From: Escherichia phage EC128 | Strand: one strand, 5' to 3' | Sequence record: ON210139.1 | Length of the DNA stretch: 64,000 bases | In this document: in pieces, positions 1-64,000 of the stretch | Layout: every line of letters begins with the position of its first letter | How positions within the stretch are numbered: the stretch's first letter is position 1 | Translations under genes and position numbers: made by a program | The notes under the pieces: generated by a model | Told to the model about the DNA's origin: nothing | Database searches by the model: none | What the model saw: the letters and a program-made list of their open reading frames with translations, nothing else

Positions 1-741
1 ATAGGTCTTGAATATAAAAAGGCCAAAGCAAAAGGAATGACAGGAAAGCAATTTGCTGAAGAAAGAGGAATCAAATACTCTACGTTTACTTCAGCAATGT
101 CAAAATATGCTTCAGGAATTAAAACGGCTGAAAAGATTCAAAAGCTTGAATCAAAACCAATGAATAAACTCAATAAGCAAGAAAGACAACTGCTTATGAT
201 AAATTCATTCAGACAAACATTGCGTGATAAAATTCGTAATGAAGGTGCAGCAATTAATAATAAAACCAGAAAGTGGTTTGCTGAAACTATTAAGCAAGTA
301 AAAGGACATAAAGTTGTTCGCCCGCAGCCGGGACGAATATATGCTTTTGCTTATGATGCTAAACACAAGGAAACTCTTCCTTATTGGGATAAATTTCCTT
401 TGATAATTTACCTTGGTTTAGGTAAGCATAATTTAATGTACGGATTAAACTTGCACTATATTCCACCTAAAGCTCGTCAGCAATTCCTAGAAGAGCTTTT
501 AAAGCAATATGCAAATACACCTACTATTACTAATAAAACGAAATTAAAAATTGATTGGAGTCAAGTGAAAGGATTTAGGGGTGCAGACCAAATGATTAAG
601 GCATATATACCTGGTAATATTATGGGTAGCCTTGTTGAAATCGCCCCGAAAGATTGGGCGAACGTTGTGTTGATGCCACTCCAAAGCTTCTACTCAAAAG
701 GAAAACGTTTCTCTGCAAACAAAGTCTGGTCAAATATCTAA
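1..741 (+). CDS. 2: gp2-like DNA end-protector protein, 5' end cut by window edge
   Basis: Frame open from nt 1, stop 739-741; lies directly upstream of genes 3, 1, 57A as in T-even phages; assigned by synteny and size only. Confidence 0.5.
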
Positions 742-847
742 TTCTATTATCTTCCATTCTTTTCTGTTGTTTGTTCTAAATGGAATTGAATGGAAGGGAC
801 TTAGACCCATTATACCACCAACAGTTATAAAGCATTATGAGGAATAT

Positions 848-1378
848 ATGTCGCAAGCTCTGCAACAAATTTTTAACCAAGCAAATACAACTAACTTTGT
901 AGTATCAATACCACATAGTAATACTACATCTGCTTTTACTTTAAATGCTCAGTCAGTTCCTATTCCAGGAATTAGAATACCTGTTACTGATACCGTGACT
1001 GGGCCGTTTGGATTGGGCCGAGCACAACGTCCAGGTGTTACATTTGAGTATGATCCACTCATTGTGAGATTTATAGTTGATGAAGAACTTAAATCATGGA
1101 TAGGAATGTATGAATGGATGCTAGGAACTAGCAACTATCTTACAGGTGAAAATACTGCCCAAAAAACAGGTCCTGAGTACATTACGCTTTACATCTTAGA
1201 TAATAGCAAAACTGAAATCGTGATGTCAATAAATTTTTATAAGCCTTGGGTTTCTGACCTATCTGAAGTAGAATTTAGCTACACAGAAGATTCAGACCCG
1301 GCTTTAGTATGTACTGCAACGATTCCTTACACATATTTTCAAGTAGAAAAAGATGGAAAAATTATAGCAGAAGTTTAA
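848..1378 (+). CDS. 3: gp3-like tail completion / sheath stabiliser
   Basis: ATG at 848 preceded by GAGG gives a 176-aa product; ORF is open from a TTG at 767; position between 2 and 1. Confidence 0.5.
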   Translation: MSQALQQIFNQANTTNFVVSIPHSNTTSAFTLNAQSVPIPGIRIPVTDTVTGPFGLGRAQRPGVTFEYDPLIVRFIVDEELKSWIGMYEWMLGTSNYLTGENTAQKTGPEYITLYILDNSKTEIVMSINFYKPWVSDLSEVEFSYTEDSDPALVCTATIPYTYFQVEKDGKIIAEV

Positions 1379-1412
1379 TGCTTCAGTTTTGTGTGTTATA
1401 ATCTTAATTAAA
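1376..1412 (+). promoter_or_regulatory. middle-type promoter (MotA-box-like AATGCTTCA, then TATAAT about 11 nt downstream)
   Basis: tgcttca at 1379-1385 and tataat at 1397-1402, just upstream of gene 1. Confidence 0.4.
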
Positions 1413-1427
1413 TTTGAGGAGAAACAC

Positions 1428-2140
1428 ATGAAACTAATCTTTTTAAGCGGTGTAAAGCGTAGTGGAAAAGATACTACTGCTGATTTTATCATGAGCAATT
1501 ATTCTGCAGTTAAATACCAACTTGCTGGTCCTATTAAGGATGCATTGGCTTATGCATGGGGAGTATTTGCAGCAAACACTGACTATCCTTGCTTAACTCG
1601 TAAAGAGTTTGAAGGAATTGACTATGATCGTGAGACTAATTTAAATCTGACTAAATCAGAAGTAATCACGATTATGGAACAAGCATTTTGCTATCTTAAC
1701 GGTAAAAGCCCAATTAAAGGTGTGTTTGTTTTTGATGACGCAGTTAATTTCGTAGCATTTAACAAGATTGCTGACGTTATAAATAATATTGAAGATCAAT
1801 GGTCAGTCCGTCGTCTGATGCAAGCCCTAGGTACGGATTTGATTGTTAATAACTTCGACCGCATGTATTGGGTAAAATTATTTGCTTTAGATTATCTTGA
1901 TAAATTTAACTCAGGTTATGATTATTATATCGTTCCTGATACTCGTCAAGATCATGAAATGGATGCGGCTAGGGCGATGGGTGCTACAGTAATTCATGTA
2001 GTTCGTCCTGGTCAAAAATCCAATGATACTCATATTACAGAAGCTGGATTGCCAATTCGTGATGGCGATTTAGTAATTACAAACGATGGTTCTCTTGAAG
2101 AACTTTTTTCTAAAATTAAAAATACACTAAAGGTACTATA

Positions 2141-2141
<1 letters not shown>
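1428..2141 (+). CDS. 1: deoxynucleoside monophosphate kinase
   Basis: GGAG RBS then ATG; N-terminal MKLIFLSGVKRSGKDT phosphate-binding loop; size and position match T4 gp1. Confidence 0.85.
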
Positions 2142-2838
<697 letters not shown>

Positions 2839-2850
2839 TTTCACAAAGTT

Positions 2851-2888
2851 GTTTACATACTGATGAGGTAGTGATACTATTATCTCAT
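2851..2888 (+). promoter_or_regulatory. early promoter (GTTTAC -35, TGATACTAT -10 region)
   Basis: tttcacaaagttgtttaca motif shared with the promoter at 3217 and others. Confidence 0.55.
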
Positions 2889-2910
2889 CAAAATTAATTA
2901 GGAAAATAAA

Positions 2911-3198
2911 ATGAAAACTTTCAAAGAATTTACTTCTACAACTACCCCGGTTTCTACTATTACTGAAGCTACTCTTACTTCTGAAGTTATTAAAGCAAAT
3001 AAAGGACGAGAAGGTAAACCAATGATTAGTTTAGTTGATAGCGAAGAAATCAAAGGTACTGTTTACCTAGGTGATGGGTGGTCTGCTAAAAAGGATGGTG
3101 CTACAATCGTTATCTCTCCTGCTGAAGAAACTGCGTTGTTTAAAGCTAAACACATTTCTGCGGCACATCTCAAGATTATTGCTAAAAATCTTTTGTAA
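2911..3198 (+). CDS. ipI: internal protein I-like, capsid-targeted
   Basis: 95 aa; N-terminus MKTFKEF...TEA resembles the capsid targeting sequence cleaved after Glu; between 57B and tRNAs. Confidence 0.6.
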   Translation: MKTFKEFTSTTTPVSTITEATLTSEVIKANKGREGKPMISLVDSEEIKGTVYLGDGWSAKKDGATIVISPAEETALFKAKHISAAHLKIIAKNLL

Positions 3199-3216
3199 TA
3201 AATATTTCACAAAGTT

Positions 3217-3254
3217 GTTTACATAGGGTTTTAGTAGTGATACTATTACCCTAT
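3217..3254 (+). promoter_or_regulatory. early promoter
   Basis: Near-duplicate of promoter at 2851 (aatttcacaaagttgtttacata...gtgatactatta). Confidence 0.55.
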
Positions 3255-3274
3255 CAACTACTGAGGAGAATAAA

Positions 3275-3460
3275 ATGAAACGTTGTGAATTAATTCGAAA
3301 TGTTGCTATTGCAATTTCTGCTTCTGCTTTTAGTTTTTCAATGTTTGTTGGATTTATATGTGGATTATTAACTACAGCAGAAAATGTGTTTTCACTTGTA
3401 GTAGCATTTTTAATTGGTTTAATCGCTATCGTTATGGATAAAATTTCTAAAGGTGAATAG
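3275..3460 (+). CDS. small hydrophobic membrane protein
   Basis: 61 aa, GAGGAG RBS, two predicted TM helices. Confidence 0.5.
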   Translation: MKRCELIRNVAIAISASAFSFSMFVGFICGLLTTAENVFSLVVAFLIGLIAIVMDKISKGE

Positions 3461-3842
3461 AATGTATAAAGTGTATGCGGATTATCAGGCTAATCCATCT
3501 GAAAAGCCAGGTTGTCAAATTGGATGGGCTCATGATACTTTGCTTGAAGCAGTAGATGCTGCCCAAAAATTGGGATATAAATATGTAGAGATTGTTCAAC
3601 CGTCAGGAAAAGTTATTACTCTTGAAGAGTTCAATAATATTAAACCAAACTTTTTACTTTTTGCAGGTGATAATTATTATCCTCGTGGTGGATATGCTGA
3701 TTTAATCGCGAAAGCCGCTACCGAAGATGAACTTCGTGATATTATTAAAGAAAATGAAAATAAACCGATGTATGGTTCTAATCGTTTTGACTGGTGGCAA
3801 ATTGTAAATGCCCATACGCATACTATTGTTGATGAAGGTTGA
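3453..3842 (+). CDS. hypothetical protein
   Basis: 129-aa ORF, start overlaps upstream stop (translational coupling). Confidence 0.5.
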   Translation: MNRMYKVYADYQANPSEKPGCQIGWAHDTLLEAVDAAQKLGYKYVEIVQPSGKVITLEEFNNIKPNFLLFAGDNYYPRGGYADLIAKAATEDELRDIIKENENKPMYGSNRFDWWQIVNAHTHTIVDEG

Positions 3843-4132
3843 TAATGATTCTTTATGCGAAAGTATCATCCATTGAAAATGGATATAAATATGATCAAGA
3901 AGCAGCTAAAGCCTTGATTGATGATTATGGCATTTTAACATATTTTGAAGTTGAAAAGGTTTACATTGACCGTTCATCTTCTCAAGTTAAATTAGTAAAG
4001 GAAGACCGTAAATTTAATACAGTAAATTTTGATTTCTTTATTGAAACAGAAAAAGGTCCTCTTGAATATGATATTTTCAAGAATCCTTTGGGTCTTGAAT
4101 GCATCGTAAATATGTATTATCATAAATGGTAA
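3839..4132 (+). CDS. hypothetical protein
   Basis: 97-aa ORF coupled to upstream gene (ATGA overlap). Confidence 0.5.
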   Translation: MIMILYAKVSSIENGYKYDQEAAKALIDDYGILTYFEVEKVYIDRSSSQVKLVKEDRKFNTVNFDFFIETEKGPLEYDIFKNPLGLECIVNMYYHKW

Positions 4133-4229
4133 ATATGCTTTAAGAATTATTTGTTATTATTAACTCATATCGCACTGATTAATACCCTCTATCATCAAGG
4201 GTTCTTGCTTAAGAGCCTTTGTTAATAAT

Positions 4230-4302
4230 TGGGAATTAGCCAAGTTGGTAAGGCACTGGATTTTGATTCCAGGATGCAAAGGTTCGAGTCCTTTATTCCC
4301 AG
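4230..4302 (+). tRNA. tRNA-Gln (anticodon UUG)
   Basis: Cloverleaf: acceptor TGGGAAT/ATTCCCA, anticodon loop TTTTGAT, T-loop TTCGAGT. Confidence 0.85.
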
Positions 4303-4303
4303 C

Positions 4304-4390
4304 GCGAGAATGGTCAAATTGGTAAAGGCACAGCACTTAAAATGCTGCGGAATGATTTCCTTGTGGGTTCGAGTCCCACTTCTCGCACCA
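4304..4390 (+). tRNA. tRNA-Leu (anticodon UAA), long variable arm, CCA encoded
   Basis: Acceptor GCGAGAA/TTCTCGC, anticodon loop CTTAAAA, T-loop TTCGAGT, 3' ACCA. Confidence 0.85.
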
Positions 4391-4395
4391 AATTT

Positions 4396-4469
<74 letters not shown>

Positions 4470-4479
4470 ATTTAATTTA

Positions 4480-4553
4480 CTCCGTGTAGCTCAGTTTGGT
4501 AGAGCGTCTGCTTTGGGAGCAGAATGTCGTAGGTTCAAATCCTGCCACGGAGA
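4480..4553 (+). tRNA. tRNA-Pro (anticodon UGG)
   Basis: Acceptor CTCCGTG/CACGGAG, anticodon loop TTTGGGA, T-loop TTCAAAT. Confidence 0.8.
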
Positions 4554-4555
4554 CT

Positions 4556-4642
4556 GGAGGCGTGGCAGAGTGGTTTAATGCACCGGTCTTGAAAACCGGC
4601 AGTCGCTCCGGCGACTCATAGGTTCAAATCCTATCGCCTCCG
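4556..4642 (+). tRNA. tRNA-Ser (anticodon UGA), long variable arm
   Basis: Acceptor GGAGGCG/CGCCTCC, anticodon loop CTTGAAA, T-loop TTCAAAT. Confidence 0.8.
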
Positions 4643-4644
4643 TT

Positions 4645-4720
4645 GCTGATTTAGCTCAGTAGGTAGAGCAACTCACTTGTAATGAGAAGGTCGGCGGTTC
4701 GATTCCGTCAATCAGCACCA
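4645..4720 (+). tRNA. tRNA-Thr (anticodon UGU), CCA encoded
   Basis: Acceptor GCTGATT/AATCAGC, anticodon loop CTTGTAA, T-loop TTCGATT. Confidence 0.85.
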
Positions 4721-4721
4721 A

Positions 4722-4793
4722 GGCCCTGTAGCTGGAAGGTTCAAGCAAGCGACTCATAATCGCCAGATGGTGGTTCAATTCCACCCAGGGCCA
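4722..4793 (+). tRNA. tRNA-Ile (anticodon CAU, AUA-reading type)
   Basis: Acceptor GGCCCTG/CAGGGCC, anticodon loop CTCATAA, T-loop TTCAATT. Confidence 0.75.
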
Positions 4794-4834
4794 TATTTTG
4801 GGAACATAAATACTCTTAGAAATAGGAGATATTT

Positions 4835-5500
4835 ATGTTCCATTACACTTATAAAATAACAAATAAAATTAATAATAAAATTTATATTGGTGTGCATTCT
4901 ACCGAAAATTTAGATGATGGATATATGGGTTCTGGTAAATTATTAAAAAGAGCCCAAGATAAATATGGTATAGAAAATTTTTCTAAAGAAATATTAGAGT
5001 ATTTTGATGATAAAGAATCTATGCTTGAAGCCGAGAAAAATATTGTCACAGAAGAGTTTTTAAATAGACCAGATGTGTATAATTTAAAACTTGGCGGTGA
5101 AGGTGGATGGGACCATATAAATATTCCTGGGATGCTAAACCAGAAGAAAGACGCTAGTTTAAAAGGAGCTAAATCGTTTAAGTCACGTTTTAAAAATGAT
5201 ATTTTACTTCAAGAAAAATATCGTAAACATGGTTCAAATGTATTTAAACGCTTGTGGTCAACTCCTGAATACAGGGAAAAATTTTTAAATAATAGCAGAT
5301 TTTTAAATAAGCATCATACTCCTGAAACTATTAATAAAATGAAAGAATCTCACGCCAGAAATAAACACCAACAGGGCGAAAAGAATTCCCAATTTGGTAT
5401 GATGTGGATTCATTCATTAGATGAAAAAGTTTCTAAACGTATTAAGAAAACTGACCCAATTCCAGAAGGATGGTTTAAAGGTCGAAAAATGAAATTTTAA
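4835..5500 (+). CDS. segB: GIY-YIG homing endonuclease SegB-like
   Basis: 221 aa; N-terminal YTYKITNKINNKIYIGVHS...DGYMGSG; NUMOD-like basic repeats; inserted between tRNA-Ile and tRNA-Arg. Confidence 0.8.
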   Translation: MFHYTYKITNKINNKIYIGVHSTENLDDGYMGSGKLLKRAQDKYGIENFSKEILEYFDDKESMLEAEKNIVTEEFLNRPDVYNLKLGGEGGWDHINIPGMLNQKKDASLKGAKSFKSRFKNDILLQEKYRKHGSNVFKRLWSTPEYREKFLNNSRFLNKHHTPETINKMKESHARNKHQQGEKNSQFGMMWIHSLDEKVSKRIKKTDPIPEGWFKGRKMKF

Positions 5501-5503
5501 TTA

Positions 5504-5580
<77 letters not shown>

Positions 5581-5895
5581 AACAAGAAGCCGGGTCGCTA
5601 CCGGTAAGTCGTCGGACTGATGTTCCCTGAGTAAGGAATTGCGTTAATAATCTTTGCGTTTATTGATGCCCTCTTACATCACAGCAGAAACGGCGCACCG
5701 AATTATCGATTCGAGGAAATATCTTTGCCGTAAGCCGAGTAGCGTTTTTGACGGAACGTTCGGATATGGTCGAGATATGGCCTTTTAAAAATATTGAGTA
5801 GCGTCAACTACTTAATAACCGGGTTCAAGTCCCGGCGTTTCGTACAAACACTTGCCTTAGCAGGTGGAACCCCGACAAGGTTGCCGCAAGGCTTA
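5581..5895 (+). ncRNA. stable small RNA region downstream of tRNA-Arg (T4 RNA C / RNA D-like)
   Basis: GC-rich non-coding stretch with tRNA-like T-arm CCGGGTTCAAGTCCCGG, ending at a terminator; exact RNA ends not determined. Confidence 0.4.
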
Positions 5896-5922
5896 GCCCC
5901 GACCGAAAGGTTGGGGCTTTTT
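5896..5922 (+). terminator. rho-independent terminator
   Basis: GCCCCGACC-GAAA-GGTTGGGGC stem followed by TTTTT; near-identical copy at 6452. Confidence 0.7.
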
Positions 5923-5924
5923 AG

Positions 5925-5932
5925 TATAAATA
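5925..5932 (+). promoter_or_regulatory. late promoter TATAAATA
   Basis: Exact TATAAATA about 35 nt upstream of the 5969 start. Confidence 0.55.
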
Positions 5933-5968
5933 AGTATATTAAAACCACGATTTAAAACAGGAAATAAG

Positions 5969-6443
5969 ATGAAATCATATGCTCAATTTTTAAATGAAGC
6001 GGTGTTAAATGAAGCATCTAGCACCGAAATTCAAGCTGTCGCAAAAGCAGCCATTGCCGCGGGTAAATATTCCTATAAAGATGCTTCCGATGAATCGCGA
6101 TTCCAGTTCGCACGCGACATGAAAGCGGAAGGATTTACGGGAAATGCAGTTAGTATGGCCTGGAAAAGTTTAGTTGCTACTGGAGCTGCTTTTGCAAAGG
6201 CTTCAGGTAAACCTGCTCCTAAAGCAGATCCTAAAGCTGCACAAGAAAAAAAATATTGTTAAAGGAATTATCTCCAAATATGAAGCTATCCTTAAAGAGC
6301 TTTTAGTAATCAAAACTGAAGGCCAAAAGCTAGCTCGTGCTTATAGTTTCAAAGATAATCCGCATGCTCATGACCTAGAGTATGTTGAAGACATCCAAAA
6401 AATTATTAAAGACCGCATTTGGTCTGCTAAACAAATCAAATAA
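5969..6443 (+). CDS. internal-protein-like gene with capsid-targeting N-terminus, interrupted by a frame change at an A8 run (6246-6253)
   Basis: N-terminus MKSYAQFLNEA; frame A stops at 6260-6262; the next 64 sense codons (to 6443) are in another frame and contain no Met; one fewer A would fuse them. Confidence 0.5.
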
Positions 6444-6451
6444 CATTCTTA

Positions 6452-6478
6452 GCCCCGACCAAAAGGTTGGGGCTTTTG
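6452..6478 (+). terminator. rho-independent terminator (duplicate of 5896 hairpin)
   Basis: AGCCCCGACC-AAAA-GGTTGGGGCTTTT. Confidence 0.65.
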
Positions 6479-6590
6479 GTATCTAGGCCTTTCTGGGCCT
6501 CTCTAGGCATTATTTAGTTTCTACCCTTTATAATATATTATCCTATCTTTTAATTGCCCCTCCTGACCCTAGAATTCCCTAAAACTTTTT

Positions 6591-6672
6591 AAAAATTTTT
6601 TCACAAAACTGTTTACATCCCTGTTCTTCCATGGTACTATACAACTATCAACTACTGATACAGAAAACAACT
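6591..6672 (+). promoter_or_regulatory. early promoter inside a conserved cassette (copy A)
   Basis: aaaaattttttcacaaaactgtttaca...atggtactatacaactatcaactactgatacag; near-identical to 50011-50097 and 21347-21433. Confidence 0.6.
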
Positions 6673-6683
6673 TGGAGAACGAA

Positions 6684-6947
6684 ATGGATAATTACGGCGA
6701 ACTGTTCAACTTCTTTATGAAATGTGTTTCAGAAGATTTCGGTCGTACAGTGAATGATATTAAAGTTATCGGTCCTGATCATCCGATGTTTGAAACTTAT
6801 GCGGTAATGGGCAATGAAGACGGTCAGTGGTATACTGTAAAGGTTGTGATTAACATGTTCACTGCTGAAAGTTATGTTAAACTGTCTTCTAAAGTTTACC
6901 ATGATAACGACGAAATCGCAGAAGAATATTTCAATAATATGAAATAA
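6684..6947 (+). CDS. hypothetical acidic protein
   Basis: 87 aa from ATG 6684 with GGAG RBS; ORF open from TTG 6672. Confidence 0.5.
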   Translation: MDNYGELFNFFMKCVSEDFGRTVNDIKVIGPDHPMFETYAVMGNEDGQWYTVKVVINMFTAESYVKLSSKVYHDNDEIAEEYFNNMK

Positions 6948-6985
6948 GTTTACATAGGCTCATGATTGAGATATTATGAGCCTAT
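6948..6985 (+). promoter_or_regulatory. early promoter
   Basis: GTTTACA then GAGATATTAT; overlaps inverted repeat GGCTCAT...ATGAGCC. Confidence 0.5.
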
Positions 6986-7003
6986 ACAAATGAGGAAAAC
7001 ATT

Positions 7004-7339
7004 ATGAAACGTAACTTTAGTAAAGCTTTTTGTAATAGAAATAATTATCCTGAAGAGCTTTTTGAATCTAAGGAATTTAAAGAGTTTAACGAACGTTCTC
7101 AAAACATGCCTGTACAATGGGTGTTAGATTATGCCAATCGTATCTTTGAAGGTGTGCGGGATATTTGTCCTGATGATGAAACTCCTTATTTTAAAAAGGC
7201 TTGGGAACTCGTCAATCAAGCATATATCAATGCTTCAGAATCTTATAAAGGTACTGACGATGATTTTACTTTATTGGCTATCAATGATGCCGTTATCGAG
7301 GCCATTGACGTCTTTATCGATGAGATAGACGAAGAATAA
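7004..7339 (+). CDS. hypothetical acidic protein
   Basis: 111-aa ORF with GAGGAAAA RBS. Confidence 0.55.
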   Translation: MKRNFSKAFCNRNNYPEELFESKEFKEFNERSQNMPVQWVLDYANRIFEGVRDICPDDETPYFKKAWELVNQAYINASESYKGTDDDFTLLAINDAVIEAIDVFIDEIDEE

Positions 7340-7377
7340 GTTTACAATCTATTAAAAACGTGATATTATCTAATTGT
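7340..7377 (+). promoter_or_regulatory. early promoter
   Basis: GTTTACA ... TGATATTAT upstream of 7397. Confidence 0.5.
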
Positions 7378-7396
7378 ATCAATCTAAGGAAATACT

Positions 7397-7990
7397 ATGA
7401 ACACACTGAAGAAAATTGTTGAGTTTATTCGCACTAAACTTGGTTCTGCTATGGCTAAAAATCTATCTGTTGAAGAACAGTATACTGCTGCAGCAGCAAA
7501 ACTACTTGATAAGATTAAAGATCTAAAAACTGCTTCTGTTAAATCTATTAATGAAGAAAAGCGTATTCGTGAACTTATTGTCGAAAAGAATAAGCAGGCC
7601 GAATCAAAAGAGCGTGAAATTCGCAAGCTTCTTTCGGAAGGTCAAGATGTAACAATGCATGCTAAACTTGGTTTACTATATCGTCGAACAGCTGAGCAGT
7701 TGACTACTAAAGCTGATGGTTATGCTGAAATGCGAATTGAAATCGCCAAGAAAGTAGTTGAGTTAGATGATGCTCGCCAAGAACTTGCAGTTAAATTGGA
7801 ATATATCCGTGAAACTCGCGCCGCGAATGCCCTCGGAATTAGTACTGCCGATGATGTAGTTGAAATTGCAGCACTGACTAAGGTTGATATTGAAGATACT
7901 CTTGCTCGAGTTGAAACCTTTAATGGTAATATTTCTGGGGTTGAAACTACCTCTGCCGATGTCCAGGAATATATTAATTCTCTGAAATAA
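7397..7990 (+). CDS. coiled-coil hypothetical protein
   Basis: 197 aa, AAGGAAA RBS, heptad-rich. Confidence 0.55.
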
Positions 7991-7995
7991 TGATA

Positions 7996-8011
7996 AGGGG
8001 CTTCGGCCCCT
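7996..8011 (+). terminator. UUCG-tetraloop hairpin AGGGGCTTCGGCCCCT (terminator-like, weak U tract)
   Basis: Perfect 6-bp GC stem; identical 16-mer at 47142. Confidence 0.4.
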
Positions 8012-8031
8012 ATTACTTGGAGTAAATAGGA

Positions 8032-8637
8032 ATGAAAATGCAAAGTGATTTCAATTCAATGTTTGAAGAGTTCCAAAGACAGGTTGATGTTCCAGATCAA
8101 TTACTAAATGCTCTTAAACGTATGGCAGAAGGACGTAATTACTATTGGGGGTCTTCATACGAAACTGATGAAAGTCTTTCTGGATTTTATAAAGGTAAAA
8201 AGTCTTTAATACGTCCTGGAATACTCATTAAAAGTATTGAATCAATTCATTCATTGACGTGTGATTTTGATGTTGAATTTACTGATTTCATTTCTCCTGA
8301 ATGGACAGTTTGTTATTTAAATGACGATTATGATTATCTTGGCGTTTACAGTTTAAGTGACGCATGGTTTAAACGTAATTTACAAAAGTCAAATTTGTTC
8401 TATATTGATACTACGGTAAAATTTCAGGGAAAGAAATATTTCTTTACTCTTATAGTTGACTCTGAAACAAAATATGAAAATAAGCGTATTCTTAATAAAA
8501 AGAATATCTTAACTATCGTTGATGATCTTTTTGATAAATTCGTGGAAAATCCTAATTTTGAAAGCGATTTATTATTAGAAAAATTTGTTAAGGAATGTAG
8601 AGAATATGTCAAAGCCATCACTATACCTTCCAAGTAA
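8032..8637 (+). CDS. hypothetical protein
   Basis: 201-aa ORF; 3' end carries the conserved junction sequence that forms the next gene's RBS. Confidence 0.55.
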   Translation: MKMQSDFNSMFEEFQRQVDVPDQLLNALKRMAEGRNYYWGSSYETDESLSGFYKGKKSLIRPGILIKSIESIHSLTCDFDVEFTDFISPEWTVCYLNDDYDYLGVYSLSDAWFKRNLQKSNLFYIDTTVKFQGKKYFFTLIVDSETKYENKRILNKKNILTIVDDLFDKFVENPNFESDLLLEKFVKECREYVKAITIPSK

Positions 8638-8836
8638 ACCTGTGAAGTATGAACTAAAGCGTCAGCTAATTCCTACTGATGTATTAATAGGTCCTGTGAC
8701 AGCTATATCATTTGTAATTCTATTGGTTGTTGGAATGGTTATAGACTTTATGACTGATATTGAATCTGGCGTAATATTTTTGTTAGTATTAATTCTTCCA
8801 TTAGTAGTTCCATTTTTATTGGTACCTGTAAATTGA
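8606..8836 (+). CDS. small membrane protein ending at an in-frame TGA
   Basis: 76 aa with two hydrophobic helices; TGA at 8834-8836. Confidence 0.5.
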   Translation: MSKPSLYLPSKPVKYELKRQLIPTDVLIGPVTAISFVILLVVGMVIDFMTDIESGVIFLLVLILPLVVPFLLVPVN

Positions 8837-9001
8837 GTAGGATATTGGTATCAAGGAAGGCATTATCGTAAACGTGTACGTGAATGGAAAGCTCAGTGTA
8901 AAAAGATTAAAAAGGAACACCAGCTTAAATTAGATATGCATGAATTTAACGAAATTATGAAATTTGTTAAGGAATCACGATGCAAAAGCCAAAACTAAAT
9001 A
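8837..9001 (+). pseudogene. start-less open frame continuing in-frame after the TGA (readthrough extension or gene remnant)
   Basis: 54 sense codons in the same frame as 8606..8836, with a basic tail resembling the C-termini of the 8980 and 9351 products. Confidence 0.3.
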
Positions 9002-9354
9002 AAGTCAAATATTCTTTTTCTGAGTCATTTTTAATTTTTGCTGTGGCGTTGGCTGCAGCTCTTGCTGGTAGTCTTATTGGATTAATGATTGACTGTATTA
9101 TTTTAAACATCCGCAGTAATGTCAGCGGTATAGTAGATATAATAGAAGTTTGGAGTGAACTTCACTATACTAAAATTATTTCATTATTTTCATTCTTTGG
9201 TACCATGTTATATTTTCATTATGATAATTTTAAAATAAATTGGCAAAGAAAAAAAGATTACAAAATACAATTAAAAGAATATAATAGCTACATGTCTTAT
9301 ATTGAAAAAGAATCAATGGAAGAGTTTGTGAGTGATTGTAGGAAAATTAAATGA
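8980..9354 (+). CDS. small membrane protein
   Basis: 124 aa, N-terminal TM segments, C-terminal ...DCRKIK. Confidence 0.55.
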   Translation: MQKPKLNKVKYSFSESFLIFAVALAAALAGSLIGLMIDCIILNIRSNVSGIVDIIEVWSELHYTKIISLFSFFGTMLYFHYDNFKINWQRKKDYKIQLKEYNSYMSYIEKESMEEFVSDCRKIK

Positions 9355-9839
9355 TTTTAAAAACTCGCTGGTATGATTTAGATGATGGGGATGATGGCAT
9401 TTCAGTTGATAGAGTTGACTGGAATGGTTGTTCCGAAGATATGAAAAATTTGTTGATTAGGGAGTTTAGAATGGGATATCAAGCAGCTAAGCCATTTACT
9501 GTAACAGATGATAAGTTCGTATGTATTCAAAACGGTCGCGCTAAGTTAACGAACGCTGATTGGTTCACAGATAAAATTATGATTCTGTGGTATATTATTA
9601 GTCTTCCTGTGACATCATTCGTATTTTGCTTCTTTGGAGAAAGTCCAATGGACAAAACAGGAGATTGGGTTATTTTAACCATACTTGTTAATATTTTTAC
9701 AGCAGCAATATTATCTGGGATATGGTACACGTTCATTGAAATGCCATGGCGTTTACGCAGACAGCAAAAGATTTTTGATGAAAAGAAATATACTCAAAAT
9801 TTAAATAACTTTATCACTGAATGCAGGAAATTAAAATGA
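9351..9839 (+). CDS. membrane protein
   Basis: 162 aa, hydrophobic core, C-terminal ...ECRKLK; ATGA coupling. Confidence 0.55.
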   Translation: MILKTRWYDLDDGDDGISVDRVDWNGCSEDMKNLLIREFRMGYQAAKPFTVTDDKFVCIQNGRAKLTNADWFTDKIMILWYIISLPVTSFVFCFFGESPMDKTGDWVILTILVNIFTAAILSGIWYTFIEMPWRLRRQQKIFDEKKYTQNLNNFITECRKLK

Positions 9840-10276
9840 AAACACTATCAGCTGGTATTATCTTTATGACAGAAGATAAAGATTTATTCATGGGACGGGT
9901 TACTGGTTCTCGTAAGCCTGGAATGATGGCACATCGCTGGGATATTCCAAAAGGCCGTGTAGAAAATTCTGATTTGAGCGCACTAGATGCAGCACGAAGA
10001 GAATGCTTAGAAGAGACCGGTTTTAGCAATTATAATCCAGACCTTCTAGAAGACCTAGGTGTATTTAAATATTCTAGTAATAAAGACTTACAGCTGTTTT
10101 ATTATACGATTCCAGTAGAGCATGAGATGTTTAGAAATTGCCATTGCGAGTCTTATTTTGAAAATAAAGATGGTGTTATGATTCCAGAGATGGATGCTTT
10201 TGCTCTTATTCCTCGTACTCAGTGGCAATATGTGATGGGTCCTTCACTTTACCGAATAATGAACAGCCTCTTTTAA
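9821..10276 (+). CDS. nudE: Nudix hydrolase NudE
   Basis: 151 aa; Nudix box GRVENSDLSALDAARRECLEETGF. Confidence 0.8.
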   Translation: MQEIKMKTLSAGIIFMTEDKDLFMGRVTGSRKPGMMAHRWDIPKGRVENSDLSALDAARRECLEETGFSNYNPDLLEDLGVFKYSSNKDLQLFYYTIPVEHEMFRNCHCESYFENKDGVMIPEMDAFALIPRTQWQYVMGPSLYRIMNSLF

Positions 10277-10807
<531 letters not shown>

Positions 10808-10811
10808 AGTT

Positions 10812-10850
10812 GTTTACTTTCTCCTAGAATTGTGATAGTATATTCACAGT
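10812..10850 (+). promoter_or_regulatory. early promoter
   Basis: GTTTAC ... TGTGATAGTATAT upstream of denV. Confidence 0.5.
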
Positions 10851-10866
10851 TACTTGGAGGGATAAA

Positions 10867-11283
10867 ATGACTCGTATTAATTTGACTTTAGTATCTGAAC
10901 TTGCTGATCAACATTTAATCGCAGAATACCGTGAATTGCCGCGTGTTTTTGGTATAGTTCGTAAGCATGTGGCAAACGGTAAGCGCGTTAAAGATTTTAA
11001 AATATCTTCTAAATTTATTTTAGGTTCTGGTCATGTTACTTTCTTTTACGATAAGTTAGAATTTTTGCGAAAGCGTCAATCGGACATTATAACGGAATGC
11101 TTAAAACGCGGGTTCAGTATAAAAGATACTGAAGTTCCTGACATCAGCGATATTCCAGTAGAATGGAAAAATGATTATAATCCATGCAAATCAGCTATTA
11201 AGTTGAGTCAACAACGACTCGATGAAAAAATTTTAATGAAGCCACACTGGTATAAGTATTACGGCAAAAATATTTACATTTAA
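10867..11283 (+). CDS. denV: endonuclease V, pyrimidine-dimer DNA glycosylase
   Basis: 138 aa, [29 protein letters not shown]..., GGAGG RBS. Confidence 0.9.
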
Positions 11284-11380
11284 ATAACATGGGAATAACC
11301 TGGACCTCATGATTCTGTGAGGGATTCCCGCCAACCTGTAATAAGGTCGAGCCCAAGTGCGGTAATGGGTAAATACAGAA

Positions 11381-11968
11381 ATGGACAATTCATGCGCCAT
11401 GGAATGGCCCAAACCTAGAGATAACAAAATGAGAACATTTTTAACTGGTCCTTATCTATCCCTGATGAATGCTTTTACACACCATTCTGATGCTAGAGTA
11501 GAAGAAATTTGTAAAAACGAATATATCCCGCCATTTGAAGACTTACTTAAACAGTATTGCACACTTCGACTAGACGGTGGACGTCAATCTGGTAAATCAA
11601 TTGCTGTGACTAACTTTGCTGCTAATTGGTTGTATGATGGCGGAACAGTTATTGTTCTTTCTAATACTTCAGCTTACGCTAAAATTTCTGCAAATAACAT
11701 TAAAAAGGAATTTTCGCGTTATTCTAATGATGATATACGTTTTCGTTTATTTACTGATTCTGTACGCAGTTTTATTGGTAATAAAGGAAGCAAGTTCAGA
11801 GGTTTATCGCTTTCGCGAATTTTGTATATAATTGATGAGCCTGTCAAATCTCCTGATATGGATAAGATTTATAGTGTCCATATTGACACTGTACACTGCT
11901 GCTGTAATATTAAATGTTGTATTGGTGGTATTACTCGTCCACAGTTTTTCGTAATCGGAATGCAATGA
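11381..11968 (+). CDS. hypothetical protein with Walker-A-like GGRQSGKS and a Cys-rich tail
   Basis: 195-aa ORF; start uncertain (alternative ATG 11429); CCCNIKCC near C-terminus. Confidence 0.4.
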   Translation: MDNSCAMEWPKPRDNKMRTFLTGPYLSLMNAFTHHSDARVEEICKNEYIPPFEDLLKQYCTLRLDGGRQSGKSIAVTNFAANWLYDGGTVIVLSNTSAYAKISANNIKKEFSRYSNDDIRFRLFTDSVRSFIGNKGSKFRGLSLSRILYIIDEPVKSPDMDKIYSVHIDTVHCCCNIKCCIGGITRPQFFVIGMQ

Positions 11969-12294
11969 TGACAGACACTCAGCTTTTCGAATATCTTTAT
12001 TTTTCGCCAAAAACTATTAAAAATAAATTGGTGAATCATTTTGAAATTTTGGCAAATAACAACGTCTTGAGCGAATTTTATCCTAAGCAATACAAATTAC
12101 AAAAAGGCGTATTCAAAGGATGTAGAGTTTTATGTACTGCTCCTAATGCACGGCTAATGAATAAAATTCCATATTTTACCATGGAATTTATTGATGGGCC
12201 TTTTAAAGGACTAATCACACAGAGTTTAATGGCATATGATTCTGAGCCATTTTTAATTAAAGAACAATCTTGGATAAATTTATTTTCTAATTGA
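11965..12294 (+). CDS. hypothetical protein
   Basis: ATG overlapping upstream stop (ATGATG); about 110 aa. Confidence 0.4.
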
Positions 12295-12301
12295 GGTTTA
12301 T

Positions 12302-12664
12302 ATGAAAGCATATCAAATTCTTGAAGGCACACATAAAGGTACTATTTATTTTGAAGATGGTATTCAAGCACGAATTATCGTTTCTAAAACCTTTAAAGAG
12401 GACTCTTTTGTAGACCCAGAAATTTTCTATGGTTTGCATGCCCGTGAAATTGAAATTGAGCAACAGCCTACAGTTAAAATTGAAGGTGGTCAACACCTGA
12501 ACGTTAACGTTCTGCGTCGTGAAACTCTGGAAGATGCAGTTAAGCATCCGGAAAAATATCCGCAGCTGACCATCCGTGTATCCGGTTATGCAGTTCGCTT
12601 TAACTCTCTGACTCCGGAACAGCAGCGCGACGTTATCGCTCGTACCTTTACCGAGAGTTTGTAA
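12302..12664 (+). CDS. grcA: autonomous glycyl-radical cofactor, GrcA/YfiD-like
   Basis: C-terminal ...[29 protein letters not shown] matches the glycyl-radical domain of E. coli YfiD/pyruvate formate-lyase; 3' half uses host-like CTG/CGT/CCG codons. Confidence 0.85.
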
Positions 12665-12885
12665 TGGCAAAGATAATTATTGAAGGTTCTGAAGATGTGC
12701 TAAATGCTTTCGCCGAATGGTTTAGTAATTCAGGCGAACAGCAATTTAACGAAGCATGGAACATGGGTGATATTAATGGAATTTATCCTACTACAGAAAT
12801 TTCTGTTCAGGGATATGGCATTCATGAACCTATTCGTTTAGTTGAATACGATTTATGTACTGGTGAGGAAGTCAAATATGATTGA
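12664..12885 (+). CDS. hypothetical small protein
   Basis: 73 aa, TAATG coupling to grcA-like gene. Confidence 0.5.
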   Translation: MAKIIIEGSEDVLNAFAEWFSNSGEQQFNEAWNMGDINGIYPTTEISVQGYGIHEPIRLVEYDLCTGEEVKYD

Positions 12886-13144
12886 AGATATTAAAGGTTA
12901 TAAGCCACATACTAACGAAAAAATCGGTAAAGTAAATGCTATTAAAGACGCTGAAGTTCGTTTAGGACTTATCTTTGACGCTTTATACGATGAATTCTGG
13001 GAAGCACTAGATAATTGCGAAGACTACGAATTCGCAAAGAATTATGCTGAAAGCCTCGATCAGCTAACTATTGCTAAAACGAAACTCAAAGAAGCTAGTA
13101 TGTGGGCTTGTCGCGCGGTATTCCAACCAGAGGAAAAATATTAA
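12878..13144 (+). CDS. hypothetical small protein
   Basis: 88 aa from ATG 12878 with GAGGAAG RBS. Confidence 0.5.
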
Positions 13145-13422
13145 TGGCTCAATTAAGCGCAGGGTTTGGTTATGAGTATTATACTGCCCCTCGTCGTGTA
13201 TCTGTTGCTCCTAAGAAAATTCAAAGTCTTGATGATTTCCAGGAAGTAATTCGTAACGCTTTCCAGGACTATGCGCGTTATCTTAAAGAAGATTCACAGG
13301 ACTGTCTCGAAGAAGATGAAATTGCTTATTATGAGCAGCGTCTTGAACAGCTTAAAAACCTACATGAGGTTCGTGCAGAAGTTACAAAGTCTATGAATAA
13401 ATTGATTAGATTTAAAGAATAA
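13144..13422 (+). CDS. hypothetical small protein
   Basis: 92 aa from ATG 13144 with GAGGAAAAA RBS. Confidence 0.5.
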
Positions 13423-13424
13423 TT

Positions 13425-13462
13425 GTTTACTTTTCCTCTTGACTGTGGTATAATTTTTCTAT
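13425..13462 (+). promoter_or_regulatory. early promoter (GTTTAC, TGGTATAAT)
   Basis: Close match to sigma70-like consensus, upstream of 13482. Confidence 0.6.
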
Positions 13463-13481
13463 CAGTTAAGAGGAGAATAAC

Positions 13482-13943
13482 ATGACTATCAACACAGAAG
13501 TTTTTATCCGTCGAAATAAGCTCCGTCGTCACTTTGAGTCGGAGTTTCGTCAAATTAACAATGAGATTCGTGAGGCATCAAAAGCAGCAGGAGTCTCATC
13601 GTTTCATCTAAAATATTCTCAACATCTTCTTGATCGTGCAATTCAACGGGAGATTGATGAGACATATGTTTTTGAATTATTCCACAAAATAAAAGACCAT
13701 GTTTTAGAAGTTAATGAATTCCTGAGTATGCCTCCGCGTCCTGACATTGACGAGGATTTTATTGATGGGGTTGAATATCGTCCTGGGCGTTTAGAAATCA
13801 CAGATGGAAATCTTTGGCTTGGATTTACAGTTTGTAAACCTAATGCGAAGTTCAAAGACCCGTCACTTCAATGTAGGATGGCCATTATCAACAGTCGTCG
13901 TTTACCAGGAAAGGCTTCTAAAGCAGTAATTAAAACTCAATGA
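13482..13943 (+). CDS. regB: RegB-like endoribonuclease (by size and position)
   Basis: 153 aa, AGGAG RBS, own early promoter; lies between denV and tk as regB does in T4. Confidence 0.5.
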   Translation: MTINTEVFIRRNKLRRHFESEFRQINNEIREASKAAGVSSFHLKYSQHLLDRAIQREIDETYVFELFHKIKDHVLEVNEFLSMPPRPDIDEDFIDGVEYRPGRLEITDGNLWLGFTVCKPNAKFKDPSLQCRMAIINSRRLPGKASKAVIKTQ

Positions 13944-13950
13944 GGTAAGC

Positions 13951-14496
13951 ATGAGAAAAGCACTACTCGCTGGTCTATTGGCCATTTCTATGATGGCACA
14001 TAGCTCCGAGCATACTTTCAGTAATGTCCAACTCGATAACATGCGTTACGCGTATCAATTCGGGGAACAATTTTCCAAGGATGGAAAATATAAAACACAT
14101 AAAAATATCCACAAGAGCGGATTAGGTCATATAATGGCTGCTATTTTATGGCAAGAAAGCTCTGCCGGAGTTAATTTAAAATCTAAACCAAAGCATCATG
14201 CCTACGGAATGTTCCAAAACTATTTGCCGACCATGCGAGCAAGAGTTAAGGAACTTGGTTATAATATGACCGATGCTGAAATAAAAAGAATGTTGAATAA
14301 ACGGTCCAATTCAGCTTCCTGGGCGTACATTGAACTTTCTTATTGGTTAAATATACATAAGGGCGATATAAGAAAAGCAATATCCTCTTATAATTCGGGA
14401 TGGAATGTTAAAGCAGGTTCTAAATATGCTTCTGAAGTCCTAGAAAAGGCTAACTACCTTAAAAATAATAAACTGTTGGAAATAGTAAATGACTAA
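13951..14496 (+). CDS. secreted lytic-transglycosylase-like protein
   Basis: Signal peptide MRKALLAGLLAISMMAHS; motifs WQESS, YGMFQ, SYNSGW typical of SLT domains. Confidence 0.55.
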   Translation: MRKALLAGLLAISMMAHSSEHTFSNVQLDNMRYAYQFGEQFSKDGKYKTHKNIHKSGLGHIMAAILWQESSAGVNLKSKPKHHAYGMFQNYLPTMRARVKELGYNMTDAEIKRMLNKRSNSASWAYIELSYWLNIHKGDIRKAISSYNSGWNVKAGSKYASEVLEKANYLKNNKLLEIVND

Positions 14497-14830
14497 AATT
14501 TTGGTTTTATGTGTAGGATTAATTTCATTTTCTGCGTTAGCAGATATATCATATTCTGAAGTTAGAGAGTATGTAAACCGTACTGCCGCGGATTATTGTG
14601 GGAAAAATAAAGCATGCCAAGCTGAATTTGCGCAGAAATTAATATATGCATATAAAGACGGAGAAAGAGATAAATCAAGCAGATATAAAAATGATACATT
14701 GTTAAAACGATATGCTAAAAAGTGGAATACTTTAGAATGTTCAGTTGCGGAGGAGAAAGATAAAGCCGCTTGTCATTCAATGGTTGACCGTTTGGTAGAT
14801 TCTTATAATCGAGGATTGAGTACTAGATGA
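14489..14830 (+). CDS. secreted Cys-containing small protein
   Basis: 113 aa, signal peptide MTKILVLCVGLISFSALA, 4 Cys; coupled to upstream gene. Confidence 0.5.
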   Translation: MTKILVLCVGLISFSALADISYSEVREYVNRTAADYCGKNKACQAEFAQKLIYAYKDGERDKSSRYKNDTLLKRYAKKWNTLECSVAEEKDKAACHSMVDRLVDSYNRGLSTR

Positions 14831-15306
14831 TTGTAAAATATATCAAGGGCGATATTGTCGCCCTATTTCTTCAAGGTAATATTATTGCGCACGGGTGTAA
14901 CTGTTTTCATACTATGGGTTCAGGTGTAGCGGGTCAATTAGCAAGGGCCTATCCTAAAATTTTAGAAATAGATAAAACCACTACCGAGTACGGTTCTCGT
15001 GATAAATTAGGCGATATGTCTATTGTTTTTAAACATAATCCTACAGGATTTGGTATATGCTATAACCTGTATACACAATACGAACCGGGTCCTAATCTTG
15101 ATTATGGTGCTTTAGTAAACTGCATGATAGAATTAAATCTACAGGCAGAGACTCTTTTGTTTAAACCAGTAATTTACATTCCACGCATAGGTTGTGGTAT
15201 TGCTGGCGGCGATTGGGATAAGGTTTCTAAATTAATCGACATGTTTACTCCTGATATTGATTTGATAGTGGTGGATTATGAAAGTACATTACCCGCATCC
15301 GTTTGA
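14827..15306 (+). CDS. macro-domain (ADP-ribose binding/processing) protein
   Basis: GDI...HGCNCFHTMGSGVAGQLA and PRIGCGIAGG match macro-domain glycine-rich loops; ATGA coupling. Confidence 0.6.
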   Translation: MIVKYIKGDIVALFLQGNIIAHGCNCFHTMGSGVAGQLARAYPKILEIDKTTTEYGSRDKLGDMSIVFKHNPTGFGICYNLYTQYEPGPNLDYGALVNCMIELNLQAETLLFKPVIYIPRIGCGIAGGDWDKVSKLIDMFTPDIDLIVVDYESTLPASV

Positions 15307-15490
15307 TCCTAAAAACAAAGCGGAAATTATTCGTCAATGGGAACGCATTTGCCGTACTAAATGCCCAATTAATAGTCCTCATGATGTAGATAAAGACTAT
15401 ATTGGAACATTCGTTGAATATACCTTTATTGATAGGAAAGGTCGTAAACAACATGTAGAAGAATATTGCTTAAAGGTTACATGGTTATGA
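15278..15490 (+). CDS. hypothetical small protein
   Basis: 70-aa ORF overlapping the macro gene's end. Confidence 0.4.
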   Translation: MKVHYPHPFDPKNKAEIIRQWERICRTKCPINSPHDVDKDYIGTFVEYTFIDRKGRKQHVEEYCLKVTWL

Positions 15491-15693
15491 GCCAAACTAG
15501 TATTCTTAAAAATGCCCATTGTGAAAATTGTAAATGGCCTGTTGTTTTTGCTTTATGTAATGATGAAATGGCCTGTGATTTTGACTATTGGTGCTATTGT
15601 TCTAATAAAGGATGCATCAATCATAAAGGTGAAGGATTTTATTCAGGATTTTATCCTTATCCTGATTTCGTTAAAGAAGGTAAACCAAAATGA
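15487..15693 (+). CDS. Cys-rich small protein (possible zinc binding)
   Basis: CENCKW...CNDEMACDFDYWCYCSNKGC. Confidence 0.4.
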   Translation: MSQTSILKNAHCENCKWPVVFALCNDEMACDFDYWCYCSNKGCINHKGEGFYSGFYPYPDFVKEGKPK

Positions 15694-15863
15694 ATAATTT
15701 TGAGTTACAATATGAAGTGTTACGTGAACTTGATAATTTAATTGAACTCGCTGTTAATAAAGGTTTTGCCATTGGAATTGGTCAAAAAGATACTGATCAT
15801 TTAACTATGGAAATATTTAAGCAAAAACGAATTATTTTAAAACTTCTGGAAATTAATATATGA
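15690..15863 (+). CDS. hypothetical small protein
   Basis: 57 aa, ATGA coupling on both sides. Confidence 0.4.
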   Translation: MNNFELQYEVLRELDNLIELAVNKGFAIGIGQKDTDHLTMEIFKQKRIILKLLEINI

Positions 15864-16045
15864 GTCTGAGCAAAGAACAAAAAGATAAATTGTTTGAGCT
15901 TATCCATGAACTTCTAGATGAGCATACAGAAGTAAACACCTTTTATGATGAATACGGCCCGCTATCTCCCGAACAGCAAGAAGAATTTGCTGACCGGTTT
16001 GATAAGAAAGAAAACGAATTAATAGCTTATGTGAATACGCTTTAA
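15860..16045 (+). CDS. hypothetical acidic small protein
   Basis: 61 aa. Confidence 0.5.
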   Translation: MSLSKEQKDKLFELIHELLDEHTEVNTFYDEYGPLSPEQQEEFADRFDKKENELIAYVNTL

Positions 16046-16054
16046 GAAGGTGAT

Positions 16055-16636
16055 ATGGCGAGTTTAATTTTTACTTATGCGGCAATGAATGCTGGAAAAT
16101 CTGCTTCTCTTTTGACTGCTGCACATAATTATAAAGAACGCGGAATGAGTGTATTAGTTCTTAAGCCTGCTATTGATACTCGCGATTCTGTCTGTGAAGT
16201 CGTTTCTCGCATTGGAATTAAGCAGGAAGCGAATATTATTACGGATGATATGGATATTTTTGAGTTCTATAAATGGGCTGAAGCACAAAAAGATATTCAT
16301 TGTGTATTTGTAGATGAGGCCCAGTTTTTAAAAACTGAACAGGTGCATCAATTAAGCCGAATTGTTGATACATATAATGTTCCTGTTATGGCTTATGGGC
16401 TAAGGACTGATTTCGCTGGAAAATTATTTGAAGGTTCTAAAGAACTTTTAGCGATTGCAGATAAACTTATTGAACTAAAAGCAGTTTGTCATTGCGGCAA
16501 AAAAGCGATTATGACAGCTCGATTAATGGAAGATGGAACACCAGTTAAAGAAGGTAATCAAATCTGTATTGGTGATGAAATTTATGTTTCTTTGTGTAGA
16601 AAACATTGGAATGAATTAACTAAAAAGCTCGGTTAG
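16055..16636 (+). CDS. tk: thymidine kinase
   Basis: 193 aa; P-loop YAAMNAGKSASLL, CVFVDEAQF, C-terminal CHCGKK...C zinc ribbon. Confidence 0.9.
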   Translation: MASLIFTYAAMNAGKSASLLTAAHNYKERGMSVLVLKPAIDTRDSVCEVVSRIGIKQEANIITDDMDIFEFYKWAEAQKDIHCVFVDEAQFLKTEQVHQLSRIVDTYNVPVMAYGLRTDFAGKLFEGSKELLAIADKLIELKAVCHCGKKAIMTARLMEDGTPVKEGNQICIGDEIYVSLCRKHWNELTKKLG

Positions 16637-16645
16637 TGCAAAAGT

Positions 16646-16653
16646 TATAAATA
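16646..16653 (+). promoter_or_regulatory. late promoter TATAAATA
   Basis: Exact motif about 25 nt upstream of 16679. Confidence 0.4.
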
Positions 16654-16678
16654 GGTTTATCTAACTAAAGGGGTATAT

Positions 16679-16891
16679 ATGCTACAATTAACTGAAAAGC
16701 AACTTCGCAATCTTACTGTTCTTCAATTAGATGAAATTCGTAGGGAAGTTGGAAATATCATTTCAGCTTTGCGTCGAGAAGTATCACTCAACCAATCTCC
16801 GGCAGACTATACTAGATTGCGAAATTTTGAAAAATACCTTGATAAAGTTAAGGCCGTGCACCGGCACAAAGTAAATACAGGACAAAAATGA
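16679..16891 (+). CDS. hypothetical small protein
   Basis: 70 aa, AAAGGGG RBS. Confidence 0.5.
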
Positions 16892-16903
16892 TAGGAGGCC
16901 TTT

Positions 16904-17197
16904 ATGGCCTTAAAAGCAACGGCACTATTTGCCATGCTAGGATTAGCGTTTGCTTTATCTCCACCAATTGAAGCGAATGTCGATCCTCATTTTGATAAAT
17001 TTATGGAATCTGGTATTAGACACGTTTATATGCTTTTTGAAAACAAAAGCGTAGAATCATCTGAACAGTTCTATAGTTTTATGCGAACGACTTATAAAAA
17101 TGACCCGTGCTCTTCCGATTTTGAATGTATAGAGCGAGGCGCGGAGATGGCACAATCATACGCTAGAATTATGAACATTAAATTGGAGACTGAATGA
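16904..17197 (+). CDS. rI: lysis-inhibition regulator RI-like periplasmic protein
   Basis: 97 aa with N-terminal signal/anchor MALKATALFAMLGLAFALS; position next to tk. Confidence 0.75.
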   Translation: MALKATALFAMLGLAFALSPPIEANVDPHFDKFMESGIRHVYMLFENKSVESSEQFYSFMRTTYKNDPCSSDFECIERGAEMAQSYARIMNIKLETE

Positions 17198-17580
17198 AAT
17201 TCAGCGACTTTTCACAAAGTGGAAAACCTTCAAAGGCAGATGAATACTTAGGTTTATTAATGGCTGCACAAGCTTATTTTCATTCTGCGCATTTTGAAAC
17301 TAAAAGTTATGCTAGACACAAAGCATACGATTTTATTTTCTCTGAGTTGCCAGATTTGATTGATAAATTTGGTGAGCAATATTTGGGGTATTCTGGTAGA
17401 AAATACACGCCTTCTATTCCAGATGCCAGTAAACTTCCTACCGACACAATTAAAATGATTGATCGCATACTAGACCAATCTAACAGCATTTACAAAGAAA
17501 TGCCTCCAGCCATTCAAAGCACGATAGATGATATTACTGGAATGTTTTACCAGAGCAAATATCTTCTTTCCCTCGAATAA
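17194..17580 (+). CDS. hypothetical protein
   Basis: 128 aa, ATGA coupling to rI. Confidence 0.55.
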
Positions 17581-17584
17581 CATT

Positions 17585-17608
17585 AGTCTCCTTCGGGAGA
17601 CTTTTTTC
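17585..17608 (+). terminator. rho-independent terminator
   Basis: AGTCTCC-TTCG-GGAGACT then TTTTTT. Confidence 0.7.
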
Positions 17609-17618
17609 ATTTTACCGG

Positions 17619-17656
17619 TTTACTTTCCATTTGAGCTGTGATACTATACAACCATC
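17619..17656 (+). promoter_or_regulatory. early promoter
   Basis: GTTTAC ... TGTGATACTATAC. Confidence 0.5.
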
Positions 17657-17675
17657 GGATAAAGAGGAGAACATC

Positions 17676-17864
17676 ATGAAAATTGAAGCACTTAATCAAG
17701 AAGGAAATATCTACGTCATCATTAACGGCGATTTTTTCGTCGACATGGATGAAGTTACCAGTGAAGAACTTGAAGAACTTCTTAAGAAACGTTATGATAT
17801 GTGTGATGAAGCTGCAACTCATATGGCGTGTGCAATATTCTCTCTTTCATATGTGGTGGAATAA
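17676..17864 (+). CDS. hypothetical acidic small protein
   Basis: 62 aa, AGAGGAG RBS. Confidence 0.5.
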
Positions 17865-18067
17865 TGATTAGTATCGAACAAGCAGATAAAATTAAAGAAT
17901 TGGTAGCTTTAATTCGCAAAGCAGATGAGGAACTTAGTGACTTTGCTTGGTTTTCGGCAGGCATTGCAAATAAAGGTATTGAAGAATTTGAAGCTAAAGT
18001 TGATAATGCTGTAGAAGCTTTAGATATGTTTCTTGATGAAATTATCGATCACAATACGAGAGTTTAA
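17864..18067 (+). CDS. hypothetical small protein
   Basis: 67 aa, coupled. Confidence 0.5.
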   Translation: MISIEQADKIKELVALIRKADEELSDFAWFSAGIANKGIEEFEAKVDNAVEALDMFLDEIIDHNTRV

Positions 18068-18069
18068 GT

Positions 18070-18264
18070 ATGCTGACACACGAACAGTTTGAAAAAATCA
18101 TTAAATTAGCACGTGATGTTGAAATAGATTCATATCAATTAGCAGTTGAGCATTGTGAAGGATATTCATACGAAGGTATAGCAGCAGCTAAAAGAGATTT
18201 GGATGAATCTAAAGCTAAGTTAGTTCAATATCTTGAAATGATTAGGTGGAATAATGAAAACTGA
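18070..18264 (+). CDS. hypothetical small protein
   Basis: 64 aa. Confidence 0.5.
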   Translation: MLTHEQFEKIIKLARDVEIDSYQLAVEHCEGYSYEGIAAAKRDLDESKAKLVQYLEMIRWNNEN

Positions 18265-18427
18265 AAAGCAGATGTTTTTAATGAAGCTAATTGAAGAATA
18301 TGCTAATGCAGTTTCTGACTATGAGTGTTCTTCTCGTGAAAGGGGTATAGCTTTCGCAAAGGAAGAAATGAAAATCATGGTTGATGCTCATACAAAGCTT
18401 CAGAATTTTATCGAAAACGTCATTTAA
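18254..18427 (+). CDS. hypothetical small protein
   Basis: 57 aa, overlaps previous stop. Confidence 0.4.
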   Translation: MKTEKQMFLMKLIEEYANAVSDYECSSRERGIAFAKEEMKIMVDAHTKLQNFIENVI

Positions 18428-18429
18428 TG

Positions 18430-18467
18430 GTTTACAAGTTGGCAAGGTTATGGTATAGTAATCTTGT
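18430..18467 (+). promoter_or_regulatory. early promoter (GTTTACAAG...TATGGTATAGTA)
   Basis: Near-duplicate of the dmd promoter at 56382. Confidence 0.5.
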
Positions 18468-18591
18468 CAACTGCCAAGGAGAAGAGAATGAAAGTTTTGT
18501 TTGTTGTGTATGTGATGATTCAATATAATTACCCAATGTTTACTTATAATCTGGTGAACAACATTATTGATATTATTCAAAGGAGTATGTA

Positions 18592-18777
18592 ATGACAAGT
18601 GAGCAGGCTTTTAAATTAAGAGAATTAATTGAGACGTATAGTAAAGCTGTTCATACATCAACAATTATTGATGAATCAGCTTTCTCCGGACATGCTAACA
18701 AGATTAAATACAAAACTCTTATGGAAGAAGCTAAAGTAAATCTTGATTCTTATATTGAAACTTTAATTGGTAAATAA
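18592..18777 (+). CDS. hypothetical small protein
   Basis: 61 aa, AAAGGAG RBS. Confidence 0.5.
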   Translation: MTSEQAFKLRELIETYSKAVHTSTIIDESAFSGHANKIKYKTLMEEAKVNLDSYIETLIGK

Positions 18778-18778
18778 T

Positions 18779-18928
18779 ATGAAAGCTGTAATTGAAACAA
18801 CTGATTTGTTCGGTGACCTAGTTATCGAAAAACGCGGTAATGTATACGTTCTGACGCAGGAAGACGATAGTATTACTATTCTTCCTATGGAACTGGCTGC
18901 GATTTTATCTTATGCTCCCTCAAACTAA
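18779..18928 (+). CDS. hypothetical small protein
   Basis: 49 aa, below the ORF-track cutoff. Confidence 0.35.
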   Translation: MKAVIETTDLFGDLVIEKRGNVYVLTQEDDSITILPMELAAILSYAPSN

Positions 18929-19307
18929 TATTACAGGTGACCTCCAAGTTCGTTTTTATCGTGGCCTTTACGGCGGTAATATTGAAACTGAATTTATGTG
19001 TCTTTCTATCAACAATTGGGCAACATTCGTTGCCAAGGTGAAAGAATTCTTAGAATCTGAAACAGTCGAAACACCCGAAAAGGCTAAACTTCAATGGGCT
19101 AAAGATCGCGGTGCTAACATTATTAATCCAGTAGCTGCAAACTATACTACGACTTTGGATGTCAAGACTTCTTATGAAGATGGCGATGTCGTACTTGTTC
19201 GCCAAAATGATGATTCTCGAGCACATATTGTCACATTTACCAAAGACGAAGCTATTGCGCTAAAGACTTATCTTGATTCTGTCATTCCAACTATGATTTC
19301 AAAGTGA
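18912..19307 (+). CDS. hypothetical protein, paralog of the next gene
   Basis: 131 aa; C-terminus TKDEAIALKTYLDSVIPTM resembles SKSEAEAMIKYLTTVTPSM of the 19314 product. Confidence 0.5.
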   Translation: MLPQTNITGDLQVRFYRGLYGGNIETEFMCLSINNWATFVAKVKEFLESETVETPEKAKLQWAKDRGANIINPVAANYTTTLDVKTSYEDGDVVLVRQNDDSRAHIVTFTKDEAIALKTYLDSVIPTMISK

Positions 19308-19313
19308 GGAAAT

Positions 19314-19841
19314 ATGTTTATTTCAAGTGGAAGTGGTTTAATTCGTGTTGAATTTAAAAATGACATCTTTCTTATTCAAGGAGATGATATTATTAAAATG
19401 AGTTATGACGAAATCAAGAAAATTTGTCATGCTCTTGAAAGTCATGGAAAAGTGAACGCTGTTATTGATATTGGCGATTTATGGGTGACACTTTATGAAG
19501 TATCCGAAGGATTTAACATTGAAGATGAAAATAACATTTTAGCTATTGATAAAAGAAGTGATTTGTTTGATGTATTAAAAGTTTATGAACAGTCAAATGG
19601 CGGAAGAAAAGCTGCATTGATTTATCAAAAACCACATTCATGTGGAACTGCTTCAATCATTTCAAATATTGAAGATGAAGATGAAGTTGATACTTATATG
19701 TGTGTTTTAAAAGCTGGTGGTGACCGTCATCCGGATTTTATTTCTATTCGTCAAAACAATGGAGAAATTTCATTATCAAAATCAGAAGCTGAAGCTATGA
19801 TTAAGTATTTAACAACTGTTACGCCTTCAATGAAAGGATAA
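19314..19841 (+). CDS. hypothetical protein, paralog of the previous gene
   Basis: 175 aa, GAGGAAA RBS. Confidence 0.55.
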   Translation: MFISSGSGLIRVEFKNDIFLIQGDDIIKMSYDEIKKICHALESHGKVNAVIDIGDLWVTLYEVSEGFNIEDENNILAIDKRSDLFDVLKVYEQSNGGRKAALIYQKPHSCGTASIISNIEDEDEVDTYMCVLKAGGDRHPDFISIRQNNGEISLSKSEAEAMIKYLTTVTPSMKG

Positions 19842-19843
19842 TT

Positions 19844-20305
19844 ATGATTATTAATGAAAACTCTTGGCACTATAAATTATTCAAATTGTTTAACGATGAA
19901 TGGCAACGACCTAAGACACTATGCGCATATTTTTGGTCTATTGCTATTCCTACATTTTTCGTTTCTATTTTTGGATGTGCTATACTCGTAGGGCTAACAA
20001 TTATTTGCGCAGAAAGCCTACAGCGTTGGCTTATTTTTGGTAGTTTATGGACTTTGCTTCCATCAGCATTTATACTTGCGCTTTTGGTTGTTTTACTTAT
20101 TATCGGTTCATTTGTTATTCCTGCACATTTGCGTGAAAAATATAAAGATTATAAATGGAAAAAGGATTATGCTTTACACGTAGAAAATATTGATAGGGCG
20201 TATAAAGGTTTACCTCCTATTCAACCAAAGAAATCGATTATCGTTGAATTTTTAAAAGCTCGTAAAGCTAAAGTATGTCCTGTTATTGAATATAAGGCTG
20301 AATGA
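19844..20305 (+). CDS. membrane protein
   Basis: 153 aa with two long hydrophobic segments. Confidence 0.55.
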   Translation: MIINENSWHYKLFKLFNDEWQRPKTLCAYFWSIAIPTFFVSIFGCAILVGLTIICAESLQRWLIFGSLWTLLPSAFILALLVVLLIIGSFVIPAHLREKYKDYKWKKDYALHVENIDRAYKGLPPIQPKKSIIVEFLKARKAKVCPVIEYKAE

Positions 20306-21315
20306 TGAAAACAGTAATGAAAAGTTATTTTGGCAGTCATCTTTATGGAACTTCTACTCCAGAATCTGATGTAGATTTTAAAGAAATCTTTGTTCCTCCT
20401 GCTCGCGATATTCTTATCGGAAGTGTCAAAGAGCACATGAGTAAAAACACTAACAACACATCATCTAAAAACACTAAAGATGATATTGACCATGAACTAT
20501 ACAGTCTTAAATATTTCTTTAAATTAGCAGCAGATGGTGAAACTGTAGCATTGGATATGCTTCACACTCCACCTGAACTAGTGGTTAAATCTGATTTGCC
20601 TGATGTGTGGAAGTTTATTCAAGACAACCGTTCTCGTTTTTATACGACTAACATGAAATCATATTTAGGATATGTCCGCAAGCAAGCTTCTAAATACGGT
20701 GTCAAGGGTTCTCGTTTGGCTGCATTACGTGATGTATTGAAAGTAGTTAATCAAATCCCTGAGCAATGGATTGATTACCAAGAAGATGGTTCTATTAAGC
20801 AGCGTCGCACTAAAGTTGAAGATATTAAGCATCGTCTTCCAGAAAACGAATTCTGTGAATGGGTGTTCCATAATCATGAGAAAACAGGCCCACAAACGTT
20901 CTACACTGTGTTGGGTCGTAAATATCAGACAACTCTTTCTCTTATTGAGCTTAAGCAGTCACTGAACAAATTAGATGCTGAATACGGTGAACGTGCTCGT
21001 AAGGCCGAAGCCAATGAAGGTATTGACTGGAAAGCTCTGAGCCATGCCTGCCGTGGTGGACTTCAACTATTGGAAATTTACAAAACTGGCGACTTGATTT
21101 ATCCACTCCAAGATGCTCCATTTATTCTCGACGTGAAGTTGGGTAAACATCCATTTAAAACAGTTCAAGAGTTTTTGGAAGATGTGGTCGATCAAGTAGA
21201 AGCAGCATCTACTGAAGCTTCTAAGAACGGTATGCCTAAAACAGTAGACATGAGTTTCTGGGATGACTTCCTTGAGAAGGTCTATCTTGAAAACCACCGA
21301 AGTTATTATAAATGA
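20302..21315 (+). CDS. Pol-beta-superfamily nucleotidyltransferase-like protein
   Basis: 337 aa; N-terminal GSHLYGTSTPESDVDF (GS...D-x-D) with downstream acidic VALDML; ATGA coupling. Confidence 0.55.
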   Translation: MMKTVMKSYFGSHLYGTSTPESDVDFKEIFVPPARDILIGSVKEHMSKNTNNTSSKNTKDDIDHELYSLKYFFKLAADGETVALDMLHTPPELVVKSDLPDVWKFIQDNRSRFYTTNMKSYLGYVRKQASKYGVKGSRLAALRDVLKVVNQIPEQWIDYQEDGSIKQRRTKVEDIKHRLPENEFCEWVFHNHEKTGPQTFYTVLGRKYQTTLSLIELKQSLNKLDAEYGERARKAEANEGIDWKALSHACRGGLQLLEIYKTGDLIYPLQDAPFILDVKLGKHPFKTVQEFLEDVVDQVEAASTEASKNGMPKTVDMSFWDDFLEKVYLENHRSYYK

Positions 21316-21317
21316 TA

Positions 21318-21343
21318 GGGAGCCTTCGGGCTCCCTTTTTTTA
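21318..21343 (+). terminator. rho-independent terminator
   Basis: GGGAGCC-TTCG-GGCTCCC then TTTTTTT. Confidence 0.75.
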
Positions 21344-21346
21344 TTT

Positions 21347-21433
21347 CAAAAATTTTTCACAAAACGGTTTACAAGCATAAAGCTTTATGGTACTATACAA
21401 CTATCAACTACTGATACAGATTTGGAGAATAAA
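21347..21433 (+). promoter_or_regulatory. early promoter inside a conserved cassette (copy B)
   Basis: caaaaatttttcacaaaacggtttaca...atggtactatacaactatcaactactgatacagatttggagaataaaATG. Confidence 0.6.
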
Positions 21434-22402
21434 ATGAAAACTGTAACTATCAATAAGGGTATCTACTTCGGTAAAGAAATCTCTGGAACTTTTGAGCTCT
21501 TAGGTGAATGGTTCCCAGATAATGCTCCGGTAGATGCACAAGGAGATGGTAAAGTTTTTGTTGAAATTGACGGTAAGCGTCGCGGTGTTTGGGTTTACAA
21601 ATCAGACATTTCATATGATGGTGTAAAAGTTGAAGAAGTTAAAGAATCATATGAAGATATGAAAACCCGCATTAATAAAAGATTTAATGTTATGGGAATG
21701 ATGACGAATGGTATTATTAACGGAAACATTCGTTCATTAATTATCTCTGGTGCGGCGGGTATTGGTAAAACGTATTCTTTAGATAAAGCTTTGAATAAAG
21801 CAAATGATAATGGATACATTGAATATAAAAGCATTAACGGTAAAATCTCCGGTATCGGTCTTTATGAACAACTTTGGAATAATCGTGAAGAGAATTCTGT
21901 CCTTTTGATTGATGATGTGGATGTTTTCTCTGATATGGACATTCTTAATCTTCTGAAAGCTGCTCTGGACACTGGAGAGACCCGTAAAGTCTGCTGGAGC
22001 ACTGCATCTTCTTACTTAGAAGAAAAAGGCATTGAGCGTGAGTTTGAATTTAAAGGAACGATTGTTTTTATCACAAACGTTGACATTGACCGCGAATTAG
22101 ACCGTGGTACTAAACTTGCTCCACATTTACAAGCATTAGTGTCCCGCTCAGTTTATTTAGATTTGGGTGTTCACACTAATGAAGAAATTATGGTCAGGGT
22201 TGAAGATGTTATTCTTTCAACTGACATGATGCAAAAGCGCGGTCTTTCTGATGAAGAAACTTATAAAGCATTATCATGGATGAAAGTCAATGTTAATCGT
22301 TTACGCAATGTTTCACTGCGTACTGCTCTTTATCTTGCTGACTTTATTATGACCGACAAAAACGGTTGGGAAGAAATCGCTGAAACAGTATTATTAAAAT
22401 GA
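21434..22402 (+). CDS. AAA+/P-loop ATPase
   Basis: 322 aa; Walker A GAAGIGKT, Walker B LLIDDVD; ORF-track start at 21263 reads through the promoter and is rejected. Confidence 0.6.
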   Translation: MKTVTINKGIYFGKEISGTFELLGEWFPDNAPVDAQGDGKVFVEIDGKRRGVWVYKSDISYDGVKVEEVKESYEDMKTRINKRFNVMGMMTNGIINGNIRSLIISGAAGIGKTYSLDKALNKANDNGYIEYKSINGKISGIGLYEQLWNNREENSVLLIDDVDVFSDMDILNLLKAALDTGETRKVCWSTASSYLEEKGIEREFEFKGTIVFITNVDIDRELDRGTKLAPHLQALVSRSVYLDLGVHTNEEIMVRVEDVILSTDMMQKRGLSDEETYKALSWMKVNVNRLRNVSLRTALYLADFIMTDKNGWEEIAETVLLK

Positions 22403-23118
22403 AAAAATATTTTACTATCTATAAAACTGAAATATTAAATTTAAAGACAGGTATTAAGAAATACTATTATGGTCGACATATAACTAATAATATCAATGAT
22501 TCGTATGTTGGTAGTGGAAATTATATAGAACGTGTAAAAGTGTCAAATGACCACATATTATCAAAAACGGTTTTAGAAGTTTTTGATAATTATGATAAAA
22601 TGGTACAAGCTGAAATATTATATATCATGGCAGGTAAATTGAAATATGGGAAAAACTGTGTTAACCTGTCATACGGGGGTGAAGGAGGAAAGGTTGCAGA
22701 TGAAACTAGGATAAAATGCAAAAAGCATTCTATAAATTTATGGAAAAATCCTAATCATATACAGCATATGAAGAAAAAGATGAAAGAGGTCACATCCACG
22801 CCGGAAGCTAAATTAAACACTTCAATAAAAACTTCGCAACGATATAAGGACCCGGTTTTTGTTAGAAAAGTTAGTAATATTATTAAAAAGAAACTAAGCA
22901 ATCCTGTAGTAAAAGAAAAGCATATTAATGGAATTAAAGCTGCAAAGCGTTCTCATTTAACTATATGGCAGTATGAAGATGAATTATTCGAGCTCTGGAA
23001 AGAAACTAAATGTGGATGGAGAAAATTTACAAAGGAAGCTATAAAACACGGATATCCAAATGAACCGTATCGTAGTATGGTATCAACTTTTCAGAAAAGA
23101 CATTTAGAAGAATCCTAA
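22399..23118 (+). CDS. GIY-YIG homing endonuclease (seg-like)
   Basis: 239 aa; N-terminal KYYYGRHITNNINDSYVGSG; basic C-terminal DNA-binding-like repeats. Confidence 0.7.
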   Translation: MKKYFTIYKTEILNLKTGIKKYYYGRHITNNINDSYVGSGNYIERVKVSNDHILSKTVLEVFDNYDKMVQAEILYIMAGKLKYGKNCVNLSYGGEGGKVADETRIKCKKHSINLWKNPNHIQHMKKKMKEVTSTPEAKLNTSIKTSQRYKDPVFVRKVSNIIKKKLSNPVVKEKHINGIKAAKRSHLTIWQYEDELFELWKETKCGWRKFTKEAIKHGYPNEPYRSMVSTFQKRHLEES

Positions 23119-23200
23119 GACAAAAAGGCAGTTCAGAAATAGATTATATGGACTGCCATTAAAAAGATGACTAGAATTAAACTGGTGAATGGAGGTAGTG

Positions 23201-23503
23201 ATGTTATACTCAAAGGCTCGTGAAATTTACGAAACTAAGATTAAAGAAGCTGTATTTCAGTTCGCAACGACAATGCGATGGACAAATGATTGGGAGTATT
23301 CAAAAAATCATAAGAAGCCCATGGTGACAAGAAAGGCTCATATGTTAGTGTTAATAGACCGTGAGCAGATTAAAGCCCGAGAAGCCCTCCAGAATCATAA
23401 AAAGGCTGCCTTTGAATGGTTTATGGATAACACTGCTCCTGAGACTAAGAAAGCGGTAAGCGCGTGGTTCAGTGGAAAAAATTGTGAAAGAAGTTTCTTT
23501 TAG
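23201..23503 (+). CDS. hypothetical protein
   Basis: 100 aa from ATG 23201 after GGAGG. Confidence 0.5.
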   Translation: MLYSKAREIYETKIKEAVFQFATTMRWTNDWEYSKNHKKPMVTRKAHMLVLIDREQIKAREALQNHKKAAFEWFMDNTAPETKKAVSAWFSGKNCERSFF

Positions 23504-23505
23504 TG

Positions 23506-23543
23506 GTTTACAAGACCGTTCCTCTGTGGTACTATACAACTAT
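23506..23543 (+). promoter_or_regulatory. early promoter
   Basis: GTTTACA ... GTGGTACTATACAACTATCAACTAC (partial copy of the cassette). Confidence 0.5.
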
Positions 23544-23563
23544 CAACTACGGAGGAACAGAAA

Positions 23564-24091
23564 ATGAACGCTAAAGATATTTTCAACCTGGTAAATTACA
23601 ACGATGGTAAATTTAAATCAGAAGCACAAAGCAAGTTCTTTAATGACATCTCAATCGGAGGTGAAATCACTGTTAATGGAGGACAAATTTACAAATCCCG
23701 TTGGAATTGGATCGTTATTATCGATGAGATTGGTATTGTAGAAATTTACAAGAATACGAATAAAAATCGTACATTACACTGGTCTCGTGATACTAACGAA
23801 CAGTACAAAAAGGATAAAGCATCTAAATTATCTCGTGTAACTCAAGAAGATATTGAGTTCATCAAGAAAGATATTTTAATGTATGATAACTTAATTGCTG
23901 AAGAGCAAGCTGTTATTGATAAATTTGACGAAATTAAAGCTTCTCGTGAAATTCCTGATTTTATGAAAGAATCAGTAAATGAACGATACTCTCTCATTTC
24001 AGAGCGTATTGAAACTTACAAAAAGCAAAGAGCTGAACGCCAAAATACTCTTCGGAAGTTTGAAGAACGGTTAAAGACGGTACTCGCATAA
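23564..24091 (+). CDS. hypothetical protein
   Basis: 175 aa, GGAGG RBS. Confidence 0.55.
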   Translation: MNAKDIFNLVNYNDGKFKSEAQSKFFNDISIGGEITVNGGQIYKSRWNWIVIIDEIGIVEIYKNTNKNRTLHWSRDTNEQYKKDKASKLSRVTQEDIEFIKKDILMYDNLIAEEQAVIDKFDEIKASREIPDFMKESVNERYSLISERIETYKKQRAERQNTLRKFEERLKTVLA

Positions 24092-24146
24092 CTGCTTTAT
24101 ACCAAGGATGGTATAATGGTTCTAAGCCCTTTTAATTGAGATTATT

Positions 24147-24548
24147 ATGAAACAGTTGATAATTAAAAGATTGAATTTATTGATATGTTGTTTATGTATA
24201 GTAATTGCATATGGTTATTATGCTATTAATGATTATATGCATTATAAAGATTATGATGTTACTGTAGTTAATACCCTTACAGGAACTCAAGGAAAGGGGT
24301 CTAGTTTATCGTTTATTGCTGTATATGAACTAAATGACGGTTATAGATTTAGTGAATATATTTCACCAGAGATGTATTCTTCAATAGAAAAAGGCGATAA
24401 TATTACTGTAAGTTTACGTCCTTTCGACGTAAAACAGACATGGTTTGATAATATTGTTTGGTTCTTTGGAATGGTATTAGTTCAATCTGTGTGTGGTGCT
24501 TATATAGTCTTTTCAATCTTATTCTGTGTATTTAGTAAAATTGAGTGA
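24147..24548 (+). CDS. membrane protein
   Basis: 133 aa, N- and C-terminal hydrophobic helices. Confidence 0.5.
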   Translation: MKQLIIKRLNLLICCLCIVIAYGYYAINDYMHYKDYDVTVVNTLTGTQGKGSSLSFIAVYELNDGYRFSEYISPEMYSSIEKGDNITVSLRPFDVKQTWFDNIVWFFGMVLVQSVCGAYIVFSILFCVFSKIE

Positions 24549-24555
24549 GGAAAAT

Positions 24556-25443
24556 ATGTCAGCGGTAATTAATAATGTCAATGCAGTAATTAAATCTTTA
24601 GTTAATAAAAAATCAAATGAATGGACTGTACTTCAACGCGACAAGTCAGATAAATTTTTTCATAAATTTAACCCAGTACTAAATTTAAATGTTATTGATA
24701 AAGATGTTCACGCCGAAATTTTAGATAAGTTTAAAGTTGATATTGGATTTGGATTAGAAAAACATTTACAACGAACAAACGAGTCTGGAATGCTTTTATC
24801 TAATCGCATCATGAAAGCCCTTAATAAAATTGGAGCATTGTCTCGCATTAACGCGAGTGAAATTCTTCGCAATTATAATAAAGGATATGACCTTTATGGC
24901 CGACTAATGCCAAAATTATCATTCGACCAAATGATTGCGGATTTGTGGGAAAATCAACGACGATTATTAGCATTAGGTGCTCGATTAGCTAAAGGTCTAG
25001 ATAAACAAATGATTTTTAAAACTAATAATACAGAAGACCTTAAATGCTTTAAATTTAGTACTCGTGGAGATGATTATTACGTCAGAGCTCACTCTACAGA
25101 TTATGTTAATATGGGGCATCATCTCTGTTTAGCTTTTGAAGTTTTAAAAGAAGCTGGAACATTAGAATATGTGTCTGGTGCTAAATGCCCGATTGGTTCA
25201 AGTTGTATTTTAATTTATCGCCCGGATGAATCCAGTTCATCTAAATTGCCTACAAAACCTGCACCAGTTCGTAGTAACGAAAAACATTCTGAACAAATTG
25301 ATTATTTTAATAAGCAAATTGAAGAGCTGAATATTTCTATTCAACGATATGACGATGAAATTTTCAGACTATCTGGATTGAGTAGTAAAGCTAAATCTGA
25401 ACGTGAAAAATTAATTAAAATTGTTGATTTACTTAAATCTTAA
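24556..25443 (+). CDS. paralog family member 1 (coiled-coil C-terminus)
   Basis: 295 aa from ATG 24556 with GAGG RBS. Confidence 0.55.
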   Translation: MSAVINNVNAVIKSLVNKKSNEWTVLQRDKSDKFFHKFNPVLNLNVIDKDVHAEILDKFKVDIGFGLEKHLQRTNESGMLLSNRIMKALNKIGALSRINASEILRNYNKGYDLYGRLMPKLSFDQMIADLWENQRRLLALGARLAKGLDKQMIFKTNNTEDLKCFKFSTRGDDYYVRAHSTDYVNMGHHLCLAFEVLKEAGTLEYVSGAKCPIGSSCILIYRPDESSSSKLPTKPAPVRSNEKHSEQIDYFNKQIEELNISIQRYDDEIFRLSGLSSKAKSEREKLIKIVDLLKS

Positions 25444-25451
25444 GGAACACC

Positions 25452-26471
25452 ATGAAAACTCGTTCTCAAATTGAAGATATGGTTCGTAATGCCAGTTATA
25501 CTCGTGATGTTATGACATTTTTGTGCCAAAATAATTTAGACCCTGATAAAGTTAATCGTGATATTCACTTTAAATATCTAAATAGCATTGAATTGTTACG
25601 TCATTTTAGTAAAGCGGGGTATATTACACAAATGACTGCTCGTGAGCAGCTCACCGATTTCTGTAAAACTATTGATTATAAAAATCCTCTATTTGTTCAA
25701 GGCGTTGGTCAGAGTAAGGTCGATTTATCATCTGGATTTTTCAATCCAAATCATTATCGTCTTGAATGGAGATTTATTGCTCTATTCCGTAAACAATTAA
25801 AGCAAATTTTGTCTACTGCTAGTCGATTAAAAGGTTCTGATATTAACTTAAAGAATCTGAAATTTGATGGTTATACTCTTCAAATGGAAGTAAGACCATC
25901 TAAAGAAAATAATAGAACTGCACGAATTAGCTTTAAGCCTAATACTAAAAATTCTCTTTCAATTTGTGAATGCCTTAAATCGCAGTTGACAGAAGCATTT
26001 AAGTATATGGATGTTGTTGCTGCTGTTCAATCTAAGATTTTACCTCGTTTTGAGCGAAATTGGGAACATACAACAACATATGAACTTGATATGATCGTTT
26101 CATTTAAATACGATTTTTTGAGAAAGGACGAAGTCCCGCAAGAGAAAAAGCAAGAAGTGCAAGATAACTTAAATTTATCCAATTACTCATCAAACGATCC
26201 TAAATTTTGGATGTATAGTTCAGGTAATAAAGATGCATGGAAATTCAATAAAGTGAATTTTCTTCCTGTTGAAAATCCGAGTCTTAAACCTGTTGAAAAA
26301 TGGCACGCGGATGCGATTGAGAAGTCTATCAAGGCAGTAGATGATGAACTCGTTAAAGCAACTAATGAAGTGTTAGAAGCTGAAAAGATGTTAGAAAAAG
26401 CTCAAGAAAAAGTCAAAAATCTCGCGAAGCAACGTTCTAAACTGAACAATGCACTAAATGCACTAAACTAG
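25452..26471 (+). CDS. paralog family member 2
   Basis: 339 aa; shares R.I..FR.FKKQILKSASKL-type motif with member 3. Confidence 0.6.
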   Translation: MKTRSQIEDMVRNASYTRDVMTFLCQNNLDPDKVNRDIHFKYLNSIELLRHFSKAGYITQMTAREQLTDFCKTIDYKNPLFVQGVGQSKVDLSSGFFNPNHYRLEWRFIALFRKQLKQILSTASRLKGSDINLKNLKFDGYTLQMEVRPSKENNRTARISFKPNTKNSLSICECLKSQLTEAFKYMDVVAAVQSKILPRFERNWEHTTTYELDMIVSFKYDFLRKDEVPQEKKQEVQDNLNLSNYSSNDPKFWMYSSGNKDAWKFNKVNFLPVENPSLKPVEKWHADAIEKSIKAVDDELVKATNEVLEAEKMLEKAQEKVKNLAKQRSKLNNALNALN

Positions 26472-26528
26472 TTTACTTTGCCACAAGGATGTGGTATAAT
26501 GTTCTTACTTTCTACTGAGGAGATTATT

Positions 26529-27530
26529 ATGACTCGTAACGAATATATCAAATCATTCAATAGCGTTATTGATGATAAAGTTAAACCTGTGTTTAGTCAG
26601 AATAGTGTTATTTCCATTATCAATCAATGGCTAAATAATATTGATGTAAGCATTGTTTCTTCCAGCAAATTTATTCACGAAGTTCGTGAAATTTCTAGTC
26701 GTACAGATAAAGATGACATTAAGAAAACCTTTAAAGGGTCTCGTCTTCTTTCATACTTAGTCAACAGAGATATTCTTGGTAAATTTGGGAAAGAAATTAA
26801 ACGAACTAAAGATGTAATAGGATACAGTTGGTTCGGTGATGTTAATTCTTATCATCTTAATAATAAAGAAGACCCTGAGAATATTTTTACTCGTCGTTGG
26901 ATTAGTAATTTTAGACTTTTCAAGAAGCAAATTCTAAAATCAGCTTCTAAATTATGCTATGGTGATTATCGTCAAATCCATCCTTGGGCTTCTGATATGA
27001 TTATCATAAAAGAATATGAGCTTGATAAAAATAAAGCAGCTATTTTTGTGAATTATGAATTTTTTACACCAGAAGCTAATCAAAAGAACATTAATAAATT
27101 TTTCTCAATTGCTAGCGATATAACTCGTCAGTTAGAGACCGCATTACTTTGTATGGAAACAGTAGAAAATATTCATACTTATCCTTTTAAGAATATATGC
27201 GGTTGGGAAGGATATAAAATTGTAGTTAGTCTCCGTGAAGTAAAGTGTGCGTACTCACCGACTGATAAAGAAATTTACCAACAAAAATGTGATGAAATTG
27301 TGAATACTCCTAAAGAAGAAACTACCCTTGAGGAACTAATGGAATGTCTTGACGATTCGCCTGAACCAGTAGAAATTCGTCCAGAAGTTATTGCACTAGA
27401 AAAAGCTTATAAAGAAGTTCTAGAAATTTCTAATAAAGCGCAGAAAGAATATGAGCAGGCTAAAAGGATTTGGGAAGAATCTGTTAATCGCCTGGATCGT
27501 CTTGAACAAGCTTTACAGTTAATTAAGTAA
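26529..27530 (+). CDS. paralog family member 3
   Basis: 333 aa from ATG 26529 with GAGGAG RBS. Confidence 0.6.
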   Translation: MTRNEYIKSFNSVIDDKVKPVFSQNSVISIINQWLNNIDVSIVSSSKFIHEVREISSRTDKDDIKKTFKGSRLLSYLVNRDILGKFGKEIKRTKDVIGYSWFGDVNSYHLNNKEDPENIFTRRWISNFRLFKKQILKSASKLCYGDYRQIHPWASDMIIIKEYELDKNKAAIFVNYEFFTPEANQKNINKFFSIASDITRQLETALLCMETVENIHTYPFKNICGWEGYKIVVSLREVKCAYSPTDKEIYQQKCDEIVNTPKEETTLEELMECLDDSPEPVEIRPEVIALEKAYKEVLEISNKAQKEYEQAKRIWEESVNRLDRLEQALQLIK

Positions 27531-27582
27531 TTTAAAGCCAAGGATGGCTCGGAGTATAAATCATTAACCAAGTGAGAAGAAC

Positions 27583-28512
27583 ATGAAAACTCGTAAACAT
27601 TATATTGATTATTTTGACAGCCTTATTACTAAACATCGTAATTATCAGATCGGGCACAGAGCAGTAATCAATAATATTCTTCGTGATTTCCTTCAATATG
27701 TTGGCCAGGAAAATCATATCTGTAAAGATACTCAGAACGCTTATTCTCATTCGTTAGGCAATTTGCTTCAATGGTTTAAACGTTCTCGTCTGTTATCTTC
27801 TACTGTAGCTCGTGATAACATTGAAAACTTTATGAAGCCGAGCTTCATTAAATCTGCGACATCTATAACCGATTTGGTTGAATTTACTATTGTTAACGAT
27901 GTTAAAAAGACCCATTTGGCTGATTGGTTATCTACCATTCCCGAAACTAAATTTGCTGATAAATTCGCTTGTCAATTCAATGACCAAGTGAATATGCTTT
28001 TTAAGCATGCTCGTAAACTATTTACCGCGGGCGATGACCGTACAAATACAGTTCATGTTAAGGATTGGGTTATTGCTGATGAAGTAACACATAAGCCAGG
28101 TGGTTCATCAGTATTAATTAATATCCAGGTTCCTTATTATTACTCACGTAATCTCGGCACCATGAACTCTAGAGAAATTAATAAGCACAACAAAACTATT
28201 CGTTCGTTGTCTTATAAACTCCGCATGATGTTAAAAATCATGGACGTAGTAGAAATGTATGACGAAACCGAAGATAATGGTTCAATGCTGTACAGTTCAC
28301 GCATTCTAATTAAACTGAAGAACCCTAATACATATAAGCCAGTTGTAAAAGAACCTAAAGCAGAAAAGGCTGATAACCTGAGTGAAGAACGCGAATATCT
28401 CAAATCTCGACTGGTTGAAGTTGAAGCCCAGATTGCCGAACACACCAAATTGTTAAAAGCTCTTAATGCAAAAGCAAATGGTTTACGTAATGCTATTGAG
28501 GTACTGAAATGA
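27583..28512 (+). CDS. paralog family member 4
   Basis: 309 aa; N-terminus MKTRKHYIDYF resembles member 2 MKTRSQIEDMV. Confidence 0.6.
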   Translation: MKTRKHYIDYFDSLITKHRNYQIGHRAVINNILRDFLQYVGQENHICKDTQNAYSHSLGNLLQWFKRSRLLSSTVARDNIENFMKPSFIKSATSITDLVEFTIVNDVKKTHLADWLSTIPETKFADKFACQFNDQVNMLFKHARKLFTAGDDRTNTVHVKDWVIADEVTHKPGGSSVLINIQVPYYYSRNLGTMNSREINKHNKTIRSLSYKLRMMLKIMDVVEMYDETEDNGSMLYSSRILIKLKNPNTYKPVVKEPKAEKADNLSEEREYLKSRLVEVEAQIAEHTKLLKALNAKANGLRNAIEVLK

Positions 28513-28805
28513 AAAAGCGCTTATTAGAAGATATTGCCGAAGCTTCAGATTTTCCTGAATGGACTCCATGCGCTGGGTTTGATAAAGGGCTGCTAGTTAC
28601 CGACGATTTAGACTTTAAACCTCCAGCATGGGATGCCATTATGGCTATGGTTAGTCGTCGTGAGCAATCTTCTAAGAATGTTCCAAACTGCCCAAAGTGT
28701 GGTACTGAACAGGTACAATTAGTTCATTGGCAGACTAGTATTCTTCGTTATAAATGTCGTCATTGCAAACACCGATTTAACCGAGAAGAAAATGACCAAG
28801 CGTAA
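28509..28805 (+). CDS. zinc-ribbon small protein
   Basis: 98 aa; CPKCG...CRHCKH. Confidence 0.5.
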
Positions 28806-29034
28806 AGAATATATGGAGATTGCTGAAAAGGCAGTCCGTGAATTAGCAATAGCGTATTATAATGAACATGGTAAATTTCCTGATAGATACAGCGTGCTTA
28901 AATCTGCTTTAACTCGTTCATATAAAAATATGCTATCAGAAGTAAGTGATATTATATACAAACATAAAGAACAAACAGGCCAAAGTCTTGATTACGACGA
29001 GACTTTTAAACAAGTATTAGGAATTAAGGAATAA
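28792..29034 (+). CDS. hypothetical small protein
   Basis: 80 aa. Confidence 0.5.
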
Positions 29035-29035
29035 T

Positions 29036-29299
29036 ATGTTTAAAGTATATGGTTATGATAGCAACATCCACAAATGCGTGTATTGCGATAATGCAAAACG
29101 TCTTTTGACCGTGAAGAAACAGCCGTTTGAATTTATCAACATTATGCCGGAAAAAGGTGTTTTTGATGATGAGAAAATCGCTGAGCTTCTGACTAAACTA
29201 GGTCGTGATACTCAAATCGGCTTAACAATGCCTCAGGTATTTGCTCCTGATGGAAGTCATATTGGTGGATTTGACCAATTGCGGGAATACTTTAAATGA
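29036..29299 (+). CDS. nrdC: phage glutaredoxin/thioredoxin NrdC
   Basis: 87 aa, MFKVYGYDSNIHKCVYCDNAKRLL with CVYC active site. Confidence 0.9.
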   Translation: MFKVYGYDSNIHKCVYCDNAKRLLTVKKQPFEFINIMPEKGVFDDEKIAELLTKLGRDTQIGLTMPQVFAPDGSHIGGFDQLREYFK

Positions 29300-29511
29300 T
29301 GCTCGAAGGAACTGATTATATCCATGATTACCGCGGAAGCGCGGTATATGTAGGTGATGAAGTTGTAGTTTATTATGGGTATGGAACTTTGATGACAGCA
29401 AAGGTTATTCAAATTAAAAATAATCGTGCTAAACTTGAAGTTTATTATTCTAATGGTGAAAAGTCTATTTCTAAGTGGAAATATGGCGATTGTATGGTCA
29501 AACTGGGGTAA
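29296..29511 (+). CDS. hypothetical small protein
   Basis: 71 aa, ATGA coupling to nrdC. Confidence 0.5.
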   Translation: MMLEGTDYIHDYRGSAVYVGDEVVVYYGYGTLMTAKVIQIKNNRAKLEVYYSNGEKSISKWKYGDCMVKLG

Positions 29512-29513
29512 AT

Positions 29514-29684
29514 ATGATTTACGATATTAATGTAGCAAGAGCTCCGTCAATGGTTACTATTCCTGCTAAAGAACTAGATCGTCTTCATAAAATTGAAGAA
29601 CTTCTTTGGGAAATTGAATCTGATTTGCCATCAGGATTAGAATCCTGGATTGATTATGAAGAACTTAATAAGCTTCGGGGTTAA
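29514..29684 (+). CDS. hypothetical acidic small protein
   Basis: 56 aa from ATG 29514. Confidence 0.4.
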   Translation: MIYDINVARAPSMVTIPAKELDRLHKIEELLWEIESDLPSGLESWIDYEELNKLRG

Positions 29685-29806
29685 ACCTTGGTGGGCGGCT
29701 AGATGGGAAACTGTAGAGCCAGAGCCGGAAGAACCGGTTTACACTGATGAAGAAACAGTATATAATGAACCAACGATAAATGACTTAATTGATATGGAGA
29801 TGGGAC

Positions 29807-30292
29807 ATGATTACAGTAGATAAGTGGTTTAGAATTAATCGTGCTGATACAGGGCTATGTAATTACTGGCCGGAACTTAGTGCAGGTACTGTCTTTAAAG
29901 TTCGTGAACTTGCAAAAGAATGTGAAGATGATATAGAGCCTGACACTGGAATTGTTGAAATTGAACTTTCCGACGGAAAGATTATTAATATCTATGATAA
30001 GCCAATTACATATTGGTGCTTATGGAATACTGAATCAGTCGAAAATGGCGAAATTGAAGAAGTTGTAGAGCGAACTAATCAAGTTGTTCAGAAGCCTAAA
30101 GCCGATTTTCAAGGTGAACGTATTTCATACGCACTAGCTAAATTAGCTGCGCAAGAAAATAACGATGGCTATGAAGGTAACCTGATGCAAGCTGCCGCAG
30201 AGTACATTGAATGGCTTGAAACTCAAATTTCTTTTTCTGACCAAAAGATTCGGCAATATAAGCGATTGAATCAAATGTTTTACAATACTTGA
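29807..30292 (+). CDS. pin: Pin-like protein (host protease inhibitor position)
   Basis: 161 aa from ATG 29807; just upstream of gene 49; assigned by size and synteny. Confidence 0.5.
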   Translation: MITVDKWFRINRADTGLCNYWPELSAGTVFKVRELAKECEDDIEPDTGIVEIELSDGKIINIYDKPITYWCLWNTESVENGEIEEVVERTNQVVQKPKADFQGERISYALAKLAAQENNDGYEGNLMQAAAEYIEWLETQISFSDQKIRQYKRLNQMFYNT

Positions 30293-30333
30293 AAATAATA
30301 AATACCCTTATCTATTTAAGGTAAGGGTTTATT

Positions 30334-30807
30334 ATGTTATTGACTGGCAAATTATATAAAAAAGAAAAACAGAAATTTTATGATGCACAAAATGGTAAAT
30401 GCTTAATTTGCCAACGAGAACTAAATCCTGACGTTCAAGCTAATCACCTCGACCATGACCATGAATTAAATGGACCAAAAGCAGGAAAGGTACGTGGATT
30501 GCTTTGTAATCTATGCAATGCCGCAGAAGGTCAAATGAAGCATAAATTTAATCGTTCTGGCTTAAAGGGACAGGGTGTTGATTATCTTGAATGGTTAGAA
30601 AATTTACTTACTTACTTAAAATCCGATTACACCCAAAATAATATTCACCCTAACTTCGTTGGAGATAAATCAAAGGAATTTTCTCGTTTAGGAAAAGAGG
30701 AAATGATGGCTGAGATGCTTCAAAGAGGATTTGAATATAATGAATCTGACACCAAAACACAATTAATAGCTTCATTTAAGAAGCAGCTTAGAAAGAGTTT
30801 AAAATGA
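30334..30807 (+). CDS. 49: endonuclease VII (Holliday-junction resolvase)
   Basis: 157 aa; CLICQ...HLDHDH...CNLCN His-Me finger/zinc motif. Confidence 0.9.
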   Translation: MLLTGKLYKKEKQKFYDAQNGKCLICQRELNPDVQANHLDHDHELNGPKAGKVRGLLCNLCNAAEGQMKHKFNRSGLKGQGVDYLEWLENLLTYLKSDYTQNNIHPNFVGDKSKEFSRLGKEEMMAEMLQRGFEYNESDTKTQLIASFKKQLRKSLK

Positions 30808-31341
30808 CAATTGAAAAAGAAATTGAAGGATTGATTCATAAAACTAATAAAGACCTTTTGAACGAGAATGCTAATAAAGATTCTCGTGTTTTTCCAACTC
30901 AACGGGACCTTATGGCTGGTATTGTGTCTAAACACATTGCCAAAAATATGGTCCCGTCTTTTATTATGAAAGCGCATGAAAGCGGAATTATCCATTTCCA
31001 TGATATTGATTATTCCCCTGCTCTTCCATTTACTAATTGCTGTTTAGTAGATTTAAAAGGAATGCTTGAGAACGGATTTAAGCTCGGTAATGCACAGATT
31101 GAAACTCCTAAATCAATTGGCGTTGCTACTGCAATTATGGCACAAATTACTGCACAGGTTGCTTCCCATCAATATGGCGGAACGACTTTTGCGAATGTAG
31201 ATAAAGTACTTTCTCCTTATGTTAAACGCACCTATGCAAAACATATTGAAGATGCAGAAAAATGGCAAATCGCCGATGCGTTGAATTATGCTCAATCTAA
31301 AACAGAAAAAGACGTATACGATGCATTCCAAGCTTATGAGT
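30804..31341 (+). CDS. nrdD: anaerobic ribonucleotide reductase NrdD, exon 1
   Basis: Frame runs to 31349 but homology to exon 2 resumes at 32381; splice after U31341 inferred. Confidence 0.8.
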
Positions 31342-31545
31342 TAACGTAAGTCAAGCTCATGTAAAATCTGCCTAAAACGGGAAACTCTCACTGAGACAAT
31401 CCGTTGCTAAATCAGCGGTAGCTGTAAATGCCCAACGACTATCCCTGATGAATGTAAGGGAGTAGGGTCAAGCGACCCGAAACGGCAGACAACTCTTAGA
31501 GTTGAAGATATAGTCTGAACTGCATGGCGACATGCAGCTGTTTAT

Positions 31546-31569
31546 CCTCGTATAAATACGAATACGAGG
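31546..31569 (+). promoter_or_regulatory. late promoter TATAAATA embedded in a hairpin that sequesters the intron-ORF RBS
   Basis: CCTCGTA-TAAATACGAA-TACGAGG; GAGG of the stem is the SD for the ATG at 31577. Confidence 0.6.
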
Positions 31570-31576
31570 TGAAACG

Positions 31577-32353
31577 ATGAAATGGAAATTAAGAAAAAGC
31601 TTAAAAATTGACAATTCTGTAGCATTTACCTATATGGTAAGATTTCCTGATAAGTCTTTTTATATAGGTTTTAAAAAATTCAAAACTATATATGGTAAAG
31701 ATACAAATTGGAAAGAATACAATTCGTCATCTAAGCTTGTTAAAGAAAAGCTTAAAGATTATAAAGCTAAGTGGATAATTCTTCAAGTTTTTGATTCTTA
31801 TGAATCGGCCCTTAAACATGAAGAAATGCTTATTAGGAAACATTTTAATAACGAATTTATTCTTAATAAATCTATAGGTGGATATAAATTTAACAAATAT
31901 CCGGATTCAGAAGAACATAAGCAAAAACTTAGTAATGCCCATAAAGGTAAAATCTTATCTTTAAAACATAAAGATAAGATACGAGAGAAATTGATTGAGC
32001 ATTATAAAAATAATAGTAGAAGTGAAGCTCATGTTAAAAATAATATTGGTAGTAGAACGGCTAAAAAGACTGTTTCTATAGCTTTAAAATCCGGAAATAA
32101 ATTTAGAAGTTTTAAATCAGCTGCAAAATTTCTTAAATGCTCTGAAGAACAGGTTAGTAATCATCCAAATGTTATAGATATAAAAATAACAATTCATCCC
32201 GTCCCAGAATATGTTAGAATAAATGACAATATCTATAAATCATTTGTGGATGCTGCTAAAGATTTAAAACTCCACCCAAGTCGTATTAAAGATTTGTGCT
32301 TAGATGACAATTATCCAAATTACATTGTTTCATATAAACGGGTAGAGAAGTAG
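31577..32353 (+). CDS. intron-encoded GIY-YIG homing endonuclease, I-TevII-like
   Basis: 258 aa; FTYMVRFPDKSFYIGF; located inside the nrdD intron. Confidence 0.75.
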   Translation: MKWKLRKSLKIDNSVAFTYMVRFPDKSFYIGFKKFKTIYGKDTNWKEYNSSSKLVKEKLKDYKAKWIILQVFDSYESALKHEEMLIRKHFNNEFILNKSIGGYKFNKYPDSEEHKQKLSNAHKGKILSLKHKDKIREKLIEHYKNNSRSEAHVKNNIGSRTAKKTVSIALKSGNKFRSFKSAAKFLKCSEEQVSNHPNVIDIKITIHPVPEYVRINDNIYKSFVDAAKDLKLHPSRIKDLCLDDNYPNYIVSYKRVEK

Positions 32354-32380
32354 CGAACTCTACTGAACACATTGATGAAG

Positions 32381-33654
32381 TGAACACGTTATTCAGTTCA
32401 AACGGACAAACGCCTTTTGTAACAATTACATTTGGTACGGGAACTGACTGGACTGAACGAATGATTCAGAAAGCAATTTTGAAAAATCGTATTAAAGGTC
32501 TTGGTCGTGATGGGATAACTCCTATTTTCCCTAAGCTTGTTATGTTCGTTGAAGAAGGTGTTAATCTTTATAAAGACGATCCGAACTATGATATTAAGCA
32601 GCTTGCTCTAGAGTGTGCAAGCAAAAGGATGTATCCTGATATTATTTCAGCTAAGAACAATAAAGCTATCACTGGTTCATCTGTTCCTGTTTCTCCAATG
32701 GGTTGCCGTAGTTTCTTGAGCGTATGGAAAGATTCGACTGGTAATGAAATTCTTGATGGACGTAATAATCTTGGTGTTGTAACACTGAATCTTCCTCGCA
32801 TCGCGTTAGATTCTTATATTGGAACACAGTTCAATGAACAGAAATTTGTTGAATTATTCAATGAACGAATGGATTTGTGTTTTGAAGCATTGATGTGTAG
32901 AATTAGTTCCTTAAAAGGAGTTAAAGCTACTGTTGCTCCTATTCTTTACCAAGAAGGTGCATTCGGGGTTCGTCTTAAACCTGATGACGATATAATTGAG
33001 TTATTTAAAAGCGGTAGAAGTTCAGTGTCCCTAGGATACATTGGTATTCACGAATTGAATATTCTTGTTGGTCGTGATATTGGACAAGAAATTTTAACTA
33101 AAATGAATACTCATCTTAAACAATGGACTGAAAGAACTGGTTTTGCTTTTAGTTTGTATTCTACTCCTGCTGAAAACCTGTGCTATCGCTTCTGTAAACT
33201 TGATACCGAAAAATATGGAAGTGTAAAAGATGTTACCGATAAAGGCTGGTACACTAACAGTTTCCACGTTTCGGTAGAAGAAAATATTACTCCATTTGAA
33301 AAGATTTCTCGCGAAGCCCCATATCATTTCATTGCGACAGGTGGTCACATTTCTTATGTTGAACTTCCTGATATGAAAAATAACTTAAAAGGTCTTGAGG
33401 CCGTATGGGATTATGCTGCACAACATTTAGATTATTTTGGTGTTAACATGCCGGTAGATAAATGTTTTACATGCGGAAGTACCCATGAAATGACTCCTAC
33501 TGAAAACGGATTTGTTTGTTCTATTTGTGGAGAAACTGATCCTAAAAAGATGAACACCATAAGAAGAACATGCGGATATCTTGGAACTCCTAGCGTTGTT
33601 CCATGGAATTTAGGTAAAATGAAAGAAATGGTAAAACGAGTAAAACATGCATAG
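32381..33654 (+). CDS. nrdD: anaerobic ribonucleotide reductase NrdD, exon 2
   Basis: Zinc site CFTCGSTH...CSICGE and glycyl-radical motif RRTCGYLG near the C-terminus. Confidence 0.85.
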
Positions 33655-34477
33655 GTATTATATAATTTATAAAATAACAAATATAATTAATTCAAAGGAA
33701 TATATCGGTGCGCATAGCACCGATAACATAAATGACGGTTATATGGGGTCAGGAACATTGATTCGTGCCGCTTTATTAAAATATGGTAGAAAAAATTTTA
33801 ATAAAGAAATTTTACATGTTTTTGATAATGAAAAACAAATGTATGATAAAGAAGCTGAACTTGTAACCGAAGAGTATTGTCTAAAAGAAAATACATATAA
33901 TATTAAACCTGGTGGAAAAGGTGGAACTGCCTATGAACAGACACTTGAACATCGCCGCAAAAATAGTTTAGCAAATAAAGGTAAAAAGAGAACAGAAGAA
34001 ACTAAAATAGCTATTTCACGTGCTTTAAAGAAATATAAACGTACGCCAGAGCATCAAGCAAATTTAAATAAAGCCGTAAGCATAGCTATGAAGCGAAAAG
34101 ATGTTAGAAGTAAATTAGCTGGAGAGCGGTCTGAGAAAGATAAATTATCTATATCAAACGGTGTTAAAAAATATTACAATTCTTTGAGTGAAGAAGAACG
34201 CGAACTTCATCGCAAGCGAATTATTGAAGGTAAAAAGAATTCTCCCATGTCATTGGAATCTAGACAAAAGCTTTCAAAAGCTTTAAAAGGACTTCAAGTT
34301 GGTTCAAAAAATCCAATGTATGGAAAAATTTCTCCAACTAGCAAAACCGTTTCAGTTGACGGTATTAAATATGATTCAATTAAAAAGTGCTCAAATGCCA
34401 TAAAAGTTTCTAGACATCTTATACTAAAACGCTGTAATTCTACTGATGAAGCTTGGAAAAATTGGATATTATTATGA
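33647..34477 (+). CDS. GIY-YIG homing endonuclease (seg-like) between nrdD and nrdG
   Basis: 276 aa; YYIIYKITNIINSKEYIGAHSTDNINDGYMGSG; overlaps the nrdD stop and the nrdG start. Confidence 0.75.
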   Translation: MHRYYIIYKITNIINSKEYIGAHSTDNINDGYMGSGTLIRAALLKYGRKNFNKEILHVFDNEKQMYDKEAELVTEEYCLKENTYNIKPGGKGGTAYEQTLEHRRKNSLANKGKKRTEETKIAISRALKKYKRTPEHQANLNKAVSIAMKRKDVRSKLAGERSEKDKLSISNGVKKYYNSLSEEERELHRKRIIEGKKNSPMSLESRQKLSKALKGLQVGSKNPMYGKISPTSKTVSVDGIKYDSIKKCSNAIKVSRHLILKRCNSTDEAWKNWILL

Positions 34478-34944
34478 ATTATGACAGAATATACCCGTGC
34501 TGCTTTGTGAATGGCCCTGGATGCAGGGTCGTTCTTTTCGTTACAGGTTGTTTGCATAAATGTGAAGGGTGTTATAATAAATCAACATGGAATGCTAGAA
34601 ATGGTGTTCCATTCACTGGTGAAACACTAGAACAATTAATTGAATGTTTGAATAATGATTATATAGAAGGATTGACTATAACCGGAGGTGACCCTCTTTA
34701 TCCTGATAACAGAGACGTGATTCACTCTGTGGTTCAAACTATTAAAAATCTTTATCCCAATAAAAGCATTTGGTTGTGGACAGGATATAAGTTTGAAGAT
34801 ATTAAACAACTAGAAATGCTTAAATATGTTGATGTTATTATTGATGGGAAGTATGAGAAAAATCTTCCGACTAAAAAGCTGTGGCGAGGATCAGATAATC
34901 AGCGACTTTGGTCAAATACCGATGGGGTGTGGACACATGATTAA
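34474..34944 (+). CDS. nrdG: anaerobic RNR activating enzyme NrdG (radical SAM)
   Basis: 156 aa from ATG 34474; CLHKCEGCYN radical-SAM cysteine motif. Confidence 0.85.
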   Translation: MNYDRIYPCCFVNGPGCRVVLFVTGCLHKCEGCYNKSTWNARNGVPFTGETLEQLIECLNNDYIEGLTITGGDPLYPDNRDVIHSVVQTIKNLYPNKSIWLWTGYKFEDIKQLEMLKYVDVIIDGKYEKNLPTKKLWRGSDNQRLWSNTDGVWTHD

Positions 34945-35059
34945 ATTGAATTACATTATGGATACTATAAATGATATGATTTTTCATTTTGGTCCAGAAT
35001 TTTATTCGCAATATAGTTTAGTGCTTATCAATGCTTGGTTAATCAATTAAGGGTAAAAT

Positions 35060-35275
35060 ATGTATAAATTTCGTAAAGGTTTAGCTGATTTTCTTACAAC
35101 TGTAACATTCTTTCTGTTTATGGCAGTTGGAGCTATTTTCCTTATTCCTTTTATTGCTATATTTTTCGTGATTAGTTTAATTTCTCCAGAAAAGGGCTTA
35201 TCTTCTAGTGAGTTCAATGAGCGTCTGGATAAAATTACTAACAAGCTGAATGCGGTTCTTGATAAAAAGGATTAA
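35060..35275 (+). CDS. small membrane protein
   Basis: 71 aa with one long hydrophobic helix. Confidence 0.45.
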   Translation: MYKFRKGLADFLTTVTFFLFMAVGAIFLIPFIAIFFVISLISPEKGLSSSEFNERLDKITNKLNAVLDKKD

Positions 35276-35277
35276 TT

Positions 35278-35589
35278 ATGATTAGTTTTGAGCGGTATGT
35301 AGTAGAGAGTTGGAAGGGTTTTGATATGTTCGGTAATGACTATTATTTTTACGAATGTAGTCTAAATCCTAGTTTTTGGGCTGGACGTGAACGAGATCTC
35401 GAAGAAATTAATGCTCGTGCCGAATTGTTAGGTGAACTGCCTACGGTTTATTTTACCTTTGATGCATCTGGATTTGTTATCCAGGTTTATTTTCCTGAAG
35501 AAAACTCTGGCGAGAATTCTGTTAATCCTCCTTATTGGGCTTACCAAGGAATTATTTCTCGTGGAACAAAACTCGAACTTAAAGAATAA
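35278..35589 (+). CDS. hypothetical protein
   Basis: 103 aa, ATG overlapping the upstream stop. Confidence 0.5.
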   Translation: MISFERYVVESWKGFDMFGNDYYFYECSLNPSFWAGRERDLEEINARAELLGELPTVYFTFDASGFVIQVYFPEENSGENSVNPPYWAYQGIISRGTKLELKE

Positions 35590-35884
35590 GATTGAAGTCT
35601 ATGGAATTCCAGATGAAGTAGGTCGTTGTCCTGGATGTCAATCAGTTACAAAACTTCTAAAGGAGCTCAATGCTCCTTTTACTTTCTATAAAGTTCTTAC
35701 AAATAATGGTAAGATTGAGTATGATCGTCCGCTGATTGTATCTCTTGCTAAACGCGCTGGATTCACATCTCTTAACATTCGTTATCCAGTCATTTTCATT
35801 AATGATTCTAGACAAAAGAACATTAAACACTTCAAAGAAACTCTCATTTCACTTGGATATGATAGAGATATCATAGAAGATTAA
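35588..35884 (+). CDS. glutaredoxin/NrdH-like redoxin frame with no canonical start codon
   Basis: 98 sense codons with CPGC motif and no Met; begins right after the upstream stop in the +1 frame; possible ATT start at 35591. Confidence 0.45.
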   Translation, partial: KIEVYGIPDEVGRCPGCQSVTKLLKELNAPFTFYKVLTNNGKIEYDRPLIVSLAKRAGFTSLNIRYPVIFINDSRQKNIKHFKETLISLGYDRDIIED

Positions 35885-35885
35885 G

Positions 35886-35908
35886 ACGGGCCCTCTGGGC
35901 CTTTCTTT
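35886..35908 (+). terminator. hairpin GGCCC-TCT-GGGCC followed by T-rich tract
   Basis: Short GC stem, TTTCTTTC downstream. Confidence 0.4.
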
Positions 35909-35982
35909 CTCACATTCTGTATATTACCATTCTAAGCTATCGTTCCTTTCTTATCATTCCCTAAAATATTTTTCACAAAGTT

Positions 35983-36020
35983 GTTTACAACAAGTTCAAA
36001 CTATGGTATTATTAACATAT
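35983..36020 (+). promoter_or_regulatory. early promoter
   Basis: tttttcacaaagttgtttaca ... TATGGTATTAT. Confidence 0.55.
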
Positions 36021-36042
36021 GAATTACCTTTGAGGAATTGAT

Positions 36043-36219
36043 ATGGTTGATAAAGAGATTAAAATTGACCAGTATTATCGTGTTAACGGACATATCGTTA
36101 TTGTTACAGCAGTCGATGATCTAGATGTTCATTATACTGTGATTAAATGGAACAAACGTATGATTTGTGATCGTGCTGTATTTAGTTCAGTTGCTAAGGA
36201 AATTAAACTCCATGGGTAA
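36043..36219 (+). CDS. hypothetical small protein
   Basis: 58 aa, GAGGAA RBS. Confidence 0.45.
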   Translation: MVDKEIKIDQYYRVNGHIVIVTAVDDLDVHYTVIKWNKRMICDRAVFSSVAKEIKLHG

Positions 36220-36505
36220 AACGTATCGTCGTAAAGACTTGAAAGTTCGTGATTATGACTATTTCGGAAAGCGTAAAGCTCCTGATGGTGTAAGTCATAA
36301 AGATATGGTTGAAAACATTTTTCGCTCAGATAAATGGCGTAGAATGAAAGGTATTGATTCAGAAGTTAAAGATGAGTTAAATCGTCAATTACGCGGTGAA
36401 GTAAGAAAGTTGAAAAAATCAGTTTACATTGACGATGATTTTGATTATAATACTTCTCAACGAGTTGCTAAACGTAAATCAAACGAGTGTTATCGTTACA
36501 GCTGA
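36212..36505 (+). CDS. basic small protein
   Basis: 97 aa from ATG 36212, Lys/Arg rich. Confidence 0.5.
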   Translation: MGKTYRRKDLKVRDYDYFGKRKAPDGVSHKDMVENIFRSDKWRRMKGIDSEVKDELNRQLRGEVRKLKKSVYIDDDFDYNTSQRVAKRKSNECYRYS

Positions 36506-36512
36506 GGAAAAT

Positions 36513-36644
36513 ATGAATATCAAACGCATGCTTTTTAAACAAGGGTTATACACTTTAAATGTTACTCCAAAAGGCGATACAACTAAGTGGTCAGTAAATG
36601 ACTGGATTAAATTTATTGATGAAAATGGCAATTGGGAAATTTAA
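36513..36644 (+). CDS. hypothetical small protein
   Basis: 43 aa, GAGGAAAA RBS. Confidence 0.35.
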   Translation: MNIKRMLFKQGLYTLNVTPKGDTTKWSVNDWIKFIDENGNWEI

Positions 36645-36845
36645 ATGAATCCTGAATCTAAATTATCGCAGCGAATTGCTGAAGAACGCGCCAAATTTTT
36701 CCAGAACATGAAACACAATGGTATTGAGGATGAAGTTTTTCTAAATTGGTTCTGGAATAATAAGTATGCAGCATGTGAAGGAGCTTTGTCATTGTCAGTC
36801 GCAATGATGTATGAAGGCTGGAAGGGTGCCAAAAAGTTTAGCTAA
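36645..36845 (+). CDS. hypothetical small protein
   Basis: 66 aa, coupled. Confidence 0.5.
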   Translation: MNPESKLSQRIAEERAKFFQNMKHNGIEDEVFLNWFWNNKYAACEGALSLSVAMMYEGWKGAKKFS

Positions 36846-36862
36846 GGGCTTCGGCCCTTTTT
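36845..36862 (+). terminator. rho-independent terminator
   Basis: AGGGC-TTCG-GCCCT then TTTT. Confidence 0.65.
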
Positions 36863-36897
36863 GGATAATAAAATTTTAACGTAATTGAGGATAATGT

Positions 36898-37224
36898 ATG
36901 ACTATTCAAATTAAAAACGCCATCAATTCTTACGCATATGATAAAGTAGTTTCTTTGCTAGAAAAAGGCGATATTGTAACTCCTCAAATTTTGGATAAAT
37001 GGGAAAAAGAGCTTCATCAGACGATGAAACAGAATGATCAGAAGATTGGACGTAATACTGTCCGTGAATTGCTGGTTCAATATATCTTGTCAGAATTTGA
37101 TGTTAAAGCTTTTGGTGTAGAATCTAAAGCTTATCAAAAGCATGAAATTTCCGATAAGACTATTCGTCGCATGAAAAATCAACGCAAGAAAAAATTTGCA
37201 GACCTGAAAATTACTAAGGTATAA
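36898..37224 (+). CDS. hypothetical protein
   Basis: 108 aa, GAGGA RBS. Confidence 0.55.
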   Translation: MTIQIKNAINSYAYDKVVSLLEKGDIVTPQILDKWEKELHQTMKQNDQKIGRNTVRELLVQYILSEFDVKAFGVESKAYQKHEISDKTIRRMKNQRKKKFADLKITKV

Positions 37225-37226
37225 TT

Positions 37227-37442
37227 ATGAACGAAGCTCTTATTAACGATTTGCGTCTTGCTGGATATGAAGTAAATACAAATGGCATTGGTTTAACTCA
37301 AATTGAAGGAAATGGATTCATCCTTGAGTATGAATTTAGCCAATGGTGGTTATACGCTAATTACGGCGAATTGATTGAATACGTTGACCAATTTGATTCA
37401 CTAGATGCAGCTCTCGAAGCGGCTAAGTTGATGAATGTATGA
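37227..37442 (+). CDS. hypothetical acidic small protein
   Basis: 71 aa. Confidence 0.5.
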   Translation: MNEALINDLRLAGYEVNTNGIGLTQIEGNGFILEYEFSQWWLYANYGELIEYVDQFDSLDAALEAAKLMNV

Positions 37443-37708
37443 AATTTATTAATATTTCTATTACTATTGAAAATTATGGCATTTTCTATGTTGACCAATA
37501 CATGAAAATTTCATTTTTCCCAAATAAGACTGGTGTTGGATATTGGGAAAGTCATGTTTCTGAATTAAATGAAAGTGAATATGCTAGCACACATGAAAAG
37601 TTTTTAGACTTTTTATATCATGCTGATTTAACTAGTCATTATATAGATATTCATGAATTTAAAAAGATGATGGAGAAAGTGTTCCAAGCATACTGTTTAC
37701 TTAGATAA
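37439..37708 (+). CDS. hypothetical small protein
   Basis: 89 aa, ATGA coupling. Confidence 0.5.
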   Translation: MKFINISITIENYGIFYVDQYMKISFFPNKTGVGYWESHVSELNESEYASTHEKFLDFLYHADLTSHYIDIHEFKKMMEKVFQAYCLLR

Positions 37709-37788
37709 CTGATTCATCCTCTATGCTTTAAGATAGATCTTCAAATATTATGATATAATAGATCTATGAATTGAGCTAAGAGGTGAAA

Positions 37789-38346
37789 ATGTCAGAAACT
37801 AAGCCTAAATATAATTACGTAAACAATAAAGAGCTTTTACAAGCTATTATTGATTGGAAAACAGAATTAGCAAATAATAAAGACCCAAATAAAGTAGTTC
37901 GTCAGAATGATACTATCGGATTAGCCATTATGCTTATTGCAGAAGGCTTATCTAAACGTTTCAACTTTTCAGGATACACCCAGTCTTGGAAACAAGAAAT
38001 GATTGCAGATGGTGTAGAAGCTTCTATTAAGGGGCTTCACAATTTTGATGAAACGAAATATAAAAACCCACATGCGTATATAACTCAAGCTTGTTTTAAT
38101 GCATTCGTCCAACGTATTAAAAAAGAACGTAAGGAAGTTGCAAAGAAATATAGTTACTTCGTTCACAATGTCTATGACAGCCGTGACGACGATATGGTTG
38201 CGTTAGTAGATGAAACTTTTATTCAAGACATCTACGATAAAATGACGCATTACGAAGAATCAACCTATAGAACACCGGGGGCTGAAAAGAAAAGTGTTGT
38301 AGACGATTCTCCTAGTTTGGATTTTTTATATGAGGCTAACGATTAA
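37789..38346 (+). CDS. 55: late-transcription sigma factor gp55
   Basis: 185 aa from ATG 37789; size and position upstream of a-gt as in T4. Confidence 0.75.
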
Positions 38347-38548
38347 CCTCTCCGGATTCTTGGAAGAAATACCTGAAGTTGAAGCTATTCCCTATTTACT
38401 TAAAATGTATCTCAGGGAAGTTTTAGCTCTTGACATTGATATTGATCCAGAAAATCCGTATGATACCGCTTTTAAATCTAATGGTGTAGAATTAAACTAT
38501 CGGTATCATTTAACAGATGATGATTTTTATTTTATATTAGAGAAATAA
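38330..38548 (+). CDS. hypothetical small protein
   Basis: 72 aa, overlaps the gene 55 end. Confidence 0.45.
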
Positions 38549-38549
38549 T

Positions 38550-38867
38550 ATGACTGATAAACCCGAAATTAATGATGAAGTGGAAAAGCTTATTTCTTCT
38601 ATTGAAGAAAAGAACCGTCTTGAAGCAGAAAGAAAAGCAAATAAGTTATTGTCTAAAAACAAACGCGAACTGAATCGTCTTTATAAGCACGCTCAGATTG
38701 CAGCTGAAAATAATAATTTTGCTCAATACGAATATGCTATCAAGAAAAGTCGGGATATTCTGAAACAGCCATATAACGATGAACTCATCAGTATTCTTTG
38801 GAAGACTACTAGATCGCAGATTGAGGATATGATTGATGCTTACACACGTAAAATTCAAGCGTCTTAA
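38550..38867 (+). CDS. hypothetical coiled-coil protein
   Basis: 105 aa. Confidence 0.5.
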   Translation: MTDKPEINDEVEKLISSIEEKNRLEAERKANKLLSKNKRELNRLYKHAQIAAENNNFAQYEYAIKKSRDILKQPYNDELISILWKTTRSQIEDMIDAYTRKIQAS

Positions 38868-39039
38868 AATTAATGCAGGATTTACTGAATCTTTGAATGG
38901 TCATCTTTGTGTGAAAATTTCTGAAAAAGAATACCATGATAGTTCAATTAAAGAAGTTAATCCTCCTATTGTAAGAGCAGACCCTAATATGAAAGTGTGG
39001 GTTGATTCTTATCAAGTCAAAAAATGGTGGCAGTTATGA
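38833..39039 (+). CDS. hypothetical small protein
   Basis: 68 aa. Confidence 0.45.
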   Translation: MMLTHVKFKRLKINAGFTESLNGHLCVKISEKEYHDSSIKEVNPPIVRADPNMKVWVDSYQVKKWWQL

Positions 39040-39214
39040 AAGATGAACATCCAGACTTCTGAAATAGATTATAATAAAATTCGTTCCTCTAAAGAGGAAA
39101 TGATGAGACGCTTTAAAGAGTCTCATGATAAAGCTAAAGCAGAAGGAACTATAACATATAAGCGCATAAAATTTAAAAGTTCTAATGAGCCTCTGTATGG
39201 CGTATTATGTGGAT

Positions 39215-39230
39215 AGGAGCTTCGGCTCCT
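39215..39230 (+). terminator. UUCG-tetraloop hairpin AGGAGCTTCGGCTCCT
   Basis: 6-bp stem, weak U tract. Confidence 0.4.
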
Positions 39231-39231
39231 A

Positions 39232-39265
39232 TATTGCTTTATAAAATTTTGGTAAAATAAACCAA
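39232..39265 (+). promoter_or_regulatory. middle-type promoter (MotA-box-like TTGCTTTA, TAAAAT -10)
   Basis: tgcttta at 39235-39241, taaaat at 39253-39258, upstream of a-gt. Confidence 0.4.
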
Positions 39266-39282
39266 AACAAAGAGGATATTAA

Positions 39283-40485
39283 ATGAAAGTATGTATTTTT
39301 ATGGCTCGAGGTCTTGAAGGTTGTGGTGTAACTAAATTTTCTCTTGAGCAACGTGATTGGTTTATTAAAAATGGTCATGAAGTAACTTTGGTTTATGCTA
39401 AAGATAAATCATTTACTCGTACAAGTTCTCATGACCACAAATCATTTTCAATTCCAGTTATTTTAGCTAAAGAATACGATAAAGCACTTAAGCTGGTAAA
39501 TGATTGTGATATTCTAATTATTAATTCTGTTCCTGCTACTTCCGTTCAAGAAGCCACGATTAATAACTATAAAAAACTTTTAGATAATATTAAACCTTCT
39601 ATTCGTGTTGTAGTTTATCAGCATGATCATTCTGTTCTTTCTTTGCGTCGAAATTTGGGATTAGAAGAAACTGTTCGTCGAGCTGATGTTATTTTTAGCC
39701 ATTCTGATAATGGTGATTTTAATAAAGTTCTGATGAAAGAATGGTATCCAGAAACTGTTTCTCTGTTTGATGATATTGAAGAAGCACCAACAGTATATAA
39801 CTTTCAGCCTCCTATGGATATTGCGAAGGTTCGGTCAACTTATTGGAAAGATGTTTCTGAAATTAACATGAACATCAACCGTTGGATTGGTCGTACGACT
39901 ACATGGAAAGGTTTTTATCAGATGTTTGATTTTCATGAAAAATTCTTAAAACCTGCTGGTAAATCCACTGTAATGGAAGGTCTTGAACGTTCCCCTGCTT
40001 TTATTGCAATTAAGGAAAAAGGTATTCCGTATGAATATTATGGTAATCGTGAGATTGATAAAATGAATCTCACGCCGAATCAACCGGCACAAATCCTAGA
40101 TTGTTATATTAATAGTGAAATGCTTGAACGAATGAGTAAATCTGGCTTTGGATATCAGTTGAGTAAACTTAACCAGAAATACTTACAACGCTCACTCGAA
40201 TATACTCATCTTGAATTAGGTGCTTGCGGTACAATTCCTGTTTTCTGGAAATCAACGGGTGATAATTTAAAATTCCGTGTTGATAATACTCCTTTGACCT
40301 CACATGATAGCGGTATCATTTGGTTTGATGAAAATGACATGGAATCAACATTCGAGCGTATTAAAGAATTGTCATCTGACCGAGCTCTTTATGACCGTGA
40401 GCGAGAAAAAGCATATGAATTTTTGTATCAGCACCAAGATTCAAGCTTCTGTTTTAAAGAACAGTTTGACATTATTACAAAATAA
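39283..40485 (+). CDS. agt: DNA alpha-glucosyltransferase
   Basis: 400 aa, CIFMARGLEGCGVTKFSLEQRDWFIKNGHEV...; recognisable as T4-type a-gt. Confidence 0.9.
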   Translation: MKVCIFMARGLEGCGVTKFSLEQRDWFIKNGHEVTLVYAKDKSFTRTSSHDHKSFSIPVILAKEYDKALKLVNDCDILIINSVPATSVQEATINNYKKLLDNIKPSIRVVVYQHDHSVLSLRRNLGLEETVRRADVIFSHSDNGDFNKVLMKEWYPETVSLFDDIEEAPTVYNFQPPMDIAKVRSTYWKDVSEINMNINRWIGRTTTWKGFYQMFDFHEKFLKPAGKSTVMEGLERSPAFIAIKEKGIPYEYYGNREIDKMNLTPNQPAQILDCYINSEMLERMSKSGFGYQLSKLNQKYLQRSLEYTHLELGACGTIPVFWKSTGDNLKFRVDNTPLTSHDSGIIWFDENDMESTFERIKELSSDRALYDREREKAYEFLYQHQDSSFCFKEQFDIITK

Positions 40486-40507
40486 AGGGCTTCGGCCCTT
40501 TAGCTTT
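40485..40507 (+). terminator. terminator hairpin AAGGGCTTCGGCCCTT
   Basis: Identical 22-mer AATAAAGGGCTTCGGCCCTTTA also at 45191. Confidence 0.55.
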
Positions 40508-40524
40508 ATGCGGAGTTTGATATA

Positions 40525-40665
40525 ATGATATTTCTTGGATATGTGATACTTTTTCTCGCGCTTTATCTTTTCACTAGAGCATGTTGGATTGGGTTCTTTA
40601 GCACACCAGATGGGTTTATTTCAATAATTTTATTTTGCATTTCAATGACGGTTCTTGATATATGA
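40525..40665 (+). CDS. small hydrophobic peptide
   Basis: 46 aa, stop overlaps the gene 47 start. Confidence 0.35.
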   Translation: MIFLGYVILFLALYLFTRACWIGFFSTPDGFISIILFCISMTVLDI

Positions 40666-41681
40666 AAATTTTAAATTTAGGTGATTGGCATTTAGGCGTT
40701 AAAGCTGATGATGAGTGGATTCGCGGTATTCAAATTGATGGAATTAAACAAGCAATAGAATATTCTAAGAAAAATGGAATTACTACCTGGATTCAATACG
40801 GTGATATTTTTGATGTGCGAAAAGCAATCACGCATAAAACTATGGAGTTTGCCCGTGAAATAGTTCAAATGCTTGATGGTGCTGGAATCACATTACATAC
40901 TATTGTAGGAAATCACGATCTTCACTACAAAAATGTAATGCATCCAAATGCCTCTACTGAGCTTTTGGCTAAATATCCTAATGTTAAAGTATATGATAAG
41001 CCTACTACAGTAGATTTTGACGGATGTTTGATTGATTTAATTCCTTGGATGTGTGAAGAAAATACTGGTGAAATTCTTGAGCATATCAAAACTTCATCTG
41101 CTTCTTTTTGTGTTGGTCACTGGGAACTGAATGGATTTTATTTTTATAAAGGAATGAAATCTCACGGTCTTGAACCTGATTTCCTTAAGACTTATAAAGA
41201 AGTGTGGTCTGGTCACTTCCATACTATCTCTGAGGCTGCAAACGTCAGATATATTGGGACACCATGGACACTAACTGCAGGTGACGAGAATGACCCTCGT
41301 GGGTTCTGGATGTTTGATACAGAAACAGAACGAATGGAATTTATTCCAAACAATACTACCTGGCATCGTAGAATTCATTATCCATTTAAAGGAAAAATTG
41401 ACTATAAAGATTTTACAAATCTATCAGTACGTGTTATAGTAACTGAAGTAGACAAAAATCTGACGAAGTTCGAATCTGAACTAGAAAAAGTTGTGCATTC
41501 ATTACGAGTTGTGTCAAAGATTGATAACTCTGTCGAGTCAGATGACAGTGAAGAAGTTGAAGTTCAATCGCTTCAGACGTTGATGGAAGAATACATTAAT
41601 GCAATTCCAGACATCACTGATTCTGACCGTGAAGCACTTATTCAATATGCAAATCAGTTATATGTAGAGGCAACACAATGA
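40662..41681 (+). CDS. 47: recombination nuclease subunit gp47 (SbcD/Mre11-like)
   Basis: 339 aa; phosphoesterase motifs LNLGDWHLG, GDIFD, GNHD, GHWE. Confidence 0.9.
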   Translation: MKILNLGDWHLGVKADDEWIRGIQIDGIKQAIEYSKKNGITTWIQYGDIFDVRKAITHKTMEFAREIVQMLDGAGITLHTIVGNHDLHYKNVMHPNASTELLAKYPNVKVYDKPTTVDFDGCLIDLIPWMCEENTGEILEHIKTSSASFCVGHWELNGFYFYKGMKSHGLEPDFLKTYKEVWSGHFHTISEAANVRYIGTPWTLTAGDENDPRGFWMFDTETERMEFIPNNTTWHRRIHYPFKGKIDYKDFTNLSVRVIVTEVDKNLTKFESELEKVVHSLRVVSKIDNSVESDDSEEVEVQSLQTLMEEYINAIPDITDSDREALIQYANQLYVEATQ

Positions 41682-41941
41682 CTTTTGATGAATTTAAAAA
41701 TGTTATGATGGGTCAGCATTTTGAATGCGAAGTAAAAGATGATATTGGGCATAAAGAAATTATTGAATATTGGTTTGAACCGCTAGAGGTTGAAGATAAT
41801 TGTATTAAAAAGGTTACGGTCTGCACTGATTGGGCTGTATCTTTTAACTTCAACATTTTAGATAATGACACACCTAAATCATTACGAGATATGGCTGTAT
41901 CTTGTATTAAGGATGCATACTGTGAAGTTTTCGACATTTGA
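41678..41941 (+). CDS. hypothetical small protein
   Basis: 87 aa, ATGA coupling to 47. Confidence 0.5.
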   Translation: MTFDEFKNVMMGQHFECEVKDDIGHKEIIEYWFEPLEVEDNCIKKVTVCTDWAVSFNFNILDNDTPKSLRDMAVSCIKDAYCEVFDI

Positions 41942-42128
41942 CATTAATGATGAATTCATAGCAAATATTGATTACACCGAAGAAGATTCTAGATATGTTG
42001 GAATAATTTATATCACATCAAAAGCAGCACAAGGTGTTGTTTGCATGGCTGAATTTGATGAATACTTTTTAGATTATGATGATATGATAGAATGGTCTAA
42101 AAGATACATTAAAAGGAATCTTTTGTGA
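41913..42128 (+). CDS. hypothetical small protein
   Basis: About 71 aa; start uncertain (ORF open from 41865). Confidence 0.35.
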   Translation: MHTVKFSTFDINDEFIANIDYTEEDSRYVGIIYITSKAAQGVVCMAEFDEYFLDYDDMIEWSKRYIKRNLL

Positions 42129-43807
42129 AGAATTTTAAACTAAACCGAGTTAGGTATCAAAATATAATGTCAGTAGGTGGAAATCCTATTGACATTCAAC
42201 TAGATAAGGTTCAAAAAACTCTTATTACTGGACGAAATGGCGGTGGTAAGTCTACTATGTTAGAAGCCATCACATTTGGGCTTTTTGGCAAGCCATTTCG
42301 TGATGTAAAGAAAGGTCAATTAATAAACAGCACAAATAAGAAAGAACTTTTAGTTGAACTGTGGATGGAATATGATGAGAAAAAGTACTATATCAAAAGA
42401 GGACAAAAACCAAACGTTTTCGAAATCACCGTTAACGGTACACGTCTTAATGAATCTGCCAGCAGTAAAGATTTCCAAGCAGAATTTGAACAGCTTATCG
42501 GAATGTCATATGCCAGTTTCAAGCAGATTGTTGTCCTTGGTACAGCAGGGTATACCCCTTTCATGGGTTTGTCGACCCCTGCGCGAAGAAAGCTTGTGGA
42601 AGACCTGCTTGAGGTAGGAACATTAGCTGAAATGGATAAGCTTAATAAAGCACTAATACGTGAATTAAATTCACAAAACCAAGTGCTTGATGTTAAAAAA
42701 GATAGTATTATCCAACAAATTAAAATATATAATGATAATGTTGAACGCCAGAAAAAATTAACTGGTGAAAACCTTATTCGTCTGCAAAATATGTATGATG
42801 ATTTGGCAAAAGAAGCTAGAACGCTAAAATCGGAAATAGAAGAAGCTAATGAAAGATTAGTTAATATTGTTTTAGATGAAGACCCGACTGATGCATTTAA
42901 TAAAATCGGTCAAGAAGCAGTTTTAATTAAATCAAAAATTGACTCGTATAATAAAGTCATTAATATGTATCACGAAGGTGGATTATGTCCAACCTGTTTG
43001 TCACAATTAAGTTCCGGTGATAAAGTTGTTTCTAAAATTAAAGATAAAATTTCTGAATGCACGCATTCGTTTGAACAGCTTTCAACACATCGTGATAATT
43101 TAAAAGTTCTTGTTGATGAATACCGAGATAATATTAAAACTCAGCAGTCGTTGGCAAATGATATTCGCAATAAAAAGCAATCTCTGATCGCAGCAGTAGA
43201 TAAAGCTAAAAAAGTTAAAGCGGCTATAGAAAAAGCATCTTCTGAGTTTATTGACCATGCTGATGAAATAGCACTGCTTCAAGAAGAACTTGATAAAATT
43301 GTTAAGACAAAAACTAATTTAGTAATGGAAAAATACCACCGAGGAATTTTGACTGATATGCTCAAAGATTCTGGTATTAAAGGTGCTATTATTAAAAAGT
43401 ACATTCCATTATTTAATAAGCAGATTAACCATTATCTTAAAATAATGGAAGCGGATTATGTGTTTACATTAGATGAAGAATTTAATGAGACAATTAAATC
43501 CCGTGGTCGCGAAGATTTTAGTTATGCTTCATTTAGTGAAGGTGAAAAAGCGCGAATTGATATTGCTCTTTTATTTACTTGGCGTGATATTGCTTCTATT
43601 GTATCTGGTGTTAGTATTAGTACATTAATACTCGATGAAGTGTTTGATGGGTCATTTGATGCCGAAGGTATTAAAGGTGTAGCTAATATTATAAATTCAA
43701 TGAAAAACACTAATGTTTTTATAATTTCGCATAAAGACCATGACCCGCAAGAATACGGTCAGCATCTTCAAATGAAGAAAGTTGGTCGATTTACTGTAAT
43801 GGTTTAA
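42125..43807 (+). CDS. 46: recombination nuclease subunit gp46 (SbcC/Rad50-like ATPase)
   Basis: 560 aa, GTG start after AAGGA; Walker A GRNGGGKST, CPTC zinc hook, Walker B LILDEVFDG. Confidence 0.9.
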   Translation: MKNFKLNRVRYQNIMSVGGNPIDIQLDKVQKTLITGRNGGGKSTMLEAITFGLFGKPFRDVKKGQLINSTNKKELLVELWMEYDEKKYYIKRGQKPNVFEITVNGTRLNESASSKDFQAEFEQLIGMSYASFKQIVVLGTAGYTPFMGLSTPARRKLVEDLLEVGTLAEMDKLNKALIRELNSQNQVLDVKKDSIIQQIKIYNDNVERQKKLTGENLIRLQNMYDDLAKEARTLKSEIEEANERLVNIVLDEDPTDAFNKIGQEAVLIKSKIDSYNKVINMYHEGGLCPTCLSQLSSGDKVVSKIKDKISECTHSFEQLSTHRDNLKVLVDEYRDNIKTQQSLANDIRNKKQSLIAAVDKAKKVKAAIEKASSEFIDHADEIALLQEELDKIVKTKTNLVMEKYHRGILTDMLKDSGIKGAIIKKYIPLFNKQINHYLKIMEADYVFTLDEEFNETIKSRGREDFSYASFSEGEKARIDIALLFTWRDIASIVSGVSISTLILDEVFDGSFDAEGIKGVANIINSMKNTNVFIISHKDHDPQEYGQHLQMKKVGRFTVMV

Positions 43808-43862
43808 TTTATAAGAGATTATGCTTTAATTTATTAGAGTATAATCTCTATGGAGGAAAAAC

Positions 43863-44051
43863 ATGGAATATTCAACTGGACAGCATCTATTAACTTTTCC
43901 TGAAATAAAACGATATATTCTGAGAAATAATTTTTCTAATGAAGAGCATATAGTTACTGAATCTATGCTTAGGAATGCATTTAAAGCAGAATATACAAAA
44001 ATAATGTCCAATAGAAATGAAGCTTGGACTGTTACTGATTATTATGACTAA
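43863..44051 (+). CDS. hypothetical small protein
   Basis: 62 aa, GGAGGAAAAA RBS. Confidence 0.5.
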   Translation: MEYSTGQHLLTFPEIKRYILRNNFSNEEHIVTESMLRNAFKAEYTKIMSNRNEAWTVTDYYD

Positions 44052-44060
44052 AGGTGTATT

Positions 44061-44450
44061 ATGACTAAAATTACTGTGAATTATACTGTTGATGTAAAAG
44101 ATATTCAGCCAAAACACGTGCGTTCTGAATCAAATCCACAAAACCAAAATAAAATTCGTCGAGCATGGGTTTTGTCTCTTTCTGATAACGCAATGGAAGT
44201 TATTCAGAACAAAATTAAATCTGCACCTGCTCGTCATGCGTATTATGAAGCTATCGATCGTGAAGTAAGTAATAAATGGATTGAACTAATGCGCAAACAT
44301 ACTACAGAATCCCTAAACGCCGGTGCTAAATTTATTATGACTTCATGTGGTGAACGCCTTGAAGATGATTATTGCGGTAATGCAGATGAACGTCTAATTG
44401 TTGCTGCTCAAATTGTCGCTGAAACAATTGCGGCTGATTTTAATCGTTAA
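44061..44450 (+). CDS. rpbA: RNA polymerase-binding protein RpbA-like
   Basis: 129 aa, immediately upstream of gene 45. Confidence 0.55.
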
Positions 44451-44457
44451 TTGCTTT

Positions 44458-44492
44458 ATTAAATTAGTTATAAAATTAAATCTCATTTGAAT
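44458..44492 (+). promoter_or_regulatory. middle-type promoter upstream of gene 45
   Basis: ttgcttta at 44460-44467, tataaaat at 44478-44485. Confidence 0.45.
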
Positions 44493-44505
44493 TGAAGGAA
44501 ATTAC

Positions 44506-45192
44506 ATGAAACTGTCTAAAGATACTACTGCTCTGCTTAAAAATTTCGCTACTATTAACTCCGGTATTATGCTTAAATCCGGTCAATTTATTATGACTCG
44601 CGCAGTTAATGGTACAACTTATGCAGAAGCAAATATTTCTGACGTTATTGATTTTGATGTAGCGATTTACGATTTGAACGGTTTTCTCGGTATTCTGTCT
44701 CTAGTTAATGATGATGCAGAAATTTCCCAGTCAGAAGATGGAAATATTAAAATTGCTGATGCTCGTTCAACAATTTTTTGGCCAGCAGCCGATCCGAGTA
44801 CAGTAGTTGCTCCTAATAAACCAATTCCATTCCCGGTAGCATCTGTTGTTACTGAAATTAAAGCTGAAGACCTTCAACAACTGTTGCGTGTATCTCGCGG
44901 TCTGCAGATTGATACAATTGCTATCACAGTAAAAGAAGGTAAAATCGTAATTAACGGTTTTAATAAAGTAGAAGATTCTGCTTTGACCCGTGTTAAATAT
45001 TCTTTGACTCTTGGTGATTATGATGGTGAAAATACATTTAATTTCATTATCAATATGGCAAATATGAAAATGCAACCAGGAAATTATAAACTTCTGCTCT
45101 GGGCAAAAGGTAAACAAGGTGCTGCTAAATTTGAAGGTGAACACGCGAATTATGTAGTAGCTCTTGAAGCTGATTCTACCCACGACTTTTAA
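44506..45192 (+). CDS. 45: sliding clamp gp45
   Basis: 228 aa acidic protein; first gene of the 45-44-62-regA-43 run. Confidence 0.85.
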   Translation: MKLSKDTTALLKNFATINSGIMLKSGQFIMTRAVNGTTYAEANISDVIDFDVAIYDLNGFLGILSLVNDDAEISQSEDGNIKIADARSTIFWPAADPSTVVAPNKPIPFPVASVVTEIKAEDLQQLLRVSRGLQIDTIAITVKEGKIVINGFNKVEDSALTRVKYSLTLGDYDGENTFNFIINMANMKMQPGNYKLLLWAKGKQGAAKFEGEHANYVVALEADSTHDF

Positions 45193-45194
45193 TA

Positions 45195-45212
45195 AAGGGC
45201 TTCGGCCCTTTA
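45195..45212 (+). terminator. terminator hairpin AAGGGCTTCGGCCCTT
   Basis: Duplicate of the 40485 hairpin. Confidence 0.5.
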
Positions 45213-45243
45213 TAATTTACACTAAAACTTGAATGAGGAAATT

Positions 45244-46203
45244 ATGATTACTGTAAATGAAAAAGAACACATTCTTGAACAGAAATATCGTCCATCTACT
45301 ATCGATGAATGTATTCTTCCCGCCTTTGATAAAGAAACCTTTAAATCTATTACAAGTAAAGGTAAGATTCCACATATTATTCTTCATTCTCCTTCTCCAG
45401 GAACAGGTAAAACAACCGTAGCAAAAGCATTGTGTCATGATGTAAATGCTGATATGATGTTTGTGAATGGGTCAGATTGTAAAATTGATTTCGTTCGTGG
45501 TCCTTTGACTAATTTTGCCAGCGCCGCTTCATTTGATGGTCGTCAAAAAGTAATCGTTATTGATGAATTTGACCGCTCAGGGTTAGCAGAGTCTCAGCGA
45601 CATCTTCGTTCCTTTATGGAAGCTTATAGTTCAAACTGTAGTATTATTATTACTGCTAACAATATTGATGGTATTATTAAACCACTTCAGTCACGCTGTC
45701 GAGTTATTACATTCGGTCAACCGACCGATGAAGATAAAATTGAAATGATGAAGCAGATGATTCGTCGATTGACTGAAATCTGTAAGCATGAAGGAATTGC
45801 TATAGCTGATATGAAAGTTGTAGCAGCTTTGGTTAAAAAGAATTTTCCTGATTTTCGTAAAACTATTGGCGAGCTCGATAGTTATTCATCTAAAGGTGTT
45901 TTGGATGCTGGTATTTTATCACTGGTTACTAACGATCGTGGTGCTATTGATGATGTTCTTGAGTCTCTCAAAAATAAAGATGTTAAACAACTCAGAGCTT
46001 TAGCACCAAAATATGCAGCTGATTATTCGTGGTTCGTGGGTAAACTTGCTGAAGAAATCTATTCACGTGTAACACCACAGAGTATTATTCGTATGTACGA
46101 AATTGTCGGCGAAAATAATCAGTATCATGGTATTGCAGCTAATACGGAATTGCATCTAGCTTATCTTTTCATTCAGTTAGCATGTGAAATGCAGTGGAAG
46201 TGA
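45244..46203 (+). CDS. 44: clamp-loader large subunit gp44 (AAA+)
   Basis: 319 aa from ATG 45244; Walker [11 protein letters not shown], Walker B VIVIDEFD. Confidence 0.9.
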
Positions 46204-46204
46204 T

Positions 46205-46768
46205 ATGAGCTTATTTGAAGATGATATTCAATTAAACGAGCATCAAGTTGCTTGGTATTCAAAAGATTGGACCGCTGTCCAATCCGCTGCTGATTCTTTT
46301 AAAGAAAAAGCTGAAAATGAATTTTTTGAAATAATTGGAGCTATTAATAATAAAACTAAATGCTCTATTGCTCAAAAAGATTATTCAAAATACATGGTTG
46401 AGAATGCATTATCACAATTTCCTGAATGCATGCCAGCTGTATATGCAATGAATTTAATCGGTTCTGGATTAAGTGATGAAGCTCATTTTAATTATCTGAT
46501 GGCTGCAGTTCCTCGTGGTAAAAGATATGGTAAATGGGCAAAACTGGTTGAAGATTCCACCGAAGTATTGATTATTAAGTTACTTGCTAAACGGTATCAA
46601 GTTAATACAAATGATGCAATTAACTATAAATCAATTCTTACTAAAAATGGAAAACTTCCTTTAGTATTAAAAGAACTAAAAGGTTTAGTCACGGATGATT
46701 TTTTGAAAGAAGTGACTAAGAACGTAAAAGAACAGAAACAACTCAAAAAACTAGCATTGGAATGGTAA
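46205..46768 (+). CDS. 62: clamp-loader small subunit gp62
   Basis: 187 aa from ATG 46205, coupled to 44. Confidence 0.75.
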
Positions 46769-46769
46769 A

Positions 46770-47138
46770 ATGATTGAAATTACTCTTAAAAAACCTGAAG
46801 ATTTTCTGAAAGTAAAAGAAACTTTGACTCGTATGGGAATTGCTAATAATAAAGATAAAGTTCTGTATCAGTCCTGTCATATTCTTCAGAAAAAAGGACT
46901 ATATTATATCGTTCATTTTAAAGAAATGCTTCGTATGGATGGTCGCCAAGTTGAAATGACAGAAGAAGATGAAGTTCGTCGTGATTCGATTGCATGGCTG
47001 TTAGAAGATTGGGGACTGATTGAAATCGTTCCTGGTCAAAGAACTTTTATGAAAGATTTAACTAATAACTTCCGAGTTATTTCTTTTAAACAAAAACATG
47101 AATGGAAACTCGTTCCTAAATATACGATTGGTAATTAA
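46770..47138 (+). CDS. regA: translational repressor RegA
   Basis: 122 aa, MIEITLKKPEDFLKVKETLTRMGIANN... Confidence 0.8.
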   Translation: MIEITLKKPEDFLKVKETLTRMGIANNKDKVLYQSCHILQKKGLYYIVHFKEMLRMDGRQVEMTEEDEVRRDSIAWLLEDWGLIEIVPGQRTFMKDLTNNFRVISFKQKHEWKLVPKYTIGN

Positions 47139-47141
47139 GCA

Positions 47142-47160
47142 AGGGGCTTCGGCCCCTTAT
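47142..47160 (+). terminator. UUCG-tetraloop hairpin AGGGGCTTCGGCCCCT
   Basis: Identical to the 16-mer at 7996. Confidence 0.5.
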
Positions 47161-47180
47161 TTGGAGTATAATATATCAAG

Positions 47181-47216
47181 AGCCTAATAACTCGGGCTAT
47201 AAACTAAGGAATATCT
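47181..47216 (+). promoter_or_regulatory. gene 43 translational operator (hairpin with AAUAACUC loop, then SD)
   Basis: AGCC-TAATAACTC-GGGCT at 47181-47198, AAGGA SD, ATG 47217; matches the gp43 autoregulatory operator. Confidence 0.65.
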
Positions 47217-49913
47217 ATGAAAGAATTTTATATCTCTATTGAAACAGTCGGAAATAACATCGTTGAACGTTATATTGATGAAAACGGAAAGGAACGTACT
47301 CGTGAAGTAGAATATCTTCCGACTATGTTTAGGCATTGTAAGGAAGAGTCAAAGTACAAAGACATCTATGGTAAAAATTGCGCTCCTCAAAAATTTCCAT
47401 CAATGAAAGATGCTCGAGATTGGATGAAGCGAATGGAAGACATCGGTCTCGAAGCTCTCGGTATGAACGATTTTAAACTCGCTTATATCAGTGATACATA
47501 TGGTTCAGAAATTGTTTATGACCGAAAATTTGTTCGTGTAGCTAACTGTGACATTGAGGTTACTGGTGATAAATTTCCTGACCCAATGAAAGCTGAATAT
47601 GAAATTGATGCTATCACTCATTATGATTCAATTGACGATCGTTTTTACGTCTTTGATTTGTTGAATTCAATGTACGGTTCAGTATCAAAATGGGATGCAA
47701 AGTTAGCTGCTAAGCTTGACTGTGAAGGTGGTGATGAAGTTCCTCAAGAAATTCTTGACCGAGTAATTTATATGCCATTTGATAATGAGCGTGATATGCT
47801 CATGGAATATATCAATCTTTGGGAACAGAAACGACCTGCTATTTTTACTGGTTGGAATATTGAGGGATTTGACGTTCCGTATATCATGAATCGCGTTAAA
47901 ATGGTTCTCGGTGAACGCAGTATGAAACGTTTCTCTCCAATCGGTCGAGTAAAATCTAAACTAATTCAAAATGTGTACGGTAGCAAAGAAATTTATTCTA
48001 TTGATGGCGTATCTATTCTTGATTATTTAGATTTGTATAAGAAATTCGCATTTACTAATTTGCCGTCATTCTCTTTGGAATCAGTTGCTCAACATGAAAC
48101 CAAAAAAGGTAAATTACCATACGACGGTCCTATTAATAAACTTCGTGAGACTAATCATCAACGATACATTAGTTATAACATCATTGACGTAGAATCAGTT
48201 CAAGCAATTGATAAAATTCGCGGGTTTATCGATCTAGTTTTAAGTATGTCTTATTACGCTAAAATGCCTTTTTCTGGTGTAATGAGTCCTATTAAAACTT
48301 GGGATGCTATTATTTTTAACTCATTGAAAGGTGAACACAAGGTTATTCCTCAACAAGGTTCGCACGTTAAACAAAGTTTTCCGGGTGCATTTGTGTTTGA
48401 ACCTAAGCCAATTGCTCGTCGATATATTATGAGTTTTGACTTGACGTCTCTGTATCCGAGTATTATTCGTCAGGTTAACATTAGTCCTGAGACTATTCGT
48501 GGGCAGTTTAAAGTTCATCCAATTCATGAATATATCGCAGGAACAGCTCCTAAACCGAGTGATGAATATTCTTGTTCTCCGAATGGATGGATGTATGATA
48601 AGCATCAAGAAGGTATCATTCCAAAGGAAATCGCTAAAGTATTTTTCCAGCGTAAAGATTGGAAAAAGAAAATGTTCGCTGAAGAAATGAATGCCGAAGC
48701 TATTAAAAAGATTATTATGAAAGGCGCAGGGTCTTGTTCAACTAAACCAGAAGTTGAACGATATGTTAAGTTCAGTGATGATTTCTTAAATGAACTATCG
48801 AATTATACTGAATCTGTTCTCAATAGTCTGATTGAGGAATGTGAAAAAGCAGCTACACTTGCTAATACAAATCAGCTGAACCGTAAAATTCTCATTAACA
48901 GTCTTTATGGTGCTCTTGGTAATATTCATTTCCGTTACTATGATTTGCGAAATGCTACTGCTATCACAATTTTCGGCCAAGTTGGTATTCAGTGGATTGC
49001 TCGTAAAATTAATGAATATCTGAATAAAGTATGCGGAACTAATGATGAAGATTTCATCGCAGCAGGTGATACTGATTCGGTATATGTTTGCGTAGATAAA
49101 GTTATTGAAAAAGTTGGTCTTGACCGATTCAAAGAGCAGAACGATTTAGTTGAATTCATGAATCAGTTCGGTAAGAAAAAGATGGAACCTATGATTGATG
49201 TTGCATATCGTGAGTTATGTGATTATATGAATAACCGCGAGCATCTGATGCATATGGACCGTGAAGCTATTTCTTGCCCTCCACTTGGTTCAAAGGGCGT
49301 TGGTGGATTTTGGAAAGCGAAAAAGCGTTATGCTCTGAACGTTTATGATATGGAAGATAAACGATTTGCTGAACCGCATCTAAAAATCATGGGTATGGAA
49401 ACTCAACAGAGTTCAACACCAAAAGCAGTGCAAGAAGCTCTCGAAGAAAGTATTCGTCGTATTCTTCAGGAAGGTGAAGAGTCTGTCAAAGAATACTACA
49501 AGAACTTCGAGAAAGAATATCGTCAACTTGACTATAAAGTTATTGCTGAAGTAAAAACTGCGAACGATATAGCAAAATATGATGATAAAGGTTGGCCAGG
49601 ATTTAAATGTCCGTTCCATATTCGCGGTGTGCTAACTTATCGTCGAGCTGTTAGTGGTCTGGGTGTAGCTCCAATTTTGGATGGAAATAAAGTAATGGTT
49701 CTTCCATTGCGTGAAGGAAATCCATTTGGTGACAAGTGCATTGCTTGGCCGTCGGGCACAGAACTTCCAAAAGAAATTCGTTCTGATGTACTGTCTTGGA
49801 TTGACTACTCAACTTTGTTCCAAAAATCGTTTGTTAAACCGCTTGCGGGTATGTGTGAATCGGCTGGTATGGACTATGAAGAAAAAGCTTCGTTAGACTT
49901 CCTGTTTGGCTGA
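47217..49913 (+). CDS. 43: DNA polymerase (family B) gp43
   Basis: 898 aa; exo motif VANCDIEVTG, pol motifs FDLTSLYPSII and AAGDTDSVYV. Confidence 0.95.
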   Translation: MKEFYISIETVGNNIVERYIDENGKERTREVEYLPTMFRHCKEESKYKDIYGKNCAPQKFPSMKDARDWMKRMEDIGLEALGMNDFKLAYISDTYGSEIVYDRKFVRVANCDIEVTGDKFPDPMKAEYEIDAITHYDSIDDRFYVFDLLNSMYGSVSKWDAKLAAKLDCEGGDEVPQEILDRVIYMPFDNERDMLMEYINLWEQKRPAIFTGWNIEGFDVPYIMNRVKMVLGERSMKRFSPIGRVKSKLIQNVYGSKEIYSIDGVSILDYLDLYKKFAFTNLPSFSLESVAQHETKKGKLPYDGPINKLRETNHQRYISYNIIDVESVQAIDKIRGFIDLVLSMSYYAKMPFSGVMSPIKTWDAIIFNSLKGEHKVIPQQGSHVKQSFPGAFVFEPKPIARRYIMSFDLTSLYPSIIRQVNISPETIRGQFKVHPIHEYIAGTAPKPSDEYSCSPNGWMYDKHQEGIIPKEIAKVFFQRKDWKKKMFAEEMNAEAIKKIIMKGAGSCSTKPEVERYVKFSDDFLNELSNYTESVLNSLIEECEKAATLANTNQLNRKILINSLYGALGNIHFRYYDLRNATAITIFGQVGIQWIARKINEYLNKVCGTNDEDFIAAGDTDSVYVCVDKVIEKVGLDRFKEQNDLVEFMNQFGKKKMEPMIDVAYRELCDYMNNREHLMHMDREAISCPPLGSKGVGGFWKAKKRYALNVYDMEDKRFAEPHLKIMGMETQQSSTPKAVQEALEESIRRILQEGEESVKEYYKNFEKEYRQLDYKVIAEVKTANDIAKYDDKGWPGFKCPFHIRGVLTYRRAVSGLGVAPILDGNKVMVLPLREGNPFGDKCIAWPSGTELPKEIRSDVLSWIDYSTLFQKSFVKPLAGMCESAGMDYEEKASLDFLFG

Positions 49914-49924
49914 TAGAATAAATC

Positions 49925-49946
49925 TAGGGACCTCCAGGTCCCTTTT
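49925..49946 (+). terminator. rho-independent terminator
   Basis: GGGACC-TCCA-GGTCCC then TTTTT. Confidence 0.75.
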
Positions 49947-50010
49947 TCATACAAGTAATATAAATCTATACTTAGGAAAAATAGATGATTCTAGGTCCTG
50001 TAAATTCATT

Positions 50011-50097
50011 AAAAATTTTTTCACAAAACTGTTTACAAGACTGTTCTTCCATGGTACTATACAACTATCAACTACTGATACAGATTTGGAGAATAAA
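50011..50097 (+). promoter_or_regulatory. early promoter inside a conserved cassette (copy C)
   Basis: Near-identical to 6591-6672 (5' part) and 21347-21433 (3' part, through the start codon). Confidence 0.6.
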
Positions 50098-50334
50098 ATG
50101 AAAATTGTTATGGGGTGCTTAGCAGTTTGTTTAGTTGCATTAGCAGCAGTTCCATTTGTTAGTGTTGAAAATGATACTCAACCTGTGATTGAATCTAGCA
50201 CCGTTATTCACACTAATGGTAAAATATCAGTTAAAATTGATGATAATCTTCATGTGAATACTAATGGAACGCTGGGTGTTCAATTAGGTAATATCTGTGT
50301 AAGCACTACTGGAGTAATTACTACTTGTATTTGA
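50098..50334 (+). CDS. small secreted/membrane protein
   Basis: 78 aa from ATG 50098; hydrophobic N-terminus MKIVMGCLAVCLVALAAVPF; ORF-track extension from 49906 rejected. Confidence 0.5.
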   Translation: MKIVMGCLAVCLVALAAVPFVSVENDTQPVIESSTVIHTNGKISVKIDDNLHVNTNGTLGVQLGNICVSTTGVITTCI

Positions 50335-50344
50335 GGAAATTATT

Positions 50345-50725
50345 ATGAAAATCGCTATTTTGGTTATTGCATTAGGTCTTACTGGTTGTGTAGCTCAAGG
50401 ACCGGTAGTAAATCAGTCTGATGTAGGAAAAATTGTAAACTGTTCAAGCAAATTTTATAATCCTAATGTCAAGTGTTATAAAGAAGCTCCAAAACAGACA
50501 GTAGAACAAATGCAGGCGAATTTTGACGAGGCTATTCGTCCAGATGAATCTGCTCAAGCATATCGTAATTCGGATGTAATTACACGCGAAGAAAAAATTG
50601 AAAACTACTGTGCAGAACTTTGGGCAAATTGGGCTAATAATTACCAATGGCGTACAGGTAAAAATGCTCCGATGGAGTATGTAGTGAATTCTTATAATTC
50701 ATGTGTAAAAAATTTGACTAAGTGA
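50345..50725 (+). CDS. putative lipoprotein
   Basis: 126 aa; lipobox MKIAILVIALGLTGC. Confidence 0.55.
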   Translation: MKIAILVIALGLTGCVAQGPVVNQSDVGKIVNCSSKFYNPNVKCYKEAPKQTVEQMQANFDEAIRPDESAQAYRNSDVITREEKIENYCAELWANWANNYQWRTGKNAPMEYVVNSYNSCVKNLTK

Positions 50726-50732
50726 GGAAAAC

Positions 50733-50984
50733 ATGGAAACTTTAGTAGCAGGTTCAATTTTTATGGTTTTAGTTTCAGGTGTGTTGGCTATTATTATATA
50801 CATGCTTCCATGGTTTATCGCCTTGATGCGTGGGTCAAAATCGACAGTAGGAATCTTTTTCACATCTTTACTGTTTAACTGGTCAATCATTGGTTGGTTT
50901 ATTACATTTATTTGGTCAATTGCAGGTGAAACTAAAAAGTCTGCGCAGCCAAATCAGGTAATTATCATCAGAGAGAAGGAATGA
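50733..50984 (+). CDS. imm: superinfection immunity membrane protein Imm-like
   Basis: 83 aa, two TM helices, upstream of gene 42. Confidence 0.65.
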   Translation: METLVAGSIFMVLVSGVLAIIIYMLPWFIALMRGSKSTVGIFFTSLLFNWSIIGWFITFIWSIAGETKKSAQPNQVIIIREKE

Positions 50985-51130
50985 AAAGCAAAATTATAGC
51001 AGCATTGCTTTTAATCTTGATGGTTATAATAAGTATATACTATAGTGTAACGGTTCCTCTTATGATTCCAACTATTATTTTAGGTTGGAGTTTATTACTG
51101 TTACAAATTAAATATGAATGCATCAATTGA
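50981..51130 (+). CDS. small membrane peptide
   Basis: 49 aa, ATGA overlap with imm. Confidence 0.4.
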   Translation: MKSKIIAALLLILMVIISIYYSVTVPLMIPTIILGWSLLLLQIKYECIN

Positions 51131-51137
51131 GGTTTAA

Positions 51138-51878
51138 ATGATTAACGATTATATGACAGTTGAAGAAATCCGTCTTGATTTGGGTCTTGCATTAAAGGAA
51201 AAAGATTTCGTAATTGATAAAACCGGGGTTAAAACTATTGAAATTATTGGTGCATCATTTGTAGCAGATGAACCTTTTATTTTTGGCGCTCTTAATGATG
51301 AATACATTCAGCGTGAACTTGAATGGTATAAATCTAAGAGCTTGTTCGTTAAAGATATTCCAGGTGAAACACCGAAGATTTGGCAGCAGGTAGCATCTTC
51401 TAAAGGCGAAATTAACTCGAATTATGGTTGGGCTATCTGGTCAGAAGATAACTATGCTCAGTATGATATGTGTTTAGCTGAACTTGGTCAAAATCCTGAT
51501 TCTCGACGTGGTATCATGATTTATACTCGTCCATCCATGCAATTTGACTACAATAAAGATGGTATGTCAGATTTCATGTGTACGAATACAGTACAGTACC
51601 TGATTCGTGATAAGAAAGTCAATGCGGTTGTTAGCATGAGAAGCAATGATTGCTGGGCAGGCTATCGTAATGATTATGCTTGGCAAAAATACGTACTAGA
51701 TAAATTAGTATCTGATTTGAATGCAGGCGACCCATCGCGGCAATATAAAGCAGGTTCTATTATATGGAACGTTGGAAGTCTTCATGTGTACGAAAATCAG
51801 TTTTATTTAGTTGACCATTGGTGGAACACCGGTGAGACTCATATTGCTAAAAAGGATTATACTGGAAAATGGAAGTAA
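51138..51878 (+). CDS. 42: dCMP hydroxymethylase gp42
   Basis: 246 aa, thymidylate-synthase-like fold cues (DFMCT nucleophile region). Confidence 0.85.
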   Translation: MINDYMTVEEIRLDLGLALKEKDFVIDKTGVKTIEIIGASFVADEPFIFGALNDEYIQRELEWYKSKSLFVKDIPGETPKIWQQVASSKGEINSNYGWAIWSEDNYAQYDMCLAELGQNPDSRRGIMIYTRPSMQFDYNKDGMSDFMCTNTVQYLIRDKKVNAVVSMRSNDCWAGYRNDYAWQKYVLDKLVSDLNAGDPSRQYKAGSIIWNVGSLHVYENQFYLVDHWWNTGETHIAKKDYTGKWK

Positions 51879-52510
51879 ATGTGCCACATGTTTATAAGTA
51901 TAAACATCCTAAAACTAAAAAGTGGTATATAGGAAGTCATGATGGTCACAACCCGAATTATGACGGTTCGGGTGTAGTTTGGCAACATGCTAAAAAGAAA
52001 TATGGAATAAAATCCTTTAATAAAGAAATATTATATGAAGGACCAATGTTTAGACAGGTTGAAGAAATTATTTTAACTTGTTTAGATGCTGCTAATTGTC
52101 CGGATTCATATAATTTAAAGAATGAAGCATGGGGAGGAAGTTTTCCAGGCAAATTAAATGGAATGTACGGTAAAAAACTATCTCCAGAAGAAAGATATAA
52201 GTGCGGAAATGCCTTTCGTGGAATCAAGCGTCCTGATCATTCTAAAAGAATGAAAGGCGAAGGTAATCCAATGTATGGTAAAAATGAGCAGGCATATGGA
52301 ATTATAAATCGAGCAAAGGAAAATTCTGGTAAAACTTATGAAGAAATTTTTGGCGCAGAAAAAGCTAAAATAATTAAAGAAACGATGTCTAAAAATCGTA
52401 AAGGAAAACCTCATAATTTGATAGAAAAAATATGTCCGCATTGCGGACTAAAAGGACGTGGGCCAAATATGACAAGATACCATTTTGACAAATGTAAGGC
52501 ACTTAAATGA
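51869..52510 (+). CDS. GIY-YIG homing endonuclease (seg-like)
   Basis: 213 aa; HVYKYKHPKTKKWYIGSHDGHNPNYDGSG; overlaps flanking genes at both ends. Confidence 0.7.
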   Translation: MEVNVPHVYKYKHPKTKKWYIGSHDGHNPNYDGSGVVWQHAKKKYGIKSFNKEILYEGPMFRQVEEIILTCLDAANCPDSYNLKNEAWGGSFPGKLNGMYGKKLSPEERYKCGNAFRGIKRPDHSKRMKGEGNPMYGKNEQAYGIINRAKENSGKTYEEIFGAEKAKIIKETMSKNRKGKPHNLIEKICPHCGLKGRGPNMTRYHFDKCKALK

Positions 52511-53349
52511 TTCAATTCGTAATTCCAAGCTATCAACGCGTAGGGGCAGTTTCTGCCCTTGATATGTTTCCGACTGATTATGAACCACATATTGTAGTGC
52601 GTGAACACGAAGAAAAAGCTTATTATGATGCTTATGGGTCTAAAGCTAAAATTGTAACTATTCCTGATGATGTTAATGGAATTGCCGGTACTCGTAAAGC
52701 AATTACTGATATGTATGCAGGTCAACGAATCTGGATGATTGATGATGATACTACTATTCGTATGAGTTCAATACGAAAGAGAGACGATAAACGGCGCGTA
52801 GATAAAATTAATCAATTAACTCGTGAACAGTTCTATGAATTAATTCAATACGTTGAGGATGCTATGGATTGCGGGTATTATCACGGTCATGCTCGTCTAC
52901 CAATTTTTAAAATTACTTCATCTTGGGGTAATTATCGTGAAAACTCATATGGATTCACGAATACATGGTATGACCTCGGAAAACTTACGACAGAACAAAT
53001 TGGGTATGGAAAAATTGATTTATGTGAAGATATGTACGCATTTCTCAATTTAATTAATCAAGGTTATCCGCATTTGGCCTTGTTCAAATATCTAGTTGTA
53101 TCTGGAAAATCACACGCTCCCGGCGGGTGCAGTTCAATTCGTAGTAATTCTAAACATAATAGAGCGCTTGAACAAATCAATAGAGAGTTTCCAGAGCAAG
53201 CTTGTTGGAAAACTTCTAATATTGAAAAACGAAAATCGTTGGGTGAAGAAGACGAGCCATTAAAGGTTCTTCGCATGTGTGTTTCTCGTAAAGAAAAATC
53301 AGAAGCATTTCATAAGTTTAATGCTATTCATCCAATAGCAGTTGATTAA
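52507..53349 (+). CDS. GT-A-type glycosyltransferase at the beta-gt locus (candidate HMC-DNA glucosyltransferase)
   Basis: 280 aa; N-terminal FVIPSYQR and DxD motif WMIDDDT; sits between 42 and uvsX where T4 carries beta-gt. Confidence 0.5.
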   Translation: MIQFVIPSYQRVGAVSALDMFPTDYEPHIVVREHEEKAYYDAYGSKAKIVTIPDDVNGIAGTRKAITDMYAGQRIWMIDDDTTIRMSSIRKRDDKRRVDKINQLTREQFYELIQYVEDAMDCGYYHGHARLPIFKITSSWGNYRENSYGFTNTWYDLGKLTTEQIGYGKIDLCEDMYAFLNLINQGYPHLALFKYLVVSGKSHAPGGCSSIRSNSKHNRALEQINREFPEQACWKTSNIEKRKSLGEEDEPLKVLRMCVSRKEKSEAFHKFNAIHPIAVD

Positions 53350-53426
53350 TGCCTAAATTTATTGTGTTATAATTACTCTATCTTTAACCAGTGAGGAAAA
53401 TATAATGATGCCTATGGAAAAAATGA

Positions 53427-54608
53427 ATGTCTATTGCAGATTTAAAATCCCGTTTGATTAAAGCTTCCACTTCTAAAATGACTGCTGAACTGACTACATC
53501 TAAATTCTTTAATGAAAAGGATGTAATTCGTACAAAAATTCCAATGCTTAATATTGCTATTTCTGGTGCGATTGATGGTGGTATGCAGTCTGGTTTAACT
53601 ATTTTCGCAGGGCCTTCTAAACACTTTAAATCAAATATGTCTTTGACTATGGTTGCGGCGTATTTGAACAAATATCCTGACGCGGTTTGTCTATTCTATG
53701 ATAGCGAATTTGGTATTACTCCAGCTTATTTGCGATCCATGGGAGTTGACCCGGAACGAGTAATTCATACGCCGATTCAGTCAGTTGAACAACTGAAAAT
53801 TGATATGGTGAACCAGCTTGAAGCTATTGAGCGTGGTGAAAAGGTTATTGTATTCATCGACTCAATCGGTAATATGGCTTCTAAGAAAGAAACGGAAGAT
53901 GCCTTGAATGAAAAATCTGTGGCAGATATGACTCGTGCTAAATCACTGAAGTCATTATTCCGTATTGTTACTCCTTATTTTAGCATTAAAAATATTCCAT
54001 GTGTTGCGGTTAACCATACAATTGAAACAATTGAAATGTTTAGTAAAACCGTGATGACAGGTGGTACAGGCGTAATGTATTCGGCTGATACTGTATTCAT
54101 TATCGGTAAGCGTCAGATTAAAGATGGTTCTGATCTTCAGGGGTATCAATTTGTTCTAAATGTAGAAAAATCTCGTACCGTTAAAGAAAAAAGTAAATTC
54201 TTTATTGATGTTAAATTTGACGGTGGTATCGATCCTTATTCTGGATTGTTAGATATGGCTCTAGAATTAGGATTTGTAGTAAAACCTAAAAATGGCTGGT
54301 ATGCTCGTGAATTTCTTGACGAAGAAACCGGCGAGATGATTCGCGAAGAAAAATCTTGGCGTGCAAAAGATACCAACTGCACTACATTCTGGGGTCCTTT
54401 ATTTAAGCATCAACCATTCCGAGATGCTATTAAACGTGCTTATCAGTTAGGTGCTATTGATAGTAATGAAATTGTTGAAGCTGAAGTTGATGAATTGATT
54501 AACTCAAAGGTTGAAAAATTTAAATCTCCAGAAAGTAAAAGTAAATCAGCTGCTGATTTAGAAACTGACCTCGAACAGTTAAGTGATATGGAAGAATTTA
54601 ATGAATAA
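53427..54608 (+). CDS. uvsX: RecA-like recombinase UvsX
   Basis: 393 aa; Walker A GPSKHFKS; acidic C-terminal tail. Confidence 0.9.
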   Translation: MSIADLKSRLIKASTSKMTAELTTSKFFNEKDVIRTKIPMLNIAISGAIDGGMQSGLTIFAGPSKHFKSNMSLTMVAAYLNKYPDAVCLFYDSEFGITPAYLRSMGVDPERVIHTPIQSVEQLKIDMVNQLEAIERGEKVIVFIDSIGNMASKKETEDALNEKSVADMTRAKSLKSLFRIVTPYFSIKNIPCVAVNHTIETIEMFSKTVMTGGTGVMYSADTVFIIGKRQIKDGSDLQGYQFVLNVEKSRTVKEKSKFFIDVKFDGGIDPYSGLLDMALELGFVVKPKNGWYAREFLDEETGEMIREEKSWRAKDTNCTTFWGPLFKHQPFRDAIKRAYQLGAIDSNEIVEAEVDELINSKVEKFKSPESKSKSAADLETDLEQLSDMEEFNE

Positions 54609-54945
54609 AGATGATTTAGACTTAGATCTAGAAATTATCGATGAATCCCCCTCTTCGGAGGGGGAAGAAGAAAGAAAAGAACGTCTTTTTAATGAATCTC
54701 TTAAGATAATTAAATCTGCCATGGAAAATGTTATCCAGGAGATTGTCATTAAACTAGAAGATGGTTCTACACACATTGTGTATGTGACAAAATTAGATTG
54801 GGTTGATGGAAAGGTTGTAATGGACTTTGCTGTTCTTGACCAAGAAAGAAAAGCTGAGTTAGCTCCTCATGTAGAAAAATGTATTACAATGCAACTGCAA
54901 GATGCATTTAATAAAAGGTCAAAGAAAAAGTTTAAATTCTTTTAA
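54601..54945 (+). CDS. 40: gp40-like head-assembly protein
   Basis: About 114 aa, acidic; between uvsX and 41; start uncertain (ORF open from 54583). Confidence 0.5.
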   Translation: MNKDDLDLDLEIIDESPSSEGEEERKERLFNESLKIIKSAMENVIQEIVIKLEDGSTHIVYVTKLDWVDGKVVMDFAVLDQERKAELAPHVEKCITMQLQDAFNKRSKKKFKFF

Positions 54946-54954
54946 GGAGTAAGT

Positions 54955-56382
54955 GTGGTAGAAATTATTCTTTCTCATCTTATATTTGATCAAGCTTATT
55001 TTTCAAAAGTTTGGCCATATATGGATTCAGAATATTTTGAAAGTGGTCCAGCTAAAAATACATTCAAATTAATTAAATCTCATGTCAATGAGTATCATAG
55101 CGTTCCATCTATTAATGCGTTAAATGTTGCATTAGAAAATAGTTCATTTACTGAAACAGAATATTCTGGTGTAAAAACACTTATTTCAAAACTAGCTGAT
55201 TCTCCGGAAGACCACAGCTGGTTAGTAAAAGAAACAGAAAAATATGTTCAGCAAAGGGCGATGTTTAATGCTACGTCTAAAATAATCGAAATTCAAACTA
55301 ATGCTGAGCTTCCTCCGGAAAAACGAAATAAGAAAATGCCAGATGTAGGTGCTATTCCTGACATCATGCGCCAAGCATTATCAATTTCATTTGATAGTTA
55401 CGTTGGTCATGATTGGATGGATGACTACGAAGCACGCTGGCTATCTTATATGAATAAAGCTCGTAAAGTTCCGTTTAAACTCAGAATTCTAAACAAAATT
55501 ACGAAAGGCGGAGCTGAAACTGGAACACTGAACGTTTTAATGGCTGGCGTTAACGTTGGTAAGTCATTAGGTCTGTGTTCATTGGCAGCAGATTATTTGC
55601 AGCTCGGACATAATGTTCTTTACATTTCCATGGAAATGGCAGAAGAAGTCTGTGCTAAGCGTATTGATGCTAATATGCTTGATGTTTCTCTTGATGACAT
55701 TGATGATGGGCATATTTCTTACGCTGAGTATAAAGGAAAAATGGAAAAATGGCGTGAGAAATCTACTCTCGGTCGTTTAATCGTTAAACAGTATCCTACT
55801 GGTGGAGCAGATGCTAATACATTTCGGTCGCTTTTAAATGAATTAAAGCTCAAGAAGAATTTTGTTCCAACAATCATTATTGTTGACTATCTAGGTATTT
55901 GTAAATCTTGCCGCATTAGAGTTTATTCAGAAAATAGTTACACAACTGTTAAAGCCATCGCAGAAGAATTGCGTGCTCTGGCTGTTGAAACTGAAACTGT
56001 TCTTTGGACTGCAGCACAGGTTGGTAAACAGGCTTGGGATTCTTCTGATGTTAACATGAGCGATATTGCAGAATCTGCTGGTCTTCCAGCAACAGCTGAT
56101 TTTATGCTTGCGGTCATTGAAACCGAGGAGTTAGCAGCTGCTGAACAACAACTCATTAAGCAAATCAAATCACGATATGGTGATAAGAATAAGTGGAATA
56201 AGTTTTTGATGGGTGTTCAAAAGGGAAATCAGAAATGGGTAGAAATTGAACAAGATTCTACTCCAACTGAAGTGAACGAAGTAGCAGGTTCACAACAGAT
56301 TCAGGCTGAGCAGAATCGCTATCAAAGAAATGAATCCACTCGAGCTCAGTTAGATGCTTTGGCGAATGAATTAAAATTTTAG
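54955..56382 (+). CDS. 41: replicative DNA helicase gp41 (DnaB-like)
   Basis: 475 aa, GTG start after AAGGAG; Walker A GVNVGKS, Walker B IIVDYLG. Confidence 0.9.
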   Translation: MVEIILSHLIFDQAYFSKVWPYMDSEYFESGPAKNTFKLIKSHVNEYHSVPSINALNVALENSSFTETEYSGVKTLISKLADSPEDHSWLVKETEKYVQQRAMFNATSKIIEIQTNAELPPEKRNKKMPDVGAIPDIMRQALSISFDSYVGHDWMDDYEARWLSYMNKARKVPFKLRILNKITKGGAETGTLNVLMAGVNVGKSLGLCSLAADYLQLGHNVLYISMEMAEEVCAKRIDANMLDVSLDDIDDGHISYAEYKGKMEKWREKSTLGRLIVKQYPTGGADANTFRSLLNELKLKKNFVPTIIIVDYLGICKSCRIRVYSENSYTTVKAIAEELRALAVETETVLWTAAQVGKQAWDSSDVNMSDIAESAGLPATADFMLAVIETEELAAAEQQLIKQIKSRYGDKNKWNKFLMGVQKGNQKWVEIEQDSTPTEVNEVAGSQQIQAEQNRYQRNESTRAQLDALANELKF

Positions 56383-56419
56383 TTTACAAGCTGACGAGAC
56401 TATGGTATAGTAGTCTTGT
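56382..56419 (+). promoter_or_regulatory. early promoter
   Basis: GTTTACAAG ... TATGGTATAGTA, twin of 18430. Confidence 0.55.
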
Positions 56420-56440
56420 TGGTTAAATGAGGAGATTGTT

Positions 56441-56623
56441 ATGGAATTGGTAAAGGTAGTTTTTATGGGGTGGTTTAAGAATGAAAGCATGTTTACTAAA
56501 GAAACCACAATGATGAAAGATGACGTTCAATGGGTTACTACTCAGTATGCTGAAGTTAATAAAGCATTAGTTAAAGCTTTCATTGATGACAAGAAAGTAT
56601 GTGAAGTGGATTGCCGAGGATAA
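56441..56623 (+). CDS. dmd: Dmd antitoxin (discriminator of mRNA degradation)
   Basis: 60 aa, MELVKVVFMGWFKNESMFTKE... Confidence 0.8.
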   Translation: MELVKVVFMGWFKNESMFTKETTMMKDDVQWVTTQYAEVNKALVKAFIDDKKVCEVDCRG

Positions 56624-56624
56624 T

Positions 56625-56882
56625 ATGCATATTGTTTTATTTAAACCTACTCCGTATAACGTCAGGAAAAATACGCAATTCAAAGCACTTATTGCAGATA
56701 CGTGGGAATTGGTGCTAGATATTCCAGCAGAAGAAAGTCCTCCATTTGGTCGAGTGGAATTTATTAAGTTTGCTGTACGTCCTACGAAGCGACAGATTCG
56801 TCAATGTAAAAGATACTTTCGTAAAATCGTCAAGCTAGAGAAACAGTTTGTAACATGTGATTACGCAGAAGTTTTAAAATAA
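56625..56882 (+). CDS. hypothetical basic protein
   Basis: 85 aa from ATG 56625. Confidence 0.5.
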   Translation: MHIVLFKPTPYNVRKNTQFKALIADTWELVLDIPAEESPPFGRVEFIKFAVRPTKRQIRQCKRYFRKIVKLEKQFVTCDYAEVLK

Positions 56883-56884
56883 CT

Positions 56885-56922
56885 GTTTACTTTTGTTGGA
56901 AATTGAGATATTATATAAACAT
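56885..56922 (+). promoter_or_regulatory. early promoter
   Basis: GTTTAC ... GAGATATTAT. Confidence 0.5.
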
Positions 56923-56942
56923 AAACTACTGAGGAGATTATC

Positions 56943-57236
56943 ATGAAAAAATTTGTTTTTGCTGCAATTTTTGCTTTAGCTTCTTGTGCTGCTCAGCCTG
57001 CTATGGCAGGTTATGATAAAGATTTGTGCGAATGGTCTATGACTGCAGATCAGACTGAAGTTGAAACTCAAATTGAAGCGGATATTATGAATATCGTTGA
57101 GCGCGATCGTCCTGAAATGAAAGCTGAAGTGCAAAAACAACTTAAGTCTGGTGGTGTAATGCAGTATAATTATGTTCTGTATTGCGATAAAAACTTTAAT
57201 AATAAAAATATCATCGCTGAAGTGGTAGGTGAATAA
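56943..57236 (+). CDS. sp: periplasmic superinfection-exclusion protein Spackle-like
   Basis: 97 aa with signal peptide MKKFVFAAIFALASCAAQPAMA. Confidence 0.7.
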   Translation: MKKFVFAAIFALASCAAQPAMAGYDKDLCEWSMTADQTEVETQIEADIMNIVERDRPEMKAEVQKQLKSGGVMQYNYVLYCDKNFNNKNIIAEVVGE

Positions 57237-57862
57237 TGCTTTATCAAATGCACAAGTGTAAAGACACGTACAAATATAAAGGTGCCCAGTGTTATATCAT
57301 TAATCGTGAAAACGCAGGTCCAGGCCATTCGCATCAATCACGGTTTGTATTCGTTAAAAATAATGAAATTATAGCAGTTGCTAATTATATGCTTGTGACC
57401 AATGATGTTAATCCGGTGCCTTTCACATATGACAATCTAATGGACTTGGCATATGATTATAATTGGTTTAATCATGATACTTTGGCTCATATTGAAGGCG
57501 TAGGATTTGACATCTCTTATTCTAGTTATTCGTTGTGCCCTATGAGCCGAGCTCATAAAGAGCCTGAATATTTTTCATTTCGTCGGCGTGTAGACTTTAA
57601 ACGCAGTACAGAGTATGTCGGTGGAATCTTTGTTAAAGATAATCGAATTACTCGCATTATTTATCCTTTGGGCTTTGGTCAAAAAGATATTGATGTTGAT
57701 TTAGACTTTACTGAAAATATCATTAATCATATTGCTTCTGTGTATTTTGATATTGATCACAAAATTGTAATATGTGGATATGAATTGCCATCTGAAAAAC
57801 AGTCTAAAGTAAATGTTTCTATTGATGACCAAATTTTTAATGCTTTTATGAATAGAGGTTAA
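57236..57862 (+). CDS. hypothetical protein
   Basis: 208 aa, coupled to sp. Confidence 0.55.
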   Translation: MLYQMHKCKDTYKYKGAQCYIINRENAGPGHSHQSRFVFVKNNEIIAVANYMLVTNDVNPVPFTYDNLMDLAYDYNWFNHDTLAHIEGVGFDISYSSYSLCPMSRAHKEPEYFSFRRRVDFKRSTEYVGGIFVKDNRITRIIYPLGFGQKDIDVDLDFTENIINHIASVYFDIDHKIVICGYELPSEKQSKVNVSIDDQIFNAFMNRG

Positions 57863-57863
57863 T

Positions 57864-58028
57864 ATGAAAACATATAAAGAATTTATTAAAGAAGATATGG
57901 TCGCTGGAGATTCAGGTGGTAATCCTGAAAATATCTCTACTGGAACAACATCAGGTGCTGTAGTAAATAAAGGTCCTGAACAGATTCCTAAAAAGAAAAA
58001 AGAGGAATCTAAAGAAAAAGAAGAGTAA
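57864..58028 (+). CDS. small protein with capsid-targeting-sequence-like N-terminus
   Basis: 54 aa, MKTYKEFIKE...; below ORF-track cutoff; directly upstream of gene 61. Confidence 0.4.
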   Translation: MKTYKEFIKEDMVAGDSGGNPENISTGTTSGAVVNKGPEQIPKKKKEESKEKEE

Positions 58029-58030
58029 AA

Positions 58031-59059
58031 ATGTCATCAATACCTTGGATTGATAATGAGTTTGCATACCGTGCATTAGCTCATTTACCTAAATTCACAC
58101 AAGTAAATAATAGTTCAACTTTTAAATTACGGTTTAGATGCCCAGTGTGTGGAGATTCAAAAACCGACCAGAATAAAGCTCGTGGATGGTATTATGGCGA
58201 TAATAATGAAGGAAATATTCATTGTTATAACTGTAACTATCATGCACCAATCGGAATATATTTAAAGGAGTTTGAACCTGATTTATATCGTGAGTATATC
58301 TTTGAAATAAGAAAAGAAAAAGGTAAAAGTCGTCCAGTAGAAAAACCTAAAGAACTTCCTAAACAACCTGAGAAGAAAATAATTAAATCTCTTCCGTCAT
58401 GTGTTAGATTAGATAAACTGACGGAAGACCATCCAATTATAAAATATGTAAAAGCTCGTTGTATTCCAAAGGATAAATGGAAATATCTTTGGTTTACAAC
58501 CGAATGGCCTAAATTGGTTAATAGCATAGCACCGGGAACATATAAAAAGGAAATACCTGAGTCTCGTCTTGTTATTCCAATTTATAATGCTAATGGAAAA
58601 GCTGAGTCTTTTCAAGGACGTGCATTAAAGAAAGATGCTCCTCAAAAATATATCACCATCAAAGCTTATCCTGAAGCAACAAAAATCTATGGAGTCGAAC
58701 GAGTTAAAGATGGTGATGTATATGTTCTAGAAGGACCTATAGATTCACTTTTTATTGAAAATGGTATAGCTATTACGGGTGGTCAATTAGACCTAGAAGT
58801 TGTTCCATTTAAAGATAGACGAGTGTGGGTCTTAGATAATGAACCTCGTCACCCTGACACTATTAAACGAATGACTAAATTAGTTGATGCAGGAGAAAGG
58901 GTTATGTTTTGGGATAAATCTCCCTGGAAATCAAAAGATGTTAATGATATGATTAGAAAGGAAGGTGCAACCCCTGAACAAATTATGGAATATATGAAAA
59001 ATAATATTGCCCAGGGGTTAATGGCTAAAATGCGGCTATCTAAATATGCTAAGATTTAA
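58031..59059 (+). CDS. 61: DNA primase gp61
   Basis: 342 aa; zinc ribbon CPVCGDS...CYNCNYH; Toprim-like core. Confidence 0.9.
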   Translation: MSSIPWIDNEFAYRALAHLPKFTQVNNSSTFKLRFRCPVCGDSKTDQNKARGWYYGDNNEGNIHCYNCNYHAPIGIYLKEFEPDLYREYIFEIRKEKGKSRPVEKPKELPKQPEKKIIKSLPSCVRLDKLTEDHPIIKYVKARCIPKDKWKYLWFTTEWPKLVNSIAPGTYKKEIPESRLVIPIYNANGKAESFQGRALKKDAPQKYITIKAYPEATKIYGVERVKDGDVYVLEGPIDSLFIENGIAITGGQLDLEVVPFKDRRVWVLDNEPRHPDTIKRMTKLVDAGERVMFWDKSPWKSKDVNDMIRKEGATPEQIMEYMKNNIAQGLMAKMRLSKYAKI

Positions 59060-59256
59060 ATTAACCCAACTAAAGCAAATGCTAAATCTACGAATGTATC
59101 AAGAGTAACTACTGGAATACTAACGCCATGAGCAATAGCAACTGGCGATAAAACAAAATTCCAAAGTAAAATTCCTATCATAGCAGAAATAGTAAAAGCT
59201 ATACGTTTCTTATTACCTTTTATGGCATTAACAAGTGCCATTAATTTTTGTACCAT
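59056..59256 (-). CDS. antisense small hydrophobic membrane protein
   Basis: 66 aa on the minus strand in an intergenic gap; AAGGAGG SD 4 nt before the ATG; tail-to-tail 4-nt overlap with gene 61. Confidence 0.5.
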   Translation of the reverse strand: MVQKLMALVNAIKGNKKRIAFTISAMIGILLWNFVLSPVAIAHGVSIPVVTLDTFVDLAFALVGLI

Positions 59257-59291
59257 ATGTCCTCCTTTAAATTAATATTTATCATAAATTT

Positions 59292-59329
59292 GTTTACTTT
59301 CTCAGCTTGTTATGGTATTATAAAATAAA
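59292..59329 (+). promoter_or_regulatory. early promoter
   Basis: GTTTAC ... TATGGTATTAT. Confidence 0.55.
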
Positions 59330-59346
59330 TTGCTGAGGATGATATA

Positions 59347-60686
<1,340 letters not shown>

Positions 60687-60748
60687 TTGCTTACATATTC
60701 AAATGATATAATTATTTAACTTATTGATGAATTGAAAGGAAAAATAAC

Positions 60749-61264
60749 ATGCCACATTTCAACGAATGTAGTCAACTGATCGAAGGCGCTGATAAAGCTC
60801 AAAATGAGTATTGGGATATTCTCGGTGATGAAAAAGACCCGCTGCAGGTTATGCTTGATATGCAGAAATCTTTACAGGTTCGTTTAGCAAATGACCGCGA
60901 ATACTGTTATCATCCAGATAAATTAGAAACTGCCGGTGATGTTGTTTCTTGGATGCGTGAACAAAAAGACTGTATTGATGATGAATTCCGCGAACTTCTG
61001 ACTTCTCTTGGTGAAATGTCACGTGGTGAAAAAGATGCATCGGCAGTTTGGAAAAAATGGAAAGCACGTTATATTGAAGCGCAAGAAAAACGCATTGATG
61101 AAATGTCCCCAGAAGATCAGCTCGAAATTAAATTTGAGCTTGTGGATATATTTCATTTCGTATTAAATATGTTTGCTGGCCTTGGAATGAATGCGGAAGA
61201 AATCTTTAAACTTTATTATTTGAAAAATAAACATAATTTTGAACGTCAAGATAATGGGTATTAA
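60749..61264 (+). CDS. 56: dCTPase/dCTP pyrophosphatase gp56
   Basis: 171 aa, MazG-like acidic helical protein at the T4 gene 56 position. Confidence 0.75.
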   Translation: MPHFNECSQLIEGADKAQNEYWDILGDEKDPLQVMLDMQKSLQVRLANDREYCYHPDKLETAGDVVSWMREQKDCIDDEFRELLTSLGEMSRGEKDASAVWKKWKARYIEAQEKRIDEMSPEDQLEIKFELVDIFHFVLNMFAGLGMNAEEIFKLYYLKNKHNFERQDNGY

Positions 61265-61928
61265 ACAAAAATTTTATAGAACATATATAGTAAAAGTTAG
61301 GACGCCGAAAGGCGTCTTTTGGTACGCTGGGAAACATGAATCATTTATTGTAAATCCATATGATGATAAATATCCGGGGTCAGGCAAAATACTATGGAAC
61401 ATATATCGTAAGTATGGTTTTAATTATAAAATACGTTGGTCAAAATGCCATGGTTCTAGAGAAAAATCATATGAAGTTGAACGCGAGCTAATATCTGCAT
61501 TAAAACGTAAACACCCAGATACTTGCATTAATATTTCTCCTGGTGGTCAGGGTGGAGAAGGAAGAAAATGGACTGAGCAACAACGATTAGAACATAAACT
61601 TAGATTAAACAATCCTGAAACAAAAACTCGGATGAAGAATTCACAACGTATAGCCCAAAATAGAGCAGAACGAAAAGCTCGGCAATCTGAAGTAATGAAA
61701 AAGTTTTATTCGAATGGCGGAAATAAAAAGATTTCAGAAGGAACTTCAAGGGCGCAAAGAAAAGCGCCGCATTGGCATGAACCGCTTAAAAGCGAAATAC
61801 ATGAGTTATGGGTTTCTTTAGGTAAACCAGCAACAGGCCCGGTTGTAAAGGCGCTTAAAGGAAAATATGATGTAACAAGTTCAGCTCTTAAGAATTTAAT
61901 TTACTTATTCAGAAAAGAAGATATATAA
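61254..61928 (+). CDS. segF: GIY-YIG homing endonuclease SegF-like
   Basis: 224 aa from ATG 61254; YRTYIVKV...FWYAGKHES...YPGSG; between 56 and soc. Confidence 0.75.
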   Translation: MGIKQKFYRTYIVKVRTPKGVFWYAGKHESFIVNPYDDKYPGSGKILWNIYRKYGFNYKIRWSKCHGSREKSYEVERELISALKRKHPDTCINISPGGQGGEGRKWTEQQRLEHKLRLNNPETKTRMKNSQRIAQNRAERKARQSEVMKKFYSNGGNKKISEGTSRAQRKAPHWHEPLKSEIHELWVSLGKPATGPVVKALKGKYDVTSSALKNLIYLFRKEDI

Positions 61929-61929
61929 A
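61922..61929 (+). promoter_or_regulatory. late promoter TATAAATA
   Basis: Exact motif about 33 nt upstream of soc. Confidence 0.65.
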
Positions 61930-61961
61930 TAATCATGTAATTTAAATAAAAGGAGAATTAC

Positions 61962-62207
61962 ATGGCTAGTACTCGCGGTTATGTTAATATCAAAACATTT
62001 GAGCAGAAATTAGATGGAAATAAGAAAATTGAAGGAAAGGAAATTTCAGTAGCTTTCCCTCTTTATTCTGATGTTCACAAAATTTCTGGCGCTCATTACC
62101 AGACATTCCCTTCAGAAAAAGCAGCATATACTACTGTATATGAAGAAAATCAGCGTACTGAATGGATTGCTGCAAACGAAGATTTGTGGAAAGTAACTGG
62201 TGAATAA
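61962..62207 (+). CDS. soc: small outer capsid protein Soc
   Basis: 81 aa, MASTRGYVNIKTFEQKLDGNKK... Confidence 0.85.
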   Translation: MASTRGYVNIKTFEQKLDGNKKIEGKEISVAFPLYSDVHKISGAHYQTFPSEKAAYTTVYEENQRTEWIAANEDLWKVTGE

Positions 62208-62213
62208 ATTCAA

Positions 62214-62237
62214 GGACTCCTTCGGGAGTCCTTTTTC
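62214..62237 (+). terminator. rho-independent terminator
   Basis: GGACTCC-TTCG-GGAGTCC then TTTTT. Confidence 0.75.
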
Positions 62238-62246
62238 ATTTAAATG

Positions 62247-62284
62247 GTTTACTTTCCAAAATGAGTATGGTATAATAGAATTAT
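62247..62284 (+). promoter_or_regulatory. early promoter
   Basis: GTTTAC ... TATGGTATAAT. Confidence 0.55.
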
Positions 62285-62302
62285 CTTATAGAGGAGAGCA
62301 CT

Positions 62303-62509
62303 ATGTTAAATCGCTGGATTAAACCAAATGAAGATTTAGATATTATCATTTCACGACATGTAATGAAGAAATATGAACTACAACCATGGTCTACAGAAGT
62401 TGTTGTGCATTCATTTATGATGTACGCAGATGGTTCTGTCGAATTTAATGCAGAGATTCGATATGATTATGGTGAAAAGCAAGTCGAATTCAAAAGAGGC
62501 TTTTTGTAA
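62303..62509 (+). CDS. hypothetical small protein
   Basis: 68 aa, GAGGAGAG RBS. Confidence 0.5.
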   Translation: MLNRWIKPNEDLDIIISRHVMKKYELQPWSTEVVVHSFMMYADGSVEFNAEIRYDYGEKQVEFKRGFL

Positions 62510-62850
62510 TGTTTATCTTTAATTGGTTTAAAAGTTTCTTTACAGATTTTTTCTCTACGACTCCTGGAGAAGGTGTAGTTCCTATTTCAAATGACTACCT
62601 TCCTTTAACTGTAGTTGAATATGTTTATATGGGAGATGGAACAGTCGAAGCAGTCACTATGACTTATGAAGAAGCCCAAGAATATTATAAAAATCCTTGG
62701 CGCTGGTCAGTACCTACTACATCATCTAATGCACAGAATACACAGTCTAGTTCTGATTCATATGATACTAATGTTCCTGTTCATGTATGGATGGGCGATT
62801 CATGTGGAAGTTCTTGTGATTCTGGTTGTTCATCTACATCTTGCGATTGA
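62509..62850 (+). CDS. hypothetical protein with Cys/Ser-rich C-terminal tail
   Basis: 113 aa ending ...[18 protein letters not shown]. Confidence 0.5.
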
Positions 62851-62858
62851 GGAAAATT

Positions 62859-63344
62859 ATGGAAGCGATTTTGTTTGAAATGTATATTAGCAGTAATAGC
62901 ATGTCGTTTGCTAAAGATGTTCCAATTACTGTAGCCGTAGTGATTGATAAGGGTTATTGTAACCCTATGTATCTCGTAGAAAATTTCGTTTCAATGCCAG
63001 TTCCAGAAGATGTTGAAATAAAACTTAAAAAGATCGGAATTATTGAAACTGTGCCAAATAGTCCGTTTAGAGCAATTGAAGCATTTACTAAATCCGAATA
63101 CATTAATGTTAGCGCAGAACAATATAATGGTAATCCTTTATCTTTTTATTCGTACGATTCAGTATATGACTGGAAAATAAATGAAGGAAATAAATTTATA
63201 ATTGCGAGTGAAGATGCTTTATCATACTTTATTTATTATGTATGGAATAATTTAAACCCAAATTTGCTAAAAATTCATGAATTTGACGATGCTCCTACTA
63301 TTGTTTTAGGTAAAATAAATGAAAGTTCTGAAGAAGATTCTTGA
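62859..63344 (+). CDS. hypothetical protein
   Basis: 161 aa from ATG 62859 with GAGGAAAA RBS. Confidence 0.5.
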
Positions 63345-63522
63345 ATGGCTCAATAGACCAAACTCAATGTATATTGATGATGGCTGTGTTGAACAAGCAA
63401 ATAAAGAAATGCAGAACGAATCAGAAGAGTGGATGAAATCTATGATTAAAGCTGAGCAAGAAAAGAAATTAGAGCGCTCAGCTCTTAAATTAATGAGAGA
63501 TATTTACGGTGATAAATCATGA
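63319..63522 (+). CDS. hypothetical small protein
   Basis: 67 aa. Confidence 0.45.
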
Positions 63523-63683
63523 GCAAAGATATGACGTTAGAAGAGGCCAAAGCAAAAGCAAATGAAGCCTTGGATTTGCTTCTTAAAATTGGCAGTAAAA
63601 TGATGGAAGAAAATGAGAAATATATCCAGGAAAACAAAATTCCTGACGGTCCATTAGTAGGCAAAAGGAAATCACATGATTGA
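63519..63683 (+). CDS. hypothetical small protein
   Basis: 54 aa, ATGA coupling. Confidence 0.4.
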
Positions 63684-64000
63684 AGTAGCAAAACATTATT
63701 CAATAGAATTTATGTCCAAAGAAGGTAAATCAGTAAATACACTTGATAAAAATTGCTCGTTAATTATTCCTTTAGCAGAAAATCCGGATATTTTAATTAA
63801 AGATATAAAAGAAAGAAAATATCCAGAAAATATTATTCTAATTATAAAGCATACTGAAGATATTTTGCAGAATACTGATTCACCGTTTTCTTCTTCTGAA
63901 GCTTTAACTATTAAAGGCTATAAAAGAGCTCATGAATATGGTCTTTTTGACATGTTTGAAGACGATAAAGTTAAATTAGCGAGTCAACCTTCTAAAAGTA
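63676..64000 (+). CDS. hypothetical protein, 3' end beyond window
   Basis: Frame open from ATG 63676 to the window edge. Confidence 0.45.

What the first reader, a model, noticed from the sequence alone, without database searches (positions are those of the whole stretch)
24556..28512. Tandem array of four diverged paralogs with coiled-coil C-termini
Four consecutive genes of 295, 339, 333 and 309 aa share local motifs (for example RFIALFRKQLKQILSTASRL versus RWISNFRLFKKQILKSASKL; N-termini MKTRSQIEDMV versus MKTRKHYIDYF) and each ends in a heptad-rich helical tail. Tandem paralog expansion with rapid divergence in an early region is typical of host-interaction or anti-defence families. Nothing in the sequence suggests an enzymatic motif.
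Basis: seen in the sequence. Interest (0 to 1): 0.55.

Follow-up and report, generated by a model that had tools for sequence, protein, structure and literature searches.

The report
T4 nrdC.3–nrdC.6 anti-defence paralog array
Four neighbouring early genes of a T4-like phage (nrdC.6, nrdC.5, nrdC.4 and nrdC.3) are very old, highly diverged copies of one non-enzymatic protein with a coiled-coil tail; the T4 version of one copy is already known to switch off the bacterial Dsr1 immune protein, so the other three are good candidates for inhibitors of other host defences.

Summary
The window is a Tequatrovirus, and the four ORFs are the orthologues of T4 nrdC.6, nrdC.5, nrdC.4 and nrdC.3, called A to D here.

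**Homology**
- C and D are clear homologues (BLASTP E 7e-8; hhalign 97.7%).
- B joins C+D only at profile level (hhalign E 2e-5, collinear over 228 columns, 8 SD above permuted nulls).
- A joins only after its profile is widened with Mosigvirus, Karamvirus and Pectobacterium relatives (E 1e-5). A Pectobacterium phage PM2 protein bridges A and B, and Foldseek gives A and B shared neighbours.

**Architecture**
- In the two proteins that were modelled (A and B): a helical N-terminal part, an αα-ββ-α-ββ core and a disordered linker.
- All four share a signature helix and a heptad tail that ends in the same register.
- There is no enzyme family match and no relative among solved structures.

**Function**
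- T4 nrdC.5 (92% identical to B) neutralises the SIR2 defence protein Dsr1 (Srikant et al. 2022).
- Nearby genes pin and 49.2 also counter host factors.

- The copies are ancient and under purifying selection (dN/dS 0.14–0.27), not a recent fast expansion.
- Copy number runs from 1 to 4 across Straboviridae.
- The divergence of D reflects a swapped allelic cassette.

The functions of A, C and D are inferred, not shown.

The parts
24556..25443 (+). Gene A, orthologue of T4 nrdC.6 (295 aa; phrog_2257, Pfam PF26899). It is the most diverged member of the superfamily.
   Evidence: ORF. It is 92% identical to T4 nrdC.6 over 259 aa. PHROG E 1.5e-147. AlphaFold2 pLDDT 79. The expanded profile against C+D gives E 9.6e-6.
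25452..26471 (+). Gene B, orthologue of T4 nrdC.5 (339 aa; Pfam DUF7235 PF23882; phrog_2351). The T4 orthologue counteracts Dsr1.
   Evidence: Pfam E 9.2e-125 over the full length. It is 92% identical to T4 nrdC.5. Literature: PMC9391042. hhalign against C+D gives E 2.1e-5.
26529..27530 (+). Gene C, orthologue of T4 nrdC.4 (333 aa; phrog_1435, Pfam PF26897).
   Evidence: ATG at 26529 behind a GAGGAG ribosome-binding site. It is 92% identical to T4 nrdC.4. PHROG E 3.5e-166.
27583..28512 (+). Gene D, orthologue of T4 nrdC.3 (309 aa; phrog_1435). It is a divergent allele, only 60% identical to the T4 allele.
26472..26500 (+). T4-early-type sigma-70 promoter-like site in front of gene C (GTTTAC -35, TGgTATAAT extended -10).
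   Evidence: A 10/12 consensus match with TG; sequence read. Function is inferred, not shown.
24940..25002 (+). Signature helix of A (aa 129-149, DLWENQRRLLALGARLAKGLD).
   Evidence: It aligns to the C/D signature helix, and to PM2 FWFITQLRVNWKMFLALGARCQFGK.
25767..25841 (+). Signature helix of B (aa 106-130, WRFIALFRKQLKQILSTASRLKGSD).
26892..26966 (+). Signature helix of C (aa 122-146, RRWISNFRLFKKQILKSASKLCYGD).
27976..28038 (+). Signature helix of D (aa 132-152, FNDQVNMLFKHARKLFTAGDD).
25279..25440 (+). C-terminal heptad or coiled-coil tail of A (aa 242-295).
   Evidence: AlphaFold2 helices 242-271 and 277-294; heptad test 0/1000.
26292..26468 (+). C-terminal heptad or coiled-coil tail of B (aa 281-339).
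   Evidence: AlphaFold2 helix 281-338; heptad test 0/1000.
27381..27527 (+). C-terminal heptad tail of C (aa 285-333).
   Evidence: Heptad test 13/1000. The tail is 63% conserved against 24-40% for the body.
28369..28509 (+). C-terminal heptad tail of D (aa 263-309).
   Evidence: Heptad test 0/1000. The C-terminus-anchored register is shared with B and C.

Best explanation
The four genes are ancient paralogs of one protein superfamily that is specific to Straboviridae. They are non-enzymatic, made early in infection, and sit in an accessory region that already holds known anti-host genes.

In the two members that were modelled (A and B), the protein has a helical N-terminal part, a small αα-ββ-α-ββ core, a disordered linker and a coiled-coil tail. 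All four share the signature helix and the tail. I propose that the tail oligomerises the protein, or docks it to a common partner. I propose that the variable globular body binds, and so blocks, one host immune protein per paralog.

For gene B the target is the SIR2-type NAD-depleting sensor Dsr1. The inhibitor is made early, so it is in place before the late capsid protein that triggers Dsr1 appears.

**Shown:** the homology, the architecture, and the anti-Dsr1 activity of the T4 orthologue (from the literature).
**Inferred:** direct binding, oligomerisation through the tail, and anti-defence roles for A, C and D.
For: **Identity**
- The region is T4-like and its gene order matches T4 nrdC.6 to nrdC.3.

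**Homology**
- C-D.
- B vs C+D.
- A vs C+D.
- Local iterative HMM searches from B pick up D and then the PM2 309-aa protein. Searches from A pick up the same PM2 protein. All the best sub-threshold hits are other array members.
- PHROG scans link PM2 to phrog_26858, phrog_2257 (A) and phrog_2351 (B), while B and C both touch phrog_26858.

**Structure**
- The A and B models share the topology αα-ββ-α-ββ, linker, long helix.
- They share Foldseek neighbours from PM2, fHe-Yen9-01, Mineola and Merlin phages.
- The tails show heptad periodicity and a shared C-terminal register. The tail is better conserved than the body in every orthologue group.

**No enzyme or known fold:**

**Function and context**
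- T4 nrdC.5 expressed in trans restores infection of Dsr1-carrying cells (PMC9391042).
- The Dsr1 sensor is triggered by major capsid protein (preprint PMC12803255).
- Neighbouring genes counter host factors: gp49.2 inhibits OLD (PMC13096335) and pin is annotated as a Lon protease inhibitor.

**Accessory behaviour, typical of such genes**
- Copy number is 1-4 across genera.
- Natural nonsense and frameshift alleles occur.
- The genes are nevertheless under purifying selection.
Against: - Only one of the four has any experimental support. That support is for the T4 orthologue, not this phage, and the mechanism is unknown: no binding data exist.
- The link from A to the others is remote. It is non-significant with the narrow profile, and A against B aligns only in the tail.
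- The models have moderate confidence (pLDDT 79 and 69). Foldseek TM-scores to the shared neighbours are low (0.2-0.5), partly because the tail is flexible.
- Coiled coils can inflate profile scores, although the decisive alignments lie in the globular part.
- Guilt by association in a hyperplastic region is weak evidence.
Confidence: 0.55

Rival explanations
1. The genes are true paralogs, but most of them are not immune inhibitors. They would be early host-takeover or phage-physiology adaptors, for example coiled-coil scaffolds acting on host transcription, nucleoid, membrane or nucleotide-metabolism complexes. On this view the anti-Dsr1 effect of nrdC.5 is one specialised or indirect case.
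For: - No target is known for A, C or D.
- The architecture (a binding body plus a coiled coil) is generic.
- A and C are fairly well conserved across genera (45-52% identity) and under purifying selection. That fits a housekeeping-like accessory role.
- The region also holds nucleotide-metabolism genes, nrdC and nrdD.
Against: - The genes are lost or inactivated in many natural phages and vary in copy number.
- In T4 none of the deletions in the evolved clones, one of which removed nrdC.5, included any of the 62 essential genes.
- The only phenotype on record is counter-defence.
- Neighbouring accessory genes are anti-host factors.
Confidence: 0.25
2. Only B, C and D are paralogs. Gene A (nrdC.6) would be an unrelated gene that happens to sit next to them and has independently acquired a coiled-coil tail.
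For: - Pairwise BLAST and narrow-profile hhalign for A are not significant.
- A against B aligns only over the tail.
- Pfam and PHROGs keep A in a separate family.
Against: - The expanded A profile matches C+D in the globular region at E 9.6e-6, and 0 of 61 permuted nulls reach the score of a similar run without PM2.
- The PM2 309-aa protein is hit by both the A and the B profiles, including across the signature helix.
- The A and B models have the same secondary-structure order and common Foldseek neighbours.
- The C-terminal register is the same, with one extra residue in A.
Confidence: 0.15
3. The similarities are compositional only (AT-rich genome, Lys/Glu-rich helices), and the four genes are unrelated.
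For: Most pairwise BLAST comparisons are non-significant.
Against: - C-D is significant even by BLAST.
- Column-permuted and reversed profiles, which keep composition, never reach the observed scores for B vs C+D or for expanded A vs C+D.
- The alignments are collinear and centred on the globular part.
Confidence: 0.03

Closest known systems
T4 NrdC.5 (Pfam DUF7235, PF23882), the anti-Dsr1 counter-defence gene of phage T4 (Srikant, Guegler & Laub, eLife 2022)
   Same: Gene B is its orthologue: 92% identity, same length, same position between nrdC.6 and nrdC.4, and a full-length Pfam match. Genes C and D, and more remotely A, are paralogs with the same signature helix and tail; the full domain plan was modelled only for A and B.
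   Different: Activity against Dsr1 has been shown only for the T4 protein. A, C and D share about 15-25% identity with it or less, their bodies differ, and they presumably have different targets. Nobody has described them as one family: Pfam keeps three separate entries.
DSAD1 (DSR anti-defence 1) of SPbeta-like Bacillus phages, the inhibitor of DSR2
   Same: It is also a phage-encoded, non-enzymatic protein that neutralises a defence-associated sirtuin. It works by direct binding to the sensor region (abstracts of PMC10973363 and PMC10981675). This is the working model proposed here for NrdC.5.
Other T-even accessory anti-host genes in the same region: Gp49.2 (anti-OLD) and Pin (Lon protease inhibitor)
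   Same: They are small, early, non-essential, variably present genes in the same hyperplastic stretch between nrdC.11 and gene 49. Each disables one host factor.
   Different: They belong to unrelated protein families. This window lacks gp49.2 and gp49.3 altogether.
PHROG phrog_26858 and uncharacterised 300-335-aa proteins of other Straboviridae (Pectobacterium PM2, Karamvirus, Acinetobacter Lazarusvirus, Yersinia, Klebsiella, Citrobacter phages)
   Same: In the loci inspected (PM2, Karamvirus, Acinetobacter AM101) they occupy the same slot upstream of nrdC.2 or nrdC and have a similar length. They are structural neighbours of both the A and B models, and the PM2 protein carries an intermediate signature helix.
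   Different: They are present as one or two copies instead of four. Their sequences are too far away for BLAST or tblastn. Nothing is known about their function.

Membership tests
NrdC.5 / DUF7235 (PF23882), gene B | Full-length match to the family HMM above the curated threshold | tested here: met
   416.6 bits against a cut-off of 30, covering residues 1-339 of the protein and positions 1-307 of 307 in the profile; phrog_2351 E 9.7e-169.
NrdC.5 / DUF7235 (PF23882), gene B | Orthologous position between nrdC.6 and nrdC.4 in a T-even genome | tested here: met
   Gene order matches T4 NC_000866.
NrdC.5 / DUF7235 (PF23882), gene B | Neutralises Dsr1 (restores plating on dsr1+ E. coli) | not testable with these tools
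   Shown only for the T4 protein (PMC9391042). B is 92% identical to it.
NrdC.4/NrdC.3 family (phrog_1435; PF26897), genes C and D | Significant full-length match of both proteins to one family profile and to each other | tested here: met
   phrog_1435 E 3.5e-166 (C) and 4.2e-116 (D); BLASTP E 7e-8; hhalign 97.7%. The precomputed PF26897 label applies to C homologues.
NrdC.6 family (phrog_2257; PF26899), gene A | Full-length match to the family profile and syntenic position | tested here: met
   phrog_2257 E 1.5e-147; PF26899 on all homologues; synteny.
Proposed NrdC.3-6 superfamily (all four genes) | Profile-profile homology in the globular part, including the signature helix [FW]..[FL]R...K.[IL]L..[AG][AS][RK]L..G[DS] | tested here: met
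   B vs C+D E 2.1e-5. Expanded A vs C+D E 9.6e-6. Nulls. A is weaker: narrow profile E 0.03, and A vs B aligns in the tail only.
Proposed NrdC.3-6 superfamily (all four genes) | Shared fold (αα-ββ-α-ββ core, then linker, then C-terminal helix) | tested here: inconclusive
   Only A and B could be modelled. They show the same order of elements and shared BFVD neighbours. There was no direct superposition, no model of C or D, and TM-scores are low.
Proposed NrdC.3-6 superfamily (all four genes) | C-terminal heptad tail ending in ..[KR]L..A[LI]..LK in a fixed register | tested here: met
   Heptad test. The best ungapped offset is 0 for B-D and C-D and -1 for A against the others. B-C is best at a one-heptad shift.
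DSAD1-type anti-sirtuin inhibitors | Sequence or fold relationship to DSAD1 | tested here: not met
Any enzyme family | Match to a catalytic domain or motif | tested here: not met
   Pfam, NCBIfam and PADLOC gave only sub-threshold chance hits.

The most novel reading that the evidence does not exclude
The four proteins, and their relatives in other T4-like phages, form a modular 'one scaffold, many warheads' counter-immunity family. A conserved coiled-coil tail lets the paralogs homo- or hetero-oligomerise into one early complex. Each rapidly exchangeable globular body then blocks, or acts as a decoy for, a different host pattern-recognition sensor. Candidates are the TPR sensors shared by Dsr1 and Avs7, which read phage structural proteins. 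The weak Foldseek resemblance of the B core to tail-terminator and tail-completion proteins would then reflect mimicry of virion proteins.
Probability: 0.12. Interest if true: 0.8.

Novelty: new member of a known kind. Interest (0 to 1): 0.45.

Why it matters
T4 is the best-studied phage, yet nrdC.3, nrdC.4 and nrdC.6 are still annotated as hypothetical, or wrongly as 'thioredoxin'. Tying them by homology to nrdC.5 matters because nrdC.5 is the only known phage inhibitor of Dsr1 found in this search. The link turns three orphan genes into concrete candidates for inhibitors of other E. coli defence systems. It also suggests which part to swap or mutate: the variable body as opposed to the conserved tail. 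Finally, it explains the patchy copy number (1-4) and the nonsense alleles seen among therapeutic-type T-even phages, which may affect host range. The prediction can be tested directly with deletion phages on defence-system libraries.

Tried and rejected
- **Pairwise BLASTP of the four proteins:** only C-D was significant, so pairwise comparison cannot settle the question.
- **Single-sequence tblastn of C against 50,697 phage genomes:** it reaches only the T-even genera, not the wider superfamily.
- **Word-indexed homologue searches with C and with the B and A alignments:** each returned only its own orthologue group, plus one B::D chimera among the B hits.
- **Exhaustive HMMER search with a C+D profile over 1.84 billion cluster representatives:** only 9 clusters matched. 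No outside relatives and no functional clue emerged.
- **PDB sequence and profile searches, NCBIfam and PADLOC:** nothing above noise.
- **The 257-262-aa proteins next to the family member in PM2, Karamvirus and KPV15 (phrog_4750):** checked as possible extra members, but no link was found.
- **The P0139 chimera as possible evidence of recombination between homologous motifs:** rejected. Its junction (B residue 272 to D residue 135, at KVN/QVN) joins non-equivalent positions.
- **'Rapid adaptive divergence' of D:** rejected. dS is saturated and dN/dS is 0.27.
Full report
**1. What the region is.** The 4.2-kb stretch matches 646 phage genomes. Nearly all are Escherichia, Shigella or Yersinia T4-like phages, and the best match is 96.7% to phage AV119, a Tequatrovirus. 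Comparison with the annotated T4 genome and BLAST of ORFs from T4 and 14 metagenomic or viral loci identify the four ORFs:
- A (24556-25443) is T4 nrdC.6.
- B (25452-26471) is T4 nrdC.5.
- C (26529-27530) is T4 nrdC.4.
- D (27583-28512) is T4 nrdC.3.

They lie between nrdC.7 and nrdC.2, upstream of nrdC, pin and gene 49. C starts at the ATG at 26529, behind a GAGGAG ribosome-binding site and a T4-early-type promoter-like site (GTTTAC, 17 nt, TGgTATAAT). Many GenBank records label all these genes 'thioredoxin'. That label is copied from the gene names, and no thioredoxin domain is present.

**2. Are the four related?**
- Pairwise BLASTP shows only C-D (E 7e-8, 24% over 271 aa). PHROGs likewise puts C and D in one family and A and B in two others.
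- I built alignments of orthologues for each gene.
- Profile-profile comparison gives C-D probability 97.7%, E 1.7e-12.
- B against C+D gives E 2.1e-5, probability 77%, over 228 collinear columns that span almost the whole proteins. In my own runs the score was 42.4, against 20.8+-2.6 for block-permuted, 15.4+-2.8 for column-shuffled and 17.0 for reversed profiles. None of 81 nulls reached it.
- A was not significant with its T-even-only profile (E 0.03; 4 of 40 block nulls reached the score).
- Three more distant relatives of A came from syntenic loci: Mosigvirus 331 aa, Karamvirus 332 aa and Pectobacterium PM2 309 aa. With them in the profile, the match to C+D rose to E 9.6e-6, probability 83%. 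Without PM2 it was 3.8e-5, and 0 of 61 nulls reached the score.
The four versions of this signature helix are:
  - A: ..NQRRLLALGARLAKGLD
  - B: RFIALFRKQLKQILSTASRLKGSD
  - C: RWISNFRLFKKQILKSASKLCYGD
  - D: VNMLFKHARKLFTAGDD
- The PM2 protein has an intermediate version, FWFITQLRVNWKMFLALGARCQFGK. It is hit by both the A and the B profiles and by PHROG families of A, of B and of a hub family (phrog_26858) that B and C also touch.
- In local iterative HMM searches over 310 ORFs, every top sub-threshold hit was a member of another array family.

**3. Architecture.** AlphaFold2 models of A (pLDDT 79, pTM 0.66) and B (pLDDT 69) show the same order of elements:
- N-terminal helices;
- two helices, of which the second is the signature helix;
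- a β-hairpin, a helix and a second β-hairpin;
- a low-confidence linker;
- a long C-terminal helix in B, or a helical hairpin in A.

Foldseek against BFVD gives both models a shared set of uncharacterised 300-335-aa proteins from other Straboviridae:

| Phage protein | E for A | E for B |
|---|---|---|
| PM2 | 5.6e-7 | 5.4e-5 |
| fHe-Yen9-01 | 7.9e-4 | 1.6e-5 |
| Mineola | 1.1e-3 | 1.4e-6 |
| Merlin | 7.9e-4 | 2.5e-3 |

The tails have significant heptad periodicity, and in each protein the best heptad window is the tail. Anchored at the C-terminus, B-D and C-D align best at offset 0 and A at offset -1. This gives a common ending ..[KR]L..A[LI]..LK. Within every orthologue group the tail is better conserved (58-72%) than the body (24-51%). 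That argues for a specific interaction rather than a generic spacer.

**4. Distribution and evolution.** A full HMMER pass with the C+D profile over 1.84 billion cluster representatives found only nine clusters. The word-indexed searches found only T-even phage proteins.

Copy number differs by genus:

| Genus or phage | Array content |
|---|---|
| Tequatrovirus | A-B-C-D |
| Gaprivervirus and Dhakavirus | A, a 71-aa ORF, B, C |
| Mosigvirus | A' and D' only |
| PM2 and Karamvirus | one clear member each |
| Acinetobacter Lazarusvirus | one weak candidate (335 aa, B-profile E 3.5e-3) |
| Two Pseudotevenvirus loci | no obvious member in the slot |

tblastn counts in 50,697 phage records are A 741, B 584, C 553 and D 653.

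Against T4, dN/dS is 0.24, 0.22, 0.14 and 0.27 for A to D. This is purifying selection. D and the adjacent nrdC.2 have dS of about 1.15-1.23, against 0.05-0.28 for the flanking genes. This segment is therefore an old allele brought in by recombination. D occurs as at least three allele classes: at least 90%, 75-79% and about 60% identity.

Natural knock-outs exist:
- AV119 carries nonsense codons in B and C, with no indels.
- Phage G8 has a +1 frameshift in C.
- The T4 reference has a frameshifted tail in nrdC.6.

So the duplications are ancient and the genes are dispensable but maintained. This is not a recent, rapidly diverging expansion.

**5. Function.** The library holds one functional report. 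In an experimentally evolved T4 clone that had lost nrdC.5, infection of ECOR17 was blocked by Dsr1. Expressing nrdC.5 alone restored plating on MG1655 carrying dsr1 (PMC9391042). Gene B is 92% identical to that protein.

A 2026 preprint reports that the TPR sensor of E. coli Dsr1 is triggered by phage major capsid protein (PMC12803255). An inhibitor made early would therefore be in place before the trigger appears.

The neighbourhood contains other anti-host genes: gp49.2 against OLD (PMC13096335) and pin against Lon. No paper in the library mentions a function for nrdC.3, nrdC.4 or nrdC.6.

**6. Most likely mechanism.** (Inferred beyond point 5.) Each paralog is a non-catalytic binder. The coiled-coil tail oligomerises it or docks it to a common partner. 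The variable body recognises one host immune protein, which is Dsr1 for B. This works like DSAD1 against DSR2, but there is no sequence or fold evidence of membership in that family. The rivals are a non-immune accessory role for A, C and D, and non-membership of A.

**7. Verdict.** The genes themselves are known T4 ORFs. The unification into one superfamily, the shared architecture and the census appear not to be described in the searched literature. They give a direct, testable prediction. Interest is moderate.

Noticed in passing
window 22399-23118 (+): A 239-aa ORF lies between nrdC.10 (21263-22402) and nrdC.9 (23189-23503). It has no counterpart at this position in T4 and no Pfam hit. It overlaps the nrdC.10 stop by 4 nt. 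It is possibly a mobile, homing-endonuclease-like insertion.
   Followed up: partly
window 29296-29823 (+): T4 genes 49.3 and 49.2 have no match in this window; 49.2 is the OLD inhibitor reported in PMC13096335. Three other small ORFs fill the slot between nrdC and pin, one of them a DUF7205 protein at 29296-29511.
   Followed up: partly
window 27583-28805 (nrdC.3 + nrdC.2): Synonymous divergence from T4 is about 1.15-1.23 here, against 0.05-0.28 in the flanking genes. The 5' boundary lies inside the first 30-60 codons of nrdC.3 or so. This is a recombinational allele cassette. nrdC.3 has at least three allele classes in public genomes.
   Followed up: partly
L001 (phage AV119, OR352949) 5059-7137, equivalent to window 25452-27530: The closest sequenced relative has premature stop codons in both nrdC.5 (codon 48, TTG to TGA) and nrdC.4 (W34, TGG to TAG), with no indels. 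Phage G8 (L010) has a 1-nt insertion in nrdC.4.
   Followed up: yes
L002 (T4 NC_000866) nrdC.6, record 52066-52893: The T4 reference nrdC.6 is 275 aa and has an unrelated C-terminus (..ELIFLFNNMMMKFSDYL), whereas nearly all relatives have a 295-aa protein with the coiled-coil tail. It is apparently a frameshifted allele that has lost the tail.
   Followed up: partly
protein P0139: This is a 299-aa predicted protein that joins nrdC.5 residues 146-272 to nrdC.3 residues 135-309, at a KVN/QVN junction. It is a natural deletion chimera lacking nrdC.4. Its genomic source was not inspected.
   Followed up: no
window 21263-22402 and 20302-21315 (+): nrdC.10 gives only weak, sub-threshold P-loop/STAND-like NTPase matches (nSTAND3/AAA, E about 1e-4). 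nrdC.11 is an RlaP-type nucleotidyltransferase (E 2e-11). A strong terminator-like hairpin at 21317-21336 separates them.
   Followed up: no
L007-L016, about 6840-7070 in each locus: In Gaprivervirus and Dhakavirus a conserved 71-aa ORF sits between the nrdC.6 and nrdC.5 orthologues and overlaps the start of nrdC.5. It is absent from Tequatrovirus.
   Followed up: no

Follow-up and report, generated by a model that had tools for sequence, protein, structure and literature searches.

The nrdD gene of the Tequatrovirus Escherichia phage EC128 almost certainly harbours the mobile group I intron known from nrdD of phage T4 and its I-TevII endonuclease gene, with splicing, homing and late-only translation of the endonuclease following the course proposed below. 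The gene lies in a stretch of 64,000 nucleotides from record ON210139.1, which was analysed as a whole and is referred to here as the window. We computed the fold of the intron, the exact exon junction, the identity to T4, the intactness of the open reading frame (ORF), and the geometry and conservation of the hairpin, late promoter and Shine-Dalgarno sequence upstream of it. No feature of the sequence argues against the intron and I-TevII reading. The element is already known: it is the textbook sunY/nrdD intron of T4 with I-TevII, found here in a T4 relative, and as such it is real but ordinary.

Organisation of nrdD and the splice junction

All features described here lie on the plus strand. 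Exon 1 (30804..31341) starts at ATG 30804 and comprises 179 codons and the first base of Tyr180, exon 2 (32375..33654) runs from the last two bases of that codon to the stop codon and contains the glycyl-radical domain, and the 1033 nt between them form the intron (31342..32374). A first-pass annotation had placed the break after ...AYE at about 31341, which was correct: T31341, the last base of exon 1, is the first base of the Tyr codon right after AYE. The same annotation had coding resume at 32381, which is 6 nt too far downstream. Exon 2 restarts at 32375 with AT followed by GAA GTG AAC, directly after G32374, the 3' end of the intron, and the protein reads ...AYE-Y-EVNTLFSSNGQ across the junction. 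Joining the exons in silico, with GCTTATGAGT up to 31341 and ATGAAGTG from 32375, gives a NrdD of 605 aa, and 31341/32375 is the only in-frame choice that yields a continuous protein.

The proposed interruption of nrdD is borne out by the two exons matching complementary parts of the Pfam NRDD profile. Exon 1 covers profile positions 1-141 (1.4e-40), while exon 2 covers positions 145-562 (2.2e-122) and also matches Gly_radical (5e-25). The spliced product aligns without gaps to T4 NrdD (PDB 1H78) over residues 1-604 (1370 bits), with RRTCGYLG present. Judged by its NRDD and glycyl-radical domains and by this full-length match to a NrdD of solved structure, the host gene is a class III anaerobic ribonucleotide reductase NrdD.

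The insert had been described as a segment of 1.04 kb with structured, GC-rich ends. Its size and structure stand, whereas 'GC-rich' is a loose term: the 5' 197 nt of the intron have 46% G+C and the last 34 nt 44%, against 34.5% for the whole window and 27% for the ORF, so that 'rich' holds for the ends only by comparison with the AT-rich genome around them.

The endonuclease gene

The predicted 258-aa GIY-YIG ORF is present at 31577..32353, between P9 and the 3'-terminal domain of the intron. It is identical to annotated T4 I-TevII at 255 of the 258 positions, the changes being A12D, Y89H and K214R, and it matches PHROG 314 'homing endonuclease' (2.7e-28). Pfam gave a SegE_GIY-YIG match (PF19835) of 23.3 bits, under the cut-off of 25, a NUMOD3 match that was also under its cut-off, and a NUMOD1 match of 23.1 bits, borderline over the cut-off of 22.8; a PDB sequence search with the ORF returned no match up to E = 1. 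The N-terminal GIY-YIG motifs can be read directly from the protein as FTY (17-19) and YIG (29-31), and the conserved Glu and Asn as E81/E82 and N97; Y19, Y29, G31 and N97 do not vary when the protein is aligned with four others of the seg type. On these motifs, the PHROG match and the identity to the T4 protein, we assign the ORF as I-TevII.

I-TevII is listed in Table 1 of a review as an active GIY-YIG enzyme, and the nrdD intron is mobile (PMC2988022). Given 255/258 identity to the T4 enzyme, the product of the EC128 ORF is predicted to cut intron-less nrdD site-specifically.

A hairpin, a late promoter and the Shine-Dalgarno sequence overlap

Upstream of the ORF the RNA is predicted to fold into a regulatory hairpin (31539..31576) with an inner and an outer stem. 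The inner stem of 8 bp is formed by CCTCGTAT (31546-31553) and ATACGAGG (31562-31569) and closes a loop of 8 nt; the outer stem of 5 bp pairs 31539-31543 with 31572-31576. The minimum free energy of -15.5 kcal/mol (z -4.6) was reached by one of 200 shuffled sequences. The T4 late-promoter motif TATAAATA (31551..31558) spans the 5' arm and the loop, and the Shine-Dalgarno GAGG (31566..31569) lies in the 3' arm, 7 nt ahead of ATG 31577. Going by geometry only and the usual T4 spacing, late transcription would begin within the 3' arm, at about 31564.

The motif TATAAATA occurs 10 times in the window, each time on the plus strand, against 10.1 occurrences expected by chance. Since this frequency equals the chance expectation, the count by itself carries no weight as promoter evidence, and the promoter call rests on the position of the motif, its conservation and experiments in T4. 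The hairpin folds in the same way in T4, and an equivalent stem of 11 bp is found in a second intron lineage, typified by Salmonella phage GRNsp7, in which TATAAATA also keeps its position. The first-pass annotation had thus described correctly both the late promoter within a hairpin whose 3' arm holds the Shine-Dalgarno sequence, an arrangement conserved in a sister lineage with a 56%-identical endonuclease, and its match to established T4 biology: promoter and ribosome-binding-site-sequestering structures like those of I-TevI have also been found for I-TevII (PMC2988022). I-TevII is reported to be synthesised only late in T4 (PMC2988022, its reference 48), and by analogy with that work translation in EC128 would likewise be confined to late transcripts.

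The overlap of TATAAATA and hairpin could instead be fortuitous, with I-TevII always made from read-through nrdD transcripts or never made at all. The chance-level frequency of the motif in this AT-rich window would fit such a view, as would the finding that T4 from which the I-TevI hairpin had been deleted showed no change in viability mediated by the endonuclease (PMC2988022). We consider it very unlikely, however: the hairpin is much more stable than shuffled sequence; the stem, Shine-Dalgarno sequence and TATAAATA are all kept in the GRNsp7-type intron despite differing surroundings and 9 inserted nt; and the review cites the T4 primer-extension mapping (PMC2988022).

We also considered whether I-TevII might bind TACGAATACGAGGTGAA (31556-31572) as an operator and so repress its own late transcription. 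This segment shares bases with the late promoter, with the 3' arm of the hairpin and with the Shine-Dalgarno sequence. Of its 17 positions, 13 agree with the nrdD homing site that spans the insertion point (TATGAGTATGAAGTGAA), a match that is not above chance (190 of 2000 shuffles did equally well). Such autorepression has been demonstrated for I-TevI but is no more than a proposal for I-TevII (PMC2988022), and we regard TACGAATACGAGGTGAA as a doubtful candidate.

Fold of the ribozyme

The group I assignment made in the first-pass annotation held when the segment was compared with the Rfam model RF00028 (Intron_gpI), which it matches with 98.2 bits (gathering score 50; E 3.7e-24) over model positions 1-253 of 253. 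The P1 register implied by Rfam (31310-31342) was wrong, and P1 was re-derived by hand and checked on related introns. In the re-derived P1 (31335..31361) UAUGAGU at the end of exon 1 (31335-31341) forms a helix with GCUCAUG (31355-31361), the internal guide sequence, a U31341.G31355 wobble marks the 5' splice site, and the intron starts just after this U.G pair. P1 is paired in 100% of cases among six related introns, with one pair varying from A-U to G.U.

The catalytic core (31367..31537) was likewise derived by hand and examined for covariation. It consists of P3 (31367-72/31484-89), P4 (31376-81/31400-05), P5 (31386-89/31393-96), P6 (31406-07/31430-31), P6a (31413-16/31421-24), P7 (31437-41/31511-15), P7.1 (31443-46/31457-60), P7.2 (31465-69/31474-78), P8 (31491-95/31499-503) and P9 (31520-26/31531-37). 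For the full hand-derived structure (P1, P3 to P9, P7.1 and P7.2), 97.2% of cells across the six related introns are paired; slid controls pair at 33-43%, and in this covariation count none of 500 shuffles came as high. Both-side compensatory changes across related phage introns were found for 23 of the 55 pairs, among them 4/6 in P3, 2/6 in P4, 4/4 in P6a, 1/5 in P7, 3/4 in P7.1, 3/5 in P7.2 and 5/5 in P8, so the core helices P3-P8, the P3/P7 pseudoknot included, are backed by covariation. The few unpaired cells are likely to be alignment artefacts rather than broken pairs, because MAFFT misregisters P8 of GRNsp7 (CAUC-GAAA-GAUG) and P6a of PD06 and F99. The presence of P7.1 and P7.2 between P7 and P3' is a hallmark of subgroup IA. 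From sequence and covariation, segment 31342-32374 is a group I intron of subgroup IA type.

The 3'-terminal domain of the intron (32341..32374) comprises a hairpin (32341-47/32358-64), whose predicted loop contains the I-TevII stop codon (32351-53), followed by UGAACACAUUG up to the terminal G. It is 100% identical to T4, and in the GRNsp7 lineage its stem reads GCAUGA/UCAUGC in place of GUAGAG/CUCUAC. P10 is weak, at about 3 bp, as it also is in T4 sunY.

The T4 nrdD (sunY) intron interrupts the same host gene at the same point, between T and AT of the Tyr180 codon, is also 1033 nt long, and has an ORF of the same position and length (258 aa) with the same hairpin, late promoter and Shine-Dalgarno sequence. 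Compared with T4 record MT984581, in which the exons are annotated as joined at this very junction, the EC128 intron is colinear and 99.2% identical, with 8 mismatches in 1033 nt and no indels. Four of these precede the ORF (31417, 31497, 31528 and 31559), and all four lie in hairpin loops (L6a, L8, L9 and the regulatory hairpin, respectively), none in a helix; the other four lie in the ORF and give rise to A12D, Y89H and K214R. The eight EC128 substitutions are absent from T4 and from phage RPN226, the only carrier besides T4 that was compared base by base, and in this comparison the three amino acid changes appear private to the EC128 copy. Splicing of the T4 intron is well documented in the literature, and from the 99.2% identity between the two we infer that the EC128 intron self-splices in a GTP-dependent manner.

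That the insert is instead a decayed, non-splicing remnant, leaving nrdD a pseudogene or a source of two separate polypeptides in the manner of Aeh1 nrdA, which is split by the free-standing mobE, is extremely unlikely: several database records do annotate the nrdD halves as separate CDSs and GTG 32380 could in principle start the exon 2 ORF, but no Shine-Dalgarno sequence precedes that GTG, all core helices are intact with differences from the self-splicing T4 copy confined to loops before the ORF, and the in-frame join gives a full-length NrdD whose sequence agrees with that of the crystallised protein over the junction.

Distribution and related introns

The T4-type intron was found in 24 phage records, many of them T4 itself, while the nrdD junction is uninterrupted in 621 of 693 phage records, Salmonella phage SG1 among them. 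Its presence therefore varies among phages, as had been anticipated, and the T4-type intron appears rare in these records. The genome that carries it here is not T4. Exon 1 is 96.8% and exon 2 94.2% identical to T4, and where T4 has mobC, EC128 has a SegH-like gene. This replacement, by a gene of the GIY-YIG type, lies just downstream.

GRNsp7-type introns (Salmonella phage GRNsp7, Shigella phage JK45 and others) share the insertion site and architecture of the EC128 intron. Their endonuclease is homologous to the EC128 ORF, with 56% aa identity, and the late promoter, hairpin and Shine-Dalgarno sequence are conserved. Over the whole of nrdD with its intron they show about 85% nucleotide identity to EC128; divergence is greater in the intron core, at about 72% identity in JK45-type records, and many compensatory helix changes are present. 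A megablast search with the intron alone missed these introns, which were found by long-query and distant searches. Phage BYEP01 carries an ORF-less form of the GRNsp7-type intron in which most of the ORF has been lost.

The T4 td intron, which encodes I-TevI, has a homologous IA-type core (about 80% in blastn over EC128 intron positions 84-199). The cut made by I-TevI lies upstream of the insertion site. The td intron differs from that of nrdD in its host gene and in the peripheral loop that holds the ORF; like that of nrdD, it encodes a GIY-YIG endonuclease under late-promoter and ribosome-binding-site hairpin control (PMC2988022).

Proposed mechanism and significance

The mechanism is carried over from work on T4: ribozyme self-splicing, cleavage by the endonuclease, homing and the restriction of its translation to late transcripts would proceed in EC128 as follows. 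The intron RNA would fold into a subgroup IA-type ribozyme and excise itself using a guanosine cofactor, and ligation of U31341 to A32375 would restore the Tyr codon and the 605-aa NrdD. I-TevII would cleave intron-less nrdD of co-infecting phages, about 13-15 nt downstream of the insertion site, and repair of the break off the intron-bearing copy would spread the intron by homing. In early and middle nrdD pre-mRNA the hairpin would hide the Shine-Dalgarno sequence, whereas late transcripts from TATAAATA, starting at about 31564, would be translatable because they lack the 5' arm.

In many deposited T4-like genomes each half of nrdD is annotated as a gene of its own and the endonuclease as a hypothetical protein, and the junction 31341/32375 permits a correct joined CDS. 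The intron is only 0.8% diverged from T4 while the flanking exons are 3-6% diverged, in a non-T4 backbone, a pattern that would be expected for lateral transfer driven by homing. The second lineage at the same site, together with its ORF-less derivative, provides a natural series for the gain and loss of the endonuclease gene.

A group I intron interrupts nrdD

The NrdD coding sequence is divided between an N-terminal ORF that starts with ATG and terminates ...QAYELT-stop (30804-31349) and a second ORF in a different frame that begins (V)NTLFSSNGQ and encodes the remainder (32380-33654), with a 258-aa ORF between the two (31577-32353). Exon 1 (30804-31341) matches positions 1-141 of the Pfam NRDD profile (1.4e-40), and exon 2 (32375-33654) matches positions 145-562 (2.2e-122) and also carries the glycyl-radical domain. 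As the two cover the profile in turn, they belong to a single interrupted gene. Its upstream neighbour is endonuclease VII (gene 49, 30334-30807) and its downstream neighbour the radical-SAM activase (nrdG, 34474-34944), the same order as in T4.

The first-pass annotation had proposed a group I intron here. The Intron_gpI model (Rfam RF00028) matches 31306-31537 over its full length at 98.2 bits (E 3.7e-24; gathering score 50), and this is the sole Rfam intron match in the window. Helices P1, P3, P4, P5, P6, P6a, P7 (in a pseudoknot with P3), P7.1, P7.2, P8 and P9 were derived by hand and examined in an alignment of six related introns: those of the window and T4, the GRNsp7-type intron, a second lineage at the window's insertion site, and the nrdD introns of Avunavirus 24-2-1, Justusliebigvirus PD06 and Vibrio phage F99. 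Standard pairs occupy 97.2% of cells, a share that falls to 33-43% in controls with the partners slid 1-3 columns along, and both sides change in 23 of 55 pairs. Compensatory changes are seen in P3 (4/6 pairs), P6a (4/4), P7.1 (3/4) and P8 (5/5). The observed covariation score was matched by 0 of 500 shuffles, a count that is not a probability for six related sequences. Support for the fold from the slid controls, and from the compensatory changes helix by helix, is unambiguous, and P7.1 and P7.2 place the intron in subgroup IA. At its 3' end, beyond the ORF, comes a short domain: a hairpin (32341-32347/32358-32364) with the ORF stop codon in its loop; the stem is GUAGAG/CUCUAC in the window and GCAUGA/UCAUGC in the GRNsp7 lineage.

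The splice junction

P1 is formed by UAUGAGU at the 5' exon end (31335-31341) and GCUCAUG (31355-31361), and includes a U31341.G31355 wobble pair, the marker of a group I 5' splice site. The earlier placing of the exon 1 break at about 31341 is exact. Downstream, a single position is both preceded by G and restores the frame, which makes G32374 the last intron base and A32375 the first base of exon 2; the earlier resumption point of 32381 was 6 nt too far downstream. Joining the exons across the 1033-nt intron (31342-32374) recreates a Tyr codon (T/AT). The ORF spliced in silico encodes 605 aa (...AYE-Y-EVNTLFSS...) and aligns without gaps to residues 1-604 of the T4 NrdD chain (PDB 1H78; 1370 bits), junction included. 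As an independent check, 150 nt from each side were joined in silico and searched against the phage collection, a contiguous match being one piece with at least 80% coverage. The joined junction was contiguous in 621 of 693 matching phage records, which are natural intron-less nrdD alleles.

Comparison with the T4 element

Phage T4 (MT984581) has a colinear region whose annotation gives nrdD as a joined CDS enclosing I-TevII, the GIY-YIG homing endonuclease. Compared position by position, the intron is 99.2% identical to T4 (8 mismatches), exon 1 96.8%, exon 2 94.2% and gene 49 97.7%. The intron is closer to T4 than its exons are, a pattern consistent with acquisition by homing. Its eight changes are found in neither T4 nor phage RPN226, the window's best match across this region (97.4%). 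Four lie within the 235 nt 5' of the ORF, at 31417 (L6a), 31497 (L8), 31528 (L9) and 31559 (the regulatory-hairpin loop), and all leave the helices untouched; the L9 change (GCGA versus GUGA) is GNRA either way. Four base changes in the ORF alter three residues (A12D, Y89H and K214R).

The 258-aa product had been called GIY-YIG, and this assignment is borne out by the family hallmarks (FTY 17-19, YIG 29-31, E81/82 and N97) and by a match to PHROG 314 'homing endonuclease' (2.7e-28). Its Pfam GIY-YIG-type match falls slightly under threshold, and a sequence search of solved structures gave no match. The presence of the intron is confirmed and the interpretation placed on it supported; the nrdD intron with I-TevII is an element already known.

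The regulatory hairpin and late promoter

Immediately 5' of the ORF, CCUCGUAU (31546-31553) pairs with AUACGAGG (31562-31569) across an 8-nt loop, and an outer stem, UGUUU/AAACG (31539-31543/31572-31576), ends one base or less from the AUG (MFE -15.5 kcal/mol, z -4.6). The sole Shine-Dalgarno, GAGG (31566-31569), lies 7 nt 5' of the AUG at 31577. The T4 late-promoter motif TATAAATA (31551-31558) begins in the 5' arm, of which it takes up the final three bases, and continues five bases into the loop. Such motifs typically cover about -13 to -6, and late transcription would be predicted to start near 31564, in the hairpin 3' arm; in RNA starting there the hairpin cannot form. The arrangement of late promoter, hairpin and Shine-Dalgarno described in the first-pass annotation is present, and agrees with published T4 biology, where the ribosome-binding sites of the intron endonucleases are sequestered by stable RNA structure and primer extension mapped the promoters of all three (PMC2988022).

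The motif by itself is no proof, since TATAAATA occurs 10 times in the window against 10.1 expected by chance. All ten exact copies (1778-61931) are on the + strand, a bias that agrees with the single transcription direction of the early/middle region. Conservation is the stronger argument: the GRNsp7-type intron, whose endonuclease is only 56% identical to I-TevII and whose hairpin loop is 9 bases longer, retains TATAAATA, the Shine-Dalgarno and a stable stem burying it (-17.3 kcal/mol, z -5.4). A 17-mer resembling the homing site, overlapping promoter and hairpin, has been proposed as an I-TevII operator (PMC2988022); when this speculative idea was tested, the homing-site-like 17-mer matched at 13 of 17 positions, which is not above chance.

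The intron combines the ribozyme fold, an exact splice junction, an intact endonuclease ORF and the hairpin, Shine-Dalgarno and promoter geometry. By analogy with published work on the almost identical T4 element, it would self-splice on initiation by GTP, and I-TevII would be translated late only. The enzyme would cut intron-less nrdD, and repair would then mediate homing, co-converting the exon sequence that flanks the intron.

Other differences from T4

The phage is not T4, and the whole window is mosaic relative to it. Where T4 carries the HNH gene mobC between nrdD and nrdG, the window has a free-standing GIY-YIG/NUMOD3 endonuclease gene (276 aa, 33647-34477, +; PHROG 314, 2.4e-60) that is labelled SegH in the annotation of related phages. 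It overlaps both neighbours, its ATG with the nrdD stop and its stop codon with the nrdG ATG. The nrdD 3' end (33555-33654, ~100 nt) and its T4 counterpart are about 35% diverged, which makes NrdD residues 584-605, directly after the glycyl-radical motif RRTCGYLG, unlike those of T4. The title of a paper by Sandegren et al. agrees with this picture.

A seg-like homing endonuclease gene (239 aa, 22399-23118, +; PHROG 314, 5.6e-30; no Pfam match) lies between the nrdC.10 and nrdC.9 homologues, a gap of 733 bp in the window and 37 bp in T4. At 51869-53349 (+), two genes stand in for T4 beta-glucosyltransferase and segA: a seg-like endonuclease (213 aa, 51869-52510, +) and a beta-glucosyl-HMC-alpha-glucosyltransferase (52507-53349, +; PHROG 842, 3.9e-87), which we take to suggest T2- or T6-like rather than T4-like DNA glucosylation. 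Compared with T4, the window is without mobB (39267-39292; 861 bp missing) and the 1.1-kb ipII/ipIII segment (10856-10863), and the mobD region is swapped for unrelated sequence including two y05I-like ORFs (18603-20301). A cluster of eight tRNA genes (4230-5577, +) is the equivalent of the T4 tRNA region, with a gap (4794-5503) at the position of segB in T4. Five short insertions relative to T4, of 230-540 bp, fall in intergenic or small-ORF regions (5928-6447, 35260-35585, 37453-37707, 50111-50345 and 59283-59820); a 97-aa ORF in one of them (5969-6262) had no Pfam match.

Distribution of the intron

Among phage records, 24 carry the T4-type intron, each with an identity of at least 98.9%: several T4 isolates together with T4T, RB55, RB59, PST, fPS-2, Manna, G8, RPN226 and U5. 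A 'distant' search with the intron core found 70 records at a core coverage of at least 80%; subtracting the 24 leaves ~46 records of the second lineage at the same nrdD site, GRNsp7 (intron at 1543-2574 of that sequence) and JK45 among them. BYEP01 carries an ORF-deleted derivative of this lineage (1543-~1830 of that sequence). The nrdD halves in second-lineage records are mostly annotated as separate genes. Homologous IA-type introns also split nrdD in unrelated phage genera (Vibrio phage F99, Avunavirus 24-2-1 and Justusliebigvirus PD06); that of F99 has an HNH ORF in its P6 loop, and nrdD of 24-2-1 seems to have two interruptions.

With 24 T4-type records, a second lineage and an ORF-less derivative, the intron is variably present, as had been anticipated, and the 621 uninterrupted junctions agree. 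Introns seem to have targeted nrdD repeatedly.

Follow-up and report, generated by a model that had tools for sequence, protein, structure and literature searches.

SegH, a free-standing GIY-YIG homing endonuclease of the T-even phages, is the closest described counterpart of the gene analysed here, and a study by Sandegren, Nord and Sjöberg (Nucleic Acids Research 2005, 33:6203) gave it its name and reportedly characterised it, in phages T6, RB3 and LZ2. In that work segH reportedly replaces mobC in 3 of the 18 phages screened. The enzyme is further said to cut near its own locus, in segH-containing and segH-less DNA alike, and reportedly homes in mixed infections. T4 SegD, SegE and SegB, which represent the PF19835 (SegE_GIY-YIG) subtype, share the catalytic subtype of SegH. 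They differ from it in their insertion sites (genes 23/24, inh/uvsW and the tRNA cluster) and in their C-terminal DNA-binding regions, so their targets differ from that of SegH, which is also longer and has more NUMOD3-like helices. Homing endonuclease activity has been demonstrated by experiment for SegB and SegE (PMC2330249; PMC2988022, Table 1), and SegB leaves 2-nt 3' overhangs (PMC2330249). I-TevI, the td intron endonuclease whose catalytic domain is available as PDB 1LN0 and 1MK0, is intron-encoded, whereas SegH is free-standing. T4 MobC, an HNH enzyme, and an endonuclease of the type found in phage UFV-AREG1 occupy the same junction as SegH; their genes run in the same direction and likewise overlap the flanking ribonucleotide reductase (RNR) genes. 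MobC has HH...N...H motifs that SegH does not have. Judged by annotation and motifs for MobC and by BLASTP for the UFV-AREG1-type protein, both appear unrelated to SegH.

The 64-kb stretch of DNA analysed here, hereafter the window, belongs to Tequatrovirus, and its best 24-kb database match is about 96% identical. On its plus strand, the gene for the anaerobic RNR large subunit, nrdD, extends over 30804..33654 and consists of exon 1 (30804-31341), a group I intron (31342-32374) and exon 2 (32375-33654), while the gene for the 156-aa anaerobic RNR activase, nrdG, extends over 34474..34944. Pfam matches the upstream product to NRDD/Gly_radical (3.9e-122) and the downstream product to Fer4_12/Radical_SAM, a radical-SAM activase (4.5e-49); the latter gene is annotated nrdG in RB3, PP01 and T4. 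Between the two, on the same strand, lies the segH coding sequence (33647..34477), comprising 276 codons plus a stop and identified from the ORF call and from its identity to RB3 SegH. In the ORF list of the window it starts with the ATG at 33647 and stops with the TGA at 34475-34477. The exon 2 frame of nrdD ends ...GTA AAA CAT GCA TAG, with the TAG at 33652-33654, so that nrdD and segH overlap by 8 nt, and the nrdG ATG at 34474 produces a 4-nt ATGA overlap with the segH TGA. The initial annotation, which had described a 276-aa ORF overlapping nrdD by 8 nt and nrdG by 4 nt, is thus reproduced exactly at 33647-34477 (+). Its designation of the ORF as a free-standing seg-type GIY-YIG endonuclease gene can be narrowed to segH, since the protein is identical to RB3 SegH (ABI48949.1) at 276 of 276 residues and has a predicted GIY-YIG fold.

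The segH DNA is present in 72 phage records, and in 54 of these the identity is 99-100%. PP01, F2 and SYGD1 are among the matching records annotated "segH: SegH homing endonuclease", and the matches also include the short GenBank records AY262138.2 (RB3) and AY262139.2 (LZ2), with AY262137.2 (T6) annotated likewise. These T6, RB3 and LZ2 records, deposited by the original authors, show the order nrdD-segH-nrdG with identical 8-nt and 4-nt overlaps, and at the DNA level the alleles of T6 and the window share 98.9% identity. Comparison with the RB3 and T4 records places segH in the orientation of nrdD and nrdG and in the position of T4 mobC. In length, position and overlaps, the gene shows no difference from segH of T6, RB3 and LZ2. 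Given the protein identity with RB3 SegH and the annotated records, the gene at this junction is not new; it is already known, having been named segH since 2005 and annotated in dozens of genomes. We are highly confident that the ORF at 33647-34477 is segH, the T-even free-standing GIY-YIG homing endonuclease gene, carried as a promoter-less cassette within the nrdD-nrdG transcription unit, with classical intron-less homing as its probable mode of spread.

The manner in which segH is fitted between its neighbours can be read from alleles that do not carry it. In T2, where the two RNR genes abut, the junction reads ...AAAGAAAT CATGCATAGG GTTAAGCATCAATGA, the final ATGA being the nrdD stop over the nrdG start. 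Pairwise alignments with T2, T4 and UFV-AREG1 reveal a 16-nt insertion in the window relative to segH-less alleles, GGTAAAACGAGTAAAA (33630..33645, plus strand), which stands directly before CATGCATAGG. This insertion frameshifts nrdD, so that NrdD ends in ...KEMVKRVKHA rather than in ...KEIMHRVKHQ, and the old in-frame nrdD codons ATG CAT AGG become segH codons 1-3 (M-H-R). The 12 codons ahead of the insertion are also recoded (TPSVVPWNLGKM versus NPNERGFNLGKN). T4 mobC and the UFV-AREG1-type gene, the two HNH genes at this site, open with a second copy of the codons that begin nrdG (MNYDRIY... in the former, MNYDRFYPCDF... in the latter), which indicates that they were inserted just inside nrdG, whereas segH begins on former nrdD codons. 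The recoded nrdD tail is present in 80 records and segH in 72. A strict linkage of this tail to segH was considered and rejected, as phage SHFML-11 combines the tail with mobC and phage PD112 combines it with a segH remnant.

Across related phages the junction is mostly vacant. A 2-kb query spanning it matched 834 records. These were sampled at even intervals, and of the 49 sampled records that have both flanks, about 40 cover 1178 bp, corresponding to an empty junction; the remainder carry segH (5), a remnant (1), a different gene of similar size (2) or, in T4, mobC. Direct searches recovered segH in 72 records and mobC and the UFV-AREG1-type gene in 32 each, and about 9% of related genomes have segH. 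The gene in T4 is mobC, annotated as H-N-H family, phages of the UFV-AREG1 type have a 279-aa endonuclease gene, and in T2 and most relatives nrdD adjoins nrdG with nothing between. The earlier statement that relatives carry a different endonuclease or none at this position is therefore borne out. We considered whether the UFV-AREG1-type endonuclease might be a diverged SegH and rejected this, as BLASTP detected no significant similarity. Two alleles record further changes at the site. In PD112, 588 nt of segH have been deleted in frame between 7-nt repeats, and the first 139 and last 111 nt are kept, yielding an 80-aa in-frame remnant that has lost the half of the catalytic domain in which Glu and Asn lie. 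SHFML-11 is a recombinant in which a segH-type nrdD tail, including the 16-nt insertion, passes into a mobC allele, the join falling precisely at the CATGCATAGG common to both; in its nrdG, stretches of segH type and of T4 type form a mosaic. Two homologues with 47-48% identity, P0003 and P0004, are encoded on distant metagenomic phage contigs about 52 nt after the nrdD stop, with nrdG 2 kb further on, which suggests that the SegH lineage is tied to the 3' end of nrdD and not to nrdG. Taken as a whole, the segH locus is not a new kind of thing; the observation and its interpretation are correct but ordinary and carry little weight as a discovery. It does, however, exemplify the life cycle of homing endonucleases with textbook clarity, with empty sites, three unrelated endonuclease genes, a recombinant, a deleted remnant and cross-genus transfer of a cassette all displayed at one junction.

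The cassette in question is an apparent mobile or co-conversion unit of about 1.05 kb (33540..34595, plus strand, with boundaries accurate to roughly 30 nt), which takes in the recoded tail of nrdD over its last ~35 codons, the whole of segH and some 40 codons at the start of nrdG. Compared with Salmonella phage KM16 (Moonvirus), this interval is 88-95% identical per 100 nt, mostly 91-95%, as against 72% in the rest of nrdD and nrdG, and its edges fall at the nrdD glycyl-radical codons and just past the nrdG codons for the radical-SAM cysteine cluster. The conserved stretches that delimit it lie at 33540-33582 on the nrdD side and at 34495-34590 on the nrdG side. Within Tequatrovirus the cassette is 98-100% identical versus 89-95% in its flanks. 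Against RB3 and PP01, for example, segH reaches 99.5-100%, nrdD at 33000-33400 94-95%, and nrdG at 34600-34800 89.5-92%, the identity profile peaking at 33400-34500. FL18, a member of Mosigvirus, also carries segH. The suggestion that the junction is a site of localised gene conversion is upheld by the identity peak over segH and its flanks, the cassette shared with Moonvirus and the SHFML-11 recombinant. A more elaborate reading would take the moving unit to be the ~1.05-kb cassette complete with recoded RNR gene ends, crossing between Tequatrovirus, Mosigvirus and Moonvirus, perhaps dragging the nrdD intron with it and relying on catalysis without an arginine-bearing helix; as a package, we regard this as a tentative proposal, with the odds clearly against it.

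The intron inside nrdD, which had been recognised in the initial annotation, is real according to both Rfam and splice reconstruction. Intron_gpI scores 98.2 bits at 31306-31537, and splicing out 31342-32374 (1033 nt) yields a 605-aa NrdD that is identical at 603 of 605 positions to the uninterrupted PP01 protein. The intron contains the 258-aa I-TevII ORF, also GIY-YIG (31577..32353, plus strand), with DNA 99-100% identical to the T4 region annotated I-TevII. It has no match in the RB3, T6 and PP01 alleles examined and is missing from most phages with segH. The presence of segH together with an I-TevII-containing intron in one nrdD is uncommon, being found elsewhere in the collection only in RPN226 and fPS-2. 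An obligatory hitch-hiking arrangement, with the nrdD intron always paired with an endonuclease gene at the junction, was rejected on account of phages that have the intron and an empty nrdD/nrdG junction, namely vB_EcoM_G8 and Manna (each spanning 2828 bp); a fragment from U5 also has the intron and an apparently empty junction, with only nrdD and nrdG annotated. Collaborative or trans homing has been shown for mobE and the nrdB intron. Breaks made by SegH may, in a comparable way, drag along the group I intron of nrdD, which lies 1.3 kb upstream.

The SegH protein can be divided into three regions. The N-terminal catalytic GIY-YIG domain comprises residues 1-95 (33647..33931, plus strand), with Y8 in 'IIY', Y19-I-G21 as 'YIG', E69/E71 and N85. 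In the structure model, this domain is confidently predicted to adopt the GIY-YIG fold, a three-stranded sheet flanked by helices, with pLDDT of 95-98 over residues 1-90. A long helical linker follows (residues 96-225; 33932..34321, plus strand), which has NUMOD3-like repeats, is much longer than the linker of I-TevI and presumably serves as a spacer that binds DNA in the minor groove. The model predicts helices in it at residues 100-110, 117-129, 134-149, 151-158, 163-179, 182-198 and 203-213, and Pfam NUMOD3 matches residues 200-228 above its curated cut-off (E 3.1e-8, 33.8 bits versus 20.4). Residues 226-276 (34322..34474, plus strand) tentatively form a DNA-binding module of the I-TevI helix-turn-helix kind at the C-terminus. 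Over residues 226-273, Pfam I-TevI_DNA-bd scores 21.1 bits (E 3e-4), short of its 27-bit cut-off; the homologues P0003 and P0004 carry PF20987, and model confidence is low for the last 15 residues. The only cysteines of SegH, C78, C248 and C263, are scattered and form no CxxC pairs, so the protein has no zinc finger of the I-TevI type. Pfam detected no HNH family in SegH.

From sequence alone, the membership of SegH in the GIY-YIG family is only weakly indicated. The protein does not reach the cut-off of the Pfam GIY-YIG models, scoring 18.6 bits against 25 for PF19835 SegE_GIY-YIG (E 2.4e-3) and giving no match to PF01541; many close SegH homologues carry one or both of these domains. Single-sequence phmmer against PDB sequences returned only noise, and a profile of the family reached I-TevI only at E 0.037. 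The affinity to the other Seg proteins is clearer. T4 SegD aligns with SegH over nearly its full length (E 1e-34), the N-terminal domain is 45% identical to that of T4 SegE and 53% identical to that of a SegB-like ORF in the window, and all four share the motif YIG-x-H-[SA]-T-x3-[ND]-DGY[ML]GSG.

Among 41 homologues, Y8, Y19, G21, E69 and N85 are invariant (41 of 41) and E71 is conserved in at least 90%; N85 sits in Y84-N85-I. In profile and MAFFT alignments, Y8, Y19 and G21 correspond to Y6, Y17 and G19 of I-TevI, the SegH Glu lies within one position of Glu75, and N85 falls exactly on Asn90. Four of the five classical GIY-YIG catalytic positions are thus present in SegH. A counterpart of I-TevI Arg27/His31 is absent from the same alignments, where DFEKRWKRH falls in a 9-residue gap. 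Residues 26-36 of SegH are modelled as a loop in the place of helix alpha-1 of I-TevI, and the stretch between residues 18 and 39 contains neither Arg nor Lys. By MAFFT, the absence of the Arg27 helix is common to T4 SegD, T4 SegE and the SegB-like ORF of the window. Loss of the catalytic Arg and Glu had been named in advance as the mark of a degenerate copy. The Glu, together with the Asn, is conserved; an equivalent of the Arg27 helix is lacking, but its absence characterises the entire SegB/D/E/H subgroup, and since that subgroup includes active enzymes, it gives no sign of degeneration in the window copy. Without Arg27, the catalytic mechanism of SegH may differ in detail from that of I-TevI. 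It is conceivable that the GIY-YIG domain of the SegB/D/E/H type works without the canonical Arg-bearing helix, another residue substituting for the arginine, for which H23, R40 or K45 may be candidates in SegH. If the locus holds biochemical interest, it may lie here, in a group of enzymes without the catalytic-arginine helix of I-TevI that nevertheless has active members.

Given this architecture, we propose a model in which the N-terminal GIY-YIG domain would be tethered by the long NUMOD3-type helical linker to the C-terminal helix-turn-helix module. By analogy with I-TevI and SegB, a single SegH molecule would recognise an extended asymmetric target and, close to the point where nrdD meets nrdG in a co-infecting genome, cleave both strands at staggered positions. 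In a mixed infection, as the sequence patterns suggest, the phage recombination machinery would repair the break from the segH-bearing genome, and the repair would copy segH with about 100 nt on each side, including the recoded C-terminal tail of nrdD and the variant 5' end of nrdG. The transfer footprints in the sequences are consistent with the site-specific cleavage near its own locus and the homing attributed to SegH.

Other explanations of the ORF differ greatly in plausibility. That it is a frame left open by chance in AT-rich sequence, or a piece of nrdD or nrdG that was joined wrongly, deserves practically no credence. Nothing beyond the overlaps with both neighbours would favour it, and it is contradicted by 602 SegH homologues at E<=1e-3 in a database search, by the identical annotated gene in many phages, by the confidently predicted fold and by T2, where nrdD and nrdG are complete without segH and share the ATGA overlap. 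Purifying selection on segH, as indicated here by a dN/dS of 0.17 against the 92%-identical KM16 gene, with 0.13-0.20 in each of the three domains, argues both against a chance frame and against a decaying or inactive remnant that is kept only through its overlap with both RNR genes. The latter idea is very improbable, though it has more to recommend it: SegH lacks the canonical I-TevI helix with Arg27, and decayed alleles exist at the site, as the remnant in PD112 illustrates. However, the helix is equally missing from active SegB and SegE, the ORF is full length and without a single residue changed from RB3 SegH, and all seven independent segH alleles examined are intact 831-nt ORFs. The recent spread of segH across genera, as reconstructed from the alignments, would likewise imply activity.

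A more serious contender, which we nonetheless consider unlikely, accepts that SegH is active and places its main selected role in a benefit to the phage, through marker exclusion directed at the nrdD/nrdG alleles of competing phages, or through break-driven recombination or amplification of genes nearby, rather than in selfish homing. The cutting of segH-containing DNA reported for SegH fits pure homing poorly, and at least five other GIY-YIG genes are present in the window. SegF, SegG and SegE are known to cause localised marker exclusion (PMC2330249), and SegB has recently been reported to promote the amplification of anti-defence loci (PMC13096335). On the other side, no anti-defence gene is evident adjoining segH, and the gene is patchily distributed among relatives: some junctions are empty, some copies have suffered deletions, and elsewhere unrelated endonuclease genes have taken its place. 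Such a distribution points to a selfish cycle of invasion and decay rather than to a conserved beneficial gene, and selfish homing remains our preferred reading of segH.

Little in the DNA ahead of segH would provide for its independent expression. A motif scan found neither a T4 late promoter motif (TATAAATA) nor a MotA-type middle promoter motif before the gene, and a sigma-70-like scan gave fewer sites than shuffled sequence. The region has a single late motif, TATAAATA at 31551, which precedes I-TevII, while nrdD is preceded by a middle-like motif at 30715. As the segH ATG lies 8 nt inside nrdD and is preceded by only a weak Shine-Dalgarno-like GAG, its translation is probably weak and dependent on that of nrdD, through coupling or re-initiation. 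Coupled low-level translation has also been proposed for segC, segF, mobA and mobC in the review by Edgell (PMC2988022).

At the nrdD/nrdG junction, the place taken by segH in the window is held in phages T4 and UFV-AREG1 by HNH-type genes, namely mobC (positions 6352-6984 of the T4 sequence L003) and an HNH-type gene at positions 2152-2991 of the UFV-AREG1 sequence L005. Both begin with a duplicate of the nrdG 5' end; over its first 32 nt, the UFV-type gene matches the start of nrdG in more than 300 phages. The duplication points to insertion of the HNH-type genes just inside nrdG, which would have left a second, recoded nrdG start downstream.

The segH-type allele itself also occurs in recombinant and deleted forms. 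In Shigella phage SHFML-11 (1800-2700 of sequence L013), CATGCATAGG marks the junction of the segH-type nrdD tail, the recoded 3' end including its 16-nt insertion, with a T4-type remainder and mobC. The nrdG of this phage has a segH-type start (YPCC) and is T4-type thereafter; its annotation in the record is truncated at the 5' end, although the full 156-aa ORF begins at position 2507. Escherichia phage vB_vPM_PD112 carries a segH remnant (2148-2390 of sequence L006): 588 nt flanked by 7-nt direct repeats (AAATATG) have been lost in frame, and an unannotated 80-aa ORF remains. Its nrdG is intact from position 2387, and the record annotation begins at 2465. In the Mosigvirus FL18, an Escherichia phage (1202-2693 of sequence L014), the expected place of nrdD is occupied by a GIY-YIG-like ORF of 222 aa that is joined in frame to an nrdD tail of segH type, of which the final 22 codons are present (...TPSVVPWNLGKMKEMVKRVKHA*); intact segH and nrdG come next. 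At this locus of FL18, nrdD appears to have been deleted or replaced.

The window holds six GIY-YIG genes: segH, the intron-borne I-TevII gene and four seg-like ORFs, all on the + strand, of 221 aa (4835-5500), 239 aa (22399-23118), 213 aa (51869-52510) and 224 aa (61254-61928). The first of these shares 53% identity with SegH across the catalytic domain and looks like SegB. Throughout the SegB/D/E/H subgroup, the Arg27/His31 helix of I-TevI is replaced by a conserved loop with the consensus H-[SA]-T-x3-[ND]-D-G-Y-[ML]-G-S-G. In SegH this loop lies within residues 22-36 (window 33710-33754), with the same segment in T4 SegD, T4 SegE and the SegB-like ORF; H23, T25, D30, Y32, G34, S35 and G36 of SegH are invariant or nearly so among 41 homologues.

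The nrdD group I intron (window 31342-32374) encloses an intact 258-aa I-TevII ORF (31577-32353) with 99-100% identity to that of T4, and a late-promoter motif, TATAAATA, lies 5' of this ORF at 31551. Many other segH-positive phages align to the intron region only from 32312 onwards, so that the insert they have at this nrdD site is another one.

On two distant phage contigs, L009 and L012, the SegH-like gene downstream of nrdD has its own 52-nt leader (3949-4000 and 364-416, respectively), in which a GC-rich hairpin (GCGCC...GGGCGC) occurs together with a Shine-Dalgarno sequence (GAGGG), whereas segH in the window is overlapping and promoter-less. Within the first 20 codons of the window's nrdG, inside the cassette that it shares with Salmonella phage KM16, lies a hairpin resembling a terminator, with 11 pairs and then TTTTCGTT (34509-34534, + strand), which could attenuate read-through or be coincidental.

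What the first reader, a model, noticed from the sequence alone, without database searches (positions are those of the whole stretch)
35278..35884. Glutaredoxin-like reading frame without any start codon
From 35588 a 98-codon frame encodes a CPGC redoxin (KIEVYGIPDEVGRCPGCQ...) but contains no Met. It begins immediately after the TAA of the upstream 103-aa ORF and is in the +1 frame relative to it. Expression would need a non-AUG start (ATT at 35591), a frameshift from the upstream ORF, or the gene is inactivated or mis-sequenced.
Basis: seen in the sequence. Interest (0 to 1): 0.5.

Follow-up and report, generated by a model that had tools for sequence, protein, structure and literature searches.

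The report
T4 nrdH gene with GTG start
The "start-less" glutaredoxin frame is the ordinary nrdH gene of a T4-like phage, and it most likely begins at a conserved GTG codon (35561) that lies inside the last 29 bases of the upstream gene, as nrdH is annotated in T4 itself.

Summary
The window comes from a T4-like phage (Tequatrovirus). The CPGC frame is nrdH (T4 ORF 55.7), 100% identical in DNA to T4 over its last 300 nt.

It has no ATG, but it does not begin after the upstream TAA. The frame is open from 35432 and holds an in-frame GTG at 35561, with an AAGGA ribosome-binding site (35546-35550) 10 nt upstream.

T4 and T2 records annotate nrdH from the homologous GTG. So do records for KAW1E185 (99.2% identical here) and for Mosigvirus, Dhakavirus, Gaprivervirus and Kanagawavirus phages. 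In phage CC31 the aligned codon is ATG.

T4 NrdH is equally Met-less, and it was detected by mass spectrometry (PMC9697503, Table S2).

Substitution patterns place the switch of coding frame at about 35561-35590. The ATT at 35591 has no ribosome-binding site. No conserved slippery site supports a frameshift, and purifying selection rules out a pseudogene.

The upstream 103-aa ORF (phrog_2749, function unknown) is real. It is absent from T4 and T2 but widespread, and its conserved C-terminal codons carry the nrdH ribosome-binding site and GTG.

One oddity: phage PM2's record fuses the two ORFs through an A7 run, probably a homopolymer sequencing error.

Verdict: already known, low interest. nrdH = 35561-35884 (107 aa).

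The parts
35060..35275 (+). Homolog of T4 gene 55.8 (71 aa, predicted small membrane protein). Its stop lies 2 nt before the ATG of the next ORF.
   Evidence: ORF list. phrog_1930, E 1.7e-36. Annotated 55.8 at the syntenic position in T2 and T4.
35278..35589 (+). 103-aa ORF of unknown function (phrog_2749). Absent from T4 and T2, present between 55.8 and nrdH in many T4-like phages. Its last 29 nt overlap nrdH.
35432..35560 (+). Open but non-coding upstream extension of the nrdH frame. It contains GTG 35432 and ATG 35462, which some public records wrongly use as the start.
   Evidence: In 10 aligned genomes, 19 of 20 variable sites here are non-synonymous in the nrdH frame, against 14 of 20 synonymous in the ORF103 frame. 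SD pairing for these codons is +0.1 and -2.4 kcal/mol.
35546..35550 (+). Shine-Dalgarno sequence AAGGA for nrdH, embedded in the Tyr-Gln-Gly codons of the upstream ORF. It lies 10 nt before the GTG.
   Evidence: Anti-SD duplex dG is -5.4, equal to the neighbouring genes (-5.0 to -6.2). An SD-like element at 6-10 nt is conserved in all lineages examined.
35561..35563 (+). GTG start codon of nrdH.
   Evidence: Homologous to the annotated GTG start of T4 ORF 55.7 and T2 nrdH. Annotated as the start in KAW1E185, O157tp3, IME281, P896, CIP9 and PEi20. Invariant in all 25 loci of this clade. Aligns with the ATG of CC31 nrdH.
35561..35884 (+). nrdH (T4 gene 55.7) coding sequence: a 107-aa glutaredoxin-fold protein. 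The N-terminus reads fMet-EQNSNLKNK-IEVYG.
   Evidence: 100% nt identity to T4 over 35585-35884. Pfam Glutaredoxin. phrog_22 thioredoxin domain. The closest solved structure is T4 glutaredoxin 1ABA/1AAZ. Substitutions run 42 synonymous to 27 non-synonymous, with 48 of 69 at third positions.
35561..35589 (+). 29-nt dual-coding overlap of ORF103 (frame 1) and nrdH (frame 2). It sits inside a nearly invariant block, 35545-35596.
   Evidence: Only 2 variable columns (35574, 35587) fall in 35545-35596 across 10 genomes, against about 0.19 per nt over the whole segment.
35627..35638 (+). CPGC redox motif (residues 23-26 counted from the GTG).
   Evidence: Read directly from the sequence. Aligns with the CVYC active site of T4 glutaredoxin.
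35888..35912 (+). Intrinsic terminator-like hairpin (GGGCCC-TCT-GGGCC) plus T-tract, just after nrdH. An early-promoter-like site follows at 35984-36012.
   Evidence: Pattern scan. T4 record Y00122 annotates early promoter P2 at the corresponding place.

Best explanation
The region holds two real, overlapping genes of a T4-like phage. The second is nrdH (T4 gene 55.7), a glutaredoxin-fold protein encoded next to the anaerobic ribonucleotide reductase genes nrdD and nrdG.

nrdH is translated independently from a GTG at 35561, read as fMet, which gives a 107-aa protein (35561-35884). An AAGGA Shine-Dalgarno sequence (35546-35550) sits 10 nt upstream.

Both signals lie inside the last codons of the upstream 103-aa ORF, in ...Tyr-Gln-Gly-Ile-Ile-Ser-Arg-Gly.... 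The two genes therefore overlap by 29 nt in different frames.

Shown here: the homology, the conservation of the GTG and Shine-Dalgarno sequence, the point where the coding frame switches, and MS detection of the equally Met-less T4 protein.

Inferred: that ribosomes really start at this GTG in this phage. The weak initiation region (GUG plus a long spacer) may also get help from ribosomes translating or terminating the upstream ORF, that is, translational coupling.
For: 1. Identity. The window matches Tequatrovirus genomes at 95-99%, and 35585-35884 is 100% identical to T4 ORF 55.7.

2. T4 and T2 precedent. These phages lack the 103-aa ORF. Their nrdH has no Met codon and is annotated from GTG: taAGGAatagttGTGaaacaaaataagATT.

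3. Same element in the window. The window reads cAAGGAattatttctcGTGgaacaaaac. KAW1E185 and RefSeq O157tp3 annotate exactly this GTG, giving 107 aa.

4. Conservation of the start.
- An SD followed by an in-frame GTG is kept in Tequatro-, Mosig-, Dhaka-, Gapriver- and Kanagawavirus.
- The GTG-to-Ile distance takes four values (12, 18, 21, 27 nt), all multiples of 3.
- In CC31 the aligned codon is ATG: M-ENSQLRAKIYG against V-EQNSNLKNKIEVYG.

5. Selection on the GTG itself. The ORF103 codon carrying it varies only in its first base: CGT (Arg), TGT (Cys) or AGT (Ser), always followed by G. So the GTG is conserved rather than the upstream amino acid.

6. Where the coding frame switches.
- In 35432-35560, changes are 14 synonymous to 6 non-synonymous in the ORF103 frame, and 1 to 19 in the nrdH frame.
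- After 35590, changes are 42 to 27 in the nrdH frame, and 4 to 65 in the ORF103 frame.
- 35545-35596 is nearly invariant.

7. Shine-Dalgarno energies. GTG35561 scores -5.4, ATT35591 -0.9, GTG35432 +0.1 and ATG35462 -2.4.

8. Protein evidence. T4 NrdH (T4p072, 41805-42113, 309 nt, which matches the length of the GTG-start ORF 55.7 in Y00122) was detected by proteomics. It is classed as late protein and early RNA, and 'NA' marks proteins not detected (PMC9697503 Table S2).
Against: - There are no N-terminal data for this phage or for T4 in what I could read.
- The SD-GTG spacer is 10 nt, longer than the 6 nt of neighbouring genes. Together with GUG this predicts weak initiation.
- The glutaredoxin fold itself begins only at Ile11, so the 10-residue N-terminal extension has no known role.
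- Distant genera start with ATG immediately before that Ile.
- Conservation of 35545-35596 is confounded with constraint from the overlapping ORF103 frame.
- Public annotations disagree on the start: TTG in KMB42, an internal ATG in ESh27, and an upstream ATG in IME523 and MY742.
Confidence: 0.9

Rival explanations
1. Initiation at the ATT codon 35591 (AUU start, as in infC). This could be de novo, or by termination-reinitiation of ribosomes that have just finished the upstream ORF at TAA 35587-35589, 1 nt away.
For: - The ATT is invariant.
- It sits 1 nt after the upstream stop in this window.
- The fold begins here.
- KP179 and GEC-3S have ATG right before the same Ile codon.
Against: - There is no Shine-Dalgarno pairing upstream (dG -0.9, at background level).
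- The ATT encodes the conserved Ile of beta-strand 1, so its invariance is explained without a start role.
- In Mosigvirus the upstream stop moves 6 nt downstream, past the ATT. In T4 and T2 the upstream stop is 14 nt before the ATT. The stop-ATT juxtaposition is therefore not conserved.
- The GTG and its SD are conserved in frame in every lineage.
Confidence: 0.04
2. A programmed +1 (or -2) ribosomal frameshift near the end of the 103-aa ORF produces an ORF103-NrdH fusion protein. This would be the only or the main source of the redoxin domain.
For: - nrdH is in the +1 frame and overlaps the ORF end in every lineage that has the ORF.
- In the single record of Pectobacterium phage PM2, the two are one 199-aa ORF joined through GGAAAAAAAT, so a fusion is at least conceivable.
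Against: - T4 and T2 lack the ORF and express the same gene alone. The T4 protein is detected.
- 35561-35589 (GTGGAACAAAACTCGAACTTAAAGAATAA) has no slippery or homopolymer motif.
- The stop codon and its position differ between Tequatrovirus (TAA 35587) and Mosigvirus (TGA 6 nt later), unlike prfB-type sites.
- There is no stimulatory RNA structure (z -0.29).
- Profile searches of about 1.8 billion representatives found no fused relative. Specific hits are 88-100 aa; the one long hit (802 aa) matches in 5 short stretches and looks spurious.
- PM2 with one more A restores the canonical two-gene layout, with the conserved GTG in frame.
Confidence: 0.03
3. nrdH is inactivated here (a lost start codon), or the missing ATG is a sequencing error.
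For: There is no ATG anywhere in the frame.
Against: - The same Met-less frame occurs in T4, T2 and hundreds of independently sequenced phages. 418 records share the 60-nt junction at 90% identity or more.
- The frame is intact, with synonymous-biased divergence.
- The T4 protein is detected.
Confidence: 0.01
4. Translation starts further upstream in the open frame, at GTG 35432 (150 aa) or ATG 35462 (140 aa). Some deposited annotations do this (ESh27 'anaerobic glutaredoxin', 140 aa).
For: The frame is open from 35432 and contains an ATG.
Against: - Across 10 genomes this stretch evolves as non-coding in the nrdH frame: 1 synonymous change to 19 non-synonymous.
- There is no SD (+0.1 and -2.4).
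- The extension does not exist in T4 or T2, and is closed by stops in Kanagawavirus.
Confidence: 0.01

Closest known systems
Bacteriophage T4 nrdH (ORF 55.7; UniProt P07077; RefSeq T4p072) and T2 nrdH (YP_010073721)
   Same: - Orthologous gene: 100% (T4) and 99.7% (T2) nt identity over the last 300 nt.
- Same neighbours (nrdD, nrdG, 55.8 upstream; terminator, early promoter and 55.6 downstream).
- Same CPGC motif and the same absence of any ATG.
- Same AAGGA...GTG initiation region.
   Different: - Here a 103-aa ORF sits between 55.8 and nrdH, and the nrdH start lies inside it (29-nt overlap).
- The spacer is 10 nt instead of 6.
- The N-terminus is 5 residues longer (MEQNSNLKNK against MKQNK).
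nrdH of ORF103-bearing T4-like phages (e.g. Escherichia phage vB_EcoM_KAW1E185 QBQ78359, O157 typing phage 3 YP_009592887, RB51)
   Same: Identical architecture, with the GTG start annotated at the homologous position to give a 107-aa product. KAW1E185 is 99.2% identical across the region.
   Different: Essentially nothing. The window additionally carries a GIY-YIG endonuclease gene between nrdD and nrdG, which KAW1E185 lacks.
T4 glutaredoxin/thioredoxin NrdC (PDB 1AAZ, 1ABA)
   Same: Closest solved structure by sequence (E 5e-4). It has the same short glutaredoxin fold, beginning at ...(K)VYG, with a CxxC motif at the same place.
   Different: - A distant paralog with a CVYC motif.
- It starts with ATG two codons before the first strand.
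- It serves the aerobic reductase.
Bacterial NrdH-redoxin of class Ib RNR operons (E. coli NrdH, TIGR02194)
   Same: A small glutaredoxin-fold protein with a CxxC motif, encoded next to ribonucleotide reductase genes. It shares the gene name.
   Different: There is no NCBIfam NrdH-family hit, only a sub-threshold YruB-family match (16 bits against a cut-off of 88.55). The motif is CPGC, not the C(V/M)QC I recall for NrdH-redoxins. The phage gene sits with class III (nrdDG) genes, not class Ib. The shared name does not establish membership.

Membership tests
T4 nrdH / gp55.7 orthologous group | Sequence orthology to T4 ORF 55.7 | tested here: met
   100% nt identity to T4 Y00122 over 35585-35884, and 99.7% to T2. 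tblastn finds 1349 phage records.
T4 nrdH / gp55.7 orthologous group | Synteny: nrdD - nrdG - 55.8 - nrdH - terminator/early promoter - 55.6 | tested here: met
   One extra ORF (35278-35589) is interposed, as in 526 other records.
T4 nrdH / gp55.7 orthologous group | Glutaredoxin/thioredoxin fold domain with a CxxC motif | tested here: met
   PF00462 at 24.1 bits against a cut-off of 22.9. phrog_22 at E 5e-16. CPGC at 35627-35638. Aligns to 1ABA/1AAZ.
T4 nrdH / gp55.7 orthologous group | Non-AUG (GTG) start preceded by an AAGGA-type Shine-Dalgarno sequence | tested here: met
   GTG 35561 with AAGGA 35546-35550, homologous to the annotated T4/T2 start.
T4 nrdH / gp55.7 orthologous group | Protein actually made; redox activity towards a ribonucleotide reductase | not testable with these tools
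   The only evidence is indirect. T4 NrdH was detected by MS (PMC9697503 Table S2). I found no activity data in the held library.
Bacterial NrdH-redoxin (class Ib RNR reductant, TIGR02194) | Match to the curated NrdH family model, and the C(V/M)QC active-site motif (motif recalled from memory, not tested against a source) | tested here: not met
   The NCBIfam scan returns only TIGR02196 YruB-family at 16.1 bits, against a cut-off of 88.55. The motif here is CPGC.
Programmed +1 ribosomal frameshift (prfB-type) | Conserved slippery codon followed by an in-frame stop or slow codon, with a closely spaced upstream SD-like stimulator | tested here: not met
   There is no slippery motif in 35561-35589. 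The stop type and position are not conserved between Tequatrovirus and Mosigvirus. AAGGA lies 36 nt before the stop. There is no significant RNA structure. The gene exists without the upstream ORF in T4 and T2.
AUU-initiated genes (infC-type) | An AUU codon served by a Shine-Dalgarno sequence at functional spacing and acting as the first codon in homologs | tested here: not met
   dG is -0.9 kcal/mol upstream of ATT 35591, against a background mean of -1.8. Homologs extend in frame upstream to a conserved GTG or ATG.

The most novel reading that the evidence does not exclude
The ORF103-nrdH overlap may be a conserved regulatory module rather than mere gene packing. NrdH synthesis from the weak GUG/long-spacer site would depend on translation of ORF103 (coupling or occlusion). 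In some lineages the two products could also be joined: the PM2 record fuses them through an A7 run, which could be a true fusion or a site of transcriptional or ribosomal slippage giving both separate and fused forms. That would link the unknown phrog_2749 protein functionally to the anaerobic-reductase redoxin.
Probability: 0.07. Interest if true: 0.4.

Novelty: already known. Interest (0 to 1): 0.1.

Why it matters
The value is mostly practical. The feature is a correctly functioning, long-annotated T4 gene with a GTG start, so it needs no exotic mechanism.

The useful by-products are annotation guidance and two small evolutionary points:
- Annotation. In ORF103-bearing T4-like phages nrdH should start at the GTG inside the upstream ORF. 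Public records currently use four different starts.
- Embedded signals. The nrdH Shine-Dalgarno sequence and start codon are embedded in, and co-conserved with, the C-terminal codons of a widespread ORF of unknown function that T4 and T2 have lost.
- A lead on T4's GTG. One conjecture, untested here, is that T4's non-AUG start is left over from that overlap.

Tried and rejected
- **Function of the 103-aa ORF.**
  - Pfam and NCBIfam gave no hit.
  - PHROGs gave only phrog_2749, of unknown function.
  - The AF2 model has pLDDT 76.
  - BFVD returned only uncharacterised phage homologs plus the PM2 fusion.
  - A word-indexed search found 4 clusters. A full profile search of 1.84 billion representatives found 9, mostly 88-100 aa and none about 200 aa.
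  - Function remains unknown.
- **RNA structure around the start.** Folding 35521-35620 gave z = -0.29, which is not significant.
- **Literature.** I found no held paper that states the T4 nrdH start codon explicitly. Miller et al. 2003 (PMC150520) is not held. The claim that T4 uses GTG therefore rests on the deposited T4/T2 annotations and sequence, not on a paper.
- **More junction variants.** IMG/VR pattern scans for the junction with a free start codon returned only contigs already seen, all with GTG.
- **Upstream ATG 35462 and GTG 35432.** Rejected on substitution pattern and lack of SD.
- **Structure prediction with divergent homologs.** I used a 4-sequence alignment instead.

Full report
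**What is in the sequence**

- A 103-aa ATG ORF runs from 35278 to 35589 and ends in TAA.
- In the +1 frame relative to it, a reading frame encodes ...KIEVYGIPDEVGRCPGCQ... and ends at TAA 35882-35884.
- The 98 codons from 35588 contain no Met. They hit Pfam Glutaredoxin just above its gathering score, 24.1 against 22.9 bits.

One point is wrong. The frame does not begin after the TAA.
- It is open from 35432, with TAG at 35429-35431.
- That GTG is preceded by AAGGA at 35546-35550.

**Where the window comes from**

Megablast of 35000-36100 hits 684 phage records, almost all Tequatrovirus or other T4-like phages of enterobacteria. The best is Escherichia phage vB_EcoM_KAW1E185 at 99.2%.

The gene order matches the T4 nrdD-to-55 region:
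- nrdD, split by a group I intron
- nrdG
- 55.8
- the redoxin
- a terminator and an early-type promoter
- 55.6

The redoxin is nrdH, the old T4 ORF 55.7. Positions 35585-35884 are 100% identical to T4 Y00122 and 99.7% identical to T2.

**How T4 and T2 start this gene**

T4 and T2 lack the 103-aa ORF, so nrdH follows 55.8 directly.
- Their nrdH product (VKQNKIEVYG...IIED) has no Met codon either.
- It is annotated from a GTG: agtAAGGAatagttGTGaaacaaaataagATTgaagtc.

The Met-less frame is therefore the normal, long-annotated state of this gene, not a peculiarity of this window.

T4 NrdH has also been seen as a protein.
- Table S2 of PMC9697503 lists nrdH (T4p072, 41805-42113, 309 nt, which matches the length of the GTG-start ORF 55.7 in Y00122).
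- Its protein class is 'late' and its transcript class 'early'. 'NA' is reserved for products not detected, as for 55.8.

**The same start in the window**

The window reads cAAGGAattatttctcGTGgaacaaaacTCGAACTTAAAGAATaagATTgaagtc. This is the same AAGGA...GTG-xAA-CAA-AAy element as in T4, with a longer spacer (10 nt against 6) and five extra codons.

Several records annotate nrdH from exactly this GTG (107 aa in the Tequatro- and Mosigvirus records):
- KAW1E185
- RefSeq O157 typing phage 3 (Mosigvirus)
- IME281 (Dhakavirus)
- P896 (Gaprivervirus)
- CIP9 and PEi20 (Kanagawavirus)

In all 25 loci of this clade that I read, an SD-like element is followed 6-10 nt later by an in-frame GTG.
- The SD variants are AAGGA, AAGGAG, AGGGGG and GAAGGTGG.
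- The GTG-to-Ile distance takes four values (12, 18, 21, 27 nt), all multiples of three.
- In phage CC31 (Karamvirus) the aligned codon is ATG: M-ENSQLRAKIYG against V-EQNSNLKNKIEVYG.
- More distant genera (Jiaodavirus, Krischvirus, Roskildevirus, Gelderlandvirus) use ATG 0-3 codons before the conserved Ile.

**Where coding really switches frame**

I compared ten genomes that align without gaps to 35278-35884.

| Region | ORF103 frame (syn : non-syn) | nrdH frame (syn : non-syn) | Third-position share |
|---|---|---|---|
| 35432-35560 | 14 : 6 | 1 : 19 | 15 of 20 in the ORF103 frame |
| 35590-35884 | 4 : 65 | 42 : 27 | 48 of 69 in the nrdH frame |

- The open upstream extension of the nrdH frame is therefore not coding. 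This rejects GTG 35432 and ATG 35462, the latter used by the ESh27 record.
- The block 35545-35596, which holds the SD, the spacer, the GTG and the overlap, has only two variable columns. From the overall rate I would expect about nine.
- 418 phage records carry the 60-nt junction at 90% identity or more, and 139 of them are identical.

**Ribosome-binding-site strength**

Duplex energies with the 16S 3' tail are as follows.

| Candidate start | dG (kcal/mol) |
|---|---|
| GTG 35561 | -5.4 |
| ATT 35591 | -0.9 |
| GTG 35432 | +0.1 |
| ATG 35462 | -2.4 |
| Neighbouring genes' ATGs | -5.0 to -6.2 |

- The background mean is -1.8.
- In Kanagawavirus the conserved GTG has a much better SD (-8.6) than the upstream ATG that some records use (-3.3).
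- Local RNA folding is not significant, with z = -0.29.

**The upstream ORF**

ORF 35278-35589 is a real gene. The evidence:
- It matches phrog_2749 at E 7e-49.
- It occurs in 526 phage records.
- Syntenic homologs at 38-48% identity occur in three other genera.
- Its variation is biased to third positions.
- The AF2 model is confident, with pLDDT 76.

Its function is unknown.
- Pfam and NCBIfam give no hit.
- The family is tiny and confined to phages.

Its conserved C-terminus, W-x-Y-Q/E-G-...-(R/C/S)-G, carries the nrdH signals. The Gln-Gly codons are the SD, and the xGT-GGA codon pair holds the GTG.
- That codon is CGT, TGT or AGT in different genera. Only the base outside the GTG varies, despite giving Arg, Cys or Ser.
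- This points to selection on the start codon itself.

Because divergent homologs occupy the same slot, the ORF is probably ancestral in this clade and was lost in T4 and T2. This is an inference.

**The rivals**

- **ATT start.** There is no SD. The Ile is simply the first-strand residue, aligning to residue 3 of T4 glutaredoxin 1ABA. The stop-ATT adjacency is not conserved: in Mosigvirus the stop is 6 nt further on, and in T4 it lies upstream of the GTG.
- **+1 frameshift fusion.**
  - There is no slippery motif and no conserved stop context.
  - T4 and T2 make the protein without the ORF.
  - No fused homolog turned up in the large protein searches.
- **Pseudogene or sequencing error.** This is excluded by conservation and selection.

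**An oddity found on the way**

BFVD fold search returned a 199-aa 'glutaredoxin' from Pectobacterium phage PM2. Its N-terminal half is an ORF103 homolog.
- In the PM2 record the two ORFs are one frame, joined across GGAAAAAAAT (A7).
- The conserved AAGGA...GTG is still present in PM2, but it is out of frame with the redoxin.
- Adding one A restores the canonical layout exactly: the ORF ends ...SGKKIS*, and nrdH starts V-EKKYPKIEIYG.
- PM2 is a single isolate with no close relative in the collection.
- A homopolymer miscall is the simplest reading. A genuine fusion or a slippage site cannot be excluded.

**Verdict**

nrdH in this window is 35561-35884, 107 aa with a GTG start, and overlaps the upstream ORF by 29 nt.
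- Its non-AUG option is right in kind, but it names the wrong codon.
- This is an already-known feature of T4-type phages and is of low interest.
- Confidence in the GTG start is about 0.9. The remaining uncertainty is the lack of direct N-terminal evidence.

Noticed in passing
L026 (Pectobacterium phage PM2, KF835987) 11902-12501, minus strand: PM2's record has the ORF103 homolog and nrdH as a single 199-aa ORF, joined through an A7 run (GGAAAAAAAT). With A8 the normal two-gene overlap and the in-frame GTG are restored. Most likely a homopolymer sequencing error, but it could be a real fusion or a slippage site. PM2 has no close relative in the collection to check against.
   Followed up: partly
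window 35278-35589: The 103-aa ORF (phrog_2749) between 55.8 and nrdH is absent from T4 and T2. It is present in 526 phage records and, at 38-48% identity, in Dhaka-, Gapriver- and Kanagawavirus at the same position. The AF2 model is confident but has no recognisable fold match. Function unknown.
   Followed up: partly
L016 885-1307; L003 2073-2384; L018 966-1307; L027 560-901: Public records disagree on the nrdH start in ORF103-bearing phages. ESh27 uses an internal ATG of the other frame (140 aa). KMB42 uses a TTG created by the 35574 C>T variant. IME523 and MY742 use an upstream ATG with poor SD. Others use the conserved GTG.
   Followed up: yes
window 33647-34477: A 276-aa GIY-YIG/NUMOD3 homing-endonuclease-like ORF sits between nrdD and nrdG, and its stop overlaps the nrdG ATG at 34474. 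T2 and KAW1E185 have nothing there. T4 has mobC in that slot. I did not compare it with mobC.
   Followed up: no
window 30804-33654: nrdD is split into 30804-31349 and 32380-33654 by a group I intron (Rfam RF00028, 98 bits, 31306-31537). The intron carries a GIY-YIG/NUMOD1 endonuclease ORF (31577-32353), as I recall for the T4 nrdD intron with I-TevII (a resemblance from memory, not tested here).
   Followed up: partly
L019 (Shigella phage CT01) 611-874: CT01 has an 87-aa hybrid ORF. It appears to join 55.8 to the C-terminal part of ORF103, which looks like a partial deletion. The SD-GTG-nrdH junction is kept intact.
   Followed up: no
P0002 (101 aa, Logan assembly): A variant of the ORF103 protein whose C-terminus is frameshifted (…WAYQGNYFSWNKTQT) right at the SD/GTG region. 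It could be an indel or an assembly error, and I did not examine its DNA.
   Followed up: no
window 34453-34944: The mechanical ORF list starts nrdG at TTG 34453 (163 aa). The T2 and T4 gene is 471 nt, which matches ATG 34474 (156 aa, MNYDRIYP...).
   Followed up: partly
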